64,000 nucleotides of DNA from Nitrospinaceae bacterium (GTDB taxonomy: Bacteria > Nitrospinota > Nitrospinia > Nitrospinales > Nitrospinaceae): the NCBI GenBank assembly GCA_965237905.1, contig OZ250172.1, positions 2,784,001-2,848,000 of the forward strand, written 5' to 3'. Under the pieces are notes generated by a model. It was given only the letters and a program-made list of their open reading frames with translations, ran no database searches and had not been told where the DNA came from. The translations under genes were made by a program, and so were the position numbers. Positions 1 to 64,000 of this stretch are shown here, in pieces (position 1 is the first letter of the stretch; every line of letters starts with the position of its first letter).

Positions 1-333
1 GGTTTTGGGTTTTTGCAGATTGCCCACGTCGTGCGCTCCGCGCTTCTGAAACGGGTCGGATCCCTTACCATGATCCATGTGCCCCATATCGTGCTGGCTG
101 TGGTCCATGCCTTTGGCGGGAGGGTCCTGCATGTATTCGGAACTAGGAGCGGCTTCTTTGCCGAACTCGATCATGCCTTCGGGCTTGGCGGGGATTTTTT
201 CAGGGTCATGCGTATGTTTTTCCTTGCCGTGAGAAAATACGGGATCGGGGGTACTCCATATCAGAACGAGGGCGGCCAATAACACCAAACCGGCGATGCC
301 GCCTCCGAGGGAGAGTCTTATTTTCTTGTTCAT
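1..333 (-). CDS. Partial exported protein with His/Met-rich N-terminal region (runs off the window edge)
   Basis: Translated by hand, not in the ORF track. ATG at 333 with GAGG upstream gives MNKKIRLSLGGGIAGLVLLAALVLIWSTPDPVFSHGKEKHTHD...GMDHSQHDMGHMDHGKG..., open to base 1. Confidence 0.8.
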   Translation of the reverse strand, partial: MNKKIRLSLGGGIAGLVLLAALVLIWSTPDPVFSHGKEKHTHDPEKIPAKPEGMIEFGKEAAPSSEYMQDPPAKGMDHSQHDMGHMDHGKGSDPFQKRGAHDVGNLQKPKT

Positions 334-382
334 TAAATACCTCGTTAGGGAGAGGGGTTTCCTGCTAGAACCCGTGAGGTTT

Positions 383-886
383 TTATCGGGCTTTGCGGAC
401 CATTTTGACTCCCTGGTCCAGGTCACCCAAATCTTTTAGGTTCCAGTAATCTTCACGTTGACCCAAACCAAAGTACCAGGCGTTGTCGAGGTTGAGCTCG
501 GTGCCGGTCCAAAGGTAATAACTGCCGCCCGAGGCAAACACCTCTGGAAGACCGATGGGATCGCCGTCCTTACTTTCAACCGGACGTTTGGAATCCCATA
601 ACTGTTGTAACTCGTCCAGAGTTGGCAAACGCCAGTCATTATATCCGGCAAATTTCCCGGCATTTTTACCGTTCACATATTCCAGGGCTTCGTACCAGTT
701 CATCCCCTTTTTTCCGTCATGATAGGAATCTGTTTTCTGCCACATCAGGCCGGTGAGAGAATCCAAAACGGTTCCCTTGGGGTCAGCTGTGAACCGCGCC
801 GATTCAGCCCAGGAGGGGGCCACAAGAATCCCTATCAATAATAAGGGGATTAGCCAAAAGCGCCTGAATTTATCTCGAACTCTCAT
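383..886 (-). CDS. Secreted DUF1566 (Lcl C-terminal-like) domain protein
   Basis: Signal peptide; motifs GTVLDSLTGLMWQK, W.EA..Y, GYNDWRLPTLDEL, YYLWT. Confidence 0.85.
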   Translation of the reverse strand: MRVRDKFRRFWLIPLLLIGILVAPSWAESARFTADPKGTVLDSLTGLMWQKTDSYHDGKKGMNWYEALEYVNGKNAGKFAGYNDWRLPTLDELQQLWDSKRPVESKDGDPIGLPEVFASGGSYYLWTGTELNLDNAWYFGLGQREDYWNLKDLGDLDQGVKMVRKAR

Positions 887-982
887 AAGAAATAGATTAT
901 GGTTTGAACACTCATCTTATTATACTAATCGGCAGGCACCAAACCAATTTCTTTTTAACCGGGCATAATTCAAGAAAACCCT

Positions 983-1735
983 ATGAAATTAACGGTTTTA
1001 GGCTCCGGCACCGCTGTTCCCGATCTGCAACGCAATTCTGCAGGCTATCTGCTGGAGGAGAACGACCATCGGTTTTTGATCGATTTCGGGTACGGCAATG
1101 TACATCAACTGCTGCGCTTGGGAATCACTTATCATGATATCGACCGGATATTCTTTACCCACCCCCATCCGGATCACATGTGCGATTTGATCCCCTTTTT
1201 GTTTGCGTCTAAATATCCGCTCAATCCCCGAACTCGGAACCTGCCGATCGTGGCGGGGCCGGGTTTCACTGAATATTTTGAGCGAATGATGGAGGCGTTC
1301 AACCATTGGCTGACCCCGGATTCCTATGAAGTGCAGATCACTGAACTGGATGAAGAAACACACGAATTCAATGGGCTGGAAGTGACCACCGGAAAAGTTC
1401 GGCATATTGAAATGAGCCGGGGATTTCGCTTTGCCAATGCTGAAGGAAAGACGGTGGCCTTTTCTGGAGATACCGATTACTGCGCCGGCATTGTGGAGCT
1501 GGGACGCGGGGCCGACCTGTTAATTCTGGAATGTTCCACCCCCGATGATATGAAGGTCGAGAAGCACCTGACCCCTCAACTGTGTGGAAGAATAGCGAGG
1601 GAGGCCGGGTGCCGCACTCTTTTACTATCCCACTTTTATCCCCCTTGCGAGATGTCCTCAGTGTTGGAGATCTGCCAACGGGAGTTTTCCGGGGAAATCA
1701 TTCTCGCCGATGATTTGACCACTGTTGATTTTTAA
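983..1735 (+). CDS. MBL-fold hydrolase, RNase Z/BN-like
   Basis: MKLTVLGSG start, THPHPDH metal motif, SGDT, KHLT, LSHFY. Confidence 0.85.
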   Translation: MKLTVLGSGTAVPDLQRNSAGYLLEENDHRFLIDFGYGNVHQLLRLGITYHDIDRIFFTHPHPDHMCDLIPFLFASKYPLNPRTRNLPIVAGPGFTEYFERMMEAFNHWLTPDSYEVQITELDEETHEFNGLEVTTGKVRHIEMSRGFRFANAEGKTVAFSGDTDYCAGIVELGRGADLLILECSTPDDMKVEKHLTPQLCGRIAREAGCRTLLLSHFYPPCEMSSVLEICQREFSGEIILADDLTTVDF

Positions 1736-1775
1736 CGAGATACCCCTTTTCTACCCCCTTATCAGGCCTCAAAAA

Positions 1776-1800
1776 TGTCATTTACTGACAGAATTTGTCT
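1776..1800. promoter_or_regulatory. Candidate enhancer-binding-protein site (TGTCA-N5-TGACA-N5-TGTCT)
   Basis: Palindromic half-sites about 157 bp upstream of the sigma54 motif at 1943; a matching site lies at 3073-3087. Confidence 0.45.
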
Positions 1801-1942
1801 GTTCGCTCTTGCGTAATTATTTTTCTAAGATTCCGACAAATAAAAAAGACAGTTTTTTCTTATTTGTAAAGGATTCAAAATTCACTTGTTACCACCAGGG
1901 AGATGGGGGTAGAGCGGTTTCTGATTCAAAATCTCCCGGTTT

Positions 1943-1958
1943 TGGAATGGCAATTGCT
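1943..1958 (+). promoter_or_regulatory. Sigma54 (-24/-12) promoter
   Basis: TGGAATGGCAATTGCT has exact GG-N10-GC spacing, 45 bp before the ORF at 2003. Confidence 0.65.
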
Positions 1959-2002
1959 TTAATTTAGATTAACAGAGAATGAAATAGTTAAAAGGCAACC
2001 GA

Positions 2003-2341
2003 GTGAAACAGACTTTAAAACTTAGTTTGCAGGCAGTAGTTTTGACAGGTCTCACTCTACCGACTTCAGCGTCGGCAGGGGTACTCAGCAAGTTGGAAGC
2101 CCAATGCCTGTGCCTCATGGAGCACGCTACTTTGGGGCAAGTCATCAGTTTAGGTGTGATGCTGACTCTGGTTACGGGAATCATGATGTTGAAGTGGATT
2201 TATCGAGACGAACTGGATCAAGCGGTTTTAAAAGAGAAGTCAGAAGCTGATCATTCAGCTATTCAGACTTTAAAGGAATTGAAAATCGGAGCACGGTTCT
2301 CCGATTGGAGTAATTTTCACCGGTTGGCCGGGCAGAAATAA
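2003..2341 (+). CDS. Small exported/membrane protein of unknown function
   Basis: Signal-like N-terminus (…PTSASA), CLC motif, one TM segment; followed by a hairpin. Confidence 0.6.
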   Translation: MKQTLKLSLQAVVLTGLTLPTSASAGVLSKLEAQCLCLMEHATLGQVISLGVMLTLVTGIMMLKWIYRDELDQAVLKEKSEADHSAIQTLKELKIGARFSDWSNFHRLAGQK

Positions 2342-2384
2342 GCGCCCACAAATTTAGCAGCATAAAGTTACCATCTCCCCCGAT

Positions 2385-2448
2385 CCAGCTATTCGGGGAT
2401 GCGGAATTCGAGCGCCGCAAATCCCTGAATAGCTGGCTCACCTTTTTC
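2385..2448 (+). terminator. Long hairpin with T-tract
   Basis: CCAGCTATTCGGGGAT...ATCCCTGAATAGCTGG followed by ctcacctttttc. Confidence 0.6.
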
Positions 2449-2710
2449 TACCAAAATACCTGAAACCTTGTCAGAAAATACGGATCTCTCGCATAGGCTT
2501 CCTAGTGAGCTTTGACCAGGAAACGTACAATAATTTGTTCAGTCTTGTACCAATTCCGTTCCAAATGTGGTGCAAAAGGAAGCAATGGATCGCATGCTGG
2601 AATATTCGAAAGAAATACCCGCTTTTTTGTACAACGACAATCTTTTATTTTTCAATTAGTTGAAATGTAGTTTAGATTTTTATAAGGAATGCCGATGAAA
2701 TAATACACTT

Positions 2711-2726
2711 TGGAATATATATTGCT
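2711..2726 (+). promoter_or_regulatory. Sigma54 (-24/-12) promoter
   Basis: TGGAATATATATTGCT, GG-N10-GC. Confidence 0.6.
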
Positions 2727-2737
2727 TATAAAAGAGT

Positions 2738-2891
2738 GTTGTATCCGAATAGTTTCATTCAGTTTTCAATGTTTTGCCAAGGACATTATGGGGGAACTGA
2801 TTTTCCTTATTGGCAAGTTTTCCTCCAAGTAACTTGCCAGATTGGGTGCCGGAGTATGCGTTCAGCAGGCCGCATACTCCGGTTGCCTTTA
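2738..2891 (+). ncRNA. Candidate sigma54-dependent sRNA or sORF transcript (MGELIFLIGKFSSK at 2788-2832)
   Basis: Lies between a sigma54 motif and a terminator. Hairpin TGGCAAGTT/AACTTGCCA (2811-2839) has TCCTCC in the loop. Second hairpin CCGGAGTATGCG/CGCATACTCCGG (2849-2882) is followed by gccttt. AAGGA lies 5 nt before ATG 2788. Confidence 0.45.
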
Positions 2892-3072
2892 CTAGTAGAT
2901 GTGCCTCGATCAAAGTGGTTTGCCATACTCCCCGATCAATCTTATAGACAACGTTTTTTAAATCCAATCTCCTGAAACATAGGCCAGAGAATTCACACCC
3001 ACACGGGCGGGATTCATTCGCTCATCTTCCGTCTGCGGAAATTCAATTAAGTGACTGGACTTGTTTCTATTC

Positions 3073-3087
3073 TGACAATTTCTGTCA
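3073..3087. promoter_or_regulatory. Candidate enhancer-binding-protein site (TGACA-N5-TGTCA)
   Basis: Palindrome cTGACAatttcTGTCAg, 166 bp upstream of the sigma54 motif at 3239. Confidence 0.45.
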
Positions 3088-3238
3088 GCAATCGCATCGC
3101 ACCTCTCCAAAGTTTTACCCCTGTTCAAATATCCCATAAAATTGACATTCACTCTTCATCGACGGGGCATAAAAAATACAAGAACTTATCTAACACACAC
3201 CTTTACACCAAATGTAGTTATATATTTTTCAATGATTT

Positions 3239-3254
3239 AGGAACGTGACTTGCT
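3239..3254 (+). promoter_or_regulatory. Sigma54 (-24/-12) promoter
   Basis: AGGAACGTGACTTGCT, GG-N10-GC; shares TTGCTTATAAAAG with the 2711 site. Confidence 0.55.
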
Positions 3255-3306
3255 TATAAAAGGATAGAATCGTTATAGCCCGATTTGAGGCTATGGAGGG
3301 TAAGTC

Positions 3307-3549
3307 ATGAATGTTTTGTGGATAGGATTGAGTATATTTACTGTTATTTTAGTCACCTTCTTTATCGTGATGGCAATAACAAAAGGGGCTTCCTTTTTGT
3401 TCAAAAAAGGACATAGTGAGGGTCCATTGCGTTCGGAGTGGGTAGCCGCGCAGGTTTACTCGGGAGATGATTCGCTGCATCATCCTGATCTCAAAAAAAT
3501 GGCCGAGTTGCAGGATGATGAGCTGGTAGGGGGAACAGAGAATATCTAA
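3307..3549 (+). CDS. Small single-pass membrane protein
   Basis: GGAGG RBS, N-terminal TM helix, acidic tail. Confidence 0.7.
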   Translation: MNVLWIGLSIFTVILVTFFIVMAITKGASFLFKKGHSEGPLRSEWVAAQVYSGDDSLHHPDLKKMAELQDDELVGGTENI

Positions 3550-3742
3550 CAACGGAGGCATCGTGAGCTTCCGTTGATATTGGAGGGAGGGAGAGGGCCT
3601 CCCTTCTTATATAATAGATGGTCGGGAATAAGGAGCCCCCGACCCAATGAATGATAGTGGTCACGCCGAATAAACCAAGGCGCTTGGCGCCTTCTTCCTG
3701 ACTGTCTGGAAGGACGTAGCTACCAGCCTCCCTCCAGACGGT
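3550..3742. ncRNA. Highly structured intergenic segment (five hairpins)
   Basis: Stems at 3550-3576, 3582-3606, 3620-3644, 3677-3693 and 3701-3742. Confidence 0.35.
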
Positions 3743-3830
3743 TGGGCCTCTTGTCCATTCCTTCCTAATTACGATCTAAAATATAATAGGGAACGTTTAA
3801 GGAGCAAAAATCCGTTAGTATCCATCCGGA

Positions 3831-3977
3831 TTATTCCTCGTTCTTTTTCCGCTTTTGGTAAGCATCGACGATCACCGTCATCAGTTTGAACACCCCCAGA
3901 GAGATGAACATACCGAAAAGCAATTGCAGTAACGGCGGCAGTTCGTTGGCAAACCAGTTATAAAGTTCTTCCATCAT
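3831..3977 (-). CDS. 48-aa single-pass membrane protein
   Basis: Translated by hand (below the track cutoff): MMEELYNWFANELPPLLQLLFGMFISLGVFKLMTVIVDAYQKRKKNEE. Hydrophobic core with a basic tail, 18 bp after the upstream gene. Confidence 0.7.
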   Translation of the reverse strand: MMEELYNWFANELPPLLQLLFGMFISLGVFKLMTVIVDAYQKRKKNEE

Positions 3978-3995
3978 TGATTGGTGGGGGTTGGC

Positions 3996-4265
3996 TCAGT
4001 CAAAGGACGCCTGAATGGCTTCGACGGCGGCGGATTGCAGATTGTCCCAACTTACTTCAGGTTTTTTAGTGACGGTAATGAAATCTGCCATCAGAAACAC
4101 GCTGGCCACGCCTTCTAGGCCGAACAGCGCTTTCGCAACCGGCGATTCTTCCGCCGCTTCGGCATTGGCATAGGTTTTGTGGCCGGATTCAATGGCCGGT
4201 CGATCGATGGTAAACTTGAGGGCGTGCTCGTTGGGGCTGGTGCTCACTTGAACGTTTACGGCCAT
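3996..4265 (-). CDS. NifU/Nfu N-terminal domain protein
   Basis: SPNEHALKF, SPVAKALFGLEGVASVF, DFITVTK...W motifs. Confidence 0.85.
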   Translation of the reverse strand: MAVNVQVSTSPNEHALKFTIDRPAIESGHKTYANAEAAEESPVAKALFGLEGVASVFLMADFITVTKKPEVSWDNLQSAAVEAIQASFD

Positions 4266-4333
4266 TCGGTTTTCTCCTCACAATTGAATAAACCCGTTCC
4301 TCACGGGTTTAAAACTTTACGATAACTAATAAT

Positions 4334-5515
4334 TTAAGCCGGGCGAAAAATACCAAACGAACTGGTATAACCGTGCAAAAATGTGGTTTGTCCCACCGGT
4401 CCGATTTCGCCATTGCAGAAAAACCCGCCCAGCGGGATGTCTCCTATCTTGGTTCTGAACATGTCGGAGTCGTGGTTGGGTTGCCCGTACAGGTATTCAC
4501 CCCGTCCCAGGCAGGAGAACAGCAGTGCCCCCTTGGCATCCCGCCAACCATCCTTACTCTGGTACCGGGACAACATCACCTTTAAATCTTCGGACGACAT
4601 GACTTTGTCGCGTAGATGGAATTGCACCAACTGTCCTTCTCTCAGCGGTGCGCCAATCGTTAAGGAACCCGTTTCCTGGTCCACGCCCATCAGGTTGCGG
4701 ATGAGGAAATCCCCCTGGCCCGGATCTTCTTTCATCGGGTCCATTTCGATTCCCAGAAAAAGGGAAGTTCGCAACAGTCCGCGGTCGTACTCGCTCAAGG
4801 ATTCGACCATTGCCTCCAGCTTTTCCAATGGGAGTTGACCGTCGACTCCCAACAGTTGGTATTGGTCGCATTGGGTGATGTTCATCGGCTTGCCGATGGG
4901 CCGACAACCTTGGGCGACGATGGTATCCAAGTGAAGATTGCCGGAGAGCGCGACCCCGATCAAGCCTCCATTATAAATCTTATCGTCCAGGTACAACGCG
5001 TTTCCCCCCTGAGCCTGGGCGCCGCTGGCCAGACCGCCTATTTTCGCAGAACGGGAATAGGCGAAATCCATCCCCGCCAGAAACTCTTCCGCCCGGAACG
5101 AAAACGGGTCCGCTAATACGATGAAGTTTGGGTTCTTCGCCGCGTCTACCCCCAGCCATTTCTGCCACACCGAGGGCGCGGTATCCGGGTCGGGCAGATC
5201 CAGGGTGTCCGTCTGAATCGTCTGCAGTTCCACCCCGGGCAGGTGCGCTGCCGTCAAACTGAAGGCGGGTTTCTGCTCGATTTCCTTGCCGCCGCCGATA
5301 ATGCCGCCGCCGGAACACCCCAACAGCAACCCGACCGGCATGCGGTCCCTCAACAACTGCGGGATTGCCCGGTACTGGGTGCGAAAATGCGGCGATACGA
5401 AAATGACGGTCAAGTCGGCATCTCTGCCGGCCAATTGCTGAGTCACACTCGCCACCGCTTCCTCCACACACGCTTCAATCGTGTCCTGGGTGGATATGCA
5501 CGAAGCCCACTTCAT
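4334..5515 (-). CDS. FIST (N+C) domain protein, NosP-like
   Basis: GCSGGGIIG, GGLAS, VAQGCRPIG, LLFSCLGRG, GFFCNGEIGP, LHGYT. Confidence 0.9.
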   Translation of the reverse strand: MKWASCISTQDTIEACVEEAVASVTQQLAGRDADLTVIFVSPHFRTQYRAIPQLLRDRMPVGLLLGCSGGGIIGGGKEIEQKPAFSLTAAHLPGVELQTIQTDTLDLPDPDTAPSVWQKWLGVDAAKNPNFIVLADPFSFRAEEFLAGMDFAYSRSAKIGGLASGAQAQGGNALYLDDKIYNGGLIGVALSGNLHLDTIVAQGCRPIGKPMNITQCDQYQLLGVDGQLPLEKLEAMVESLSEYDRGLLRTSLFLGIEMDPMKEDPGQGDFLIRNLMGVDQETGSLTIGAPLREGQLVQFHLRDKVMSSEDLKVMLSRYQSKDGWRDAKGALLFSCLGRGEYLYGQPNHDSDMFRTKIGDIPLGGFFCNGEIGPVGQTTFLHGYTSSFGIFRPA

Positions 5516-5562
5516 CCATGTCTCCTATGGTTTAAATTTTGAATCCTGTGCATTAGATGCAC

Positions 5563-7014
5563 TCAACCGGTACCGGATTGGCTTAATTCCGCCTCCAGGC
5601 CCAGAAATCCGAGCGCGGCTTCGGCATTCTCTGTGCCGTTCTTCACGCAATCGGGAATCCCGATTCCCTTGTAGGCCGATCCTGCCAAGTAAAGCCCTTT
5701 ATAATCAGCCAGCTCTTTTTCGATCTCCGATACCAGCTGGGGATGGTGTACCCGGTATTGCACATTACCCTTTTTATATTGAAACACCTCGCAAAACAAG
5801 GGTTCTTCTTCAACGCCCATGATATCCCGCAATTCCTCACTCACCTGTTGTTTGATCGTCTGAGCATCCTGCTCGGCCAAGTGTTCATTGACCGCCCCGC
5901 CGACGAAGGCACGGAGCAGAACGCGGTCGTCCGGCGCGCGGCCGGGAAACTTCGACGACACCCAGGTGCAGGCGGTGATCTTCCGGTTTTCGATGTGCGG
6001 CACCACGAACCCGAATCCCCGCAAGGGATGCGCGAAGCGATTGCGGTCGAATCCCAGCACCACCGCTGCAGTGGAGACGTAGGGAATCTGGTTCAGTCGT
6101 GCGGTGATACCCGGTGCCCAGTCTGCCATCAACCGCGCCGTTAGGTTAGCCGGGGTAGACAGGATCACCGTGTCCGCTTCCAACTCTTCGCCCGATTTCA
6201 GCCGGACCTGCCAGCCTTTGCCATTTTTGCCGAGGGCATCCACCTGTGCGTTGTTACGGAACTGAATATCGGGTGACTGCTCGATCAACGTTTCCACGAT
6301 TTCGCTCAACCCGTTTTTCATCGTCAGGAAAAACGAGAACGGTTTGTAGCCTTTTTGAGCTGGGGGAGAAGGCGCGGCGGCACGTTTTCGTTTCTGGGCC
6401 AGCATGCCGAGGACGAGTGAGCGGTATTTCTTCTCCACCTGCGCGAACATGGGAAAAGAGGCGTTGAGGCTCATCGCTTCCGGGTCGCTGGCGTAGATGC
6501 CGGACATTAATGGCTGTGCCATGCGCTCCAGAGCCTCGGTGCCCAGCCGCCGCCGCACGAACGAGGCCAGGCTTTCGTCCGAATTGCCGTGCCGCCTCGG
6601 GAGAAACAGGTCCAATCCCATGCGAATCTTGCCCGGCCAGCTGAACAGCCGCGTGGTGACAAACGGCATGAATTTGGTGGGCACCATCAGGCTCAACCCG
6701 TCTGGAATGGTGACCATTTTGTTGTTGAGGTAGACGAACGTTTTAGGATGGTCGGTCTTCGTGCCCATCAGGTGGCCGTCGATGCCGAGCTTCTTGCACA
6801 ACTCAACCACCGCCGGTTTTTGGGAGATGAAAGAGTCCGGCCCGCGCTCTAGGATAAATCCGTCGCGGCGGATCGTGTGGATTTTACCGCCGAAGCGGTC
6901 CGATCCCTCCAGCACGGTGCAGGACACTTGAGCGTTGTGGCTGATTCCTTGCTGGATGCGGTACGCCGCCGCCAGCCCGGCAATGCCGCCGCCAATGATA
7001 ATAACTTTCTTCAT
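5563..7014 (-). CDS. hemY: HemY-type protoporphyrinogen/coproporphyrinogen oxidase
   Basis: GGGIAGL FAD motif, GGKIHT, ERGPDSF, GFGFVVP, SSKFPGRAP, GIGIPDCV. Confidence 0.92.
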   Translation of the reverse strand: MKKVIIIGGGIAGLAAAYRIQQGISHNAQVSCTVLEGSDRFGGKIHTIRRDGFILERGPDSFISQKPAVVELCKKLGIDGHLMGTKTDHPKTFVYLNNKMVTIPDGLSLMVPTKFMPFVTTRLFSWPGKIRMGLDLFLPRRHGNSDESLASFVRRRLGTEALERMAQPLMSGIYASDPEAMSLNASFPMFAQVEKKYRSLVLGMLAQKRKRAAAPSPPAQKGYKPFSFFLTMKNGLSEIVETLIEQSPDIQFRNNAQVDALGKNGKGWQVRLKSGEELEADTVILSTPANLTARLMADWAPGITARLNQIPYVSTAAVVLGFDRNRFAHPLRGFGFVVPHIENRKITACTWVSSKFPGRAPDDRVLLRAFVGGAVNEHLAEQDAQTIKQQVSEELRDIMGVEEEPLFCEVFQYKKGNVQYRVHHPQLVSEIEKELADYKGLYLAGSAYKGIGIPDCVKNGTENAEAALGFLGLEAELSQSGTG

Positions 7015-7153
7015 CCGCGCATTATGACAGGTTCCCGCACCTGCCGCAAACCTGGAAAACTCACCATAGAGGGCGCAGAAAAACCAGAAAATCAGACCGG
7101 ATCACAGGATAAAATCAGAAAAACCCGGAACAGGGTGAATGGGAGAAGGTTGG

Positions 7154-7222
7154 GCCCCTCTTGTAAAGAGGGGCTGGGGGTGGTTGATAATCTCCCCCTT
7201 GTAAAGGGGGCCGGGGGGATTC
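7154..7222. repeat. Two tandem REP-like palindromes CCCC(C/T)(C/T)TTGTAAAG(A/G)GGG..GGGGG
   Basis: Copies at 7154-7183 and 7192-7222; same family at 34917-34947; degenerate copy at 39297-39321. Confidence 0.75.
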
Positions 7223-7337
7223 TTCCTTCTGCTTTTGTATCTGCTCGATTTATCGAGCAGGGGATTGGGATGGGTTATAATAGATGTATTGATTTTCAGA
7301 TCAAAAACCTGTTAAATATCCCGTTTCCAACCGATAC

Positions 7338-7413
<76 letters not shown>

Positions 7414-7444
7414 GTTTTCAAAAGCTTACAGCAGGAACTGAAAA

Positions 7445-7840
7445 ATGAGCAAGGTTAGCGAGTACATGAGCACCACCCTCTATACCACCACCCCGGATCA
7501 ATACGCCCATAAGGCCATCGATGAGATGTATAAGCACAAAGTGAACGCGCTTCTGGTGAAGGAAGATGAAGACTACGTCGGAATCTTCACCAAGACCGAT
7601 TGGATGATCCTGGCGTTAAAAGGAGAGTGCGACATTAAATCCGTCAAGGTATCCGCCCTGATGACGGACATTAAAAGCCGCATTGATAAAAACCAGACGA
7701 TTGCCCAAGCGAGCGCCCTCATCGAAAAAAGGAAAGTGCGTCATCTTCCTGTGACCGACAACGAAAAAATTGTGGGGATGTTTTCCGTCAAAGACATGGA
7801 ACGCTATTATCTGGGCCTGCACAAGAAAACGGATTTTTAA
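7445..7840 (+). CDS. Stand-alone CBS-pair protein
   Basis: KVSEYM...YVGIFTKTD and KVSALMT...VRHLPVTD..IVGMFSVKD. Confidence 0.9.
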   Translation: MSKVSEYMSTTLYTTTPDQYAHKAIDEMYKHKVNALLVKEDEDYVGIFTKTDWMILALKGECDIKSVKVSALMTDIKSRIDKNQTIAQASALIEKRKVRHLPVTDNEKIVGMFSVKDMERYYLGLHKKTDF

Positions 7841-7901
7841 CAAAACGGTTTTAACGTTCTGTTATGACCCCTCCTGCTTTCTCCCTCCGTTCCTATTCAT
7901 T

Positions 7902-7949
7902 TGATTCGTAATCAATAGGTCGGCAGTTCAATTCCGCTCAGTGGCTCCA
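7902..7949 (+). repeat. Degenerate copy of the tRNA-Thr 3' half (att-like)
   Basis: 42/48 identical to 7366-7413 by manual alignment, starting at the anticodon arm and ending CCA. Confidence 0.9.
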
Positions 7950-7967
7950 TTTAAGTTTTCTGAGGAT

Positions 7968-8588
7968 TTAATCCTTGAAAAATGCTTCCAACAGTTTTTT
8001 GGCGTCGCCCTGAATGGGTTCTCCATCACCCAGGAGCAGATCATCAAAATTACAGGATTGAAGAATTTTTAAAGCCTCTTTGGCTTTATGAATGTCCTTG
8101 TATTTGTCCGGCGGCAGGAGGTTGAGCTTTCCCGGTATTTTTCCGATCAAAGCATCCCCTACAAACAGTTGTTTCTGCTCTTCCAGCAGGAAGGCCGATT
8201 CCCCCGGCGATTTCTGGTCTTTCAGATGAATCACTTTCAAGCCGCAAAATAACAGTTCATCGTCTTTGAACGTATGATCGGGAGTGAACTCCAATAAATC
8301 CTTGTCGTTTTCATGGATATAAATCGGGATATCGAACGTCTCTTTGAACTTGAGGCTGGCTCGGTCGTGGTGAACGTTGGTTAGCAGAATGGCTTTCAAC
8401 GGACTGCCGGCATGGTCGGCTACCCGTTGCTTCAATTCACTCATGCCGTCATTGCTTAAATCGGGCGGATCGATAATGACCGATTCCTTCCGGTTGACCA
8501 GATAATAACCGTTGAAGTTCAACTGCTTTTCATCGGAGAACTCCGACCAACGAAACAGATTTGGATTCAATTCCTGTATAGAGGACAT
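7968..8588 (-). CDS. MBL-fold protein
   Basis: IIDPP, ILLTNVHHDR, SPGE, FVGDA. Confidence 0.8.
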   Translation of the reverse strand: MSSIQELNPNLFRWSEFSDEKQLNFNGYYLVNRKESVIIDPPDLSNDGMSELKQRVADHAGSPLKAILLTNVHHDRASLKFKETFDIPIYIHENDKDLLEFTPDHTFKDDELLFCGLKVIHLKDQKSPGESAFLLEEQKQLFVGDALIGKIPGKLNLLPPDKYKDIHKAKEALKILQSCNFDDLLLGDGEPIQGDAKKLLEAFFKD

Positions 8589-8643
8589 AGCGACTCCGTA
8601 AAAAAATAGTTATCCATAAAAGTTTTATTTCCCTAAGTTAATA

Positions 8644-8943
8644 CTATTTTTCACGTGCGAATAAATAAGCAGGTAAAGCGCAGCTCAACCCAATAACAAG
8701 ATTCAAGGCAATAAACAAATATGGTTTTGGGCCGTTTGACTCTTTGACTTGCTGAAACATGAAAAGCCAAAAAATAAATGATGTGAGCAAAAGATCTGCG
8801 CTGAACCCGCCTGCAGCTCCATTGACAAAGAGCGCAGAAATAAATGCGGGAATGTTAAGCCCCTCAACCTGAATAAACTGAAAGAAGAATAGGTAAGGAA
8901 CAATAGCGCCAACAACAGATAGCAACAGATATATTTTTTTCAT
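8644..8943 (-). CDS. DUF2834-like small membrane protein
   Basis: Three TM segments; GAIVPY, DLL, IGLSCALPAYLFARE. Confidence 0.75.
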   Translation of the reverse strand: MKKIYLLLSVVGAIVPYLFFFQFIQVEGLNIPAFISALFVNGAAGGFSADLLLTSFIFWLFMFQQVKESNGPKPYLFIALNLVIGLSCALPAYLFAREK

Positions 8944-8998
8944 TCAATAACCTCCTGAATTCCAGCGGTTCCCCTGCTTCTCCATCACCTCTGATAAT

Positions 8999-9784
8999 TC
9001 ACTTCTTGGGCAGCCAGCCGGACATGGCACAGCGTTGGGCGAGCAGGGGCGTGAAACTTTCGATATCATTGGAAATATCGGTCATGAACTCTTCCGCCAG
9101 GGTTTGATCTTTAAAACATTCGTATACGTCGTCTAAAAATCCGCCGCGCAATAGCGGATGCTCAAGAAAAGCCCGGCCCGGTCCGGTGGCGATCTCCAAC
9201 GGGTAGTCGGTTACCTCGATTTTTTCCATGCCCAATTCCTGCAACCACTGCCGGGCATCGTCCGCCGACGGCCGTTCTTCGATGTATTCGATGAGGGCTT
9301 TGCGTTCACTTTCGTAACCGCGTTCGGTCATGGCGCGGTTCACCTGATTCCACAGCGAGTCAAACGTTCCGAGGGAGGGAAACGTGAGAACGATCTGGCC
9401 GCCCGATTTCAGGAAGCGGACCAGGTTTTGGAGCGCCTCGAATCGATGGGGACGAAAAAACATGAACGACAGGTTGCCGGTAATACGGTCGAAGCGGGGC
9501 AGGTCGGGGGGCAGTTGCCGCATGTCACCCACTTCAAATTTCAGCCAGGGCATATGCCGCCCCTGGCTGGATCGCGAGCGCAGGATTTGATGTTGATGAA
9601 TATCAACCGCCAGCACCTGGCCGCCGGGTCCTACCTGCTCGGCAATATGAAACGCCGGGATTCCCGATCCTGCGGCAACATCCAGCACGGTGGCTCCCGG
9701 AAAAAGTTCGAGATGACTCAACAGCGCCTCGGCAAAGGGGGTCGACCAGTAATCATTTTCAGGTAACGGCCATTGGGGCTTCAC
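8999..9784 (-). CDS. Class I SAM-dependent methyltransferase
   Basis: VLDVAAGSG, VLAVD, GDM, LKSGG. Confidence 0.85.
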   Translation of the reverse strand: MKPQWPLPENDYWSTPFAEALLSHLELFPGATVLDVAAGSGIPAFHIAEQVGPGGQVLAVDIHQHQILRSRSSQGRHMPWLKFEVGDMRQLPPDLPRFDRITGNLSFMFFRPHRFEALQNLVRFLKSGGQIVLTFPSLGTFDSLWNQVNRAMTERGYESERKALIEYIEERPSADDARQWLQELGMEKIEVTDYPLEIATGPGRAFLEHPLLRGGFLDDVYECFKDQTLAEEFMTDISNDIESFTPLLAQRCAMSGWLPKK

Positions 9785-9835
9785 GCAACCTCTTTCAGTT
9801 CAGGATGGGATGGTTTACGGAAATGAATTGTAGCA

Positions 9836-10789
9836 CTATTTGAATTTTTGGATGAACTGAAACGGCCATTTGAGGATGGGGGCCATCATTTTAAGGAGTT
9901 TGTACTGCCATGTCGGCCTGGGATATTTGTATTTTTTTAAAAGATAACGGCGGCTCATTACTTCAAAACAATAAGCACGCCAGCTGAGCGGCAGGGAGGC
10001 GTCGAAAATAAATTTTCCTGCAAAACCTGCAAGCGCGAGAAAATTACTGGCCGGTAAGGGAGCGGCTGATGGGATGGGCGGAAGTGTGGGCAATGGTTTT
10101 TCTTGAATATGCGCGAGCAGACGCTGGCTGGAATCCCGCCGGTAAAAACGCAAGCCGATGAACACCTCGTCGCCTACATTCAAAGGCCCGCGTTGCTCAT
10201 ACGTCGCGTCGACCTCGGATTTTCCATACTGATAATGCAGGTGCTCGATCACCACATCGTCCAGATAAACAATCCGGTCTTCGCCCTGCACCTGCAGTCG
10301 CTTGAAGATATCCATCAAGTGATAATCAATGAACCCGCCGGCGTACACCTCCGGGAACGGGTGGGTCAGCACTTCACAGGTTTTTCGGGACAGGATGGGA
10401 GTACTGCACAACATTTCCTCGGTGTGCAAATCGTTCGGGTAGGTCAGATAAATCCGGTCAGGGAACCGTTCATGCACCTCAATAATCTTACGGTCCCAAT
10501 CCGGTGTGCGGACGACCATATCGTCATTGAGTGGCACGATGATGTCTCCGGTGGACTGTTGATAGCATGCGGTGTTGAGTCCGCCCATGGGCAGGCGTGG
10601 GCCGATGATTCGGGTGATCGGTATTGCGTTGCACTGGATCGCATGGCTGGCTGAGTCATCGTCATCCACATACAGAACGACCTCAAGGCGGCTGGGGTCC
10701 GAGGCCGTTTCCACAACGCTGTGCAGTAACCGTTCCGCCTGTTCGGGGCGGCCGCGTGTGGGGAGTAGAATGGAAATGGAAGGAGACAT
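9836..10789 (-). CDS. Glycosyltransferase family 2
   Basis: SILLPTRGRP, LYVDDDD, LNDD (DxD-like), IEHLH. Confidence 0.85.
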   Translation of the reverse strand: MSPSISILLPTRGRPEQAERLLHSVVETASDPSRLEVVLYVDDDDSASHAIQCNAIPITRIIGPRLPMGGLNTACYQQSTGDIIVPLNDDMVVRTPDWDRKIIEVHERFPDRIYLTYPNDLHTEEMLCSTPILSRKTCEVLTHPFPEVYAGGFIDYHLMDIFKRLQVQGEDRIVYLDDVVIEHLHYQYGKSEVDATYEQRGPLNVGDEVFIGLRFYRRDSSQRLLAHIQEKPLPTLPPIPSAAPLPASNFLALAGFAGKFIFDASLPLSWRAYCFEVMSRRYLLKKYKYPRPTWQYKLLKMMAPILKWPFQFIQKFK

Positions 10790-10799
10790 GAGATATGAT

Positions 10800-11738
10800 T
10801 TATTTTTGTTGCCGGGCGAGTTTCTTTTTATGCCAATCGTAGGTAATTTTCAGCCCGTCTTCCAGGGGTGTTTTGGCGCGCCATCCCAGGGCGTGAATCT
10901 TTTTGGAGTCCAACAGTCTTCTGGGATTGCCATCGGGTTGGGTGGTATCAAATTGTAATTGTCCACGGAACCCGATGGTCAACTGGATCATCTTCGCTAA
11001 TTGCGCGATCGAGGTTTCCTGTCCGATTCCCATATTGACCGGCTCCGGACGGTGATACTTTTTCATCAAAAACAGACAGCCCTCGGCGGCGTCATCCACG
11101 TATAAGAATTCACGCTTGGGTGTGCCTGTTCCCCAGAAGGTTATCGATTTCTTATTCTGCTGGTGAGCTTGATGCAATTTTTCCAGCAGAGCGGATAGGA
11201 CGTGGCCATTTTCATCGAAATGGTCGCCGATGCCATACACATTGGCGGGGATCACCGAAATGAAATTGGCGCCATACTGCCGGTGGTACGCCTGGCACAT
11301 TTTAATGCCGGCCAGTTTCGCCATCGCATAGGCCTCGTTGGTTTCCTCGATATCTCCGGAAAATAAATATTCCTCTTTCATCGGTTGCTTGCTTTTTTTG
11401 GGATAGATACAGGAGCTGGATAAATTAAGTAGCTTTTTGGCTTTATATTTAAAGGCGTAATCGATGACGTTGGTTTGAATCATCAGGTTCTGATAAATAA
11501 ATTCCGCCGGGTAGGTTTTGTTGGCATGAATGCCGCCCCCTCGTGCGGCGGCAAGGAATATATATTCAGGACGCTGTTGACGGAAAAAGCGGTCCGCCGC
11601 TTTCTGGTCGGTCAGGTCGAGGGATTTGCGGGTGCGGGTAATAATATTTGAGTAGGATTTTTCTTTAAGCAGGCGGACCAGAGCCGAGCCGATCAATCCG
11701 GTGTGACCTGCCACATAGATTCTGGAGTTTTTATTCAT
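10800..11738 (-). CDS. fcl: GDP-L-fucose synthase-like GDP-4-keto-sugar epimerase/reductase (Fcl/ColC family)
   Basis: AGHTGLIGS, GGIHAN, SSCIYP, TNEAYAMAK, WGTGTPKREFLYVDD. Confidence 0.88.
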   Translation of the reverse strand: MNKNSRIYVAGHTGLIGSALVRLLKEKSYSNIITRTRKSLDLTDQKAADRFFRQQRPEYIFLAAARGGGIHANKTYPAEFIYQNLMIQTNVIDYAFKYKAKKLLNLSSSCIYPKKSKQPMKEEYLFSGDIEETNEAYAMAKLAGIKMCQAYHRQYGANFISVIPANVYGIGDHFDENGHVLSALLEKLHQAHQQNKKSITFWGTGTPKREFLYVDDAAEGCLFLMKKYHRPEPVNMGIGQETSIAQLAKMIQLTIGFRGQLQFDTTQPDGNPRRLLDSKKIHALGWRAKTPLEDGLKITYDWHKKKLARQQK

Positions 11739-11762
11739 AGGGTGAAGCCGGGAGCTTGCGCG

Positions 11763-12947
11763 TTACTCAATACGGTTCAGAATATCACAGAGCCGTTTGA
11801 TCTTGGTTTCTTCGAGGCCGGGGTAGTTGCCGATATAAAACCCGTAAAAATGAATATGTTCCACCACCGGGTATTTTCGATATTCATCGTCAGCGACAAT
11901 CCCCTTTAAATAAGGCTGACGCAATTGGTTGCCGCCGCCGGCACTGCCCCGGCGGAACTCGACTTGATGGTCCCGCAGGGTCTGCATCACCCGTCTACAA
12001 AAATCCGGATCGGCCTTTTGGAGCACCAGATTGAGCGCATAATTGCAACTGCCTTCCAATAGAAAATCCGTTTTGTACTTTTTGGAGTCCAGGTGATCTA
12101 GAAAGGTTTTGAAATTGTGTTGGCGCTTGGCGTTGTTCGCATCGAGGCGCTTCAGTTGGTTTCGTCCCAAAACCGCGCCGATTTCATTGTTACGCATATT
12201 GTAGCCAGGGAGCGCAAATATAAAATCGGGATTTAATTCCGGGTTTGCCTCAATATATTTTTGCCTGCCGGCATCGTTTTTCATTTCCCGCACCATGCCA
12301 TGAGACCGGAGCATGCGGCACATTTGATAAATCTCCTCATCGTGGGTGCAGACCATGCCGCCTTCAATGGTGCTCATGTGATGCGCGAAATAAAACGAAA
12401 AGTTGGACATCAAACCGAACGTCCCGAGTTTTTGATTCTTAAAGGTAGCACCGTGGGATTCGCAAACGTCTTCAATGAGGGGAACCTTCTTTTCTTTGAG
12501 GCCATTAAGGAGTTTTTCGGAAAGGCCGTTGAATCCCTGGGCATGGGTGAGGAACACCGCGCGGGTTTCCGGGCCTACCTTGGACAGAACCTGATCCTCG
12601 TTCATCGATAGAGTGTCGGGCTTGATGTCGACGAACACCGGTTTGAAGCCACACTGAAGTACAGAGGCAATGTCCGAGACCCAGGTCAGTGTGGGCAGGA
12701 TGATCTCTCCGCCGCCAGTCCCGTGTTTGAGAACGGACATGGAGATCAGGTTGGCTGATGATCCGGAATTGACGAATACACTGTACTTGACTCCCAACCA
12801 GTCGGACCACTCTTTTTCGAATGCCTCGACACTTTTGGATTGAGTGAGGATGGGTTTTCCTTTGAGAAAGTCGATAACTTTATCGAGATCGTCCCGCGTA
12901 ATATTATTTTCCATCAACGGCCAATTCAAACTCATCGCGACACTCAT
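11763..12947 (-). CDS. PLP-dependent GDP-4-keto-sugar 3-dehydratase (ColD-like, DegT/DnrJ fold)
   Basis: VNSGSSAN, EDVCESHGA, SFYFAHHMSTIEGG with His in place of the Schiff-base Lys. Confidence 0.8.
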   Translation of the reverse strand: MSVAMSLNWPLMENNITRDDLDKVIDFLKGKPILTQSKSVEAFEKEWSDWLGVKYSVFVNSGSSANLISMSVLKHGTGGGEIILPTLTWVSDIASVLQCGFKPVFVDIKPDTLSMNEDQVLSKVGPETRAVFLTHAQGFNGLSEKLLNGLKEKKVPLIEDVCESHGATFKNQKLGTFGLMSNFSFYFAHHMSTIEGGMVCTHDEEIYQMCRMLRSHGMVREMKNDAGRQKYIEANPELNPDFIFALPGYNMRNNEIGAVLGRNQLKRLDANNAKRQHNFKTFLDHLDSKKYKTDFLLEGSCNYALNLVLQKADPDFCRRVMQTLRDHQVEFRRGSAGGGNQLRQPYLKGIVADDEYRKYPVVEHIHFYGFYIGNYPGLEETKIKRLCDILNRIE

Positions 12948-13666
12948 TTAAAATCGATTAAAATTTTTCGGGCCAGCTCGAGACGATCCGGGGTGCCGAT
13001 GTCCAGCAGTTGACTGTGTGAGGTAAAACCAAATAATCCTTTGCCCGTCAGTGAAGGAAATATTTCATGCTCCAACGAAACCTTTTTCCTGGGCGGGATA
13101 TAATTAAAGACTTCCTTGTTGAATATATAGATTCCCGCATTAACCCAGTCCGAAGGGGAAGCATCCGTTTTTTCATCAAAGCTTATGATTTCGTCATTTT
13201 CTCCCAGAACGACTCCGCCGTAATCGTTGGCATCCTCTATGGGTGCGAGAGCCACGCTGGCCAGAGCATTCTTAAATTGGTGGAAATTCAAAAAGGAATT
13301 TAAATCAATAGGGCAAAAGGAATCGCCATTCATCGCTAAAAAGATATCGCCATGGATTCTCGATTCGGCGTTTTTAAGGGCACCAGCAGTTCCCAAAGGG
13401 GAGGTCTCTTGAGAAATGACATAAGTTTTTCCGCCCTCTTTTTTCTCAAAATATTCTTTAATGAGGTCGCCTTTGTAGCCGGAACATAGTATGAAACGCT
13501 TGAATCCGAAATTCCCGACGTAGTCGATCAGTAAATCCAGAAACGGGCGATTCTGGAAGTCAGCCATTGGCTTGGGTTTGTCATTCAGGACATCCTGCAA
13601 TCGCGTTCCCATTCCACCACACAGAATAACCGCGTCGATGGCGCCTGAGCTTAAAGCTTCACTCAT
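12944..13666 (-). CDS. hddC: Heptose-1-phosphate guanylyltransferase-like nucleotidyltransferase
   Basis: LCGGMGTRL, PKPM, PLGTAGAL, NGDS, NAGIY, DIGTP; adjacent to hddA. Confidence 0.8.
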   Translation of the reverse strand: MSEALSSGAIDAVILCGGMGTRLQDVLNDKPKPMADFQNRPFLDLLIDYVGNFGFKRFILCSGYKGDLIKEYFEKKEGGKTYVISQETSPLGTAGALKNAESRIHGDIFLAMNGDSFCPIDLNSFLNFHQFKNALASVALAPIEDANDYGGVVLGENDEIISFDEKTDASPSDWVNAGIYIFNKEVFNYIPPRKKVSLEHEIFPSLTGKGLFGFTSHSQLLDIGTPDRLELARKILIDFK

Positions 13667-13668
13667 TT

Positions 13669-14673
13669 TCAGGAGTGCCTGGGGTTGCTGTCGGGCTGGA
13701 ACACGACGATCTGACTGCCCTCCACTTCAAAATTGAAGGGGATGCATAGCAGGTCTTTGAGCCGACTTTTGATTTTGAGATGGTCTTCCGGGCGGGCGAA
13801 AATAAGCACGAATCCACCCCCGCCGGCTCCCAGGAGTTTCCCACCCAGAGCGCCTTCGGACAAAGCGGCCTGATAGATCTCGTCGACCAGAGAGGTGGAA
13901 ATCCCATCACTCAATTCCCGTTTTATTTTCCACGACTCGTGAAGGAGTTTTCCGAAATCGGTGATGCACTGTCCATTCGTTATGATTTTCAACCCTTCAT
14001 CCACCATTTGGCGCATGACGGCCAACTCTTTTTTCTTGTTAGGAATATTTTCGATCTTTTTTTGCGCGACCTGGGACGCAAAACGGGATATCCCGGTATA
14101 AAAGAGTAATAAATGATCTTCGAGTTCCTTCTTCCGGGTGGGGCTCACAATGACCGGAGCTTCCGAAATCGAATGGTCCGCATTGAAGTCAATTTTTTTA
14201 AATCCACCGAGAGCGGTTAAAACCTGGTCCTGGGAGCCGACGCTTTCCTTGAGGACATCCCGTTCCAGATGAATCGCTTCTTCAGCCAAACGCTTTTTGG
14301 GAACCATCGTGCCTTTCAATGCATAAAGAGCGTTCAACATTCCTACCGTAAAAGCGGAACTGGAACCCAAGCCGGTGCGGGCGGGGAGGTCGCCATCATG
14401 GTGGATTTCCAAACCTGCATCAATGCCTGTCAACTCCAAGGCCGCGCGGACCACAGGGTGTTGGATGTCCGCTGTTTTGTTGACGGTTTCCACTTGGGAA
14501 TATACGATGCGGTGCTTGTGCTCAAAAAACGGGGGCAGGTAACGGCAACTGATATAGCAATACTTATTGATGGTGGTCGCCAAAACAGAGCCGCCGTTTT
14601 CCTCAAACCACACCGGGTAGTCGGTTGCGCCGCCAAAAAATGAAACCCTGAATGGCGTTCTGCTGATAATCAT
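13669..14673 (-). CDS. hddA: D-glycero-D-manno-heptose-7-phosphate kinase (GHMP family)
   Basis: SRTPFRVSFFGGATDY, PARTGLGSSS, GSQDQ, GGKLLGAGGGG. Confidence 0.88.
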   Translation of the reverse strand: MIISRTPFRVSFFGGATDYPVWFEENGGSVLATTINKYCYISCRYLPPFFEHKHRIVYSQVETVNKTADIQHPVVRAALELTGIDAGLEIHHDGDLPARTGLGSSSAFTVGMLNALYALKGTMVPKKRLAEEAIHLERDVLKESVGSQDQVLTALGGFKKIDFNADHSISEAPVIVSPTRKKELEDHLLLFYTGISRFASQVAQKKIENIPNKKKELAVMRQMVDEGLKIITNGQCITDFGKLLHESWKIKRELSDGISTSLVDEIYQAALSEGALGGKLLGAGGGGFVLIFARPEDHLKIKSRLKDLLCIPFNFEVEGSQIVVFQPDSNPRHS

Positions 14674-14707
14674 ATTTCTTCCACCTTTTTAAAGCCCGTT
14701 CAATTTG

Positions 14708-15640
14708 CTAAACGTTTGTATATTGATTTTTGTTTATGATCTGGTATCCCTTGATCAATTCCGCGATGCCCTGGCTGAGCGAGTGCTGGGTTTTAAAACC
14801 AGTGCCCTCGATCTTTTTATTGCTGATGATATAATTTCTTTTGTCCTGATCTTCTCCGATCTCCGCTTCGGTCACATAAAAATCCGGAACCTGTTTTTTA
14901 ATTTCCTGGCATAATTCCAATTTGCTCAGGCTCGTTTCGTTCAGGCCTACATTGTACGGTTCGCCCTTCATGGTCTCAAAGTTGGCGAGACCATGACTGA
15001 ATACTCTGACAGCATCCCGGACGTGCAGAAAATTTCTCTTGAAATGCGCTTCAAATAGAACAAGAAAACGGTCTTTGACGGCACGGTAGGTGAAATCGTT
15101 CACCAAAAGGTCCAGGCGCATCCGGGGGCTCATGCCGAACACTGTAGCGAAACGAAAAGTCAGGCAATTTTCCGAATCGAGAAGAGTCTTTTCAATCTCC
15201 ACCTTGAGTTTGCCGTACAGAGAAACAGGCCGGAGCGGCGTTTCCTCGGTACAATGAATCCCTTTCTCTCCCACGCCGTAGCCACTGTTGCTGGTGGGAA
15301 AGAGGATGCATTGATTTTTACTGCGGTGCTCCAGAATCAGTTTGATCGCTTCCAGATTGATCGACCGGGCGGCGATGGGATCCTTGGTGCATAAGGGCGC
15401 GCCGGTGAGACAGGCCAGCGGTAAAATCGCATCCGCTTTTTTTAACTGCTTCTTGATCAAGTCCGAGTCGCGGGCGTCTCCGTTGATGATGGTCAAATTT
15501 TGATCGTGGCAACAATCCAGCAGGGAGGTCTGCTTGTACATGAAGTTATCCACCACAGTGACTTCATGGTTTTCGCGGAGCAGTTGAGGCGTCAAAAGGG
15601 AACCGATGTATCCGGCTCCGCCGGTAACAAGAATTTTCAT
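14708..15640 (-). CDS. SDR, Cj1427-like GDP-heptose C4 dehydrogenase
   Basis: TGGAGYIGS, GAPLC, NSGYG, CTEETPLRP, YGKLK, SPRMRLDLLVNDFTYRA, GEDQDKR; recognised from memory as close to C. jejuni Cj1427. Confidence 0.75.
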   Translation of the reverse strand: MKILVTGGAGYIGSLLTPQLLRENHEVTVVDNFMYKQTSLLDCCHDQNLTIINGDARDSDLIKKQLKKADAILPLACLTGAPLCTKDPIAARSINLEAIKLILEHRSKNQCILFPTSNSGYGVGEKGIHCTEETPLRPVSLYGKLKVEIEKTLLDSENCLTFRFATVFGMSPRMRLDLLVNDFTYRAVKDRFLVLFEAHFKRNFLHVRDAVRVFSHGLANFETMKGEPYNVGLNETSLSKLELCQEIKKQVPDFYVTEAEIGEDQDKRNYIISNKKIEGTGFKTQHSLSQGIAELIKGYQIINKNQYTNV

Positions 15641-15675
15641 TGATCTCGCCTTAATTTAAATATGAACCGATGGAT

Positions 15676-16716
15676 TTATGTGCCGGATACCATTTCCCGG
15701 ATTACCTGGGCGATACGGTTTTTGTCGGGAAAGTAAAATTGTTCCAAAGTGTACCCGGCTGGGATAGGGGAATCCGGCAGGCCGATGCGGCGCACTGGAC
15801 CTTTTAGATCCTGAAATCCTTTCTCGGCCACCAGGCATCCGATTTCTGCGCAGACGCCTCCCATGGCCGGACCCGTATCCACGACCAGGACTTTACCGGT
15901 TTTTTTTAGGGATTCAAATATGATTTCTTCGTCCAGAGGTTTCAACGTCCGCAAATCGATCACATCCGCGGTGATTCCCTCTTTTTTCAATTCATCCAGC
16001 GCCTCGATGGTCAAATTTAAAGTATGCGAGGTTCCGACAACGGTCAAATCTTCTCCCCGGCGGCGGTAAATACCTTTACCCAGAGGGACGTGATAAATGC
16101 CTTCCGGGATCACGCCCTGCGATTTCATGACCCAGCGGTGCTCAAAAATTAGCACGGGGTTGTTGTCGGCGATCGCCGACAGCATCAACCCCTTGGCATC
16201 GTAGGGAGTGCTGGGCATGATGATTTTCAGTCCGGGAATTTGCAGGAGCAGTCCCTGGATCGCCTGCGAGTGCTGGGAACCGGAACCCCAGCCTCTGCCG
16301 ATGGCGGACCAGATGACCCACGGCACATTGGATTGCCCGTTGTCGATATAATGAAACTTGGCGGCGTGGGTCACCAGTTGATTGAACGCCAGCAGAAGAA
16401 AATCCGGCCGGTTGTGCAGGTAGACCGGGCGCGTTCCGTTGAGAGCCGCGCCGGTGCAGATTCCTGTCATTCCTTCTTCGGACAGGGGGGTATCGAAAAC
16501 GCGGTTCTTGCCGAATTTTTTGTGCAGGTCGGTGGTCACTCCAAACATGCCGCGGGGGTCATTAACTCCTTGGCCCAGAACAAAAACTGTTGGGTCCAGC
16601 TCCAGCGCCAGGGTCAGCGCTTCATGAAGGGCGTCAACATAGGTCAGAACGCGGCCGTCTTCCGCTACTTCCCGTCCGTTGGCTTTGGAAGTGATTAACG
16701 CTTCAGCCCAGGGCAT
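15676..16716 (-). CDS. ThDP-dependent enzyme beta subunit (PDH E1-beta/transketolase-C-like)
   Basis: FDTPLSE, GSQHSQ, PSTPYDAKG, VIDLRTLKPLD. Confidence 0.88.
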   Translation of the reverse strand: MPWAEALITSKANGREVAEDGRVLTYVDALHEALTLALELDPTVFVLGQGVNDPRGMFGVTTDLHKKFGKNRVFDTPLSEEGMTGICTGAALNGTRPVYLHNRPDFLLLAFNQLVTHAAKFHYIDNGQSNVPWVIWSAIGRGWGSGSQHSQAIQGLLLQIPGLKIIMPSTPYDAKGLMLSAIADNNPVLIFEHRWVMKSQGVIPEGIYHVPLGKGIYRRRGEDLTVVGTSHTLNLTIEALDELKKEGITADVIDLRTLKPLDEEIIFESLKKTGKVLVVDTGPAMGGVCAEIGCLVAEKGFQDLKGPVRRIGLPDSPIPAGYTLEQFYFPDKNRIAQVIREMVSGT

Positions 16717-16740
16717 ACTATGTTTCTCCGTTTGATAACA

Positions 16741-17766
16741 TCAGTCGCTGTACACATGAGTGGTTAAATCCTCTTTTTCTGGATTGGGACTGTTGATGGC
16801 GTGTTCGAACGCCTCCAGAATTTCTTCCTGAATTTTGGCCTTCATGGAATCTTTCCGCGCTTCATCGAATAGCTTCTGTTTTACGAGTTCCTTATACAGA
16901 CCTTCAATTGGACACAATTCTTGCCAGGCTTTGACTTCCTCCGGATCGCGGTAGCTCGCAGCGTTGTCGTCACCTGCGCCGCCGTGCCCCCGCCAGCGGT
17001 AGGCCACCGATTCAATGAAGGTCGGGCCGCCGCCGGACCGGGCTCTTTTCACAGCCTCGCGGGTGGTTTCATAGACATGGAGGACTTGGGTGCCGTCGAC
17101 CCGGCAACTATTCAATCCAAACGCTTCCGCTTTTTTGTAAATATCCCCCTTGGGCTGACGGACTTTCAGGGAGGAACAGACCGAATAGAAATTGTTTTCG
17201 CAGATGTAAATGACAGGGAGTGATTTGAGGGCGGCGAAGTTCATGGCTTCCCACACGGCTCCTTCTTCGACGGCCGCGTCTCCGAAAAATACCACATTCA
17301 CTTGATCCTTGTTCAAGTACCGAGCGCTGAACGCGGCGCCAGTTGCAATTGGCACAGATCCCCCGACAATGGCGGAGGATCCGGCATAACCCACGCTTTT
17401 ATCCAACAGATGCATGGACCCGCCACGCGATCCGGCGCACCCGTTGGCGCGGCAGTAAAGTTCGGACATCATGGCCTTGAGCAATCCGCCTTTGGCCAGA
17501 TAGTTGCCTTGCGTGCGGTGACTGCTGTACACCTGATCCGTCTTACGCAATGCGGCGCACACGCCGACGGAGGTGGCTTCCTGTCCGATCACCAGGTGGA
17601 CGGGAGTTTTCATTTCGTCTTCGTGGTAGCGGCTTTCGATCGCCTCCTGGATCAACCGGATGCGAAGCATGCCCCGATACAGGCCGATGAGGAAGTCAGT
17701 TTCGTATTTTCCCCTGGGATTGGGGACGGGTGAAAACTCGATGTCCTTGTAGGGGTGGCGAATCAT
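16741..17766 (-). CDS. ThDP-dependent enzyme alpha subunit (PDH E1-alpha-like)
   Basis: IGQEA, GGSMH, GDAA..EG...ENN ThDP motif, YRWRGH, YRDPEE. Confidence 0.88.
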   Translation of the reverse strand: MIRHPYKDIEFSPVPNPRGKYETDFLIGLYRGMLRIRLIQEAIESRYHEDEMKTPVHLVIGQEATSVGVCAALRKTDQVYSSHRTQGNYLAKGGLLKAMMSELYCRANGCAGSRGGSMHLLDKSVGYAGSSAIVGGSVPIATGAAFSARYLNKDQVNVVFFGDAAVEEGAVWEAMNFAALKSLPVIYICENNFYSVCSSLKVRQPKGDIYKKAEAFGLNSCRVDGTQVLHVYETTREAVKRARSGGGPTFIESVAYRWRGHGGAGDDNAASYRDPEEVKAWQELCPIEGLYKELVKQKLFDEARKDSMKAKIQEEILEAFEHAINSPNPEKEDLTTHVYSD

Positions 17767-17790
17767 TCAATCCTCATGTTGAAATTTATT

Positions 17791-19296
17791 TCAAGTTGCG
17801 CTGAGGGCGTCCCGGTGTTTGCGTTTGATTTTGATTTTGACCATATCGTTGATGTGGTCCACCGAATGCTGGCCGAACTGCTCCCGAATCATGGACTGGT
17901 AGGACGCATGCGTGAAATATTGATCGAACGCCTCATCCCGGAAATCCAAAACCTCCTCGTTGGTGAGGGTATCCGTCGGTAGGGGTAACGATTCATAGGC
18001 ATGTTGCGAATACCCGATCCAGCCGGGTCCGTCCGGGTCGTCCGGCAGAGGATGTCCTTTCTCCTTGGCCAGGGTGTACAACGGCGAACCAGGGTAAGCC
18101 ATTGCGCAGTAGAAATTGGCCCACTCCGCGTTGATCTCCTGCGCCAGATCCAGGGTGTCCTGCATGCTGGCTTGGGTGTCGTCGGGCAGGCCGAAGATAT
18201 AATTGGCGATCATGTAGATGCCATGCGCTTTGATTGTGTCGGTCGTTTTGATAATGTCGGTATCGCCGAACCGGCCCTTTTCGACGCCGTCGCGGACGTA
18301 CTGGCTTCCCGATTCGATTCCCAACGCCAGCCAGTTGAAGCCCGCACGTTTTAATTTTTCAAGATACCGGTCCTTGACAGTATCGATCCGTGCATAGGCC
18401 CATATATTGAGATCATATCCGCGCTCGATGATCAAATCGCAAATACCCGTCACATGTTGCTCGCTCAGCACAAACATTTCGTCGGGGATCTTAATATTTT
18501 TGACGCCGTAGGTATGAACCCGATGATCGATTTGGTCGACCACCAACTGCGGCGACCAATAGCGGATACCGGGTTGACCGAACGGCGCGTTGATACAACA
18601 GAAGGAGCATTTGTACGGGCAGCCCAGGCTGGTTTGCAAAGAGGCGTAGGGCTGACGGTCGTTGATGTGATCGAAGCAGTGCCAGTTGTGGGCGCGGTAT
18701 TTACTCATATCGATCAATTCCCAGGCTTGGCTGGGAATTTCGCGGTTCAGATCCGGAAGGTTTGGCGCCGGGGGATTATGGGCGATGGTGCCGTTGTCTC
18801 GGTACCAGAGTCCGGGAACTTTATGCAATCGGGGTTGGTCGGATTGCAACTCTTCGAGTAAATGAATGATTGTGTATGGGCCTTCCCCTTCACATACATA
18901 AGTGTACGGCTCCTCCTGCAAGGTGCGCTGGGGGAGGGCCGAGGCATGGGTTCCCATCACCAGAGTCTGCAATTGCGGGGCACCGGCGAATACTCGTTCG
19001 CAAACCTCTTTGCCGGCGGGCATGCATTGGGTGGAGGCGGAGGGTTGATGTCCGTAGACCACAAATATAGTCAAGGTGGCCTGGGCTTCGATAATCCTGC
19101 GGGCGGTTTCATCGAAGCCGATGCCCTCGGCCTCGGCATCCAGAATCTGGACCGAATGTCCTTTTCCTTTTATAAAAGTCGCGAGGAGCAGGGACCAGAC
19201 CGGTGGTTCGGTGGCGGACAGTGATTTTCCCAACTCCTGAAAAACTTTATCTTTGCTGGGAGGGGTAACGAGAAGAATATCCAAAATTTGACTCAT
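17791..19296 (-). CDS. Cobalamin-binding radical SAM enzyme (class B methyltransferase-like)
   Basis: N-terminal B12 domain (MGTHAS, GEGPYT), CPYKCSFC, GIESG, IFGLP, YPGSPLY. Confidence 0.9.
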   Translation of the reverse strand: MSQILDILLVTPPSKDKVFQELGKSLSATEPPVWSLLLATFIKGKGHSVQILDAEAEGIGFDETARRIIEAQATLTIFVVYGHQPSASTQCMPAGKEVCERVFAGAPQLQTLVMGTHASALPQRTLQEEPYTYVCEGEGPYTIIHLLEELQSDQPRLHKVPGLWYRDNGTIAHNPPAPNLPDLNREIPSQAWELIDMSKYRAHNWHCFDHINDRQPYASLQTSLGCPYKCSFCCINAPFGQPGIRYWSPQLVVDQIDHRVHTYGVKNIKIPDEMFVLSEQHVTGICDLIIERGYDLNIWAYARIDTVKDRYLEKLKRAGFNWLALGIESGSQYVRDGVEKGRFGDTDIIKTTDTIKAHGIYMIANYIFGLPDDTQASMQDTLDLAQEINAEWANFYCAMAYPGSPLYTLAKEKGHPLPDDPDGPGWIGYSQHAYESLPLPTDTLTNEEVLDFRDEAFDQYFTHASYQSMIREQFGQHSVDHINDMVKIKIKRKHRDALSAT

Positions 19297-19502
19297 AGGC
19301 TTGGAAACGGACTCGGAGACGCTGTCTGCCTATATCCTCCAAGTAGTTGAGTTTTTGATGAAAAGTCACGAAGGAACAGATTGGGCACTACGGCTGATTT
19401 TATAGCTTATCAGGATGGATATCAATGTTTTTGGGAGTATGGGGCACATCCTTAGAAAGCCGTTAACTTATTATAAATAAATAGGTTACTTACATGATCA
19501 GC
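19257..19502. repeat. 246-bp direct repeat, copy 1 (leader plus first 13 codons of the radical SAM gene)
   Basis: Aligns at offset 2679 with 21936-22181; shares CAAGTAGTTGAGTTTTTGATGAAAAGTCA and AAGCCGTTAACTTATTATAAATAAA. Confidence 0.95.
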
Positions 19503-19602
19503 AAGGGAAATGGGAAAAAATTTTAAATGATTTATGGTGAGCAGGAAAGAGGATAACCAGTCCGGAGTTTGTGAGCCTCCGAGGGGCCCACTCAGTAGGC
19601 GC

Positions 19603-21924
19603 TTACCCAGTCGATCTTTTTTCATACCAGTCAAAGTGTGAGCTGTCTATTTCACTGGCTTTGCCATTGGGACCCTTTTCAAGCAATTCGACTTCATACA
19701 TTCTCAAAATGTATCCTTCTTCATGGACTTCCCCCCCTTTGGTAAATATAAACCTGTAACGATAATATTCTTCCGGCTTTTTAATCCAAAAAGTGTTCTT
19801 CTCTTCGGGACTCCATTGAGTGTAGTCGGAATGCGAATTTACCGTTTGCCAGTTGTTGCCGTCATTAGAAGCCTGGAGTTCCCACGAAACCGGCATTCGG
19901 TCGACGGCCTCGGGCAGGTGAGACCCGATCCTGAAATTATAACCGGCTACTTTTCTTTTTGATTCAAAATGGATTTCAACCCACTCCTTCATTGGAAGTA
20001 CCCCTTGGGGTTCCCAAAAAGTGTGTAGGGATTGGTCGAAAAGATGTCTCGGACCAAAAGGAATAACTGGCCTCGGCTGATAAATATCCGATCCCGCCTT
20101 GGGATAGGATTGAGGGTAAACCGCATTCTCCTTGCCATAAGGTAGTTTCAATAAGTCCAGATTTTCCGGATTTTTTCCCTGGCGAAGGCGTTTTAAAAGG
20201 AGCAAGCGTATGTTCCTGTGGCTGTAGCCGTGCAAAATCATCTTGACTCCGAATTTGGGGCTATCGGGTGAATTAATGACGTCGGCCAGCAGATTCCTTC
20301 TTAATGCCAATCCCAGTTGTCCGGGCATGAAATCGAAACTCTTAATATCTTCCGGAATAATCAGGTAGTCCGCCTTTTTTATCCCCTTTTCCAGAATCTT
20401 TTTGAATTCATGGACAGGAGAATGCTTCTCGAAGTTGCCTGGAAATTGTTGGATTAAAGGACGCTCTTCAATCCAAGAGTAAAATAAATTGGGCGGGGGA
20501 AAACTGGCTTTTAGGCGATAATATCTTAATGTGCTTGTGCTATAAACTCCTCCAAACCACAAAAATCCTAGGTTACCTCCCTGCAGGGTATTTTCCAGGT
20601 TCAGCGCGAAACGTTCCATATCGGAAGCCGGGGCTATATTTTTATCCTTTGGGAAGGGGGTAAAAACCTTGGACATCATAATCCCGTAAGTGACGAGAAG
20701 AAGGCAGGCGGTTGGCACAAACATCGGATTCTGGATAACTCGTGCCACCTTTTGGTTGGAAAAAGTAATGGTCAAAATTCCCAGTACATTTAAAGTAAGC
20801 CCTATCAGCATTAATCGAAAAGGGTACGCTATATTAAACCAACCATGTCCATATCCTCTGGAAAATAACAATAAACCCATTAATAACATTCCATAAAATA
20901 AAACGCCTCCCGTGAGATTGCATAGGGCTAAAAGTCGATTTTCTTTGGTCCGTTTCTTTTTCCATCGTTTGAAGGCCAAAACACAGCCCGTTAAAACCAG
21001 GATATGAGAAAGGACCGTTAAAAACTTAACCCAAAAGGTAAACCACTCAAGAAATATCAACACACCTGGAAAATTAAACAGTATTAACTTCCCCCCATTT
21101 AAAACAATTTCAAATTCATTGATCAGGATGGTGAAATAACCGCCGTCATAATCTATGGCTTTAGATGCATCGCCGTAATACTTTAAAATTCCCTGGTAAT
21201 TGATCAGGTAATACCAACCCAACAGAATTCCGGAAATCAAAAAATATATCGTCAGAGGCCTAATAATCCGTTTTCGATTTGAACGGGTTTTAAAAAGCCG
21301 GTATAAAATCAAAATCCCCGGAAAAGCCAGAACGATAAGAACATAAGGCAGCGAGTTGCCGCGGCCCCATACCGCGAGGCCCGTAAAGACCCCGGCGTAC
21401 ACGGCATTTTTTATGTTTTTAGGCTCCAGAACGTAAACGATCATGTGGGCCGCCAGTGCCACCAGGATCCAATAAAAAGTTGCCTCGAGCCTTAGATTGA
21501 ACAAACCCATTTCATGCTGAAGGCCATAGACCCAGGGATAAACCCACAAAGACAGGGACAACAACAAAGTGGCGTTGAAAGATAAACTTAAGCGTCTGGT
21601 TACACGGAAAAAGGAAAGTGTACCAATCGCCATAAAAAGGTAATTGATTAGACAGAGGGAGGAGGGTTCTTTTGACAGGAAGGGAGAGAGTAGGGCTACG
21701 GGTAATTTATAAAGCCAATACCATTGTTCACTAGTAAATACCGATTTAATGGCTAAAAAATAATCTTTATGGCTCAAGTCAATCAGACTCATGAGCACTT
21801 TTGAATATTCCACTGGATCACCGAAGGGGACTACCTTCTGGTGGTATTTAAGAGAAATATTGCTAGTTATAACGTACAAGAAAATGCTGAGGGAAAATAC
21901 GATTAAAGAAATTTGGCTACGCAT
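19603..21924 (-). CDS. Polytopic membrane protein (GT-C-like) with C-terminal F5/8 type C (discoidin) domain
   Basis: About 11 TM segments with an early GD..EY loop; C-terminal LFD...TFW, P.SWELQASNDGNNW, YYRYRF. Start placed at ATG 21924 because the upstream codons derive from the repeat. Confidence 0.7.
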   Translation of the reverse strand: MRSQISLIVFSLSIFLYVITSNISLKYHQKVVPFGDPVEYSKVLMSLIDLSHKDYFLAIKSVFTSEQWYWLYKLPVALLSPFLSKEPSSLCLINYLFMAIGTLSFFRVTRRLSLSFNATLLLSLSLWVYPWVYGLQHEMGLFNLRLEATFYWILVALAAHMIVYVLEPKNIKNAVYAGVFTGLAVWGRGNSLPYVLIVLAFPGILILYRLFKTRSNRKRIIRPLTIYFLISGILLGWYYLINYQGILKYYGDASKAIDYDGGYFTILINEFEIVLNGGKLILFNFPGVLIFLEWFTFWVKFLTVLSHILVLTGCVLAFKRWKKKRTKENRLLALCNLTGGVLFYGMLLMGLLLFSRGYGHGWFNIAYPFRLMLIGLTLNVLGILTITFSNQKVARVIQNPMFVPTACLLLVTYGIMMSKVFTPFPKDKNIAPASDMERFALNLENTLQGGNLGFLWFGGVYSTSTLRYYRLKASFPPPNLFYSWIEERPLIQQFPGNFEKHSPVHEFKKILEKGIKKADYLIIPEDIKSFDFMPGQLGLALRRNLLADVINSPDSPKFGVKMILHGYSHRNIRLLLLKRLRQGKNPENLDLLKLPYGKENAVYPQSYPKAGSDIYQPRPVIPFGPRHLFDQSLHTFWEPQGVLPMKEWVEIHFESKRKVAGYNFRIGSHLPEAVDRMPVSWELQASNDGNNWQTVNSHSDYTQWSPEEKNTFWIKKPEEYYRYRFIFTKGGEVHEEGYILRMYEVELLEKGPNGKASEIDSSHFDWYEKRSTG

Positions 21925-21935
21925 AAAATTTCTAA

Positions 21936-22181
21936 TGGGAGGGTTAACGAGAGGAATATCCAAAATTTGACCAATAAGTTTGGAAACGGACCCGGAGACG
22001 CTATCCGCCTATATCCTTCAAGTAGTTGAGTTTTTGATGAAAAGTCAATAAGGAACCGATTGTACACTGTGGCTGACTCTATAGCTTATCAGGTAGGACA
22101 TCAATTTTTTTTGGAGTATTTGGTGCATCTTTGGGAAGCCGTTAACTTATTATAAATAAAAAGATTATTTACATGATCAGC
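21936..22181. repeat. 246-bp direct repeat, copy 2
   Basis: See copy 1. The radical SAM ATG equivalent reads TTG here (LGQILDIPLVNPP vs MSQILDILLVTPP). Confidence 0.95.
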
Positions 22182-22224
22182 CAAGTGAATTGTTTCATTT
22201 AGCATCCGGAACTACCCCAGGAAA

Positions 22225-24510
22225 TCAGGGGTTGTGAAGCCTAAGGTTCAGCCTTTTCCAGTCCGAGGCAATTTTCTTTGGGATGGACTCGCTACCGTCG
22301 AGAACTTCTGCCAGGTCTTTTCGAAAAACGGCAAAGAACCATGGCTTTATTTTATGAATGGAGGTTAGATCATTAGAAATAGTTTCTGTCTGATTTAATC
22401 GGATTTTCAACAACCATAATAGTTGTGAATCGGTGGAGGGATCCATGAAGTTTTCCAAGAGGACGGCGGCGTCATCAAGGGAATTGCTTTTCTTGGCGAG
22501 GATGGTACCCAAATAAAACAAGCTACTTTCCCAGATAATTTTTTCAATTTGTTTTATATACTTCTCCTGCCCATGGATGCGGTAACTTACAAGGTTGCGC
22601 ATTAGCGCATCATAATCAAAGTGCGAATCATGGAATTCACGCCAAAAAAGAAGGTCGTTAGGACGATACCGTAAAGAAGAACAGGTAATTATTTTTAAAA
22701 ATAAATTTTTTGCGGAAACGTATTCTTTTAATTCAAATTCAATGCGCGCAAGATTGAATAGTGCCGCCAATCGTTTGGGATGTTCCGCAACCAAACGGGT
22801 ATAGGAATTCTTGGCCGCAAATAGATATTTCCAATCTATTGAATCAATCAGGGCTCCTAAAGTACTTTGGTTTTTTCCCAAGGCTAATTTGTTTGTAGCC
22901 CGGCGAAAGGCGCCGACGGCTTTTTTAAATAAGTTCCACAGGGTCTTGAGCACCTTAAAAATTTTAAACATCGACATCGATTTTGTTTTGGATAGCAGGG
23001 AAATCAATTGAGTTCTCAAGCCGGAGGTCATGGTTATGATTTGGGTGGGCAGGTGCTTTTGCGACACATGGGAATAAAGGAAGGATTCGCCGATGGCGTC
23101 AAGAACCTCATAAGAATTGGAGTTTGTCAGATGGGCTCGAAAGTCTTCGTGATGGGATAAAAGTCTTTCTCTAGACCAGTCGCAGGAATATTGAATACGG
23201 AAAGGCGACCGGTTAGGATACCTTATATTGGAAAAAGGCGTTGTGATGGGTTTGCCTTTTTTCTCGATCAGGGAAGCAAAGGTGACTAGATTGAATAGGT
23301 ATCGTTTGGTGCATTTTTTTATATCAAAAAATTTCCGGACTTGATGAGCTCCCCGTTCAGCGGCCATTTTATATTTGGAGTCCCAATTTTGGATGACTTC
23401 CATCGCGTTTTCCGACAGGGTTTCATCCCGATAAGGGATTGCTCCTTCATCTGGGCCGAGAAATATACCCAACTCTCCCCCTTCCTGATAGAGGACGCAG
23501 CATCCCATGCTGAGGGCTTCCAAGGCGCGGCCATTGATCAAGCCCCATCGATTGACATAAGTGAAGGTGCATTTTGCCTGCCTAAGAAAGTGGTAATAAA
23601 ACTCCTCATGTACATAACCGTCGTGTACATAGATGTTAAAATTTTCCGGAAGTTGTAACAATTTGTAGATGGACTTTGATTTTCCTTCGTTATTGTCGAA
23701 TTGCTTTCCGGATATATAGAAGTCCAATATTTTTTTTCGGCTCAGAGAAGTTTTCGGCGATGCGTTGACACCAAGAAGTAAAGGGAATACAAAAGCCTGA
23801 CCGCAACCCAATTGTGCTAAATCCGAATGATCGCAACTGCCCAAAGCGATGGCGGCGTCAAACAACTTCATCAGATGATAGCAATGGTGAAAATGTCTGT
23901 CATAGTCCTGAGTGTGAAACAAAGTGGGGAAGGGGGCGTGTTCTATGCCTATGGGAGGCGGGTGATCCTCCAGCATATGGGATAAAAAAATATCTGGAAT
24001 CCAGCCCTCAGGTAACTTTCCCAAAACTTCATCGAGTGTGGTGGTGGGCCGAATGGGTATATCCGAATGAGAGGCATATCCAACGGTGATGACATCGGCT
24101 TCTTGAATGGATCTAAAATTTCCTACGTGGTCATAATTCGGGTGTTTGGAATCGTCTCTTGCTTGTAATAATATGCGTATTTTGGATTGCCGCACCCACT
24201 TTAAAAGCTTTTGTGCCGCCGACCCATATTCTGGATCGTCTACAATGCCATCCAACAAATTTTGGGCCTCGCGCTTTTTTCCCAAATGCCACAACGCGAT
24301 GGCCCCGCAAAACCGGTTTCGCGGACGAGTTGATCCTTTAATATTGGGATATCCGCGTTCAATATCTCCTAGTAAAATGAGACTGCATCCCGCCAATTCC
24401 GGGCAAGAGGTCAATTGATAGGATTGGGAATAATTGCCCGACCGAAAGGCGTTTTCGGCCAGAAGTTCTCTTGATGGGGAAACAGTTTCGTTGGGTAGAT
24501 TAGACTTCAT
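22225..24510 (-). CDS. Putative GT-B glycosyltransferase (CgeB/Glyco_trans_1_2-like) with TPR-like segments
   Basis: INGRALEALSMGC motif; TPR-like ALFNLARIEFELKEY; locus context. Confidence 0.6.
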   Translation of the reverse strand: MKSNLPNETVSPSRELLAENAFRSGNYSQSYQLTSCPELAGCSLILLGDIERGYPNIKGSTRPRNRFCGAIALWHLGKKREAQNLLDGIVDDPEYGSAAQKLLKWVRQSKIRILLQARDDSKHPNYDHVGNFRSIQEADVITVGYASHSDIPIRPTTTLDEVLGKLPEGWIPDIFLSHMLEDHPPPIGIEHAPFPTLFHTQDYDRHFHHCYHLMKLFDAAIALGSCDHSDLAQLGCGQAFVFPLLLGVNASPKTSLSRKKILDFYISGKQFDNNEGKSKSIYKLLQLPENFNIYVHDGYVHEEFYYHFLRQAKCTFTYVNRWGLINGRALEALSMGCCVLYQEGGELGIFLGPDEGAIPYRDETLSENAMEVIQNWDSKYKMAAERGAHQVRKFFDIKKCTKRYLFNLVTFASLIEKKGKPITTPFSNIRYPNRSPFRIQYSCDWSRERLLSHHEDFRAHLTNSNSYEVLDAIGESFLYSHVSQKHLPTQIITMTSGLRTQLISLLSKTKSMSMFKIFKVLKTLWNLFKKAVGAFRRATNKLALGKNQSTLGALIDSIDWKYLFAAKNSYTRLVAEHPKRLAALFNLARIEFELKEYVSAKNLFLKIITCSSLRYRPNDLLFWREFHDSHFDYDALMRNLVSYRIHGQEKYIKQIEKIIWESSLFYLGTILAKKSNSLDDAAVLLENFMDPSTDSQLLWLLKIRLNQTETISNDLTSIHKIKPWFFAVFRKDLAEVLDGSESIPKKIASDWKRLNLRLHNP

Positions 24511-24544
24511 TAGATAAACGGCACTCCGTGTGGGTTGTTATGTC

Positions 24545-25495
24545 TTAATTGGGTTTCCAGACTATCAGCGAATATCCTTCATGAAACATACTGCCGAAAT
24601 ATAATCTCTTTTCCACCATGATATCGATTGCTCCCTCACCTTGGAGTTTTCTTAAGGCCGTGAGAAAGCCGTCAAGATAGTTTCTTTTTTTGTGGTATTT
24701 GATGGCGAGCGCGTCAAATAAGTAATTACTGTCATACAACTCGATGATCGGCTCCAGATGGATTATGATTTTGGGGCGAACTTCCAATAGGTACTTCATC
24801 ATGGGGGAAAATAAAGTTCCTAGCTGCTCCATAGAGTGCATTGTCATGACAGCGGTATTCCCGTCAATAGCTACCTGGTCTTTTCCTTCCAGGGTGAGCA
24901 TGTTGAACCTAACCTCTTTGATGTTCGCATTCGTGCATTGGTTGATGATCTTAAGTATTTCCTGGGACGGGATAGCCCAATCGCACCCCACAAAAGATCT
25001 CTTGGGAAATAGCTCATTTAAAATGAGTAGACTGGTTCCTGTTCCGCATCCGAATTCCACGACCCGACTTGCATTCGCTAAAAACTTCTTGAAAACAATT
25101 TTTCTTAAAACGGTATAAAAATCATTTTCGAAAGTGCGGGAAAAAACCTTTATATAATCACCTTTCCAACGGAGGGTATCATGATAAATGTATTGGGGTA
25201 TTAAAAGGCCGGGGTTAAATTCCTTGTTTTTCAGATTTTCAAGGATTTCCCCCCAGCCCTGGTTCCACCGTGTGGGATTATTTTTCCCGGAAGGATGTAG
25301 GTCCGTGTCGTCAAGCTTATTCAATACCTCTAAAGTAATTCCGTCGCGTTCGCTTTGTGCAGGCGCCCTATAGCTTAGGTTGGGAAAACTATGTCCTTCA
25401 AGAAGGGACTCTATGTGGGAAGGATCCTGATCTAAGCAATCAGCGAAATCCTTCGGCCTAATAAAACCTGAATGCCATAAAGGCGGGTTTTGCAT
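24545..25495 (-). CDS. Class I SAM-dependent methyltransferase
   Basis: VEFGCGTG, GCDW, HSMEQ, HLEP. Confidence 0.8.
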   Translation of the reverse strand: MQNPPLWHSGFIRPKDFADCLDQDPSHIESLLEGHSFPNLSYRAPAQSERDGITLEVLNKLDDTDLHPSGKNNPTRWNQGWGEILENLKNKEFNPGLLIPQYIYHDTLRWKGDYIKVFSRTFENDFYTVLRKIVFKKFLANASRVVEFGCGTGTSLLILNELFPKRSFVGCDWAIPSQEILKIINQCTNANIKEVRFNMLTLEGKDQVAIDGNTAVMTMHSMEQLGTLFSPMMKYLLEVRPKIIIHLEPIIELYDSNYLFDALAIKYHKKRNYLDGFLTALRKLQGEGAIDIMVEKRLYFGSMFHEGYSLIVWKPN

Positions 25496-26451
25496 TATCT
25501 CAGAAAGTATGTTTTAAAACTTGCTGCATAGTCATTTTTAGTCAAGTCACTGCCCTGAAACGGTTTCAGCGGTTCACTGGATATCAGCATTCGGTTGATT
25601 CCATAATCACACCACTCCTCAAAAGAAATATAATTTTTAAGACGATCACTCTTCATATAATCATCCGGGTCTATCTTTTGTTTGGGGATAAACCGGAAAT
25701 CAATGGACAGCCGCAGGTTTCCGGAGGATTTTACAGTTTGGTGCAATAATATGGAGTCAGTGAAAATCAGAGTGCTTTTCGAAAAGTCACAGCCTTCATA
25801 CTTAATGGCATCATGGACTACATCGGCGCCTTCCAAAAAATCATCCAAGGGGCGGGATAAATTTTTCGGGAAATTTTTTGGTTCCCAAAAGTTAATCCCG
25901 GTATTGAGGGTATCTCCCAGCACAGGTATGAACGCCATGATGGCATTGGCAGGTTCTCCTGCCCATATATCGCTGTGAACTTTGGTTGCCGACCGAGGTC
26001 TGTTGTCGACAATAGGGTTGGGTGTGCCATCGACTAGGCGAATATTGATCGGCATATGAATGCTATCTATTTGAGAGTTTATTTTTAAGGCTCGGAAAAT
26101 TTGCGCCACGCTCTTGTGAACCAAATTAAATTCGAAATAAGTTTCTTTTTTCGGAAGCACCAATCCATTCGCAGTGATATTGGGCAGGGCCTTGATCTGA
26201 TTGGGATATTTTTCAATCAGATCAAGACTTAATTCGAACAAATCATTTTTAAAATAATTTGTCAGGTTGGAATATAAATAATAATTAATTGATGTGTTTA
26301 ATCGCTCGAAAAGAGTGGCGGAAATATTGGTGGCCTTTAACAAGGGGAAGTCCTGGCAAAGAGAAAAATGAGACATTATCTTTTCAAGTCGTTCCGCACG
26401 GTCGGGGATTGTTATAAAAGAACTGTCGAGCTTCTCGATTAACTTGACCAT
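25495..26451 (-). CDS. Putative Fe(II)/2-oxoglutarate oxygenase-like protein
   Basis: HSD...H...RLSIDFR, the facial triad plus R-x-S pattern. Confidence 0.6.
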   Translation of the reverse strand: MVKLIEKLDSSFITIPDRAERLEKIMSHFSLCQDFPLLKATNISATLFERLNTSINYYLYSNLTNYFKNDLFELSLDLIEKYPNQIKALPNITANGLVLPKKETYFEFNLVHKSVAQIFRALKINSQIDSIHMPINIRLVDGTPNPIVDNRPRSATKVHSDIWAGEPANAIMAFIPVLGDTLNTGINFWEPKNFPKNLSRPLDDFLEGADVVHDAIKYEGCDFSKSTLIFTDSILLHQTVKSSGNLRLSIDFRFIPKQKIDPDDYMKSDRLKNYISFEEWCDYGINRMLISSEPLKPFQGSDLTKNDYAASFKTYFLR

Positions 26452-26498
26452 GGCATTCCCTTATCCATAAAGATAGGTGTTCGCCTGGAGCTTGGCGC

Positions 26499-27893
26499 CT
26501 ATTCAGGTGAAATTTGAAAAACTTTATCCTGATCCTTCAAGTGATTGTCTAATTTTATCAAAACGTTCTTATAGGAGCCATCCAAAAAACATTTTTTGTT
26601 TTGGATATGTTCTTTCAAAGAGGTTTCGCCCCATCGGATTTCTCCCGCATCCATGGCGACAGCATAATACATTTTGTCGAAATATACCAAGTTGAAACCT
26701 TTGTAATCAATTTTGATAATATCAGGAACTTGGGAAAATTCTTCGATAAGACGTTGCACTTCCTCCAATGAGTTCCCAATAAACAGTTTCCCTTTTTGGG
26801 CGTGGGGTTCCAGGTCGTCTTTGAAGATATTTATTTCCCCGATTTCCTGCGCGACCGCGTAAAATTTCTTATCATAAAAAACAATATTGAAGCCCTTCCA
26901 ACCCGTATCGATCAGGCGGACCTGTTTGAAATAAATGTCCATATCTAGAACTTCTCGAAGGGTACTCTCTTTAGGGTTTTCTCGAAAAGAACTAAGAGGG
27001 GCGGGAGCGTGGTTTTGCTTGTTCGTAGGTCCGTCGATTTCAGTGGAAGTAGGATCAAGTTTATTCGCCGTGGTTTGCCAAGACGAGGGTATTTTTGCTT
27101 TAAATTCCTTTTTCAAATAACTTTTCAGGAAGGTTATCTGTTTTTGGTATATTCTTTGTAAAGGAGTTCTAAGGTTTTCGGGAAGTTTCGAGGCCATGCC
27201 CTTTAAGATTTGTTCTTGGACCTTGAATTCCGACCAGTCCACATTTCCCTCTATACCTAAAAACCGGAAAATTTCTCCCAATAGTTTAGCGGGATTTTCA
27301 CGAATGGCCTCAAAGAAGCCGACAAAAATCTGGTTTTTTGGGTAAACCTGCGTCCAACGCTGGAGGGAACCCCGATAATCGCTGTACGTCATTGACCAGG
27401 CATGAGTAAAGTTTTCTATCCATTCGGAGTCTTCAATTTGGTTGAAATCTTTAGCGCAAGAGCAAAAATTGGCCTCCTGGTAAGCCCAATTGTGTTTAGC
27501 CTGAGACCAAGCCCTTTCCACCGGGTCGCGCATCAGGAAAATCAGTTTTAAATCCGGCAAAAAAGAATGAAGGGTAGCGATGGCATTGGGAGGTAGAATG
27601 GAATAGGCGGGGGAAGCGTCGCCCTTTTTTCGCCCGGCACCTTCATCAAAAACTTGAAAATATTGGTTGATATCCCAGTGTCTCCAGAAGTGACTGAAAT
27701 ACTTCAGCTCCTTGATTTCGGGGATAAATACCTCCGGATGACAGGTCAAATTGGAGCCCAGCCAAGTCGAGCCTGTCTTGGGAGGTGAAATGATGAAAAA
27801 GTCCGGTGCAAGTTTCCTGTTTGCGGCCTCTAAATGGCCGATGCAGTGGGAGTAGTCTTCCCAATCTCTATCTAGACCTTTTTCTGGATTCAT
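26499..27893 (-). CDS. PAPS-dependent sulfotransferase with duplicated C-terminal module
   Basis: 5'-PSB SPPKTGSTWL, KELKYF, DASPAY, 3'-PB MRDPVERAWS. Confidence 0.88.
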   Translation of the reverse strand: MNPEKGLDRDWEDYSHCIGHLEAANRKLAPDFFIISPPKTGSTWLGSNLTCHPEVFIPEIKELKYFSHFWRHWDINQYFQVFDEGAGRKKGDASPAYSILPPNAIATLHSFLPDLKLIFLMRDPVERAWSQAKHNWAYQEANFCSCAKDFNQIEDSEWIENFTHAWSMTYSDYRGSLQRWTQVYPKNQIFVGFFEAIRENPAKLLGEIFRFLGIEGNVDWSEFKVQEQILKGMASKLPENLRTPLQRIYQKQITFLKSYLKKEFKAKIPSSWQTTANKLDPTSTEIDGPTNKQNHAPAPLSSFRENPKESTLREVLDMDIYFKQVRLIDTGWKGFNIVFYDKKFYAVAQEIGEINIFKDDLEPHAQKGKLFIGNSLEEVQRLIEEFSQVPDIIKIDYKGFNLVYFDKMYYAVAMDAGEIRWGETSLKEHIQNKKCFLDGSYKNVLIKLDNHLKDQDKVFQISPE

Positions 27894-27997
27894 GGCTCAT
27901 TTTTGGCAAGCCGCCAAACTGGATAAGTTTTGAATTCACCCCTTAACAAAACGGGGATTCCTATAATAAAAGTATCATCTGCAAAGGAAATCGTTTT

Positions 27998-29353
27998 TCA
28001 CACAGGTACTTTGCGGCAAACTTCCTGTAGATGGGTTTCAAAATGGACAAAACCATCGTATCGCCCACGGTTTTCTACTTTTAAATGGACCAGGCCGTTT
28101 CTGAAATCCAAGGGGAAACCGTTCTCGCCCTGTTCTTCACCCAATCCAAAATCAAAAAAATAATCTCCTGCATTCAAATTAAGCGTTACTGAAATTTTAA
28201 AAACCCTAATTTCTGAGGGTTGGGCGGGATCCATCTCCATGTGTGCGAAACGCGTGTTGTTTCCGTAGATCAGAATTCCATCCATGGTTTTAATCCCGAA
28301 TCCAAAAGCCGGTTGATTCACCAGCCGGTGGTATTTGACCTTCAGGTAAAAATCCACCGTGTTGTAGGAATAAACCGAAACCGGATCAAATCTCTCTCCT
28401 GCGACCACTAGGTAATCAATGATCGAGGCTCGGCCATCCCCCATGCGGTATTCATTTTTATTGTAACTGTTTCGATGAAGGCATCTTTCTTCTCCCGCAA
28501 TCCCCTCTAAAAATTCATTTAATGGATTGGGGGCCGACCGGCTCCTGGGCTCATGTTCTTCAGGATTAGAGAAAGAAGAAGGCTTCTCCAGTACATTTTT
28601 TCTTTCCTTAAAGGAATCTGTAAGAACAAGGTTGATATAGGTGTTCACTACATCACTGGGTTTCCCCGCCTCGATAAGGGAACCTTTATTTATAAGCAAG
28701 GCATGATCGCAATGCCTGACTATGGTATTGGAATCATGGGTGGTCAACAAAATGGTTTTTCCCGCTTCCTGGAATTCCCGGAATTTCTGAAAACACTTTT
28801 GTTGGAATTTGGCGTCGCCCACGGCGATAACTTCATCGATCACCAGGATTTCCGGGTCCACATGGATGGCAATGGCGAAGGCCAGCCGGAGCATCATCCC
28901 GGAAGAATAAATTCTTAACGGTTGGTCAAAAAACTCTCCTATATCTGCAAAAGCCTCGATGTCTCCCACTCTTTCTTTTAATTTGAGCGGTGAAATCCCC
29001 ATCAGGGATCCCTTAAAAAAAACATTATCCCGGCCGGTAAAGTCGGGATTGAGTCCAGCGTCCAGTGACAACAGGGCCGAAACTTCCCCGTTTACCTTGA
29101 TCGAACCGGTAGTCGGTTTTAAAACGGAACAGATGATTTGGAGCAGGGTGCTTTTCCCGGAACCATTACGGCCGATAATCCCGACCGTGGCTCCTTTGGG
29201 AATCTGAAAATCGATATCCCTCAACGCCCAGAACTCGCGGTGGTATTTTTTATTGAACGGGTGCAGGGTTTCCCACAATCGTTCCTTCGGAGAGTTGAAC
29301 AAGCGGTATTTTTTTGAAACGTTCTGGACTGAAACCGCAAGGGCATCACCCAT
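27998..29353 (-). CDS. wzt: Polysaccharide ABC exporter ATPase with C-terminal Wzt_C domain
   Basis: FWALRD, GRNGSGKST, YSSGM, DEVIAVGDAKFQQK, extended C-terminal domain. Confidence 0.93.
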   Translation of the reverse strand: MGDALAVSVQNVSKKYRLFNSPKERLWETLHPFNKKYHREFWALRDIDFQIPKGATVGIIGRNGSGKSTLLQIICSVLKPTTGSIKVNGEVSALLSLDAGLNPDFTGRDNVFFKGSLMGISPLKLKERVGDIEAFADIGEFFDQPLRIYSSGMMLRLAFAIAIHVDPEILVIDEVIAVGDAKFQQKCFQKFREFQEAGKTILLTTHDSNTIVRHCDHALLINKGSLIEAGKPSDVVNTYINLVLTDSFKERKNVLEKPSSFSNPEEHEPRSRSAPNPLNEFLEGIAGEERCLHRNSYNKNEYRMGDGRASIIDYLVVAGERFDPVSVYSYNTVDFYLKVKYHRLVNQPAFGFGIKTMDGILIYGNNTRFAHMEMDPAQPSEIRVFKISVTLNLNAGDYFFDFGLGEEQGENGFPLDFRNGLVHLKVENRGRYDGFVHFETHLQEVCRKVPV

Positions 29354-29355
29354 GG

Positions 29356-30174
29356 TTACAGAACCTCCGCAAATTCAGGTTTTAATTTTCTGAACACCAA
29401 GCCGCCCATCACAAATGCCATCAATCCTATTCCCCAAAAATAAGCCCCCGAATGAAGGTCCTCCCAAAACGGGGCATGGTAAATAAATGATTTCTTGTAT
29501 CCTTCCACGATGTAGACCAGCGGATTCAAATCGATAACCCACTGGTATTTTAGCGGGATCATATCGCGGAACCACACAATTGGCGTCAGCCAGAACCACA
29601 GGGGAAGCAGGGCCTGCGCGATTTGTCCCGTGTCGCGGAAAAATAAGTTGATCGACGAAAACAGCCAGCTGAAACCCAAAATCAAAACTATGAGCGCAAA
29701 TAAATAGTACAAAAACTGAAAATTGTAGAGCGAATAGGAAACGCCGGAGATAAACATTATGATCAGTAAAATCCCCAGCATCACCCCGTGCGTTACCAGA
29801 GAAACCAGCAGACGGACCATCGGCAAGATCTCCGTCGGGAAAACCGTTTTGGTCACCAGATGCGAATTGTTCTGAAGGACGTTGATATTGCTCATCAGGG
29901 TTTCATTGAACAGAATCCAGGGAATGAACCCGGACAAAAAAACCAGGATAAAGGGAACGCCCCCGGGCGGGGTGATTCGGAAACCTACGGAAAAGACAAA
30001 CCAGTACACCAGAATGACTAACAGGGGGTGCACTAGTGCCCAAGTCAAACCCCCGATGGTGTCGACATAGCGGGACCGAATTTCGGTGATCGCCATGATC
30101 TTGAGAGTAGCCCCATGAGCATGAAATTTTTTGACCAAATTAACAAAAATAATATAAAAATCAAAAACTTTCAT
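29356..30174 (-). CDS. wzm: Polysaccharide ABC exporter permease
   Basis: RY..TIGG..W..V.P, FPTEILP, FRD, WLTPIVW, LNPL, EFAEVL; start at ATG 30174 with GGAG. Confidence 0.93.
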   Translation of the reverse strand: MKVFDFYIIFVNLVKKFHAHGATLKIMAITEIRSRYVDTIGGLTWALVHPLLVILVYWFVFSVGFRITPPGGVPFILVFLSGFIPWILFNETLMSNINVLQNNSHLVTKTVFPTEILPMVRLLVSLVTHGVMLGILLIIMFISGVSYSLYNFQFLYYLFALIVLILGFSWLFSSINLFFRDTGQIAQALLPLWFWLTPIVWFRDMIPLKYQWVIDLNPLVYIVEGYKKSFIYHAPFWEDLHSGAYFWGIGLMAFVMGGLVFRKLKPEFAEVL

Positions 30175-30402
30175 GCTGGCTCCATCGCTAGACACACCGG
30201 GATTCCCGGGACCGCAAATGACCCCACACATTATCCCTTGGGGGACAATATATGGGAAAAACTAACCTTGGGCAAGTATTTTGATCCTTGAAGTTATGGG
30301 GGGGAATATAGATCTAATATTTTAATTAGTTATGCAATTCTTACCTATAAAAGAAGGGGAGGGGAAAGGAGCCGAAAGAGCTTACGGGTGAGGTGAGCCT
30401 TA

Positions 30403-31461
30403 TCACGGTTGGTTGAAGTAGACATCGTTTTTTTTGCAGTACTCGATCAGATTGTCCGGAGAGTATCCTTCATATCTCTTCTGGAGCCTTCGGATTGCCG
30501 ACGGATCCACTGTTTCGTTGCCGTGGGTGGCCTCACCCATTGGTCGGCCATACTTCCCCAGAAAGCAGTACTTGCCCTTCATCGTATTTCTTAATTCATC
30601 CATGTAAAAGGGGCGGTAATGATTGAGAAACTCTGCGTCGCATTCCAATTCCAGGCCGGCGGCTTTGTCCTTGAGCCAGTGCAATGCGATGTTGGAGAGC
30701 CCATCATTGTCGTAACCGCCGCCAATGTTGGAATGCACACCGGCAAACCAGCGTTGCTCGAAATTATCGATCGGTTGGGGAGCATCAGGGCTCCATAATG
30801 CCGGTTTGAAAGCTTTGCGTCGCTCGTCGATAGCCAGCGCGTGGTAGGCACCGATCACCGATGGCGACAGGCCGACTTGGTGAAAGGCATATCGCTTGTT
30901 GAGCCCGCTGAACAGACCGATCGGTATGCCAAGAGCGCCCACCGTGTCCCAGACCCCTAGAAATTGAATGGGGATTGGATGACTTTGATGCTCCTCACGG
31001 AATTGCCTGGCCCGCTGTTGGAACTCTTCCTCTTCTGTATCGTTTTCTACCTCTCGCTGGCTTCGGTAAAGCTCGTAGGCTTCCTTCATGAAAAAGATTT
31101 CATTTTTCGGCAGCAGACCGGCGGTGTCGATGAGGCCCACAAGGCTTCTCGCCGTATAAGCGCCACGGCTGAAACCAAACAGAAATACCTGGTCGCCAGG
31201 AATATAATTATTGGCCAAAAATTCATACGACTCGATGATGTTCTCCGATAGTCCAAGCCCGGTACCTCCACCCAGCCATTTGTCCGTACCCCTCCCCGTA
31301 CCAACGCCTATTTGATAGTACACGACTTGAACAGTGCCATCGTCGGCGAGGGGTTTGATGCCGCGGACCATTTTCACGACATTGGATGGCTTTCGCTTTC
31401 CGCGATCACTCTGGTCCGGTTTGTTCCAAGTGCCATCACAGCAAATAGCGATTCGTTTCAT
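30403..31461 (-). CDS. DUF2235 alpha/beta hydrolase (Tle1-like catalytic domain)
   Basis: CCDGTWN, SNV, GFSRGAYTAR, GVWDTV, HALAIDERR, WFAGVHSNIGGG. Confidence 0.9.
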   Translation of the reverse strand: MKRIAICCDGTWNKPDQSDRGKRKPSNVVKMVRGIKPLADDGTVQVVYYQIGVGTGRGTDKWLGGGTGLGLSENIIESYEFLANNYIPGDQVFLFGFSRGAYTARSLVGLIDTAGLLPKNEIFFMKEAYELYRSQREVENDTEEEEFQQRARQFREEHQSHPIPIQFLGVWDTVGALGIPIGLFSGLNKRYAFHQVGLSPSVIGAYHALAIDERRKAFKPALWSPDAPQPIDNFEQRWFAGVHSNIGGGYDNDGLSNIALHWLKDKAAGLELECDAEFLNHYRPFYMDELRNTMKGKYCFLGKYGRPMGEATHGNETVDPSAIRRLQKRYEGYSPDNLIEYCKKNDVYFNQP

Positions 31462-31581
31462 TATTTTCCCTCCCTGGGATTATTTGAAGAACGGGTCGGC
31501 TATTGCATCTCGAATCATCCTGTGTCGAATGCACTTCTTGCGAGCATTAAAATTATAATGTGCCTGTAAGGGGATTAAAAG

Positions 31582-31617
31582 AAAAAAGGCCTACTGGATG
31601 ATCCAGCAGACCTTTCT
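31582..31617 (-). terminator. Intrinsic terminator of tRNA-Arg
   Basis: Minus strand AAAGGTCTGCTGGA-tca-TCCAGTAGGCCTTTTTT. Confidence 0.75.
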
Positions 31618-31622
31618 ATATT

Positions 31623-31699
<77 letters not shown>

Positions 31700-31726
31700 A
31701 TAATTCGCTGGAAATATTTGTGAAGT

Positions 31727-32053
31727 TTAAACCCCATCCTCGGTTGCCGGGGCGGCGATGTTTCCAGAGGTCACCTTGTCGTCCTTGCCGAATTCGCGGA
31801 TCATATCCACGCGCAACTTCCACCACTTGATTTCCTCCTTCAACTCTTCGGCAACCTCGGGGGCCGTATAAAGCTTAATTTCATACCCCGCTTCCAACCG
31901 CGCCTCGATTGTGTCGGGCAGAGAAAGATCGCATTCCTTCATGACGGTGATCGGGTTTTTCGCCAGCTTCTTCCGGAAGTCGTCGTCGGTGACGGCCTTG
32001 GTCGCCACTTGCTTCCACTTGTCGTTCAATTCTACTTTGCGTTTGTTCTTCAT
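31727..32053 (-). CDS. NHLP (nitrile hydratase-like leader) domain protein
   Basis: W.QV.TKAVTDDDFRKKLAKNP..VM.E..L.LP resembles the NHLP leader; no Gly-Gly site. Confidence 0.6.
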   Translation of the reverse strand: MKNKRKVELNDKWKQVATKAVTDDDFRKKLAKNPITVMKECDLSLPDTIEARLEAGYEIKLYTAPEVAEELKEEIKWWKLRVDMIREFGKDDKVTSGNIAAPATEDGV

Positions 32054-32193
32054 AATCCCCCGTTTTATTCACTTACGCCTGACGAGTTGGACTCTGAAGG
32101 CAAGTGAGCATTTTATAAGTATGCCCAAGAGTATATGAGACAGGAAAAGAAGGCAATCACAAATCGCCGGGGCCTCGGGAATTCAGCCCTTTG

Positions 32194-34830
32194 TTACTTC
32201 AGCAGGGAGGGGACCATCCCCAGCGCTTCGTCCAGTTTTTCCGGTTTGGAACCTCCCGCCTGCGCCATATCCGGCCGCCCGCCGCCGTTTCCGCCCACGA
32301 TTTCGGCTACTTTTTTCAGGATGTTCCCGGCATGGTAACGGTCCATCAGGTCCTTCGTCACCCCGGCGGCGAGGAACACTTTGCCGTTATCCGCCGCCCC
32401 CGCCACCACCACAACCGATTTCAACTGATTCTTGGCATTGTCGATAAACGTTCGCAGGGTCTTGGCATCCACGCCTTCCAGCTTTTTGACCAGCAGGGAG
32501 ACGTCTCCGATTTTCTGCACTTCATCCTCCAGGCTGGAGCCATTGGCTTTACCGCTCACCATTTTTTCCTTGAGCGAGGCGACCTGCTTCTCCAGCTCTT
32601 TGTTCTTCTCGATGAGTTTCTGGAGCTTCTTCAATTCTTCATCCGGCTGCGCCTTGATGAGTGAACGGATGCCCGACAGGTTATCGAATTCCTTCTGAAT
32701 CCGCTCAAACGCGCGCGGGCCCGTTACTGCTTCGATGCGCCGCACGCCGGACGCGATACCCGTTTCCTGTGTGATCTTGAGGAAGCCGATGTTGCCCGTC
32801 GCGGACACATGCGTGCCGCCGCACAACTCCTTGCTGAAGCCGGGCACGGAAACCACCCGCACATGGTCGCCGTACTTCTCGCCGAACAGGGCGACCGCGC
32901 CTTTCTCCAGCGCGGTTTCGATATCCATCTCCTCAGTATCCACCGCAATGTTCTCGCGGATCTTTTCGTTGACCAGCGCCTCGATGCGCGCCCGTTCGTT
33001 ATCGGTCAGCGGAGAGAAATGCGTGTAGTCGAACCGCAACCGGTCCGGTCCCACCAGCGATCCCCCCTGCTTGACGTGCCCGCCCAGCACTTCCTTCAGC
33101 GCGGCATGCAGAAGATGCGTCGCGGAATGGTTGAGTGCGGTGTCGTTGCGTTTCATTGCATCCACTTCCAGCGTCAACGCATCGCCGCCCGTCACCGTGC
33201 CTTGCACGACTTTGGCGTGATGCACAATCAGGTCGGGCAGGGGTTTGGTCGTGTTGATGATATCGAGTAAAGCGTGATCGTTGTAGGCTCGCCCGACGTC
33301 GCCGACCTGTCCGCCGGACTCGCCATAAAACGGGGTCTGGTCCACCAACAGGTCGCATTCCTCTCCTGCCTTCACGGTTTGTACGCTCTTATTGTCTTTG
33401 ATGAGCGTGACCACTTTGCCCTCGCCATGCGTATTGCCGTAGCCGGTAAATTGGGTTGCGCCGTTTTTCTGGAGCGTTTCATTGAACACCGGAGAGACGG
33501 CGCTTTCGCCCGATCCCTTCCACGAGGCCATGGCTTTTTCCTTCTGCGCTTGCATGGCTTTGTTGAATCCGTCCCTATCGAGCGTGTATCCCGTGTCCTT
33601 TGCCGTTTCTTCCACGAGGTCGACGGGAAAGCCGAACGTGTCGTACAGTTTGAAAATCTCTTCGCCGGGGATGGTGGTCGATTTCGCCTGCTTCATCTTG
33701 TCGAGAATTTCGTCCAGCCTCTGCGTGCCGATGGTGAGCGTCGTGTTGAAATTGTCTTCCTCATTGGTGACCACCTTCTGGATGAAATCGTGGTTCACCG
33801 ACAGGTCGGGGTACACGTCCTGAAACTTGGCGATCACGTCCTCGGTAATATGATGAAAGAACGGGTCCTTTTGCTCCAGCAGTTTGCCGTGGCGCAACGC
33901 CCGCCGCATGATCCGCCGCAGGACGTAACCGCGTCCCTCGTTGGAAGGCAAAACGCCGTCACTAATAAGGAACGTACTCGCGCGTGCGTGGTCGGCGATG
34001 ACCCGCAGTGAAACATCGGTCTCGGGATTCTGATTGTGCTGCTTGCCGGTGATCTTGCCGACGTGCTCGATGATGCTCATCAAAAGGTCGGAACCGTAGT
34101 TGCTCGGCTGGCCCTGCACCACCGCAGCGAGCCGTTCCAGTCCCATGCCGGTATCGATGCACGGATTGGGCAGGGGCGTCATCTTGCCGGCTTCGTCCCT
34201 GTCATACTGCATGAACACCAGGTTCCACACTTCGAGATAGCGGTCGCAGTCGCACCCGACCGTGCAGGTCGGCTTGCCGCATCCCAGCGCCTCGCCCTGG
34301 TCCACGAAAATTTCCGAACAGGGGCCGCACGGACCGGTAGGGCCCATGGCCCAGAAATTATCCTCGTCGCCGAACCGGAAAATCCGGTCGTCGGTCAGCT
34401 TGATTTCCTTTTTCCACAGCTCGAACGCCTCGTCGTCGTCCTTGTATACCGAGGCGTACAGCTTGTCGGCGGGGATTTTCATCTCCTTCGTCAGGAAATC
34501 CCAGGCGTAGATGATGGCGTCCTTCTTGAAATAGTCGCCGAACGAGAAATTGCCCAGCATCTCGAAAAAGGTGTGATGACGCGCGGTGCGCCCGACCTGC
34601 TCGAGGTCGTTGTGCTTGCCCCCGGCGCGCACGCATTTCTGGGACGAGGCGGCGCGGGTGTAGTCGCGCTTCTCCTGCCCGAGGAACACGTTCTTGAACT
34701 GCACCATCCCCGCGTTGGTGAACAGCAGGGTCGGGTCGTTCTTCGGCACCAGCGAATCGCTCGGCACCACCGTGTGGCCGCGTTCCGCGAAAAAGTCCAG
34801 AAATCGTTTGCGTATTTCGTTACCGGTCAT
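32194..34830 (-). CDS. alaS: Alanine--tRNA ligase
   Basis: DPTLLFTNAGM, HHTFFEMLGNFSFGDY, DTGMGLERL, HSATH, ELCGGTH, GGGRPDMAQAG. Confidence 0.99.
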   Translation of the reverse strand: MTGNEIRKRFLDFFAERGHTVVPSDSLVPKNDPTLLFTNAGMVQFKNVFLGQEKRDYTRAASSQKCVRAGGKHNDLEQVGRTARHHTFFEMLGNFSFGDYFKKDAIIYAWDFLTKEMKIPADKLYASVYKDDDEAFELWKKEIKLTDDRIFRFGDEDNFWAMGPTGPCGPCSEIFVDQGEALGCGKPTCTVGCDCDRYLEVWNLVFMQYDRDEAGKMTPLPNPCIDTGMGLERLAAVVQGQPSNYGSDLLMSIIEHVGKITGKQHNQNPETDVSLRVIADHARASTFLISDGVLPSNEGRGYVLRRIMRRALRHGKLLEQKDPFFHHITEDVIAKFQDVYPDLSVNHDFIQKVVTNEEDNFNTTLTIGTQRLDEILDKMKQAKSTTIPGEEIFKLYDTFGFPVDLVEETAKDTGYTLDRDGFNKAMQAQKEKAMASWKGSGESAVSPVFNETLQKNGATQFTGYGNTHGEGKVVTLIKDNKSVQTVKAGEECDLLVDQTPFYGESGGQVGDVGRAYNDHALLDIINTTKPLPDLIVHHAKVVQGTVTGGDALTLEVDAMKRNDTALNHSATHLLHAALKEVLGGHVKQGGSLVGPDRLRFDYTHFSPLTDNERARIEALVNEKIRENIAVDTEEMDIETALEKGAVALFGEKYGDHVRVVSVPGFSKELCGGTHVSATGNIGFLKITQETGIASGVRRIEAVTGPRAFERIQKEFDNLSGIRSLIKAQPDEELKKLQKLIEKNKELEKQVASLKEKMVSGKANGSSLEDEVQKIGDVSLLVKKLEGVDAKTLRTFIDNAKNQLKSVVVVAGAADNGKVFLAAGVTKDLMDRYHAGNILKKVAEIVGGNGGGRPDMAQAGGSKPEKLDEALGMVPSLLK

Positions 34831-34916
34831 AAGCGCTCAATTATATACCAATCCCTCGCTGTTTGGATGGGGGATTTGTATTAAAAGATTCAGTAAGTTG
34901 GGCGAGAATGTCCCGG

Positions 34917-34947
34917 CTCCCCCTTGTAAAGGGGGATGGGGGGATTT
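34917..34947. repeat. REP-like palindrome (same family as 7154-7222)
   Basis: CTCCCCCTTGTAAAGGGGGATGGGGGGATTT. Confidence 0.75.
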
Positions 34948-34995
34948 TTCCTCTTTTGAATATGTTATAATGATTTGCAATAGGAGTGATTGCAT

Positions 34996-35241
34996 ATGAC
35001 TGAATCCAGTGGAAATGTCACCGTACGCCTGGCGGGAGAAACCCGCAAAAAACTCGACCATATAGCGACGGACCTCGACCGGTCCCGTAATTGGCTGATC
35101 AACGAGGCCATTGAAAACTATCTGGACGTGTACGAGTGGCAGGAACAAAAAATCCGCGAACGCCTCAAAAAATCCGAGAAAAAGGGAAAGTTCCGCACCG
35201 CGAAGCAGGTGAGCAAGGTCGTTGATTCCTTCAAGCCATGA
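34996..35241 (+). CDS. Ribbon-helix-helix (CopG-like) antitoxin
   Basis: VTVRL...LD.IA..LDRSRNWLINEAIENY; ATGA overlap with the toxin. Confidence 0.88.
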   Translation: MTESSGNVTVRLAGETRKKLDHIATDLDRSRNWLINEAIENYLDVYEWQEQKIRERLKKSEKKGKFRTAKQVSKVVDSFKP

Positions 35242-35525
35242 TGGACGTGGTCTGGCTTGAGGATGCGGTCAACGATCTGAAAATGATCGGTGATTACATC
35301 GCGGAAGAAAATAAAGAGGCCGCCTATCGGGTGTTGACCCAGATCCAGGCCGCGGCGGATTCCCTTGCGCGCCATCCGGAGATAGGGCGGCCCGGTCGGG
35401 TCGAAAAGACCCGCGAGCTGGTCATTTCCGGATTGCCCTACATCCTTCCCTACACCATCAAAAAGAACGAAGTCCGCATTTTGGCCGTACTGCACACCGC
35501 CCGCAAATGGCCGGGTGATTTCTAG
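35238..35525 (+). CDS. RelE/ParE family toxin
   Basis: W...A..DL..I.DYIA, HPEIGRPGR, RELVI..LPYI, ILAVLHTAR. Confidence 0.92.
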   Translation: MMDVVWLEDAVNDLKMIGDYIAEENKEAAYRVLTQIQAAADSLARHPEIGRPGRVEKTRELVISGLPYILPYTIKKNEVRILAVLHTARKWPGDF

Positions 35526-35612
35526 AACTAAACTTAAATTACTTGGCTGGCGAAAGTGATTGTTCAAACGCGTCCTAATGCCCCAGCGAAATTAGCTCCG
35601 GCGCTTCGCCGG

Positions 35613-36620
35613 TTAAGCTATTCCTGAACGCAACAGGTCGTGGAGGTGGATCATGCCGTCGATCTGTTTGCCGTCGTCGGACACGGCGATACAGGTGATG
35701 GAATACTCCTCCATAATCTGTAAAGCCTTGGTGGCCATATCGTCCTTCTGCACCGTCTTGGGATTGGCGGACATCAGATCGGTCGCTTTGATCGTGCCGA
35801 TGTCGCGCTTCGATTCCATCAACCGGCGCAGGTCGCCGTCGGTGATGACGCCCTTCATCTGCCCCTTGCCATTCACCACCAGCGTGGTACCCAGCCGCTT
35901 GCGGCTCATTTCCGTCAGCACCGCGTAGATATCGGCCGATTCCGGCACCGTGGGAATGGTGTCGCCGGCGTGCATCACATCGGCCACCGTGACCAGCAGT
36001 TTGCGTCCCAGGCTCCCGCCGGGGTGGTTGAGGGCGAAATCGTCCTCCTTGAAGCCGCGTTTTTCGAGTAACCCCATGGCCAGCGTATCGCCCATCGCCA
36101 TCGTCGCCGTGGTGCTGGCGGTGGGGACCAGGTTCAGCGCGCACGCCTCTTCCTTGACAGCGATGTTCAGCACATAATGCGCGCGCTTGGCGAGGGTGGA
36201 GTCCGGGTTGCCCGTCATCGCCACCAGCGTGCATTTGCGGCGGTTGATGACCGGCAGAAGCCGCACCATTTCCTCCGTCTCGCCGCTGTTGGAGATGGCG
36301 AGGATGATATCCTCCTTGCCGATAATGCCGAGGTCGCCGTGGCTGGCCTCCGCCGCATGGACGAACACCGCCGACAGGCCGATGCTGGAGAAAGTCGCGG
36401 CGATTTTCTGTCCGACGAGGCCCGACTTGCCGATGCCCAGCACCACCAGGTGGCCGGGGCAGTCGTCCAGCAGGGACACCACATCGACAAAGGTCGAGTC
36501 GATGCGGTCCATCAGGTCGGCGACCGATTCGCTTTCGATGCGCAACACGCGCTTGCCCGCCGCGATGATTTTCTGTTGCAGTTCCGGCGCCACCGGCGAG
36601 GATTTCTTCAAGGGTTGCAT
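35613..36620 (-). CDS. kdsD: Arabinose-5-phosphate isomerase (KpsF/GutQ)
   Basis: GIGKSG, EASHGDLG, SNSGET, PTAST, HPGGSLG plus CBS pair. Confidence 0.95.
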   Translation of the reverse strand: MQPLKKSSPVAPELQQKIIAAGKRVLRIESESVADLMDRIDSTFVDVVSLLDDCPGHLVVLGIGKSGLVGQKIAATFSSIGLSAVFVHAAEASHGDLGIIGKEDIILAISNSGETEEMVRLLPVINRRKCTLVAMTGNPDSTLAKRAHYVLNIAVKEEACALNLVPTASTTATMAMGDTLAMGLLEKRGFKEDDFALNHPGGSLGRKLLVTVADVMHAGDTIPTVPESADIYAVLTEMSRKRLGTTLVVNGKGQMKGVITDGDLRRLMESKRDIGTIKATDLMSANPKTVQKDDMATKALQIMEEYSITCIAVSDDGKQIDGMIHLHDLLRSGIA

Positions 36621-36689
36621 TTTTGCGGGAGGCCTTTGTTTCTAAACGGTTAAATCGTGCCTACGTTTTAAAAAGATTACCATACTTGC

Positions 36690-36833
36690 CCCCCGTTTGT
36701 CACCCTGAGCCTGTCGAAGGGCGACAAACGGGGGATTTGGGTCACCCTGAGCCGATTAGCCTGTCCTAAGCTTGCCGAAGGAAAGGGAGACAAGAATGAA
36801 TTAACCACAGATAAACACAGATGGGCGCAGATA
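36690..36833. repeat. Cluster of nested micro-repeats (CCCTGAGC..GTCGAAGG family and AACCACAGAT/AACACAGAT decamers)
   Basis: Hairpin 36690-36734, nested copy 36741-36787, decamer array 36801-36833. Confidence 0.75.
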
Positions 36834-36932
36834 ATTGGATGGTCTCCCCATACCGAATCCGGTAAACTTTCAGAGTATTAGGAATGAAAGTCTCACTTTT
36901 TGGGGTGGATTAAAAGTATCATTTAGGTGTTA

Positions 36933-36962
36933 AGTGTTCGCTATCGACCCAAAGCGGACGTT
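36933..36962. repeat. Cassette-boundary palindrome A
   Basis: AGTGTTCGCTATCGACCCAAAGCGGACGTT. Confidence 0.65.
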
Positions 36963-37025
36963 GGTGGGTTGCGAGGAATTGAAAGATATGCAGAATAGTT
37001 CCCTAATAAATTATGTGGCCAAGAC

Positions 37026-37427
37026 ATGAAAAGGAATATGAAAGTAGGTGATAAAGCTTCTTTGAGTAAGGTATTTACTGAGGAGATGGTTATCCAATAT
37101 TCTAAAATTTCAACGGATACCAACCCTATTCACTTGGACGAGAGCTATGCTTCGTCTACTATTTTTGGAAAGCGAATCGTGCATGGAATGTTGGTTGCCA
37201 GTATGTTCTCTGCGCTTATCGGGGTTGAGCTTCCTGGAAAGGGTTCCATATATTTAGGACAAAGTTTGAGTTTTAAAGCACCCGTTTCAATCGGGGATCA
37301 AGTAACGGCGTCAGTCGAAATAGTTGGAATCCGGGATGACAAGCCAATCATCACATTGCGTACTATTTGCATTAACAATGAAAGACAGGTGTTAATCGAG
37401 GGTGAGGCTGTCGTAAAGTATATGTGA
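37026..37427 (+). CDS. MaoC/PhaJ-family (R)-specific enoyl-CoA hydratase
   Basis: S.DTNPIHLD, FGKRIVHGML, LPGKGSIY, FKAPV.IGD. Confidence 0.92.
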   Translation: MKRNMKVGDKASLSKVFTEEMVIQYSKISTDTNPIHLDESYASSTIFGKRIVHGMLVASMFSALIGVELPGKGSIYLGQSLSFKAPVSIGDQVTASVEIVGIRDDKPIITLRTICINNERQVLIEGEAVVKYM

Positions 37428-37471
37428 AACGACCGCTTTTGGCCGACTGCTGACGACCCAAAGCGGGCATT
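37428..37471. repeat. Cassette-boundary palindrome B (composite)
   Basis: AACGACCGCTTTTGGCCGACTGCTGAC-GACCCAAAGCGGGCATT, starting immediately after the TGA of the MaoC gene. Confidence 0.65.
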
Positions 37472-37486
37472 CTGGAAGAAGATCTA

Positions 37487-38638
37487 ATGACTCTGATATC
37501 TCAGTTTAAATACAAAAACACCGATGCGATTTTTATGTTTGCAGATGGCTTGATTTCATCCGACGCACCTGAAGAAGGGAACTTCATAATGCCAGGTGTA
37601 GGTCGCGTAGGACGCCCACAAACAATACACAAACTATATCTGCACTCCATGGAACAAAAACTAAATGTTCTGGGAAAGGACTTGGCGTACTCATATGCAG
37701 GATCGTACGACTTGGGTGCAAGGTTTGGTAACGATCTACATACGCTGTACACAGATCCTGAATTCAACTTCGAGAAGCTAGTGGAGTTTTGTGACTCATG
37801 GAGCGAGGCTCTTACTGACGAAGAGAAACATGAGGTCGCGCTCTTATGTACTTATCACGATGACGATGAGTACAGGACGTGGAACTATGAAATGAAGAAT
37901 GCTGATGGGTATAAGCATTACTCTCTGCTTCGTATTGAAGGTTCAGGGATTAAAAACTTCCAAAAAGTTGTGGACGAAGATAGCAACGTTATCGAAAACG
38001 ACGATCATGCTTTTGGTCATGCAATGAATTTGGTTAACAAGTTCTATCACGACGACCTTTTTGTACAGAGCAACTACAATCAATCGTTTGGAGGGTTTTA
38101 CGAGCTAGCCACATGCTCCCAAGAGGGAATAGAGAAAGTTACGGATATATTTGTCTCTACAATTCACATCGACGCACGACGCTTAGCCGATGGCTTCGCT
38201 ATTCCTATCACTTTTCTCAAACAGGATCATATCGATAACGTGACTGTATTACGCGATCTAAAGAAGGTTAACGAGTCGTTACCTGATGGCACTGACATGA
38301 GGGCCAGTGGACATATCTATTTACCGACAATCGATGCGTTTAAAGAAAAAGCGGTAGAAACTGCGCAGAAGATATTAAGCGAGGGTCAGTTTTATAACTC
38401 AGAGTTAATTGGTGACCTTAAAGCTAAACATACGCTGATTATGTTGGAGTTAGTCGATGAAACTCACGTACTCAAAATACCTCTCTACTATCGTAGAGCT
38501 AACCGCAATACGCCCATGGCTGTTACCAACGTAGATGGAGAGATTAGTATCTTTCTAGAAACTGAACTCTTACAAACGATCGAACGTAATATAGACACTC
38601 ATATTGATAGGGAAAACAAGTGTCTTCGTGATGCTTAA
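37487..38638 (+). CDS. Hypothetical protein, possibly Ntn-hydrolase/proteasome-like fold
   Basis: 383-aa AT-rich ORF; MTLI start with ADGLIS, QK, YAG and GSG pattern is reminiscent of Thr-nucleophile folds (weak). Confidence 0.65.
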   Translation: MTLISQFKYKNTDAIFMFADGLISSDAPEEGNFIMPGVGRVGRPQTIHKLYLHSMEQKLNVLGKDLAYSYAGSYDLGARFGNDLHTLYTDPEFNFEKLVEFCDSWSEALTDEEKHEVALLCTYHDDDEYRTWNYEMKNADGYKHYSLLRIEGSGIKNFQKVVDEDSNVIENDDHAFGHAMNLVNKFYHDDLFVQSNYNQSFGGFYELATCSQEGIEKVTDIFVSTIHIDARRLADGFAIPITFLKQDHIDNVTVLRDLKKVNESLPDGTDMRASGHIYLPTIDAFKEKAVETAQKILSEGQFYNSELIGDLKAKHTLIMLELVDETHVLKIPLYYRRANRNTPMAVTNVDGEISIFLETELLQTIERNIDTHIDRENKCLRDA

Positions 38639-38696
38639 TAGATTGGGCACCAATTCTTCCAAAAAAGTGGAGGTACCTTTCCACCCACGAGGTACT

Positions 38697-38725
38697 AACG
38701 GCTGCTTCTGGCCGAAAGCTGCCCT
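38697..38725. repeat. Cassette-boundary palindrome C
   Basis: AACGGCTGCTTCTGGCCGAAAGCTGCCCT. Confidence 0.65.
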
Positions 38726-38807
38726 CAGTGGTGCGAAATCCCCAAATATCAATTCAGTACGAATTTGCCCTATTATGGTATAAATGTGATTTGCAGGAGG
38801 TAAGCCA

Positions 38808-39095
38808 ATGGGTATTAAAGAAGAGTATCAGAAGGAACTGCAGGAGCAGTTGGACGAGTGGGGCAAGGAGATCGACAAGCTCAAGGCCGTGGCCGGTAAG
38901 GCAAAGACCGGTTTACAAGGCGAGTATTACAAGGAGGTCGAGGACCTTCGATGCAAGCAGCTGGCGGCTCAGAAGAAACTGCATGAGCTCAAAGAAGCCA
39001 GCGGAGACGCCTGGGAAGACCTCAAGGAAGGTGTCGAAGGGGCGTGGGATTCTCTTAGCACGGGGGTGAAAAAGGCCGCTTCCCGTTTCAAGTAG
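38808..39095 (+). CDS. Small coiled-coil stress-type protein
   Basis: AGGAGG RBS; QLDEW..EID.LKA, ASGDAWEDLKEG...AW. Confidence 0.8.
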   Translation: MGIKEEYQKELQEQLDEWGKEIDKLKAVAGKAKTGLQGEYYKEVEDLRCKQLAAQKKLHELKEASGDAWEDLKEGVEGAWDSLSTGVKKAASRFK

Positions 39096-39219
39096 CCGGC
39101 CCTCTAGCGAGGGAGGCAGCTGGCTTACCGTTGACTGCAAGCGATGTATCTTGGGGCGCAATTGAAAGACAGGCCCGGGCGGAGTACCTCCGCTGGTTAC
39201 ATGAACTCCACAACCCAAA

Positions 39220-39415
39220 TTAACCACAGATGAACACAGATAAACACCGATGAACCCAAAGGTTGTTGCCTTGAACCAAAACCCCACCCCACCTATATCC
39301 TCCCCTCTGTAAGGGGAGGATCATTAAGCCCTTATCCGTGTCCATCTGTGTTCATCTGTGGTTAAACCCTTTGTGTTCCCTTCGACCTTGCTCAGGGCAG
39401 GCACCTGTGGTTAAA
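39220..39415. repeat. MITE-like inverted decamer arrays with nested micro-repeats
   Basis: TTAACCACAGATGAACACAGAT (39220-39255) inverted at 39333-39365; a second right end is interrupted by a 23-bp element at 39379-39401. Confidence 0.75.
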
Positions 39416-39426
39416 TCCTTCCTGTT

Positions 39427-42132
39427 ATGGCTAAGAAACCGACACTTTATCTGATTGACGGGTCGTCGTATATCTTCCGGGCGTTTTACGGCATCCGGCA
39501 GTTCCTGTCCAATTCCAAAGGGCTCCCCACCAACGCGCTGTACGGTTTCACCACCATGCTCTCCAAGGTGGTGCGCGACGAGCAACCGGACTACCTGGCC
39601 GTGGTGTTCGACTCCAAAGCCAAAACCTTCCGCCACGAGATGTATTCCGACTACAAGGCCAACCGCGACACCCCGCCGGAAGAACTCGCCGAACAGTTCC
39701 CCTATTTCGAACCGTTGGTGGAGGCGTTCAATATCGTCAGCCTGCGGCAGGACGGGTTCGAGGCCGACGACATCATCGGTACCCTCGCGAAGATGGGCGA
39801 GCAGGCGAAGATGGCAGTGACCATCGTTTCCGGCGACAAGGACATGATGCAGTTGATCTCCCCGCACGTCCACATGCTCGACACGATGAAGGACAAACGC
39901 TTCGAGAAAGCGGAGGTGATCGACAAGTTCGGCGTGCCGCCGGAGAAGGTGATCGAGGTGATGGGCCTGATGGGCGACTCCAGCGACCACATCCCCGGCG
40001 TGAAGGGGGTGGGACCGAAAACGGCGACGGAGCTGATCCAGAAATACGGCTCCATTGAAAAGCTGTATAAGAATATAGAAGACATCGACAAGCAGAAGCT
40101 GAAGGACAAACTGGAGACGGACAAGGAGAACGCCCTGCTCAGCCGCCAACTGGTGACCATCGATACCGAAATGAAACTCGACTGTAAAGTCGAAGACCTC
40201 AAGATGCGCGAACCCGACACCGACAAACTGCGCTCGATGTTTACTGAGCTTGGATTTAAGTCGCTCCTTGAAAATTTACCAGCGGGCGAGGGCACCGCCG
40301 GTGTGCCACCGGTATCAGATTTTTCCAAGATAGAGTCTAATTATCAAACCATATTAGATGAGCAATCGTTGGAGTCGTTATTAAAATTCCTTAAAAAATC
40401 TAAAAAATTCGCGCTCGACTTGGAAACGACGAGCAAGCATCCGACCCGCGCGGAGATGGTGGGCATCTCGTTTTCGTGGGCAGAGGGCGAGGCGTGCTAC
40501 ATCCCGGTGAGCCACCGTTACCTGGGCGTGCCGGAGCAGTTGGACAAGCAGAAGGTGATTGAAGCCCTAAAACCTCTTCTGCAAGATGGAAAACTTAAAA
40601 AGTTCGGACACAACATAAAGTACGATCTCATCGTGCTCGCCAACGAGGGTGTGGCGCTTAAGGGCGTCGCGTTCGATTCCATGCTGGCGTCGTATGTGCT
40701 GGACCCGTCGAAGCGGCAACACGGCCTCGACGATCTGGCAATGGAGTTGCTGGGGCATCAGAACATCACTTTTAAAGACGTGGCGGGGAAGGGGGCCAAG
40801 CAGATCGGCTTCGACGAGGTGGCCATCGACGTGGCGGCCGAGTACGCGGCGGAGGACAGCGACATCACCTTCCGTTTGACGCATGCGTTGCGGCCGCGCC
40901 TCAGGGACGAGACTTTAAAATTGTATGAAGAGCTGGAGTTGCCGCTGATCGATGTGCTGGCGGATATGGAGATGACCGGCGTGCGGGTTGACCGCGAGCA
41001 TCTCAAAAAAATGTCGAGTAAGTTGACCAAGGCCTTAAAGAAACATGAGGACGAAATTTATGCGATGGCGGGGGAGCCGTTCAATATCAACTCGCCGAAG
41101 CAGTTGGGAGTGATCCTGTTCGAGAAGATGGGATTGACGGCGAAGAAAAAAACCAAGACCGGGTTCTCGACCGACATGAGCGTGATGGAGGAGTTGGCGG
41201 ACGAGCACGAACTGCCGGCGATGATCGTTAACTTCCGCCAGTTGTCAAAATTGAAGTCGACTTACATTGACGCACTGCCGCTGGAGATCAATCAGAAGAC
41301 CGGGCGGGTTCATACGTCGTACAACCAGACGGTCGCCGCGACGGGACGGTTGAGCAGTAGCGATCCAAACTTGCAGAATATTCCGATCCGCTCCGACCTC
41401 GGCAAGGAAATCCGTCAGGCGTTTGTCGCGGATAAAGACGGCTGGTTGTTGTCGGCGGACTATTCGCAGATCGAGTTGCGTATTCTCGCGCATTTGTCGG
41501 GCGATCCGGCATTGATCCAGGCGTTCAAGAAGGGGGAGGACATTCACACACGCACGGCGGCGGAGATATTCGGTCAGCCGTTGGACGGGGTGGACGAGGA
41601 CGGGCGGCGCATGGCCAAGGCGGTGAACTTCGGCATCGTGTACGGGTTGAGTGCATTTGGATTATCGCGGCAGTTAAAGATAAGTCCGGGTGAGGCGAAG
41701 GCATTCATCGACCAGTATTTCGATCTGTACAAGAACGTGAAGACCTTCATGGAGAGCACCATCGAAGAAGCGCGGCAGTGCGGGTACACCATGACGATGA
41801 TGAACCGGCGGCGCTACCTGCCTGACCTGCACAGCAAGAACCGGCAGGTGCGGGAGTCGACGGAGCGGGTGGCGATCAATTCGCCGGTGCAGGGCAGTGC
41901 GGCGGACATGATCAAGCTGGCGATGATCCGTTTGCATCACAAGCTGGCGCAGTTGAAGCTGAAGTCGAAGATGATCATGCAGGTGCACGACGAGTTGGTG
42001 TTCGAGTGTCCGGCGAAAGAGAAGAAGGACGTCGAAGCGCTGGTCAAAAAAGAAATGGAAGGCGTGTGGCCGATGCAGGTTCCGGTGGTGGTGCATCTGA
42101 ACTGGGGCAAGAACTGGAACGAGGCGCATTAA
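39427..42132 (+). CDS. polA: DNA polymerase I
   Basis: LIDGSS, EADD, DLETT, TGRLSS, DYSQIELR, KAVNFG, QVHDEL. Confidence 0.99.
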   Translation: MAKKPTLYLIDGSSYIFRAFYGIRQFLSNSKGLPTNALYGFTTMLSKVVRDEQPDYLAVVFDSKAKTFRHEMYSDYKANRDTPPEELAEQFPYFEPLVEAFNIVSLRQDGFEADDIIGTLAKMGEQAKMAVTIVSGDKDMMQLISPHVHMLDTMKDKRFEKAEVIDKFGVPPEKVIEVMGLMGDSSDHIPGVKGVGPKTATELIQKYGSIEKLYKNIEDIDKQKLKDKLETDKENALLSRQLVTIDTEMKLDCKVEDLKMREPDTDKLRSMFTELGFKSLLENLPAGEGTAGVPPVSDFSKIESNYQTILDEQSLESLLKFLKKSKKFALDLETTSKHPTRAEMVGISFSWAEGEACYIPVSHRYLGVPEQLDKQKVIEALKPLLQDGKLKKFGHNIKYDLIVLANEGVALKGVAFDSMLASYVLDPSKRQHGLDDLAMELLGHQNITFKDVAGKGAKQIGFDEVAIDVAAEYAAEDSDITFRLTHALRPRLRDETLKLYEELELPLIDVLADMEMTGVRVDREHLKKMSSKLTKALKKHEDEIYAMAGEPFNINSPKQLGVILFEKMGLTAKKKTKTGFSTDMSVMEELADEHELPAMIVNFRQLSKLKSTYIDALPLEINQKTGRVHTSYNQTVAATGRLSSSDPNLQNIPIRSDLGKEIRQAFVADKDGWLLSADYSQIELRILAHLSGDPALIQAFKKGEDIHTRTAAEIFGQPLDGVDEDGRRMAKAVNFGIVYGLSAFGLSRQLKISPGEAKAFIDQYFDLYKNVKTFMESTIEEARQCGYTMTMMNRRRYLPDLHSKNRQVRESTERVAINSPVQGSAADMIKLAMIRLHHKLAQLKLKSKMIMQVHDELVFECPAKEKKDVEALVKKEMEGVWPMQVPVVVHLNWGKNWNEAH

Positions 42133-42289
42133 TCATTTTCATGTATGGTTTTTACTTCCCTAAAGCTCCATCCTTCAAGTATTTTAAATGAGTCTTTCCT
42201 CACGTGGTACCCGCATCTTTTTCTTTAGAGCCAATAGCCCTTTGCTATACTAATGAGGAAACCTTTTCGTTTCTTCTGAGGGTTAGTTC

Positions 42290-43009
42290 GTGAGCCAAAC
42301 ATCTGAACTTTTAAACCGCGCCATCGTTTACAAGCGTTCATCCATCCTTTGTGCCCTTCTTTGTATATATATTTTGATGCTTGCCGGTGGAACAGCGCGG
42401 GCGGAGGCAGAGGGGGGTAATTTTTTGAGCTTTGGTCTGGCGGGCGGTTCGGTGTTTGCTTCCGATGCTGAATTGGAATCCAGTCCACCCTTGGGCGACG
42501 CCGACTTCGAAGGCGGTTATTCCTTCAAAGCTTCTTTGGGAATTTTGCTGGAGAAGAAATTTCAATTGGAAGCCGAATACCTTTACACATTTAACCGCAT
42601 CGATTCGATCATCAATCCCCCGACCGTGACGGAGCTGGTTAACTCCGACCGGGTGACGCACAGCCTGATGTTGAATGCCACCTATCGGGTGGAGGTCCCA
42701 CCTCAGGGAGATACGTTTTGGGTGCGCCGGGGTTATTACGTTTATTTTGGAGGAGGCGTCGGGGTTTCCTGGCAGGATTATACTATTGAAACCCTTGCCA
42801 TCGAGGCAGACTCCAGCACCGCCTGGCAGATACTGATCGGATTTGAAAAGATGCATTCTTCCCCGTATTTGTTTGCCGCTTTTCCCTCGCCCTTTTTACA
42901 GTACCGGTTTCTTCACATCACGGAAGGAGATTTCGGAGCGTTCAAAACAGATGCTTCCCTTCATCTCATTGAGTTCGGTTTCCGTTTTTACGGCGGATTC
43001 GGTTCTTAA
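42290..43009 (+). CDS. Outer-membrane beta-barrel protein (OmpA/OmpW-like 8-stranded)
   Basis: Signal peptide (…ARA), EAEY, SLMLNATY, YFGGGVG, C-terminal GFRF. Confidence 0.7.
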   Translation: MSQTSELLNRAIVYKRSSILCALLCIYILMLAGGTARAEAEGGNFLSFGLAGGSVFASDAELESSPPLGDADFEGGYSFKASLGILLEKKFQLEAEYLYTFNRIDSIINPPTVTELVNSDRVTHSLMLNATYRVEVPPQGDTFWVRRGYYVYFGGGVGVSWQDYTIETLAIEADSSTAWQILIGFEKMHSSPYLFAAFPSPFLQYRFLHITEGDFGAFKTDASLHLIEFGFRFYGGFGS

Positions 43010-43262
43010 TCTTACCGTTCACTCTTAAGCAAGCCCGCATTGATACCGTTTTATTTCCGAACAACGCCCGATTTCATCTGTTGAGGGACGAGGTGGAAAA
43101 TCAACCTTTTTAAGGTAATTAGATTGTCTGCAGAGGGTAATTCTTCATCTAGGACGGCTAAAACCAAGAGAAAAGTATCCTCAATATTATTAAATTCCAT
43201 TACACTGTAAAGATATGGAATGCGCGTCATTCCATCTTTTTTAGGTGCGTTTGGAGAAGAGA

Positions 43263-44711
43263 ATGAAGAATAGTGCTATTTGGGTTTATGTCGTGGGAAT
43301 CCTTATGTTTATTTGGGGATTCTGTCAACTGGGGTATGCCTTTATGGGTTTCCATCTCCCCATCACGATTCCATATACAGAATGGGGAGCTTTGTTAGGT
43401 GAGAAAGAGTTGTTTGAAGATATGCAGTTGGGACTGGCCTTCAGCTGTATGTTGGCCGGAGTGGGTTTGTTGATTTTTAGAGCCTGGGCTCGAGTTTTTA
43501 CCATATGGATCATCTGGACTTTTGCCGGTTTTTTCTTTTACATCTTTCTCCTGGTCGGTCCCATGGAATTCGAGGTATTCTTCGTGCAGAAGTTTGCCAT
43601 ATTTTTCGCGCTGGCCCTCATACTGCTCTGGTTTTTCAACCAGGAGGAAACCCGGGAAACGTTGAATTCAGATCCACAGAAAAAGCGGAACCGGTTGATC
43701 CCCTTCTTTACCATGCTCCTGATATCGATAGGAATATTTGTTTTTGTCAATTTGCCCGCCCAGCTCCCTCTGGTTTTCACCGATGCCCGGTTTCCTGAAA
43801 TTGAAGAGGTGAGTTACTCCTTCCCAAGCAAACGGTATTATGAAACCAAATATAATCGTACGGAGTTTCCTTTGCCTTACACGGTCGCCGTTCCCAAAGG
43901 CACCCGGCTGATATCGTTGAATCAGGATTCCGGTTTTAAAAATGAGGGAAAATGTGAAGTCCGTTTAGATACTCCCGGCCAGGCTCAGACTCTTCTGTTA
44001 ACCCGTCAAACGCCGGTACAAGCTGAGTGGGGTTCTGAAAAAATCCAAAAATTTCTGAAAAGGATTTATCTCTTAACGCCTTACCATTATGCGAGAAAGA
44101 TTTTTTCCGACCGAAGAAGCATCATTTACTGGCGATCGCGTAACAAGATGGGTCAGTTGGGAGGCGATGAAATTCATGAAGTTCATATGGGTGGCATGAA
44201 TAACTTCGTGGTGAAGCTCAAAAAACCAGGTGAGATATTTGGAAAAAATATTCGCTGGAATTTTGATTTCAATCTTTACCTTAAAGACAAATCCGCCGGG
44301 GGGGGTAGGATATTCGTGTTTAAGGGGGGCGAGAAGACGGCTACGAATATCCTTGCTTCCTTGCAACCCCAATCAGCTCAATCCAAAACGGCATTCGATT
44401 TTCACCAGGAAGGGGAGAAGTTAGCCAAGAAAAAGAGATACGAAAAAGCCAAGATATCTTTTGCCTCCGCTCTATGCCTTGAGGAGGGGAACCCGGAGTA
44501 CCACTATTCCATGGGAAAGGTTTTTTACAAAACCCGAAACTATGAGCAGGCGGACCGGCATTTGACAAAGACGATGGAACTCGACAATGAGTTTTTCGGA
44601 GCCAAAGAATTGTTTGAAAAAACCAGAAAAAAGCTGAGGAAATCTACAGCTCAAGGAAAAAAGGGTCTGCGAGGATACCCGCAGACCCAATTTTATCTGG
44701 CAAGCCGTTAG
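43263..44711 (+). CDS. Membrane protein with C-terminal TPR repeats
   Basis: Five N-terminal TM segments; TPR-like YHYSMGKVFYKTRNYEQA. Confidence 0.7.
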   Translation: MKNSAIWVYVVGILMFIWGFCQLGYAFMGFHLPITIPYTEWGALLGEKELFEDMQLGLAFSCMLAGVGLLIFRAWARVFTIWIIWTFAGFFFYIFLLVGPMEFEVFFVQKFAIFFALALILLWFFNQEETRETLNSDPQKKRNRLIPFFTMLLISIGIFVFVNLPAQLPLVFTDARFPEIEEVSYSFPSKRYYETKYNRTEFPLPYTVAVPKGTRLISLNQDSGFKNEGKCEVRLDTPGQAQTLLLTRQTPVQAEWGSEKIQKFLKRIYLLTPYHYARKIFSDRRSIIYWRSRNKMGQLGGDEIHEVHMGGMNNFVVKLKKPGEIFGKNIRWNFDFNLYLKDKSAGGGRIFVFKGGEKTATNILASLQPQSAQSKTAFDFHQEGEKLAKKKRYEKAKISFASALCLEEGNPEYHYSMGKVFYKTRNYEQADRHLTKTMELDNEFFGAKELFEKTRKKLRKSTAQGKKGLRGYPQTQFYLASR

Positions 44712-44759
44712 GTTTTTTAATTCGCCCTGCCCATTGGCCCACCTGTCCTGACAACCAAT

Positions 44760-45182
44760 TTATCGTCGCCATTGGCGCCCAGAGCGACCCTGCCGATGGT
44801 GGTTTCCACGGCGTTGACCGTAGCCATCCCGTTTATAGCCTCGTTGATTGCCGTAGTAGTGACCCTTGTGATGACGACCTGATCTATGGTGGCCCCACTG
44901 CTTATGGTTATGGTGGCGATGCCCTGAGTAACCACCCCATCCCCGATAGGGACGGTTAGGATAATATCCGTAATAATACTGGTTAGGGTAATATCCAGAA
45001 TAATAGGGGTAAGGTCGATAGTTGTTATACGAGTAGGTCGATAAACCGGAGTAGCCATCGGAAACCGAAAACCCGAATCCGTTTCCACCCAAGTCTATCC
45101 GAAGCCCGGATTGAGCCCATGCGTTACTGCTGAACATTATTACGAATGCTATGCCGATGAGACCTACGGTTAATTTTTTCAT
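44760..45182 (-). CDS. Secreted low-complexity Tyr/Gly then His/Arg-rich protein
   Basis: AAGGAG RBS, signal peptide AWA, YY/PY-rich then GHH/GR-rich tail. Confidence 0.75.
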   Translation of the reverse strand: MKKLTVGLIGIAFVIMFSSNAWAQSGLRIDLGGNGFGFSVSDGYSGLSTYSYNNYRPYPYYSGYYPNQYYYGYYPNRPYRGWGGYSGHRHHNHKQWGHHRSGRHHKGHYYGNQRGYKRDGYGQRRGNHHRQGRSGRQWRR

Positions 45183-45471
45183 GGCCGTTTCTCCTTTAAG
45201 TTATTTGGATTTTCTTTCATCAGCCAAAATCAAACAGTTGTTGAACTACTGGTACCAATATAGTTACATTCATGTTTATAGTCAAATTTATTTGCAATAT
45301 TTTATATTAATTTTGTTTAATCTTTCAATTGATTTGTTTATAATGATTTATGAAGGCTCTATTAGGTGTCTTTTGACTTGGGATTTTATTTATACATAAA
45401 AGTGGAATTAATTTTGACCTTAAGCTTCTTGCCAGTGCAGGTACCGCAAGGGTTTTTTGAGGCAGGTGAAT

Positions 45472-45882
45472 ATGGATCTTCAATACAACGAGAACCAGCG
45501 CAAAGAATACCTGAATATGACCGACCGCATCGGGATGGAGTGGTTGGAAGTCTTTAAGGGAGATACCGAGTTTTACCAGGCGGCGTATTGGGATTTGTTC
45601 ACCCGCCTGTGGAAGTCTGGCATCCCGGAACGTAAAACCGATGCCCTCAAGTTCATGGTGGGAATCAAAAGCGCGCAAACGGCAGGCAAATATATTGAGA
45701 CGGCTATCAAGAAGAAGTTGATTGTCGAGAAAGACAATCCGGAAGACGCCCGTTCCCGCCTCCTCGAGTTATCACCGCAAATGAAAGAACGGCTGGATTT
45801 GTTTTTCGATCAGGCCGTCGGAAACTTGAGAAACTCCAACCGTATTATCGAATCCAGCCAAACTCCATCTATAGAGGTTTAA
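45472..45882 (+). CDS. MarR-like winged-helix protein
   Basis: LIVEKDNPEDARSRLLEL wing motif. Confidence 0.65.
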   Translation: MDLQYNENQRKEYLNMTDRIGMEWLEVFKGDTEFYQAAYWDLFTRLWKSGIPERKTDALKFMVGIKSAQTAGKYIETAIKKKLIVEKDNPEDARSRLLELSPQMKERLDLFFDQAVGNLRNSNRIIESSQTPSIEV

Positions 45883-45967
45883 CCCGAAAGAGAAATATAT
45901 TCCGGTTCATACTTCACACGATGTTTTTGGGGAAATGCAGAATTCATTGGATTTTTAGAGCACTCGG

Positions 45968-46390
45968 TTATTTCGAATTGCCCTTTAGGTCGGCGATCAT
46001 CTGCTCCCGCTCGAGCCGCAGTTTTTCCCGAAATGCCGCTACACCGCCGTGCTTTTTATCGTAATGCTTGCAGATTTCGTCGACGCTAACCACCGTATCC
46101 GCATGCTCTCCCGTCAGGCACCTTCCGTTCTTGTCGCACGCCCAGATCGGGTAATCCTTCTCCACCTGATCGCGAAAATCCTCCGGCAGGTTGGAGCTGT
46201 GCGGCAGATTGTTGTAGTTGGCATCGACCCGTTCCTCAATGCGGTCCAACTCCTTCACCAGGTCGTCGATGTTTTCGCCGTCCCAGTCGCCGACATGATC
46301 GTCGTCTTCCGCCGACAAAATGCGGTTTTTGAGGGCGGGATCGATCACCACCTTGTCCAGCGAAAACCGCCGTCCATGTTCCTCAGCCAT
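45968..46390 (-). CDS. Hypothetical protein
   Basis: GGAGAG RBS, coherent codon use; YPIWACD..GRCL. Confidence 0.7.
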   Translation of the reverse strand: MAEEHGRRFSLDKVVIDPALKNRILSAEDDDHVGDWDGENIDDLVKELDRIEERVDANYNNLPHSSNLPEDFRDQVEKDYPIWACDKNGRCLTGEHADTVVSVDEICKHYDKKHGGVAAFREKLRLEREQMIADLKGNSK

Positions 46391-46660
46391 AGGGCTCTCC
46401 AATAAGCAAATTATGTGAATGATTGGGATACCTTACCGCTCCCGTGCCGTCTATGTCAATTGGATATGTGATCATTGAGTAATGTTCCGACAGATGATTG
46501 GGCGGATGAGAAACCAGGCAAAATGGGAAAAACTTGAAAAGTCAACTCTGGTGAAATAAGTGGTGCTGCTTGCGGGCAAATCCCATTACACTATATAGAA
46601 GATCAATGAAGTGAGTGAGATCTCGGGGGAAGGGCCACTCGATTCTTTAGGAGGCTTCAT

Positions 46661-47014
46661 ATGAGCACTTTTAAAACTCGATGGATGGACTGGTGCGTTA
46701 TTGCCCTACTTCTTGGAGTCTTGGCAGGTTGTAAAGGCGAGCCGTTGCCCGCGGATAAAAAGAACTATGCGGGAAAGTGGGTAAGCTCCAGCATCACTCT
46801 GCAAATTTCTCCCGACGGGGAGGTGAATTACAAGAAGGAGGAAGGTAAAAGGGAAACCACCATCAAGGGTCCGATAAAGGAATTCGACAAGGATAATTTC
46901 GTGGTCGGCATCTGGATATTGACGACTACTTTTGAGGTGCAGAAAACTCCTTTTCAAGAAGAGGAACGCTGGGTCATGGTAGTGGATGGAAATAAGTTAT
47001 ATAAAGTGAATTGA
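46661..47014 (+). CDS. Lipoprotein
   Basis: GGAGG RBS, lipobox LAGC. Confidence 0.8.
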   Translation: MSTFKTRWMDWCVIALLLGVLAGCKGEPLPADKKNYAGKWVSSSITLQISPDGEVNYKKEEGKRETTIKGPIKEFDKDNFVVGIWILTTTFEVQKTPFQEEERWVMVVDGNKLYKVN

Positions 47015-47061
47015 CCCGTTGGGTCTTCCACCCTTAATTTCTCATTGACAGGATTTTTGGG

Positions 47062-48132
47062 CTAACCGTTTTCGGCTTCCCGGACAGACCGGGCAATGGC
47101 TTGGCTGGCTCTCGCACTGATGAACCGTTGCTGGTTGTAACCCCACACCATTTCCCAGGCGAGGTCCGGGTAACGGGCGACCAACGGGAGGGCGACGTCG
47201 TCCAGCATCCACTGGCCATGCCGCTCGTCCTCCCTGATATGCAGTTCCCAGTAGTTGATGGCTTCCCGACTCAATCCCAGGCGTTCCCCGGCGAGTTTGT
47301 AATTTTCAAACGCCGCAGGAACCGAAACTTCAAAGAAAAGAAGGGAACCGATATAACGTAAAAAATTCCGTTTGCGCTCGCAAAGAAAAAAACTTTGATT
47401 GATATTGGCCAGGACCTCCCAGGGAGCCAAATCAAAGTAAGCTTCCGGCCGGGTTTTCATCCCAAATTCCTCCAACATGGTAGAGAAATAGGACGAATGT
47501 TTTCTGGCTAATATCCCTTTCCCGTACTCCTCGAAAAAAATCCGGGTGAGCATCGATTGCACTTCATTCCCAACCCCTCCTAAAACCCGGGAGAGTTGGC
47601 TCGCCTCAACCAATCCGTCGAGAGAAGCGATGGCTAAAAGCCGGCGGTAACCGGTTTGCGTCATCTCATTTCGAAAATAAAGACCTTCAGGCGAAGGTTT
47701 CGGATCGAGGTCCTCAGCCACCCGGTTCCGCAACGCTTTTCTGACCTCAGTGACCGTATCGATGGGTTCAATACCTATAGCGTTCGATTCCCAATCCTGC
47801 CAAGCCGATTCGATTCGGCTTTGGATCCCGAAAAGATACTGAGAACCCTCATTGGTATAATTTTTCAGGTCGTCATACCAAAACAGTTTCAACCGGTTGA
47901 TGCGGTACAGGATCCTTTGAAGAAAGAGAAGGGTCTGTGGTTCGCACTCTGCCCCATCACGAATATCCGAAAGAGCGCACTCAAGCGCATCCTCGAAGGA
48001 CTCTTTCAACGCGGGTTTTTCGGCAATTTTTTGTTCCAGATCATCCAGATGAAGCAATCGAGTGAATTGACGTTCAACATCCTGGAAATCGATATCGGAG
48101 ATGTCTGTCGTTGAATCTATTTTTATATGCAT
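47062..48132 (-). CDS. Heme-oxygenase-like diiron oxidase (iron-containing redox enzyme family)
   Basis: EEYG.G....KH, FE...P, YWELHIREDERHG ligand pattern. Confidence 0.85.
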   Translation of the reverse strand: MHIKIDSTTDISDIDFQDVERQFTRLLHLDDLEQKIAEKPALKESFEDALECALSDIRDGAECEPQTLLFLQRILYRINRLKLFWYDDLKNYTNEGSQYLFGIQSRIESAWQDWESNAIGIEPIDTVTEVRKALRNRVAEDLDPKPSPEGLYFRNEMTQTGYRRLLAIASLDGLVEASQLSRVLGGVGNEVQSMLTRIFFEEYGKGILARKHSSYFSTMLEEFGMKTRPEAYFDLAPWEVLANINQSFFLCERKRNFLRYIGSLLFFEVSVPAAFENYKLAGERLGLSREAINYWELHIREDERHGQWMLDDVALPLVARYPDLAWEMVWGYNQQRFISARASQAIARSVREAENG

Positions 48133-48258
48133 TCGGCTTTCATTGGGAAATAATTAACCTTTTTGGATTGCACAGTATGTTTGGAAGGCTGTACCATAAC
48201 ACACTATGACGGAGACCCCAAACATCAGGACTATTTTACTTTCATTATCAGGACAATA

Positions 48259-49257
48259 ATGGCATTTGATTTCAAAAACCTCAGGCCGGACAACGATTCC
48301 AATTCGAAGGATCATGAATTTACGCAAGCGGTTATCAAAGGATTATCTAAAGAGCCAAAAAGATTGCCCTCTTGGCTTATATTTGATGATCGGGGAAGTG
48401 AAATATTTGAAGAAATCGTGGCGCTGAAAAATTATCATCCTGCTGTTTGTGAGTTTGAAATATTTCATGCGCACAAGCAAACGATTACGGAGATTATTTC
48501 TGATGAAGCTTTGCAGATTATCGATCTCGGTTCGGGGGATGCGCGTAAGACCAGGGTCCTTCTTGAGCATTTAGTGGGAAACAACCTGCAGATTCATTAC
48601 ATTCCCATCGATATCTCGGCAGGCGCCGTTAAAAATCTGGTCACCTCATTGGAGTCGAAATTCCGCAACACTTCCCTGACAGTCACCGGGATCGCCTCCG
48701 AATATTTTCAAGGATTGGAAGCGGTTCCCCGGGAACAGTTCAAGCGAAACTTTGTTTTCTTTCTGGGATCGACCATCGGCAATCAGGATTACCCTGCCGC
48801 AGGGAAATTTTTGCACCGGCTAGGGGATTCTCTCAATGACGGGGATTACGTGATGATCGGATTTGATCTCATGAAAAACCCCAAACTCCTTTACAATGCC
48901 TACAACGATCCCGAGGGTGTTTTTGAAAAATTCAATTTGCATCTATTGGACCGCATCAACCGGGAACTTGGAGCCAACTTCGTTAAAAGTAATTATGTTC
49001 AAGAGGGGCATTACAATGAGCAGTCCCGTGCCGTTGAAAGCCATGTTTACAGCACCGAGGACCAAACGGTTCAAATACCGGCGTTGAACCAGGAATTCCA
49101 CTTCAAAGCGTGGGAAGGGATGCAGACCGAATATTCTTACAAATATACGATGCAGGAAATCGAAGCGCTGGCTCAAAATAACGGATTTGGAATCGTTAAA
49201 CACCTTTTTGATTCTAAAAAGTTCTTTGTGGATTCGATCTGGAAAGTTAAAAAATAA
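48259..49257 (+). CDS. egtD: EgtD-family amino-acid N-methyltransferase
   Basis: GS.IFEEI, DLGSGD..KT, PIDIS, FLGSTIGN, AYND..G..FN, TEYSYKY. Confidence 0.85.
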   Translation: MAFDFKNLRPDNDSNSKDHEFTQAVIKGLSKEPKRLPSWLIFDDRGSEIFEEIVALKNYHPAVCEFEIFHAHKQTITEIISDEALQIIDLGSGDARKTRVLLEHLVGNNLQIHYIPIDISAGAVKNLVTSLESKFRNTSLTVTGIASEYFQGLEAVPREQFKRNFVFFLGSTIGNQDYPAAGKFLHRLGDSLNDGDYVMIGFDLMKNPKLLYNAYNDPEGVFEKFNLHLLDRINRELGANFVKSNYVQEGHYNEQSRAVESHVYSTEDQTVQIPALNQEFHFKAWEGMQTEYSYKYTMQEIEALAQNNGFGIVKHLFDSKKFFVDSIWKVKK

Positions 49258-49563
49258 TTTTCTATTAACCGCAGGATACTCTTATGCATGCAGGCCGAAC
49301 TTACACTCTTATAGAAACGATTGGCTGGACCAAGCGGTACATAGCGAGAATCCTTTTGAAAGCGGACCCAATGAGGTTCCCATCACCGCCCTGGCCCGCA
49401 CCATCGAAATCGACCTCCGGGAAATGCTCGACGAAATAGAAATCCCTCCCAAAATAGAACCTAAAAACAATATCCTTCTGTAGGGAATAGTTCTCATCTG
49501 GAGGAAGATCTTCCGGTGTGCATCCCGGACTGCGCCACATCTCCCACGCACAATGGCGAGTTC

Positions 49564-51348
49564 TTAATGCTGCAGGTGGTGGTGATAAGTCTCTCCGGCT
49601 CCTTTAGGAATGCGGATGGTGTCCACCAGATCCTTGACTTCCTGCGGAGGCTCGGAGGTCAGGCGGCTCACGGCATAGGAAACGATAAAGTTGAAAATCA
49701 TTCCCAGCGTTCCAATGCCCTCCGGTGAAATACCGAACCACCAGTTTTCAGGATTATTGGCTTCCGGATTGATGAACTTGAAATAAATAATATATCCTGC
49801 CGTGAACCCGAGGCCGGTGATCATCCCGGAAATAGCGCCTTCCTTATTCATGCGCTTGGAAAAAATTCCCATCAAAATAGCCGGAAAAAAAGAAGAGGCC
49901 GCCAGACCAAACGCAAAGGCTACGACTTGCGCCACAAATCCGGGCGGATGTATTCCAAAGTAACCGGCAACGGTAATGGCCAACGCCGCGGACATCCGGG
50001 CGAACATCAATTCCTGCTTATCTGTGATGGTGGGTAAAAAAATCTTTTTCATCAGGTCATGGGAAATCGAAGTGGAAATTACCAGAAGGAGTCCCGCCGC
50101 GGTCGACAATGCCGCCGCCAAGGCCCCCGCCGCCACCAGGGCAATGATCCACGCGGGTAAGTCGGCGATTTCCGGATTGGCCAAAACGATGATGTCACGA
50201 TCGATATATAATTCGTTGCCGTTTTCGGTCAACGGGTTGTCGATCTGCCGTTCCCCGAGGGGTCCGCGTCTCTCGATAAATCGCGGTTTGCCTTTAAATG
50301 CCTTTCCCGCAAGGTATTGGATTTTGCCGTCCTCATTTTTATCCACCCAGGCGATCAAACTGGTATCCTCCCAGTTTTTGAACCATTGCGGTGTGTTGGC
50401 GTAGGGCGCATTTTTTACCGTCTGAATCAGATTCACCCGGGCAAACGAAGCCACTGCCGGGGCCGTGGTATAGAGAATGGCGATAAAGAGCAAAGCGTAA
50501 CCGGCGGACTTACGGGCATCCCGTACTTTGGGCACCGTGAAAAACCGAACGATCACATGCGGGAGTCCAGCGGTTCCGACCATCAGGGCGGCGGTAATAA
50601 AAAAGACATCGATGGTTGATTTTGTCCCCGACGTGTAAGTACCGAACCCAAGCTCTTGCGACAAGTTGTCGAGTTTTTCCAACAGGTAAGTTCCCGATCC
50701 ATCGGTCAGGGTGCTCCCAAAACCGAGTTGAGGAACCGGATTGCCTGTCATCATTATTGAAATAAAAATGGCGGGTACCATAAAAGCAAAAATCAAAACA
50801 CAATATTGCGCCACTTGGGTGTAGGTAATTCCTTTCATGCCGCCAAGGACCGCATAAAAGAAAACGATCGCCATGCCGATCAGAACACCGGTGGTGATTT
50901 CAACTTCGAGGAAACGGGAAAATACGATGCCGACCCCGCGCATTTGCCCGGCCACATAAGTGAATGAAACAAAAATGGTGCAAATGACGGCCACCACACG
51001 CGCCAAGTCTGAATAATAGCGGTCCCCGACAAAATCCGGCACGGTATATTTTCCGAATTTGCGGAGATAGGGTGCAAGCAATAAGGCGAGCAGGATGTAT
51101 CCGCCGGTCCATCCCATGAGATAGACCGAGCCATCCCGGCCGATAAACGAAATGATTCCCGCCATGGAAATGAACGATGCCGCAGACATCCAATCCGCTG
51201 CGGTGGCCATGCCATTGGCCAAAGGCGAAACTCCGCCACCCGCCACGTAAAATTCATCCGTGGATCCCGCCCGGGACCAGATCGCTATCCCGAGATAAAG
51301 GGCAAACGTGACACCCACGAAAATAAAGGTTAAGGTTTGGACATCCAT
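49564..51348 (-). CDS. actP: Cation/acetate symporter (SSS family)
   Basis: NGMATAADWMSAASF, GTAGLPH, ALSTAAGLL. Confidence 0.9.
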   Translation of the reverse strand: MDVQTLTFIFVGVTFALYLGIAIWSRAGSTDEFYVAGGGVSPLANGMATAADWMSAASFISMAGIISFIGRDGSVYLMGWTGGYILLALLLAPYLRKFGKYTVPDFVGDRYYSDLARVVAVICTIFVSFTYVAGQMRGVGIVFSRFLEVEITTGVLIGMAIVFFYAVLGGMKGITYTQVAQYCVLIFAFMVPAIFISIMMTGNPVPQLGFGSTLTDGSGTYLLEKLDNLSQELGFGTYTSGTKSTIDVFFITAALMVGTAGLPHVIVRFFTVPKVRDARKSAGYALLFIAILYTTAPAVASFARVNLIQTVKNAPYANTPQWFKNWEDTSLIAWVDKNEDGKIQYLAGKAFKGKPRFIERRGPLGERQIDNPLTENGNELYIDRDIIVLANPEIADLPAWIIALVAAGALAAALSTAAGLLLVISTSISHDLMKKIFLPTITDKQELMFARMSAALAITVAGYFGIHPPGFVAQVVAFAFGLAASSFFPAILMGIFSKRMNKEGAISGMITGLGFTAGYIIYFKFINPEANNPENWWFGISPEGIGTLGMIFNFIVSYAVSRLTSEPPQEVKDLVDTIRIPKGAGETYHHHLQH

Positions 51349-51379
51349 TTATCTTATTTCCACTCGACTGACATTTGTT

Positions 51380-51718
51380 TTATTGTTTCGGATCGGACTC
51401 ATGGGATTCGTCTTTCAAATGGTAATAGTCTTCATCCGGAACAAAATTATCCTTGTCCTCATCCACGTCGTATTTGTGGTCCAGTTTGTTCATCTTATAG
51501 ACGTACACAAAGATAAGAATGACAAAGCAAAAAATAGACCCCTGCTGTGCCATCCAAAATCCGAGGTGAAAGCCGAAAAACTGGATAGTGTCCAATGCGT
51601 CGGCAAACAGAATTCCCATGCCGTACGAAACGATAAACCAAACCGACAAAAGCATCAGCACGATGCGAATATTTTCCCGCCAGTAGGCGTTGGTCTTGGA
51701 ATCGTGTGAATCATTCAT
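51380..51718 (-). CDS. DUF4212 small subunit of the SSS transporter
   Basis: AYWRENI, LGFWMAQQGS, MNKLD.KY; directly upstream of actP. Confidence 0.88.
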   Translation of the reverse strand: MNDSHDSKTNAYWRENIRIVLMLLSVWFIVSYGMGILFADALDTIQFFGFHLGFWMAQQGSIFCFVILIFVYVYKMNKLDHKYDVDEDKDNFVPDEDYYHLKDESHESDPKQ

Positions 51719-51905
51719 AACATTAGACTCAAAATAGTTTTCCGTTTTTTCAGAGGAAGGGTACCCAGGAAACCGCAGTTAAAATATATGTTTTCATAGT
51801 GTGCTGGATGATCCGCAAAGAAGGCGAACCTTCTGTCTATTAATTATAAGCCAGTTTTATTGTTTGAGCGACCCGCTCGGCCATATTGTCGGCACATGAA
51901 ATTTG

Positions 51906-54900
51906 TTATTTTGAAAAATGAATTTTGTCGAGGTCACCTAAAATCGCGTACAGAACCGGCACGACCAGAAGAACCAACACGGTGGAGGCCAGCATGCCGA
52001 AGACGATACTGGTCACTAAGGGGATCAACACCTGGGCTTGCAGGCTTCTTTCCAACAGGAGGGGCAACAGCCCCATGATCGTGGTCAGCGATGTTAAAAG
52101 GATTGCCCGAAAACGCAGGCGGCTGGCTTTTTTTGCCGCCTCTTCTGGATGATCTCCCTTCCTTAGATGGTGCTTGATAAATGTGACCAGAAGAATTGAA
52201 TCGTTGATGACCACTCCGGCCAGCGAAACCAAGCCCATCAGGCTCACCATGGAAATATCCAATCCCATGAGGTAGTGTCCCCAGATCACTCCCACCAGTG
52301 CCAACGGAATAGCGGACATGACTGCCAACGGTTCCACGTAGTTCTTGAACTGAAAACTGAGCAATACAAAAACTCCAATAATTCCGACGATGAAAGCTTT
52401 GAGCATGGACTTCCCGGTTTTTTGGGATTCCCTTTCCTGACCCTCCATAGAAAAAATAATGTCCGGGTACTTTTGTTTTAGATTAGGTAGAAAACTCGCT
52501 TTGGTGTCTGCCAGAATCTCCGCCGCGTTAGCGAGGTGGGTATCTACATCTCCTTGAATGGTTACCGTGCGTACGGAATTGATCCTTGAGATGCGGGCGG
52601 TACCTCGCTGATATTCCAGGTGTGCCACATTTTTTAGAGGGATCCTTTCACCGGTTTTTGTCGTGACGTAAAAATAGTCAAGATCATCCAGACTGTTCTG
52701 GTCCAAGGTAGAGAGTTGTACATCAATTTCATACGATTCGGAACCCACTTGGAATTCACCCGCCGTTTGGCCATAGAAAGCGGCCCGCAATTGGTTGGCA
52801 ATGGAGGAGGCATCCATTCCCTGTGCCAGCGCACCGGCTTTGAGTCGCACTCGTATTTCCGGTTTTCCCGGTCGCAAGTCATCGTTCAAGTCAAAAACGC
52901 CGACGTATTGGTCCAACCAATCCTGCAACTCGAGAGAGGCTTGTTTCAATTGCTCCAGGTCGCTACCCTGCAATCGGATTTCGACCGGTAGACCCCCCGG
53001 ACCTATAGTGGGTTCTTTGAAGGTTAAATTAATGATGTCCGGCAGGTCCTGCAGTTTTTCCCGCCACATATTTTTAACGGTATCGAGTTTGGCGTTTCGC
53101 TTTTCTGCTTTTAACAGATCTACTAAAATCGTAGCCACATGAGTCCCGGTTTCATTCGCATCCACATTCTTGTTGTACTGGATATTTATATTTTCGACCA
53201 GCGGCTGTCCTTCCGGCTGAAGGGGTTGGAGTTTTTCATTGACCTCTTTAAGTGCTTTGACGGTTTTCTCTGCAACTTCTTCCGTTCGGGACAAGGGAGT
53301 TCCTTGAGGAAGAAGAATCCGTGCCTCCAGCACGTCCCCATCAATTTCGGGAAAGGCAATAATCTTGATTTTCCCACTGGTTAACATTCCCAATGAGAAA
53401 ATAAAAATCAAAATGATTAAGCCGATGAAAAAATATTTCCAATTCACCGCCCAGTCCACGACACGTCCCAAAACCTGTTCGCGCAGATAATTCAAGGAGG
53501 CGTCCACCTTTTGTTTGAATTTGTTCGGTGCCGAGGCTGAATTCGAATGGATCGAGTGCGAGAGGTGATGAGGTAATATGATAAAGGCTTCGACCAGACT
53601 GACGGTCAAGGTCACGATAAGAATGACCGGCATCACCCAGAGTACCAATCCAATTTCACCCTCAATCAAAACCGCAATAGAGCCGAAGATGGCAACGGTG
53701 GTTAAAAAAGAGGAGAACACGCCAGGGAGCACCTCCAGAGTTCCATCGACAGCCGCGTCCAACGGTTTTTTGCCTCGTTGTGAATGAGAAGAAATATTTT
53801 CAGAAATGACAATGGCATCGTCCATGAGAAGTCCCAAAGCCACCAGCAACCCCACCATGGTCAGCATGTTCAGGGAAAAATCTATGCTATGCATGACAAA
53901 CAGGGTGCCCAGGAAGGAAACCGGGAGTCCCATCGTCACCCAAAAGGATGTTCGTAAGGTGAAGAACAACCACATGGTCAAAAAAACCAGAATCAAACCT
54001 TGAACTCCATTTTTTAAGAGCATGGTCAGGCGGTCACGAACAATATCCGAAACATTTTGAGTGAGGACCATTTTTACTTCCGGGGGATGTTGCAGGCGTT
54101 CCTTTTCCAGGAAATTCTGCACGGCATCCAGAATATTAAGCGAATCCTCACTTTTCATTTTCATGATTTTTAACAGGCCGGCTCGTTGCCCATTAAAGAT
54201 TATTTTGTCTTCATCCAATTCAAACCGGTCCGTGATTTTAGCAATATCACCCAGTCGAATTTCCTCCCCGGTTGTGTGTGAGATAATGATTAGATTTTCG
54301 AATTCCGGCACCGAGTACCGTTTATCCTGAAACCGGAACATGACATTCTGATCGGGAGTTTCAATGGTTCCGGCGGGCAGGTCGACATTTTGACGGGAAA
54401 GATTTTCGGTGATGTCGTTGAGATTCATTCCCAATTGAAGGAGATTCTGAGCAGGAATCTCGATCCGGATTTGGTGGTCCGAAAAACCCAGGATATTGAC
54501 TTGGGACACTTCCTCTAAAAGCAACAGGCGGTCTTTAAACTTTTCGCAAAATAATTTCAGGTCGGGTACGGACATGGGGCCCGTAACCGCCACGGACACC
54601 ACCTGATCGACTTTCCCCAATTGTTTGATGATGGCGCGTTCCACCTCGTCGGGGAAATCATCGATCGCTTCCACCTCCGTTTTGATGTCATTCAAAAAAC
54701 GTGAAAAGTCGCCTTCATCCCGCATTTCCACCACCACCCGAGCCCGGTTTTCCTGAGCCTCACTGCGGATTTCCTCAATGTGATTGACTTCATCCAGGGA
54801 GTCTTCAATGCGCTGGCAAATGGCTTCTTCGATTTCTTCAGCGCTGGCTCCGGGGTAGTTCACGATGATCTCGACTTCCTTGGGGGTGAAGTCCGGGAAG

Positions 54901-55013
54901 GTCTCGCGGCGAATATCCTGAACCGTAGCCAGCCCGAGGAAAATAAAAATCAACATCAAAAGGTTGGCGGCGGTCGGATGATTGGCAAAAAAACGAATGA
55001 AGGATCCGGGCAT
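51906..55013 (-). CDS. RND efflux permease (AcrB/CzcA superfamily)
   Basis: YPGASAEEIE, LMDDAIVISEN, GVVINDSI, RFRAILLTSLTT. Confidence 0.95.
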   Translation of the reverse strand: MPGSFIRFFANHPTAANLLMLIFIFLGLATVQDIRRETFPDFTPKEVEIIVNYPGASAEEIEEAICQRIEDSLDEVNHIEEIRSEAQENRARVVVEMRDEGDFSRFLNDIKTEVEAIDDFPDEVERAIIKQLGKVDQVVSVAVTGPMSVPDLKLFCEKFKDRLLLLEEVSQVNILGFSDHQIRIEIPAQNLLQLGMNLNDITENLSRQNVDLPAGTIETPDQNVMFRFQDKRYSVPEFENLIIISHTTGEEIRLGDIAKITDRFELDEDKIIFNGQRAGLLKIMKMKSEDSLNILDAVQNFLEKERLQHPPEVKMVLTQNVSDIVRDRLTMLLKNGVQGLILVFLTMWLFFTLRTSFWVTMGLPVSFLGTLFVMHSIDFSLNMLTMVGLLVALGLLMDDAIVISENISSHSQRGKKPLDAAVDGTLEVLPGVFSSFLTTVAIFGSIAVLIEGEIGLVLWVMPVILIVTLTVSLVEAFIILPHHLSHSIHSNSASAPNKFKQKVDASLNYLREQVLGRVVDWAVNWKYFFIGLIILIFIFSLGMLTSGKIKIIAFPEIDGDVLEARILLPQGTPLSRTEEVAEKTVKALKEVNEKLQPLQPEGQPLVENINIQYNKNVDANETGTHVATILVDLLKAEKRNAKLDTVKNMWREKLQDLPDIINLTFKEPTIGPGGLPVEIRLQGSDLEQLKQASLELQDWLDQYVGVFDLNDDLRPGKPEIRVRLKAGALAQGMDASSIANQLRAAFYGQTAGEFQVGSESYEIDVQLSTLDQNSLDDLDYFYVTTKTGERIPLKNVAHLEYQRGTARISRINSVRTVTIQGDVDTHLANAAEILADTKASFLPNLKQKYPDIIFSMEGQERESQKTGKSMLKAFIVGIIGVFVLLSFQFKNYVEPLAVMSAIPLALVGVIWGHYLMGLDISMVSLMGLVSLAGVVINDSILLVTFIKHHLRKGDHPEEAAKKASRLRFRAILLTSLTTIMGLLPLLLERSLQAQVLIPLVTSIVFGMLASTVLVLLVVPVLYAILGDLDKIHFSK

Positions 55014-55014
55014 T

Positions 55015-56373
55015 TTATTTCACGGCTTTGGAGCCGGTGGCCTCTTTGATAATTTTGGAAAGAGCGGCCTCGTCGGTTTGAGGTTGGAGAAGCATCCCGC
55101 TGATGGCCGGAACCAGATCGCTGATGATAATTTTTTCGTTGGGGCGTATTCCCGATTTGACCGATACAAGATTCCCTTGCTGGAAATCGATTTCTATCTT
55201 CTTTTTTCCCAGCCGGTTTTCTTCGGTGGCAATATAAACTTGCCCCTCGTGGACTGCCGATCTGGGAATAACGATGGTTTGGTCGCGCGGTTTCCCCCGC
55301 AGTTCTACTTCGACATACATGTTTTTTTGCAGAGGCGGTTTTTTGCCGGGTTGGGTTTTTTGAAAGGGGTTATCCACCGCGATATACACGCCAATCGAAC
55401 CGGTCTTGATATCCGTTTCTCCAAAGCGGGCAAAACGTCCTTCCCATTCCGCCATGCGCCCCCCCATTTCGAGGCGAACGATGGCTTGGAGACCCAACCG
55501 GCCCTGGACATCTCCCCGGCTCAAACGTTTTAAGTTTTGAATGTCGATCGGTTTCTTTAAGTTCTTGGGAATCAGGTTTTTCATGTAGTGACGGGAGACT
55601 TGAACCAAAATTTCCGAGATTGCTACGCTGTCGAGGGTGACCAGGACTTGTCCTGCCGTGGCCGCCTGGCCTCGTTGGATATCAACTTCCGCCACCCGGC
55701 TGTCAAACGGTGCCTTGATGACGGTTTTTTTCAGGGTGATTTGAGCATCCTGAGACCGGGTTTTGAGGGCGCGTAGGGATGCTTTTAAGGCGCGGCGCTC
55801 TGAGGGCAACTGATTCAATATTCCTTTGTAATTTTCGACCGTATTCTTTTGCGTCAAAAGGTTCTGTTCTTCCCGATTCAGGTCGGAACGGGAAATGATA
55901 CCGCCTTCAAAGAGCTTTTGTTTCCGTTCCAGCTCATTTTTGTAAATGTCCAGGGAACGTTTTTCTACCTCAAGTTGCCGCTGGGTATCGGCTTTTTTTT
56001 GGTCCAGTTCTTCAATCTGCGCCTGCATTTTTTGTATTTCGGCTTCGATTTCCTGCAAGGCCAATTGACTTTGTTCCGGCGCAATGCTGATCAATAGATC
56101 GCCCTTGGCCACGAAAGCTCCCTGCTGTAAGTCGGGATTGAAATCTACAATTCTCCCGGCAACCTCCGCAACGGCTTTCCACGTGCGCTCCGGTTGAACA
56201 TATCCGTTACCAACGGCGATGGGAATTAAAATAACTTTGGGGGCGGGGATGACGCGGACCGGCTTGGCCCGCTCCTGGATTTGGGTTTTCTCAGGACCAG
56301 TCTTGCTTTGAGACATGTACCAGAAAACGGCAATTCCTAAAACAAGACCCGGCAACAGTAGCAGTTTTTTCAT
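55015..56373 (-). CDS. RND periplasmic adaptor (membrane fusion protein)
   Basis: N-terminal TM, AEVAGRI, coiled coil, IKAPFD, IPRSAV. Confidence 0.9.
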   Translation of the reverse strand: MKKLLLLPGLVLGIAVFWYMSQSKTGPEKTQIQERAKPVRVIPAPKVILIPIAVGNGYVQPERTWKAVAEVAGRIVDFNPDLQQGAFVAKGDLLISIAPEQSQLALQEIEAEIQKMQAQIEELDQKKADTQRQLEVEKRSLDIYKNELERKQKLFEGGIISRSDLNREEQNLLTQKNTVENYKGILNQLPSERRALKASLRALKTRSQDAQITLKKTVIKAPFDSRVAEVDIQRGQAATAGQVLVTLDSVAISEILVQVSRHYMKNLIPKNLKKPIDIQNLKRLSRGDVQGRLGLQAIVRLEMGGRMAEWEGRFARFGETDIKTGSIGVYIAVDNPFQKTQPGKKPPLQKNMYVEVELRGKPRDQTIVIPRSAVHEGQVYIATEENRLGKKKIEIDFQQGNLVSVKSGIRPNEKIIISDLVPAISGMLLQPQTDEAALSKIIKEATGSKAVK

Positions 56374-56565
56374 GGATATTCCAAAAAGCGGGTGGACTCG
56401 ATACTGACAGCGGCCCATTAAAGCAGGATATCGTGAAAACATCAAAAAAAAGGCTTACGATAAATCTCTTAAGCTTTGTGGGGGCTAGGGCTTAAAGACA
56501 AAAATCCTGGCTTAAGATGTGGTACAACTTATTGGCCCAAGTCATTAAGAATAAGGAGATCAAGA

Positions 56566-57171
56566 ATAGATACGTTTGACGCTATTTACCAGCGGCGGGC
56601 CATTAAGCAGTACGACCCTCAGCATAAACTGTCTCTGGAGGAGGAAACCAAGCTATTTGAGGCCGCCATTCAGGCGCCCACCAGCTTTAATATTCAGCAT
56701 TGGCGTTTCGTAATTGTTCGGGATCCTGATCTGCGAAAAAAGATTCGTACGGAATTTGGAAACGACCAGGCTCAAATGACAGATGCTTCCCTGCTCATTA
56801 TCATGACGGCGGATGCCAAAGCCTGGCAAAAAAAACCGGAACGCTATTGGCAAAATGCTCCTAAAGAAGTGGCCGACCTGTTAGTCAATTGGATGGGACC
56901 TTTTCACGAGGGACGGGAATGGTTGCAACGCGACGAAGCTCAACGGTCCATCGGCATGGCCATGCAAACCCTGATGCTGGCCGCCAAGGCGATGGGTTAC
57001 GAGTCCTGCCCGATGATCGGCTTCGACATTGAAAAAGTCGCCGAACTGATCAACCTTCCTGACGATCATGTAATGGGGGCGATGGTGGCCATAGGGAAGG
57101 GTACCAAAGACCCCTGGCCCAAACCCGGACAGCTGCCCTTGAGCGAACTGATAACGGAAAATACATTTTGA
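56566..57171 (+). CDS. Nitroreductase family protein with apparent ATA start (or lost ATG)
   Basis: RRAIK.Y, APTSFNIQHWRF, GYESCPMIGFD; AAGGAG precedes ATA-GAT-ACG-TTT. Confidence 0.85.
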   Translation: MDTFDAIYQRRAIKQYDPQHKLSLEEETKLFEAAIQAPTSFNIQHWRFVIVRDPDLRKKIRTEFGNDQAQMTDASLLIIMTADAKAWQKKPERYWQNAPKEVADLLVNWMGPFHEGREWLQRDEAQRSIGMAMQTLMLAAKAMGYESCPMIGFDIEKVAELINLPDDHVMGAMVAIGKGTKDPWPKPGQLPLSELITENTF

Positions 57172-57180
57172 TCCCAAAGA

Positions 57181-57267
57181 CAAAAATGGGCTAGCCCGTG
57201 AGAGCTAGCCCATAATAATTTTAATGGTCGGGATGAGAAGATTTGAACTTCCGACCCCCTCGTCCCG
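57181..57267 (-). repeat. Duplicated tRNA-Pro 3' end (43 bp exact) plus duplicated downstream hairpin (att-like)
   Basis: 57225-57267 is identical to 60302-60344; CAAAAATGGGCTAGCCC..AGAGCTA.CCCAT occurs at both 57181 and 60260. Confidence 0.95.
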
Positions 57268-57272
57268 GAACT

Positions 57273-58262
57273 TTATTTCGCAAGTATGTTTTGCAATCTG
57301 TGATTGCCCCAATCAACGACAATAATATTTCCGAGTGGAGAAAAGGCGAGGTCGGTTGGTCCATTAAATTCCCCAGGTTCCGAACCGAATTTTCCGAACT
57401 TTGTGATAAATCGACCCTGTTTGTCAAATACCTGAATGCGGTGGTTGTAAAAATCAGCCACATAAAGATGTCCTCGGGGGTCCATAGTAATTCCTGAGGA
57501 TACTTTGAAACTTCCTCCCAAACCCCCCGCGCCACCGAACTCCATCAGATATTTTCCTTCCGGAGAAAACGCCTGCACTCGGTTATTATAGGAATCCGAA
57601 ACGTAAACGGTATCTTCAGGCCCAACAGTGATCCGAGAAGGATAATTGAAGTTCCCCTGAGCTCCCGGTTTTATCAGGAAACTAAAAAACGATCTCATCA
57701 GGGAAATGGGCTCGTAACTTCCCCAGGTTTTGAGAAAGATTCCGTTTCTATCGAACTTTTGGATGCGGTGATTGTAAGTGTCGGTCACATAAAGATGCCC
57801 ATGAGAATCCAAAGCCAAGCCACCGGGTGAATTCAGCTCGCCCGGTTGTCTCCCACTTTGACCCCATTGGGTGAGAAATGTGCCCTGGGGGGTAAACTTT
57901 TGTATTCGGTCAAGCTCATAATCTGAAACAAAAACATGGCCAGACGAATCGATGACGATTCCGGAAGGCCTTTCAAATTCCCCTTCCTTGTTTCCCTGGC
58001 TTCCCCATTGAAGAAGGAATTTTCCGTTTGTGTCAAATACTTGAATCCGATGGTTCCTCGCATCGGCAATATAAATTTTCCCCTTGAGATCGATCCCGAT
58101 GGCAAAGGGTTCATTGAATTGTCCAGGCCCGGTTCCTTTGGTTCCCGTGAGGCGGATTGAACCAGGATCCTTTAGAAAAAATTTAGAGTTGGTAGAACAT
58201 CCCTGGCTGGTGAAAAGAACGAGAGCCATCCAAATTAATCCCATTGCATAGATTGGTTTCAT
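57273..58262 (-). CDS. NHL-repeat six-bladed beta-propeller lipoprotein
   Basis: Lipobox SQGC; repeated GQFN.P.GI..D..G.IYIAD..NHRIQVF. Confidence 0.9.
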   Translation of the reverse strand: MKPIYAMGLIWMALVLFTSQGCSTNSKFFLKDPGSIRLTGTKGTGPGQFNEPFAIGIDLKGKIYIADARNHRIQVFDTNGKFLLQWGSQGNKEGEFERPSGIVIDSSGHVFVSDYELDRIQKFTPQGTFLTQWGQSGRQPGELNSPGGLALDSHGHLYVTDTYNHRIQKFDRNGIFLKTWGSYEPISLMRSFFSFLIKPGAQGNFNYPSRITVGPEDTVYVSDSYNNRVQAFSPEGKYLMEFGGAGGLGGSFKVSSGITMDPRGHLYVADFYNHRIQVFDKQGRFITKFGKFGSEPGEFNGPTDLAFSPLGNIIVVDWGNHRLQNILAK

Positions 58263-58582
58263 TTTTTTGGTTCCTTTCCAATCCACGTTACACCATCAAG
58301 TTCAAACCCTGCATTCTCCACCGCTTCAAGGATTGAGGCCCTTGAAACTCTTGCCCCAGATTCAAACGCAATCTCTGCGGTGCCTTCCTTAATATTTATA
58401 TTGATACTTTTAAATCCGTTAATTTTTTTTATATGTTTTTCAAGGCCATATGCGCAAAAGGGACAGTAAAGGCCCTCTACCTGCATAATAACGCGCTCTT
58501 CATTTTCTCCTGCAAGAGTAATTGAGGATAAGCAGAAGAGTATGCTCAAGCTGATTAAGATGATTGCGAATTTTACTTTCAT
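58259..58582 (-). CDS. Periplasmic heavy-metal-associated (HMA, MerP/CopZ-like) protein
   Basis: Signal peptide, VEGLYCPFC, AVENAGF. Confidence 0.88.
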   Translation of the reverse strand: MKVKFAIILISLSILFCLSSITLAGENEERVIMQVEGLYCPFCAYGLEKHIKKINGFKSININIKEGTAEIAFESGARVSRASILEAVENAGFELDGVTWIGKEPKK

Positions 58583-58604
58583 GGATTTACTCCCAAAAAA
58601 ATAA

Positions 58605-59504
58605 TTAGAATTGAAAACGAAGGCTTAAAGCCAGTCTGTAATCGGTCTCGAGTTGTGTCCCGTTGAGGTCCTGAACAATGGGATACTGGAAGGATGCTTC
58701 GTAGACAATCCGCTTAGTGACATATTGAAGTCCCGGTGAAATAAAGAGAGTATGCCCTCCCGAGTCAGGTTGATCGATTCCGAGAAATTCATTTTCCTCC
58801 TGAAAAAACCCGTTGAATTCTAGCAGGGCATTCAACTGATCGTATATTCCCTTATCGGGCAAGGTGAATGGAAAGATTCTTTTTTGAAACGAAAGGTTGT
58901 ATTGGAATACATTCCCGAACTCAAAGCGGTTGGCTTCATTATTAAAAATGTACCTCAGGTCAGTATCCATTTCATAATCCAGGGTCTGAAGTGTATGGAC
59001 AGCCCCTGCAATAATATCCACCGACCCTGAACCCAACTGGAGTCCGGGAGGGAGAAGGCCAGAGGAATCCCGCTCATTATCATCCCCTGTGGGCAATTCC
59101 AATCCAGCGATAAGGGACAGGCGTGAGGTACCTCCTTTAAAGTTGAGAGTATGAATCCGGTATTTACCAAACACGGAAATGTCGCCTAATCCTTCATCGC
59201 CTCGAATTTGGCCGCTTCCGGTCTTCATTTCTTTTACCAGGAAAGGTATTTTTACCAGAAGGGATATCTTTGAAGTGAATCCATATACCCCCACAACTGG
59301 GACGGAATAGACGTCAACTTCTCTGTTCTGTCCCGAAGGGTCGTCCGTTTTTGTTAAATACCTTCCTTGAATTCTGAAGATAAATTCGTCTTTGTGGGGA
59401 GTTAAACCCAAGTCGCTATTAATGGGCAGTGATTGCGCGGTGAAAGGGTTAAACAGAATAAATATAAAACAGGTAGAAATAGACATAAAGTGTATCGGTT
59501 TCAC
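58605..59504 (-). CDS. Outer-membrane channel (COG4313/MetA-pathway-like barrel)
   Basis: Signal peptide, GLGDI, LPTG, LQLGSGSVD, SPGLQY, C-terminal Phe. Confidence 0.8.
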   Translation of the reverse strand: MKPIHFMSISTCFIFILFNPFTAQSLPINSDLGLTPHKDEFIFRIQGRYLTKTDDPSGQNREVDVYSVPVVGVYGFTSKISLLVKIPFLVKEMKTGSGQIRGDEGLGDISVFGKYRIHTLNFKGGTSRLSLIAGLELPTGDDNERDSSGLLPPGLQLGSGSVDIIAGAVHTLQTLDYEMDTDLRYIFNNEANRFEFGNVFQYNLSFQKRIFPFTLPDKGIYDQLNALLEFNGFFQEENEFLGIDQPDSGGHTLFISPGLQYVTKRIVYEASFQYPIVQDLNGTQLETDYRLALSLRFQF

Positions 59505-59608
59505 GAAACACCTCCTCGAAATTGAAAGAAAAGGGATTTATCCTTGTTTCAAAAACTCAGAAAGAGAGAAAGAAACAGGTAAAATATGAAAAGTTATCGA
59601 AGAAGGTG

Positions 59609-60049
59609 TTAAAGCAAAAAAGAGGAGTTCGTTAAAAATAAGGGGGAAGTTCTTAAAGAGAGGGATATGCGGTAACGAAGATTTTGAAAACTACGAGGAG
59701 GGGCGCGATTCAATAAGGTTGAAACCGTTTGCGAAACCTCTGGAAAGGTTTTAATTGGATTCACCGTGGTTTCCCAGGCAGGCAAAGAAATAAAAGTGAA
59801 AGAGGGAATGAGCAAGGTTGCCTTGATGCAATTCTTTTTACAACAGTCCCTTGATTCATTTTGACTTAAAGGGGAATTGGCATGTGACCCATGGCGCTTG
59901 AAGGGGGATTTTTTTACATGTTTAAGGCAAAGTTTTTTGCAACAGAGCTTTGCCTGTGCAGGAGAAATAATTGGGGACATGGGAATCAACAAGGAAAAAG
60001 CTAAAATTCCCAGTGCCAATTTGGGGAATCTGAATATCTTAGGTTTCAT
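59609..60049 (-). CDS. Cys-rich exported leader protein with RAPP motif
   Basis: Signal peptide AQA, CCKKLC and CCKKNC, His linker, NRAPP near the C-terminus. Confidence 0.7.
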   Translation of the reverse strand: MKPKIFRFPKLALGILAFSLLIPMSPIISPAQAKLCCKKLCLKHVKKSPFKRHGSHANSPLSQNESRDCCKKNCIKATLLIPSFTFISLPAWETTVNPIKTFPEVSQTVSTLLNRAPPRSFQNLRYRISLSLRTSPLFLTNSSFLL

Positions 60050-60301
60050 GGTTTAAGATTACAGGATAAAAGAATGGGAAATCAATTTAAAAATTGGTCA
60101 CGATTTGTGTCTGATAAAACAATTGATTTAGATATACGTTAAGTTCTAGGTGTATTTAAACGGGTTTCCGATCTCCTGCGAGCAACTAAAGTAAGATATT
60201 TCCGGCAATAATATATGGGGTATGTCACCCCAAACGCTACCCGAATTGCTACCCAGAGGCAAAAATGGGCTAGCCCATAAGAGCTAACCCATTGATTTAA
60301 A

Positions 60302-60378
60302 TGGTCGGGATGAGAAGATTTGAACTTCCGACCCCCTCGTCCCGAACGAGGTGCGCTACCAGGCTGCGCTACATCCCG
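60302..60378 (-). tRNA. tRNA-Pro(CGG)
   Basis: CGGGATGTAGCGCAGCCTGGTAGCGCACCTCGTTCGGGACGAGG...TTCAAAT...CATCCCGACCA. Confidence 0.97.
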
Positions 60379-60416
60379 AATATTTTATTTGCGTATGATC
60401 CGACAGCGGACTCGAT

Positions 60417-60605
60417 TTAACTTTTGTCCCACACGTAGCGGTTCACGCTCTCGGACTGGAAAGAATTGTTCGTCACGTTGCGTGCTACATCTTTCGACTT
60501 TTTGCATTTGGGGCATTTCACTTCCTTTTCGCCCACTTCGGACATCTTCATTTCCACGACAAAGTCGTGCTTGCATTTCTTGCAGGTGTGATCGTACTGC
60601 GGCAT
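60417..60605 (-). CDS. FmdB-family zinc-ribbon protein
   Basis: MPQYDHTCKKC.H.F ... CPKC. Confidence 0.85.
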   Translation of the reverse strand: MPQYDHTCKKCKHDFVVEMKMSEVGEKEVKCPKCKKSKDVARNVTNNSFQSESVNRYVWDKS

Positions 60606-60681
60606 AATTTTGACCTCTGAAAATCGGTAAGAGTACCTTATTTATATCGTCTTTTCAACGTTCCCGCAAGCGCCGGATGCA

Positions 60682-61431
60682 TCAATCCCGCCTTTTCCCC
60701 GGCTTGACGGCCAGGAATCCCGCGAAATTGAACCATTTGAAAAAAACGTCCGCCTGGCGGAATCCGGCCCCCACCAGCAGGTCCCGGTTTTTCCCCGGTT
60801 TCAGGGGGATCAGCACGTTTTCCAGCGCTTCCCGCTTCTTGGCGATTTCCAGCTTCGAGTACCCCTGGCTTCGCTTGTAGGTATGGTATTGCTCGACGAA
60901 CAGGTCGTTGAGGCCGTCCGACTCCCCCTGCACTTTCTCGATGAGGATCAGCCCACCGCCCGGCCGCAGTCCCTGATAAATCTTTTTCAGCATGGCCGCC
61001 CGCCGCCTCGGTGGTAGGAACTGAAGCGTGTAATTCATAATCACCACACTGGCGTCGGCCAACTCGAATTCGCTTTCCAGGTCCGCTTCCACCAGCTCGC
61101 ACCGTTTGAGATGACCTTTCAGTTTGCCGCGCGCTTTGTTCAGCATGGCCGCTGAATTGTCGAGTCCCACAAAATGGATTTTCTGCGTTGTGGGAATGGC
61201 TTTAACGAGGTGACGCAGAAGCGTTCCCGTGGAGCATCCCAGGTCGTACACCGCCGAATCCTTCTGCGCGAAGTGCAGGGCGAGGTCGATCACCATCTGC
61301 TGGCACTCTTTATAGAAGGGGACACTCCGCTCCAGCATGTCGTCGAACACCCGTGCCACCAGTTCATTGAATTCGAATTTACCCGGTGCCGAAGACTGTT
61401 TGAACAGCGTGTCTTTTTTTTTCGCGGTCAT
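60682..61431 (-). CDS. cmoA: Carboxy-S-adenosyl-L-methionine synthase
   Basis: F.FN..VA.VFDDML.RSVP.Y, YDLGCSTG, DNS, NYTLQF, GYS.LEI..KR.ALENV, WFNF. Confidence 0.92.
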   Translation of the reverse strand: MTAKKKDTLFKQSSAPGKFEFNELVARVFDDMLERSVPFYKECQQMVIDLALHFAQKDSAVYDLGCSTGTLLRHLVKAIPTTQKIHFVGLDNSAAMLNKARGKLKGHLKRCELVEADLESEFELADASVVIMNYTLQFLPPRRRAAMLKKIYQGLRPGGGLILIEKVQGESDGLNDLFVEQYHTYKRSQGYSKLEIAKKREALENVLIPLKPGKNRDLLVGAGFRQADVFFKWFNFAGFLAVKPGKRRD

Positions 61432-61457
61432 ATTGGAAAAGGTTCACCTAAACGCAA

Positions 61458-61485
61458 TCAGGGCGGCCCACACGAGCCGCCCTGA
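61458..61485. terminator. GC-rich hairpin downstream of leuA
   Basis: TCAGGGCGGC-ccacacga-GCCGCCCTGA. Confidence 0.55.
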
Positions 61486-61515
61486 CAGGATTGATGAAAG
61501 AATGTGGGTAAACGA

Positions 61516-63075
61516 TCAGGGACCCTGGATTTCTCCACCGCCTACCGGACCCGACTTGGTTTTGACCAGCAGTTTGTTGACGGCGTTGACGTAGGCTTCG
61601 GCGCTGGCTTCCACCGTGTTCACGCCGGTACCTTTGCCGAGCACCTCGCGGCTTTCGTGGAGCACGCGCACGGTGACTTCCCCCTGCGCGTCCTTGCCGC
61701 GGGTCTTCGCCATCACCTGATAATCAATCAGTTTGCAGGTCATCCCGGTGATGTGGTCGATGGCATTGTACATGGCGTCGACCGGACCGTCGCCCTGGCC
61801 GGTTTCCGTGTGAATCTTGCCGTCACGGCTTTTCAAGGTGACCGTCGCGCCAGGTGTGGTGCCGCTTTCAAATGTTCCCTGAACTTTCTCCAGAGTGTAC
61901 GTGTTCAACTCCTCATCGGTGAATTTCCGTTTCTGGATCAGAGCGACGATATCCTCGTCGAACACTTCCTTCTTCTGGTCCGCCAGGGATTTGAAGCCGG
62001 CGAACACCCGGTCGAGTTCCTCCTGCGTTACCTGGTACCCCATCGCTTCGATTTTTTTCGACAACGCGTTTCTGCCGGAATGTTTTCCCAGCACCAGTTC
62101 GGAACTTTCGAGTCCGATATCCTGCGGATTCATAATCTCGTAGGTATCCTTCTTCTTGAGGAACCCGTCCTGGTGTACGCCGGACTCGTGCGCAAACGCA
62201 TTTTTACCGACGATGGCCTTGTTGCGTTGCACAAAGAAACCGGTGAGACTGCTCACCAGACGACTGCAGGCCATGATGTGCCGGGTGTCGATGCGCGTAT
62301 CGATGCCGAAGAAGTCCTTGCGCGTTTTGAGCGCCATGACGATTTCCTCCATCGCCGCGTTGCCGGCGCGTTCGCCGATGCCGTTGATAGTGCACTCCAC
62401 CTGCCGTGCACCTTCCTTGATGGCTTCGAGCGAGTTCGCCACTGCCATGCCAAGATCGTTGTGGCAATGCACGCTGATGATCGCCTGCTCGATGTTCGGC
62501 ACGTTTTGTTTCAAGGAGCGGATGATTTGACCGAACTGGGTTGGTACCGAATAGCCCACCGTATCGGGAATGTTCACCGTACCCGCACCGGCATCGATCA
62601 CCGCTTCCACCACCTCAGCGAGAAATTCCGGTTCCGTGCGCGAGGCGTCTTCTGGAGAGAACTCGATGTCGTCACAGAACTTGCGGCCGAATTTGACCGC
62701 GTCCACTGCCATTTGAATGATCTCATCCTTGCCCTTCTGCAGTTTGTGATCACGATGCAGTTTAGAGGTCGACAGGAATATATGAATACGGGGCGACTCC
62801 GCTTTCTCGAGTGCACGCGCCACTGCTTCAACATCTTTCTCGAGCGCGCGGGCGAGACCCGCCACGGAGGAACCTTTGATCTCGTTCGCGATCTGTTGGA
62901 CCGATTCGAAATCGCCGGGGGACGCGACCGGAAAGCCCGCCTCAATGACATCCACTTTCAATAGAGCCAGCTGCCGCGCGATTTCCAACTTTTCCTTGTT
63001 GTTCATGCTGGCGCCGGGGCACTGTTCCCCGTCTCTTAAAGTGGTGTCGAATATAATGAGTCGTTCCGGTTGCAT
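61516..63075 (-). CDS. leuA: 2-isopropylmalate synthase
   Basis: FDTTLRDGEQ, EAGFP, HCHNDLG, GIGERAGNA, HESGVHQDG, GDGPVDA. Confidence 0.97.
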   Translation of the reverse strand: MQPERLIIFDTTLRDGEQCPGASMNNKEKLEIARQLALLKVDVIEAGFPVASPGDFESVQQIANEIKGSSVAGLARALEKDVEAVARALEKAESPRIHIFLSTSKLHRDHKLQKGKDEIIQMAVDAVKFGRKFCDDIEFSPEDASRTEPEFLAEVVEAVIDAGAGTVNIPDTVGYSVPTQFGQIIRSLKQNVPNIEQAIISVHCHNDLGMAVANSLEAIKEGARQVECTINGIGERAGNAAMEEIVMALKTRKDFFGIDTRIDTRHIMACSRLVSSLTGFFVQRNKAIVGKNAFAHESGVHQDGFLKKKDTYEIMNPQDIGLESSELVLGKHSGRNALSKKIEAMGYQVTQEELDRVFAGFKSLADQKKEVFDEDIVALIQKRKFTDEELNTYTLEKVQGTFESGTTPGATVTLKSRDGKIHTETGQGDGPVDAMYNAIDHITGMTCKLIDYQVMAKTRGKDAQGEVTVRVLHESREVLGKGTGVNTVEASAEAYVNAVNKLLVKTKSGPVGGGEIQGP

Positions 63076-63194
63076 GGTTCGGGTTCGTAACCTCCATTTA
63101 CAGGGTTATTGTTGTGAGTCGATATCCTCGACTTTTATCATCTCATAGCTTTCTCGTTTAGAAAAGCCGCTTTGAGATATTCTTGGGAAAGGGA

Positions 63195-63830
63195 TTAATT
63201 GATTGCGCTGACGACTTTAAATCCAGCTTTTTTAATTTTTTCGACGACGTTCGCCGTATCGCATAAATCAAGGCGGAAAAAATACACCTGTTTTTTGTCG
63301 CCGTTTCCGTAGGGCGCCATACCGACACTGATGATATTCAGGTTTTCCCCGTGGATGATGTTCGAGACTTGTTCGAAATTCTTGGGATTTTTGTCCATTG
63401 CCACGTCCACCCGCGAACTGGAATGGATAATGCCCATCAGGTCGACGAAAATTCCCAGAATATCCATGATGGAGATGATGCCCACCAGCTTGTTGCGCTT
63501 GATCACCGGAAGGGCGCCGATCTTATATTTGTAGATGATCAAAGCCGCGTCTTCGATATGGGTTTCCGGCACCACCACCATCGGATCGGGGGTCATATAA
63601 TCGGAAACTTTCATTTTAGCGGGATTCAAAGCCGGGGCTTTTGATTTGGCGCCTCTACCCATAAAGGCTCCGCGGATATCGCTTTCGGTGATGATTCCCA
63701 TGAGTTCTGTGCCATTCATTACCGGCAGATGCCGGATGGACTTCTCCACCATAAGGTCCTGCGCCTTTTTCAAGGAGTCGGATTTTTTAATGGTGATCAT
63801 TTTCTTCGACATGACTTCGCCGACAATCAT
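63195..63830 (-). CDS. CBS-pair plus ACT-like domain protein (AcuB-like)
   Basis: IRHLPV..GIITESD, IGALPV..LVGIIS, C-terminal ACT-like region; GGAGG before ATG 63830. Confidence 0.88.
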   Translation of the reverse strand: MIVGEVMSKKMITIKKSDSLKKAQDLMVEKSIRHLPVMNGTELMGIITESDIRGAFMGRGAKSKAPALNPAKMKVSDYMTPDPMVVVPETHIEDAALIIYKYKIGALPVIKRNKLVGIISIMDILGIFVDLMGIIHSSSRVDVAMDKNPKNFEQVSNIIHGENLNIISVGMAPYGNGDKKQVYFFRLDLCDTANVVEKIKKAGFKVVSAIN

Positions 63831-64000
63831 AACGAGCCTCCAAAATATCAAATCGGTTATTCAAAAACTTACTGTGTATCTAAAATGGGGAATCCCGCCA
63901 GGAAACGGGTGGCAAGATTTGAGCCGGTTGAATCAACCCGAAAAAACCCGGCCGACTGCGGTTTGTGTTCGGCCTACACCCTGTCTTAAACCTTTTTACC

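Follow-up and report, generated by a model that had tools for sequence, protein, structure and literature searches.

The attC sites of integrons consist of paired RYYYAAC and GTTRRRY boxes, and tyrosine-recombinase sites have an established 12-6-12 layout. The FimB/FimE-type invertases, which measure about 200 aa, keep the full catalytic set and lack a core-binding domain, act at inverted sites in a promoter switch. A further set of inverted repeats is annotated in the Z region of phage P2, where Nilsson, Karlsson and Haggard-Ljungquist in 2004 reportedly saw spontaneous inversion between the repeats in vivo; to our knowledge, no enzyme was assigned to them at that time. Their paper (doi 10.1093/molbev/msg223) is cited with one-sentence mentions in the accessible text of PMC13748975 and PMC9122126, the accessible portions of PMC13100340, PMC6379469 and PMC3448106 hold nothing on the P2 Z repeats, and in the literature searched we found no explanation for the replacement of accessory and anti-phage genes in the P2 Z slot and similar hotspots. 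In Acinetobacter plasmids, the pdif (xrs) modules are recombined by XerC/XerD at sites made of two arms around a 6-bp central region; recombination is limited to sites whose central regions are closely related, and a route via cointegrate formation and resolution has been proposed for the exchange (PMC11705084, in the part of the text available).

The window (the whole 64,000-nucleotide stretch analysed here, positions 2784001-2848000 of C1 in the genome that we call G000, probably one of the Nitrospinota) contains a chromosomal slot holding two cassettes of a pdif-like site-specific exchange system, which shares its site with the P2 Z repeats and which we class with neither integrons nor Xer modules. 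Cassette exchange very probably takes place at these sites, and we consider it likely, with less assurance, that the full model applies, namely a cassette slot whose contents are exchanged by a visiting small recombinase acting as the cognate enzyme. An earlier note on this DNA had raised the possibility of an undescribed gene-capture system: as far as we searched, neither the cognate recombinase nor the spread across phyla is found in print, but the site family itself is already contained in the annotated P2 Z repeats. The literature searched, with subscription papers and supplements mostly beyond reach, describes neither the site consensus nor the recombinase family.

Four 30-bp dyads (12-6-12) lie in the window, each with a strong 12-bp arm on its cargo side, a 6-bp spacer and a weak arm (Table 1). 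Three sites of about 28 bp, all in one orientation, had been described before; their coordinates (36933, 37428 and 38697) are correct, but the number is four, site B (37428-37471) being two, the unit measures 30 bp, and their orientation alternates, with two spacer classes and the strong arm toward the cargo. That site B starts at the next base after the gene 1 stop (37427) and is double was read correctly, B1 and B2 being separated by an 8-bp linker. Read outward from the cargo, all four sites show AAYGTCCGCTTT followed by GGGTCG (alpha) or TGGCCG (beta), the spacer CGACCC of site A being GGGTCG in that reading. The boundary arms all face cargo with an alpha or a beta spacer, and therefore each gene lies between two inverted, unlike sites; this is a pdif-like arrangement, and the integron-like model with one site per cassette, as first put forward, is not supported. 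In direct orientation, A pairs with B2 at a spacing of 509 bp and B1 with C at 1269 bp. In a wider census, 140 of 153 sites carry an alpha or beta spacer. The contrast between strong and weak arms is partly built in, because the matrix scores one arm only.

Table 1. Sites, cassettes, genes and flanking anchors in the window
Feature	Positions	Strand	Description	Score
kdsD-like gene	35613..36620	-	left anchor of the variable interval; Pfam SIS+CBS	
Site A, alpha type	36933..36962		weak arm 36933-36944, spacer CGACCC 36945-36950, strong arm 36951-36962 toward gene 1	29.3 bits
Cassette 1	36945..37445	+	501 bp, both spacers included	
MaoC-like dehydratase gene (gene 1)	37026..37427	+	133 aa; PF01575	E 7e-22
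Site B1, beta type	37428..37445		strong arm 37428-37439, spacer TGGCCG 37440-37445	25.0 bits
Linker in site B	37446..37453		8 bp; two collapsed weak arms	
Site B2, alpha type	37454..37471		spacer CGACCC 37454-37459, strong arm 37460-37471	25.9 bits
Gene 2	37487..38638	+	383 aa; within cassette 2 (37454-38714)	
Site C, beta type	38697..38726		strong arm 38697-38708, spacer TGGCCG 38709-38714, weak arm 38715-38726	
95-aa gene	38808..39095	+	outside the cassettes; adjoins polA in several congeners; no Pfam family	
polA	39427..42132	+	right anchor; Pfam DNA polymerase A	

An Rfam scan of the sites returned nothing significant. Compared with shuffled sequences, the single sites A and C fold no better (z -0.5 to -1.4), and the double site B folds at z about -3. 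Only 17 of the 95 non-consensus arm bases are matched by a change in the opposite arm, and with so little arm compensation a duplex protein-binding site fits better than a hairpin.

The two cargo genes form, as was noted from the start, a co-oriented AT-rich pair, both on the plus strand and with GC contents of 0.41 and 0.42, against 0.54-0.64 in the GC-rich kdsD and polA flanks. Homologues of the MaoC protein occur in 4 of 120 genomes of the phylum (E<=1e-35). The 383-aa product of gene 2 belongs to no family in Pfam, NCBIfam or PADLOC and has no PDB match; it is present in 1 of the 120 genomes, has three metagenomic homologues (47-58%) and falls in unnamed clusters of the Atlas, with a weak proteasome/Ntn lead that concerns 14% of one cluster's members. 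A single ORF was present in 37 of the 52 site-bounded intervals counted (ORFs called automatically; duplicates L062, L160, L116, L121 and L139 dropped), and 39 of the 52 have unlike spacers. Alpha stands at the gene 5' end in 29 of these 39, and in 22 of the 27 that hold a single ORF; the polarity is incomplete, 10 of the 39 being reversed. The other 13 have like spacers at both ends (11 beta/beta, 2 alpha/alpha). A count by orientation of the nearest ORF (alpha, 34 at the 5' and 19 at the 3' end; beta, 45 and 14) was noisy and is superseded by the interval count.

An 18-bp half-site matrix trained on G000 gave 26 matches of at least 19 bits in that genome, as against 2 and 1 in two shuffles, an excess that is partly circular because the matrix was trained on G000 itself. 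Within 4 kb of another match lie 19 of the 26, and 22 fall outside ORFs of at least 120 aa, compared with 12 of 60 random positions. Beyond G000, a fixed 18-mer with one mismatch is present in 57 of 120 genomes of the phylum (reversed control, 0), a beta 18-mer in 16 of 61 Mariprofundaceae genomes (four single matches for the control), the exact 30-mer at 20 loci in named records of Zetaproteobacteria, Gammaproteobacteria, Nitrospinaceae and Rhodothermales, and double sites, with linkers of about 20 bp, at 21 metagenome loci. A degenerate 30-mer had no match in viral contigs, and 8 of the 32 viral half-site loci are matches within one phage coding gene. In the Mariprofundaceae, single and doublet palindromes lie directly 3' of housekeeping genes.

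Comparison between genomes shows where the sequences part. The MaoC cassette is found in the congeneric genome G002 at an unrelated locus, with 458 of 506 aligned columns identical; identity with G000 extends from the alpha spacer through the beta spacer, and the outer arms differ. These spacer breakpoints, along with the unpaired attC heptamers, bear out the proposal of single-gene cassettes bounded by non-attC sites of tyrosine-recombinase type. As for flanks in homologues, the spacers are shared by MaoC in G002, and two more distant MaoC homologues (71% and 75%) have no sites. Contigs of four studies cover the MaoC cassette and leave gene 2 almost uncovered; one contig, from run X3, begins to match at 36945. 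Loose ends were seen at 36962, 37470 and 38702. Joints from 36963/36966 to 38699 in run X5 were rejected as repeat artefacts, one side having only 21 bases. In four runs, represented by contigs only, no recombination, circle or inversion was observed.

The slot tells the complementary part. At the polA-side locus, G001 and G008 keep the spacer and weak arm of site C, and the cargo-side DNA differs. The kdsD-polA interval of G011 and G014 lacks a cargo gene, and that of G004 and G013 carries different genes and no sites. At this locus G001 has a beta site only and G004, G013 and G017 have none at 9 bits, so other processes too fill the kdsD-polA hotspot. Other G000 slots recur at orthologous loci of congeners, with different cargo where it is readable. 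Judged by comparison between loci, cassettes and the recombinase unit described below change neighbours at the spacers, and the slots hold on to spacer and weak arm as their cargo changes.

In the annotated P2 Z/fun inverted repeats, the ends that face the cargo belong to the same site family, scoring 15.7-19.7 bits on the G000 matrix. In fun(Z) of P2 itself the left site reaches 19.7 bits, and the right one, below 9 bits, was aligned by eye; the inner ends of the P2-EC31 repeats score 15.8 and 16.9 bits. Z regions of P2-like coliphages are recorded in GenBank under AJ512677 and AJ512679-82. Of the 6 records compared for the left spacer, 4 have GTGCCA and the others GTACCA or GTGCTA, and the right spacer is TCGCTC in 4 records and TGGCTC in P2-EC31; spacers and outer arms remain with the replicon that hosts them. 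The P2 Z region and the window are thus alike in having inverted sites with two different spacers and, between them, unrelated, AT-rich and variable cargo. However, they differ in several respects: (i) the P2 Z repeats are annotated at 91-113 bp, with the spacers GTGCCA/TCGCTC, and the window shares with them a core of about 30 bp only; (ii) P2 Z is one slot in an enterobacterial phage, whereas the window has a chromosomal slot in a different phylum, with tandem cassettes; (iii) the P2-like prophage context (a full repeat between G and FI) is absent from the window, where the flanks are kdsD and polA.

A candidate enzyme emerged when 34 recombinase loci were scanned for sites: in G122, a short tyrosine recombinase lies at contig ends in two copies, and a site follows each of them. 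Members of this family are 198-219 aa long, and R59, K87, H156, R159, H182 and Y191, the R-K-H-R-H-Y catalytic set of tyrosine recombinases, are shared by no fewer than 33 of the 34 sequences. The core-binding domain, which simple tyrosine recombinases usually carry (PMC8138268, in the portion available), is missing, the alignment to XerD/XerA starting at residue 35-43 of 208, and an enzyme built in this way may need a partner. The family passes no NCBIfam cut-off. It is found on 312 plasmids, in 24 of 251 genomes of the phylum of G122 and in 2 of 120 of the window's phylum; its enterobacterial unit of about 690 bp matches 888 of 5426 E. coli genomes, and in a phage collection the recombinase has matches in 2 records only. 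In G000 it was not found, the best match having 26% identity; a 202-aa recombinase at 2658094 of that genome, 26% identical to the family and with no adjacent site, was set aside. The early supposition that the recombinase lies elsewhere thus agrees with what we found, the small recombinase being neither near the sites nor found anywhere in G000.

The association with sites was counted at 41 recombinase loci (L224, L248, L119 and L217 were left out as belonging to the discovery, L215 as a duplicate, and L219 and L221-L223 as distant). With the matrix trained on G000 only, a site of at least 9 bits, its weak arm toward the gene, lies 35-80 bp past the stop at 21 of the 41 loci, as against 0 of 78 distal windows; 17 remain at 12 bits and 10 at 17 bits, and 20 loci have no downstream site at 9 bits. 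At loci with at least 68% identity the downstream site is present in 14 of 18. Upstream, a site occurs at 13 of 39 loci, compared with 3 of 39 in the control. The weak arms face the recombinase gene, which thus sits in the linker position and not in that of the cargo. In G053 the gene has an alpha site upstream and a beta site downstream, and site A of the window is the best match in G000 to that upstream site (29 of 32 bases). In a 34-protein tree, the spacer on the downstream side (TGGCCG, TGGCAC, GGGCCR or TGGCCC) appears to track the clades, a pattern in which kin are not independent. The enterobacterial copies carry TCGCTC and GTGCCA, which is the P2 Z spacer pair; between three E. coli loci and a plasmid copy, identity of the 690-bp unit runs from the upstream spacer into the downstream site, and none of these three loci is a P2 Z slot. 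From all this we infer that the small recombinase is the cognate enzyme of the sites. The small family has a downstream site at about half of its loci, and only the 2 genomes of the window's phylum mentioned above encode it, against the 57 with sites, a disparity that counts against the model.

The system so outlined may be set beside those already described. Like pdif modules, whose accessory genes, in the accessible text of PMC11705084, are flanked by two sites that are oppositely oriented or diverge in their central regions, the intervals seen here mostly have unlike sites (39 of 52); in contrast to them, (i) our sites have neither the XerC/XerD arm sequence nor an ATAA-TTAT core, and their 12-bp arms are near-palindromic; (ii) the candidate enzyme is a dedicated recombinase of about 205 aa, itself a module; (iii) the sites occur on chromosomes, prophages and plasmids of several phyla. 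With integrons and CALINs (PMC4889954, in the part available) they share mostly single-gene cassettes, a biased orientation, tandem arrays and arrays remote from any enzyme. Unlike integrons, the sites have no attC boxes and show no sign of a structured single-strand substrate, each cassette has two unlike sites, and the small recombinase scores 28.5 bits on the IntI model, whose cut-off is 265. In G177, an array of direct single sites adjoins the small recombinase. The resemblance to FimB/FimE lies in a length of about 200 aa, the intact catalytic set, the missing core-binding domain and the inverted sites; nevertheless, the small recombinase reaches only 21.4 bits on NF007371 (cut-off 222), and its sites bound exchangeable cargo.

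The model that we favour would work as follows. Cargo modules would lie between strong arms, usually with alpha at the gene 5' end and beta at the 3' end, and a complementary module between weak arms would take one of two forms, a short linker like that of site B or a unit of about 690 bp with a 198-219-aa recombinase made of the catalytic domain only; the 8-bp linker of site B would accordingly occupy the position that is filled elsewhere by the recombinase module. Recombination would join like spacers only. By analogy with pdif, a donor with an alpha and a beta site would enter through one spacer, and resolution at the other would then exchange the cargo that the slot carries; a circle of cassette plus linker, entering by a single crossover, would add a second cassette and give the order A-gene1-B-gene2-C. 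The recombinase would have arrived in trans and then left. The predicted excision circles measure 509 bp for A x B2 and 1269 bp for B1 x C.

Could the same cassettes be moved by something else? It may be that the cassette system is as we describe it and that another enzyme does the work, be it the host's own XerC/D aided by a cofactor or a protein that has escaped recognition, the small recombinase being a frequent passenger between weak arms. The absence of that recombinase from G000 and the likeness of the layout to pdif modules speak for this reading, as does the site-rich genome G120 (26 matches; completeness not given), where the only tyrosine recombinases are two of XerC/D size. We nonetheless judge it unlikely, given that spacer differences go along with the clades of the small recombinase. 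As regards Xer in particular, the candidate dif of G000 (about 124575-124602, near the GC-skew maximum), located with a dif motif, scores -3 bits on the site matrix. Moreover, the sites are patchy within one family (16 of 61), whereas XerC/D is near-universal (PMC8138268, in the accessible text). A survey of other enzymes in G000 gave 5 matches to PF00589 and one large serine recombinase, none of them with a 17-bit site within 10 kb, and a small serine recombinase (PF00239) was rejected as the enzyme, being absent from 4 of the 5 site-rich genomes. It is quite improbable that the 18-bp inverted ends are the terminal repeats of non-autonomous transposons or MITEs mobilised by a DDE or IS110-type transposase with a preference for palindromic targets. 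Each cassette does have such ends, and some G000 slots have longer outer ends that resemble terminal repeats (GTAGTGTCTCAG) together with duplications of about 10 bp; yet no target duplication is present at sites A, B and C, and both slot and cassette keep spacers. When 880 ORFs from 70 site-bearing loci were clustered, no recombinase or transposase family recurred beside the sites, and the long outer ends recur at identical loci in congeners whose cargo differs. That the long 'T' ends are recently moved transposons found no support: only the genus has them (6 of 120 genomes), and they occupy orthologous loci. We also rejected a reading in which contig-end sites would be the sign of a multi-copy transposase, since the sequences inside them are unlike and a match was obtained for a single pair only.

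Two further readings start from the palindromic form of the sites. REP- or BIME-like single-strand hairpins could have been spread by an HUH enzyme (RAYT or IS91-like), the genes between them having come in by secondary recombination; the palindromes found singly and as doublets 3' of Mariprofundaceae housekeeping genes and the fold of double site B fit this, but single sites A and C fold like their shuffles, the arms show little compensation, and the breakpoints are at the spacer rather than outside the hairpin. RAYT (PF01797) is missing from all 5 site-rich genomes and has matches in 6 of 14 control genomes, and a REP origin is very improbable. The IS91/ISCR Y2 transposase PF04986 has no match in G000, nor in any control. 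It is scarcely credible that the locus is a CALIN, a degenerate array of attC sites on which an integron integrase acts. A double site with four boxes and outer AAY...RTT ends would suit such an array, one GTTRRRY overlaps site A (36929), and attC-like remnants occur at a few cassette ends elsewhere; against this, site A has no RYYYAAC partner, neither heptamer is present at B or C, and single 30-bp sites serve as boundaries. The integron integrase TIGR02249 is above cut-off in 0 of 5 genomes, and likewise in 0 of 14 control genomes, so that this search has no positive control. The early view that the sites are not attC is upheld by the lack of paired heptamers; the candidate dif score sets them apart from dif as well, and nothing supports their being REP elements.

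We lean slightly towards a broader view, in which this would be a third general gene-cassette system beside integrons and pdif: a recombinase unit the size of an insertion sequence would exchange cassettes at two unlike 30-bp sites. In several phyla it would refill fixed slots on plasmids and chromosomes and in prophages, the P2 Z defence hotspot and filamentous-phage cargo among them, before leaving again. If so, this marine lineage, Zetaproteobacteria, Pseudomonas and E. coli would have their accessory gene pools linked by one nearly identical site. Cassette finders based on attC or dif would not be expected to detect such arrays. Cassette exchange would also gain a compact tool, in the shape of a very small recombinase whose spacers are unlike by nature, and a named candidate enzyme of about 205 aa, together with predicted spacer rules, makes the question of slot exchange testable. 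The window offers a clean case at the level of the cassette, far from the enterobacteria. Between site C and polA it also contains REP-like repeats and the 95-aa gene.

Cassettes bounded by the 30-bp sites are found on both viral and chromosomal sequences. On the viral contigs L119/L217 and L115, which by gene content we take to resemble Pseudomonas filamentous prophages, the cargo is bounded by sites, and one of them carries a gene for the small tyrosine recombinase that is our candidate enzyme. In the source genome (G000), a cluster of sites terminates an island whose CBASS-like operon, read by eye, comprises patatin, nucleotidyltransferase and E2-like genes. In two genomes, G120 and G127 (loci L181-L200), many contigs end 16-340 bp inward of the strong, cargo-facing arm, with unlike inner sequences, and one cassette end is common to two G127 contigs that differ in their outer arms; this pattern may arise because cassettes differ among members of the population.

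Two further features may bear on where slots and cargo come from. Many G000 slots have extended outer ends that terminate in the terminal-repeat-like GTAGTGTCTCAGTT, beyond which some show duplications of about 10 bp (CCGGTCAAAG); these extensions are restricted to the genus and may be a trace of the initial placement of the slots on the chromosome. In addition, attC-like remnants (GTCTAAC, GTTAGGC) adjoin some sites, and integron cassettes may therefore be the source of some of the cargo. Beside the small recombinase gene in L264 (G177:C17), single alpha sites (spacer GGGTCG) form an array in direct orientation, a layout that is integron-like and unlike the double site of the window.

The sites may themselves be invaded: at several loci a recurring TCAACCGGTCGATGCAACAC-like repeat, presumably IS30-like, splits the spacer, which suggests an insertion sequence with these sites as its target.

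Features associated with the sites and with the window slot
Feature	Position	Detail
Island	G000:C1 2654451-2671035	large serine recombinase, 202-aa tyrosine recombinase, CBASS-like operon
Slots with extended outer ends	G000:C1 242021-248260, 559209-561994, 662959-663011, 848075-848126, 1360314-1360366	
attC-like remnants	L183; G000:C1 1361148, 2670048	
Spacer-interrupting repeat	L040:8471, L064:10404, L191:66, L192:62, L262:13962, L268:12121	
383-aa protein gene	window 37487-38638	
RHH-ParE toxin-antitoxin pair	window 34996-35525	close to slot
Tle1-like phospholipase-domain gene	window 30403-31461	close to slot
Further intergenic repeats, kdsD-polA	window 36690-36734, 36803-36834, 39212-39376	

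Within the window slot, the 383-aa cargo protein starts (MTLI...ADGLIS) in a way that resembles Ntn-hydrolase/proteasome-type N-termini; the Atlas protein clusters offer no more than a weak lead. The flanking kdsD was detected in only 4 of 10 congeners (E<=1e-80). The other repeats between kdsD and polA are a strong hairpin together with repeats of the AACCACAGAT type, and the family names we presume for them are CGTC-type REP and GxxExxY-linked repeat; those of the AACCACAGAT type have numerous copies in congeners.
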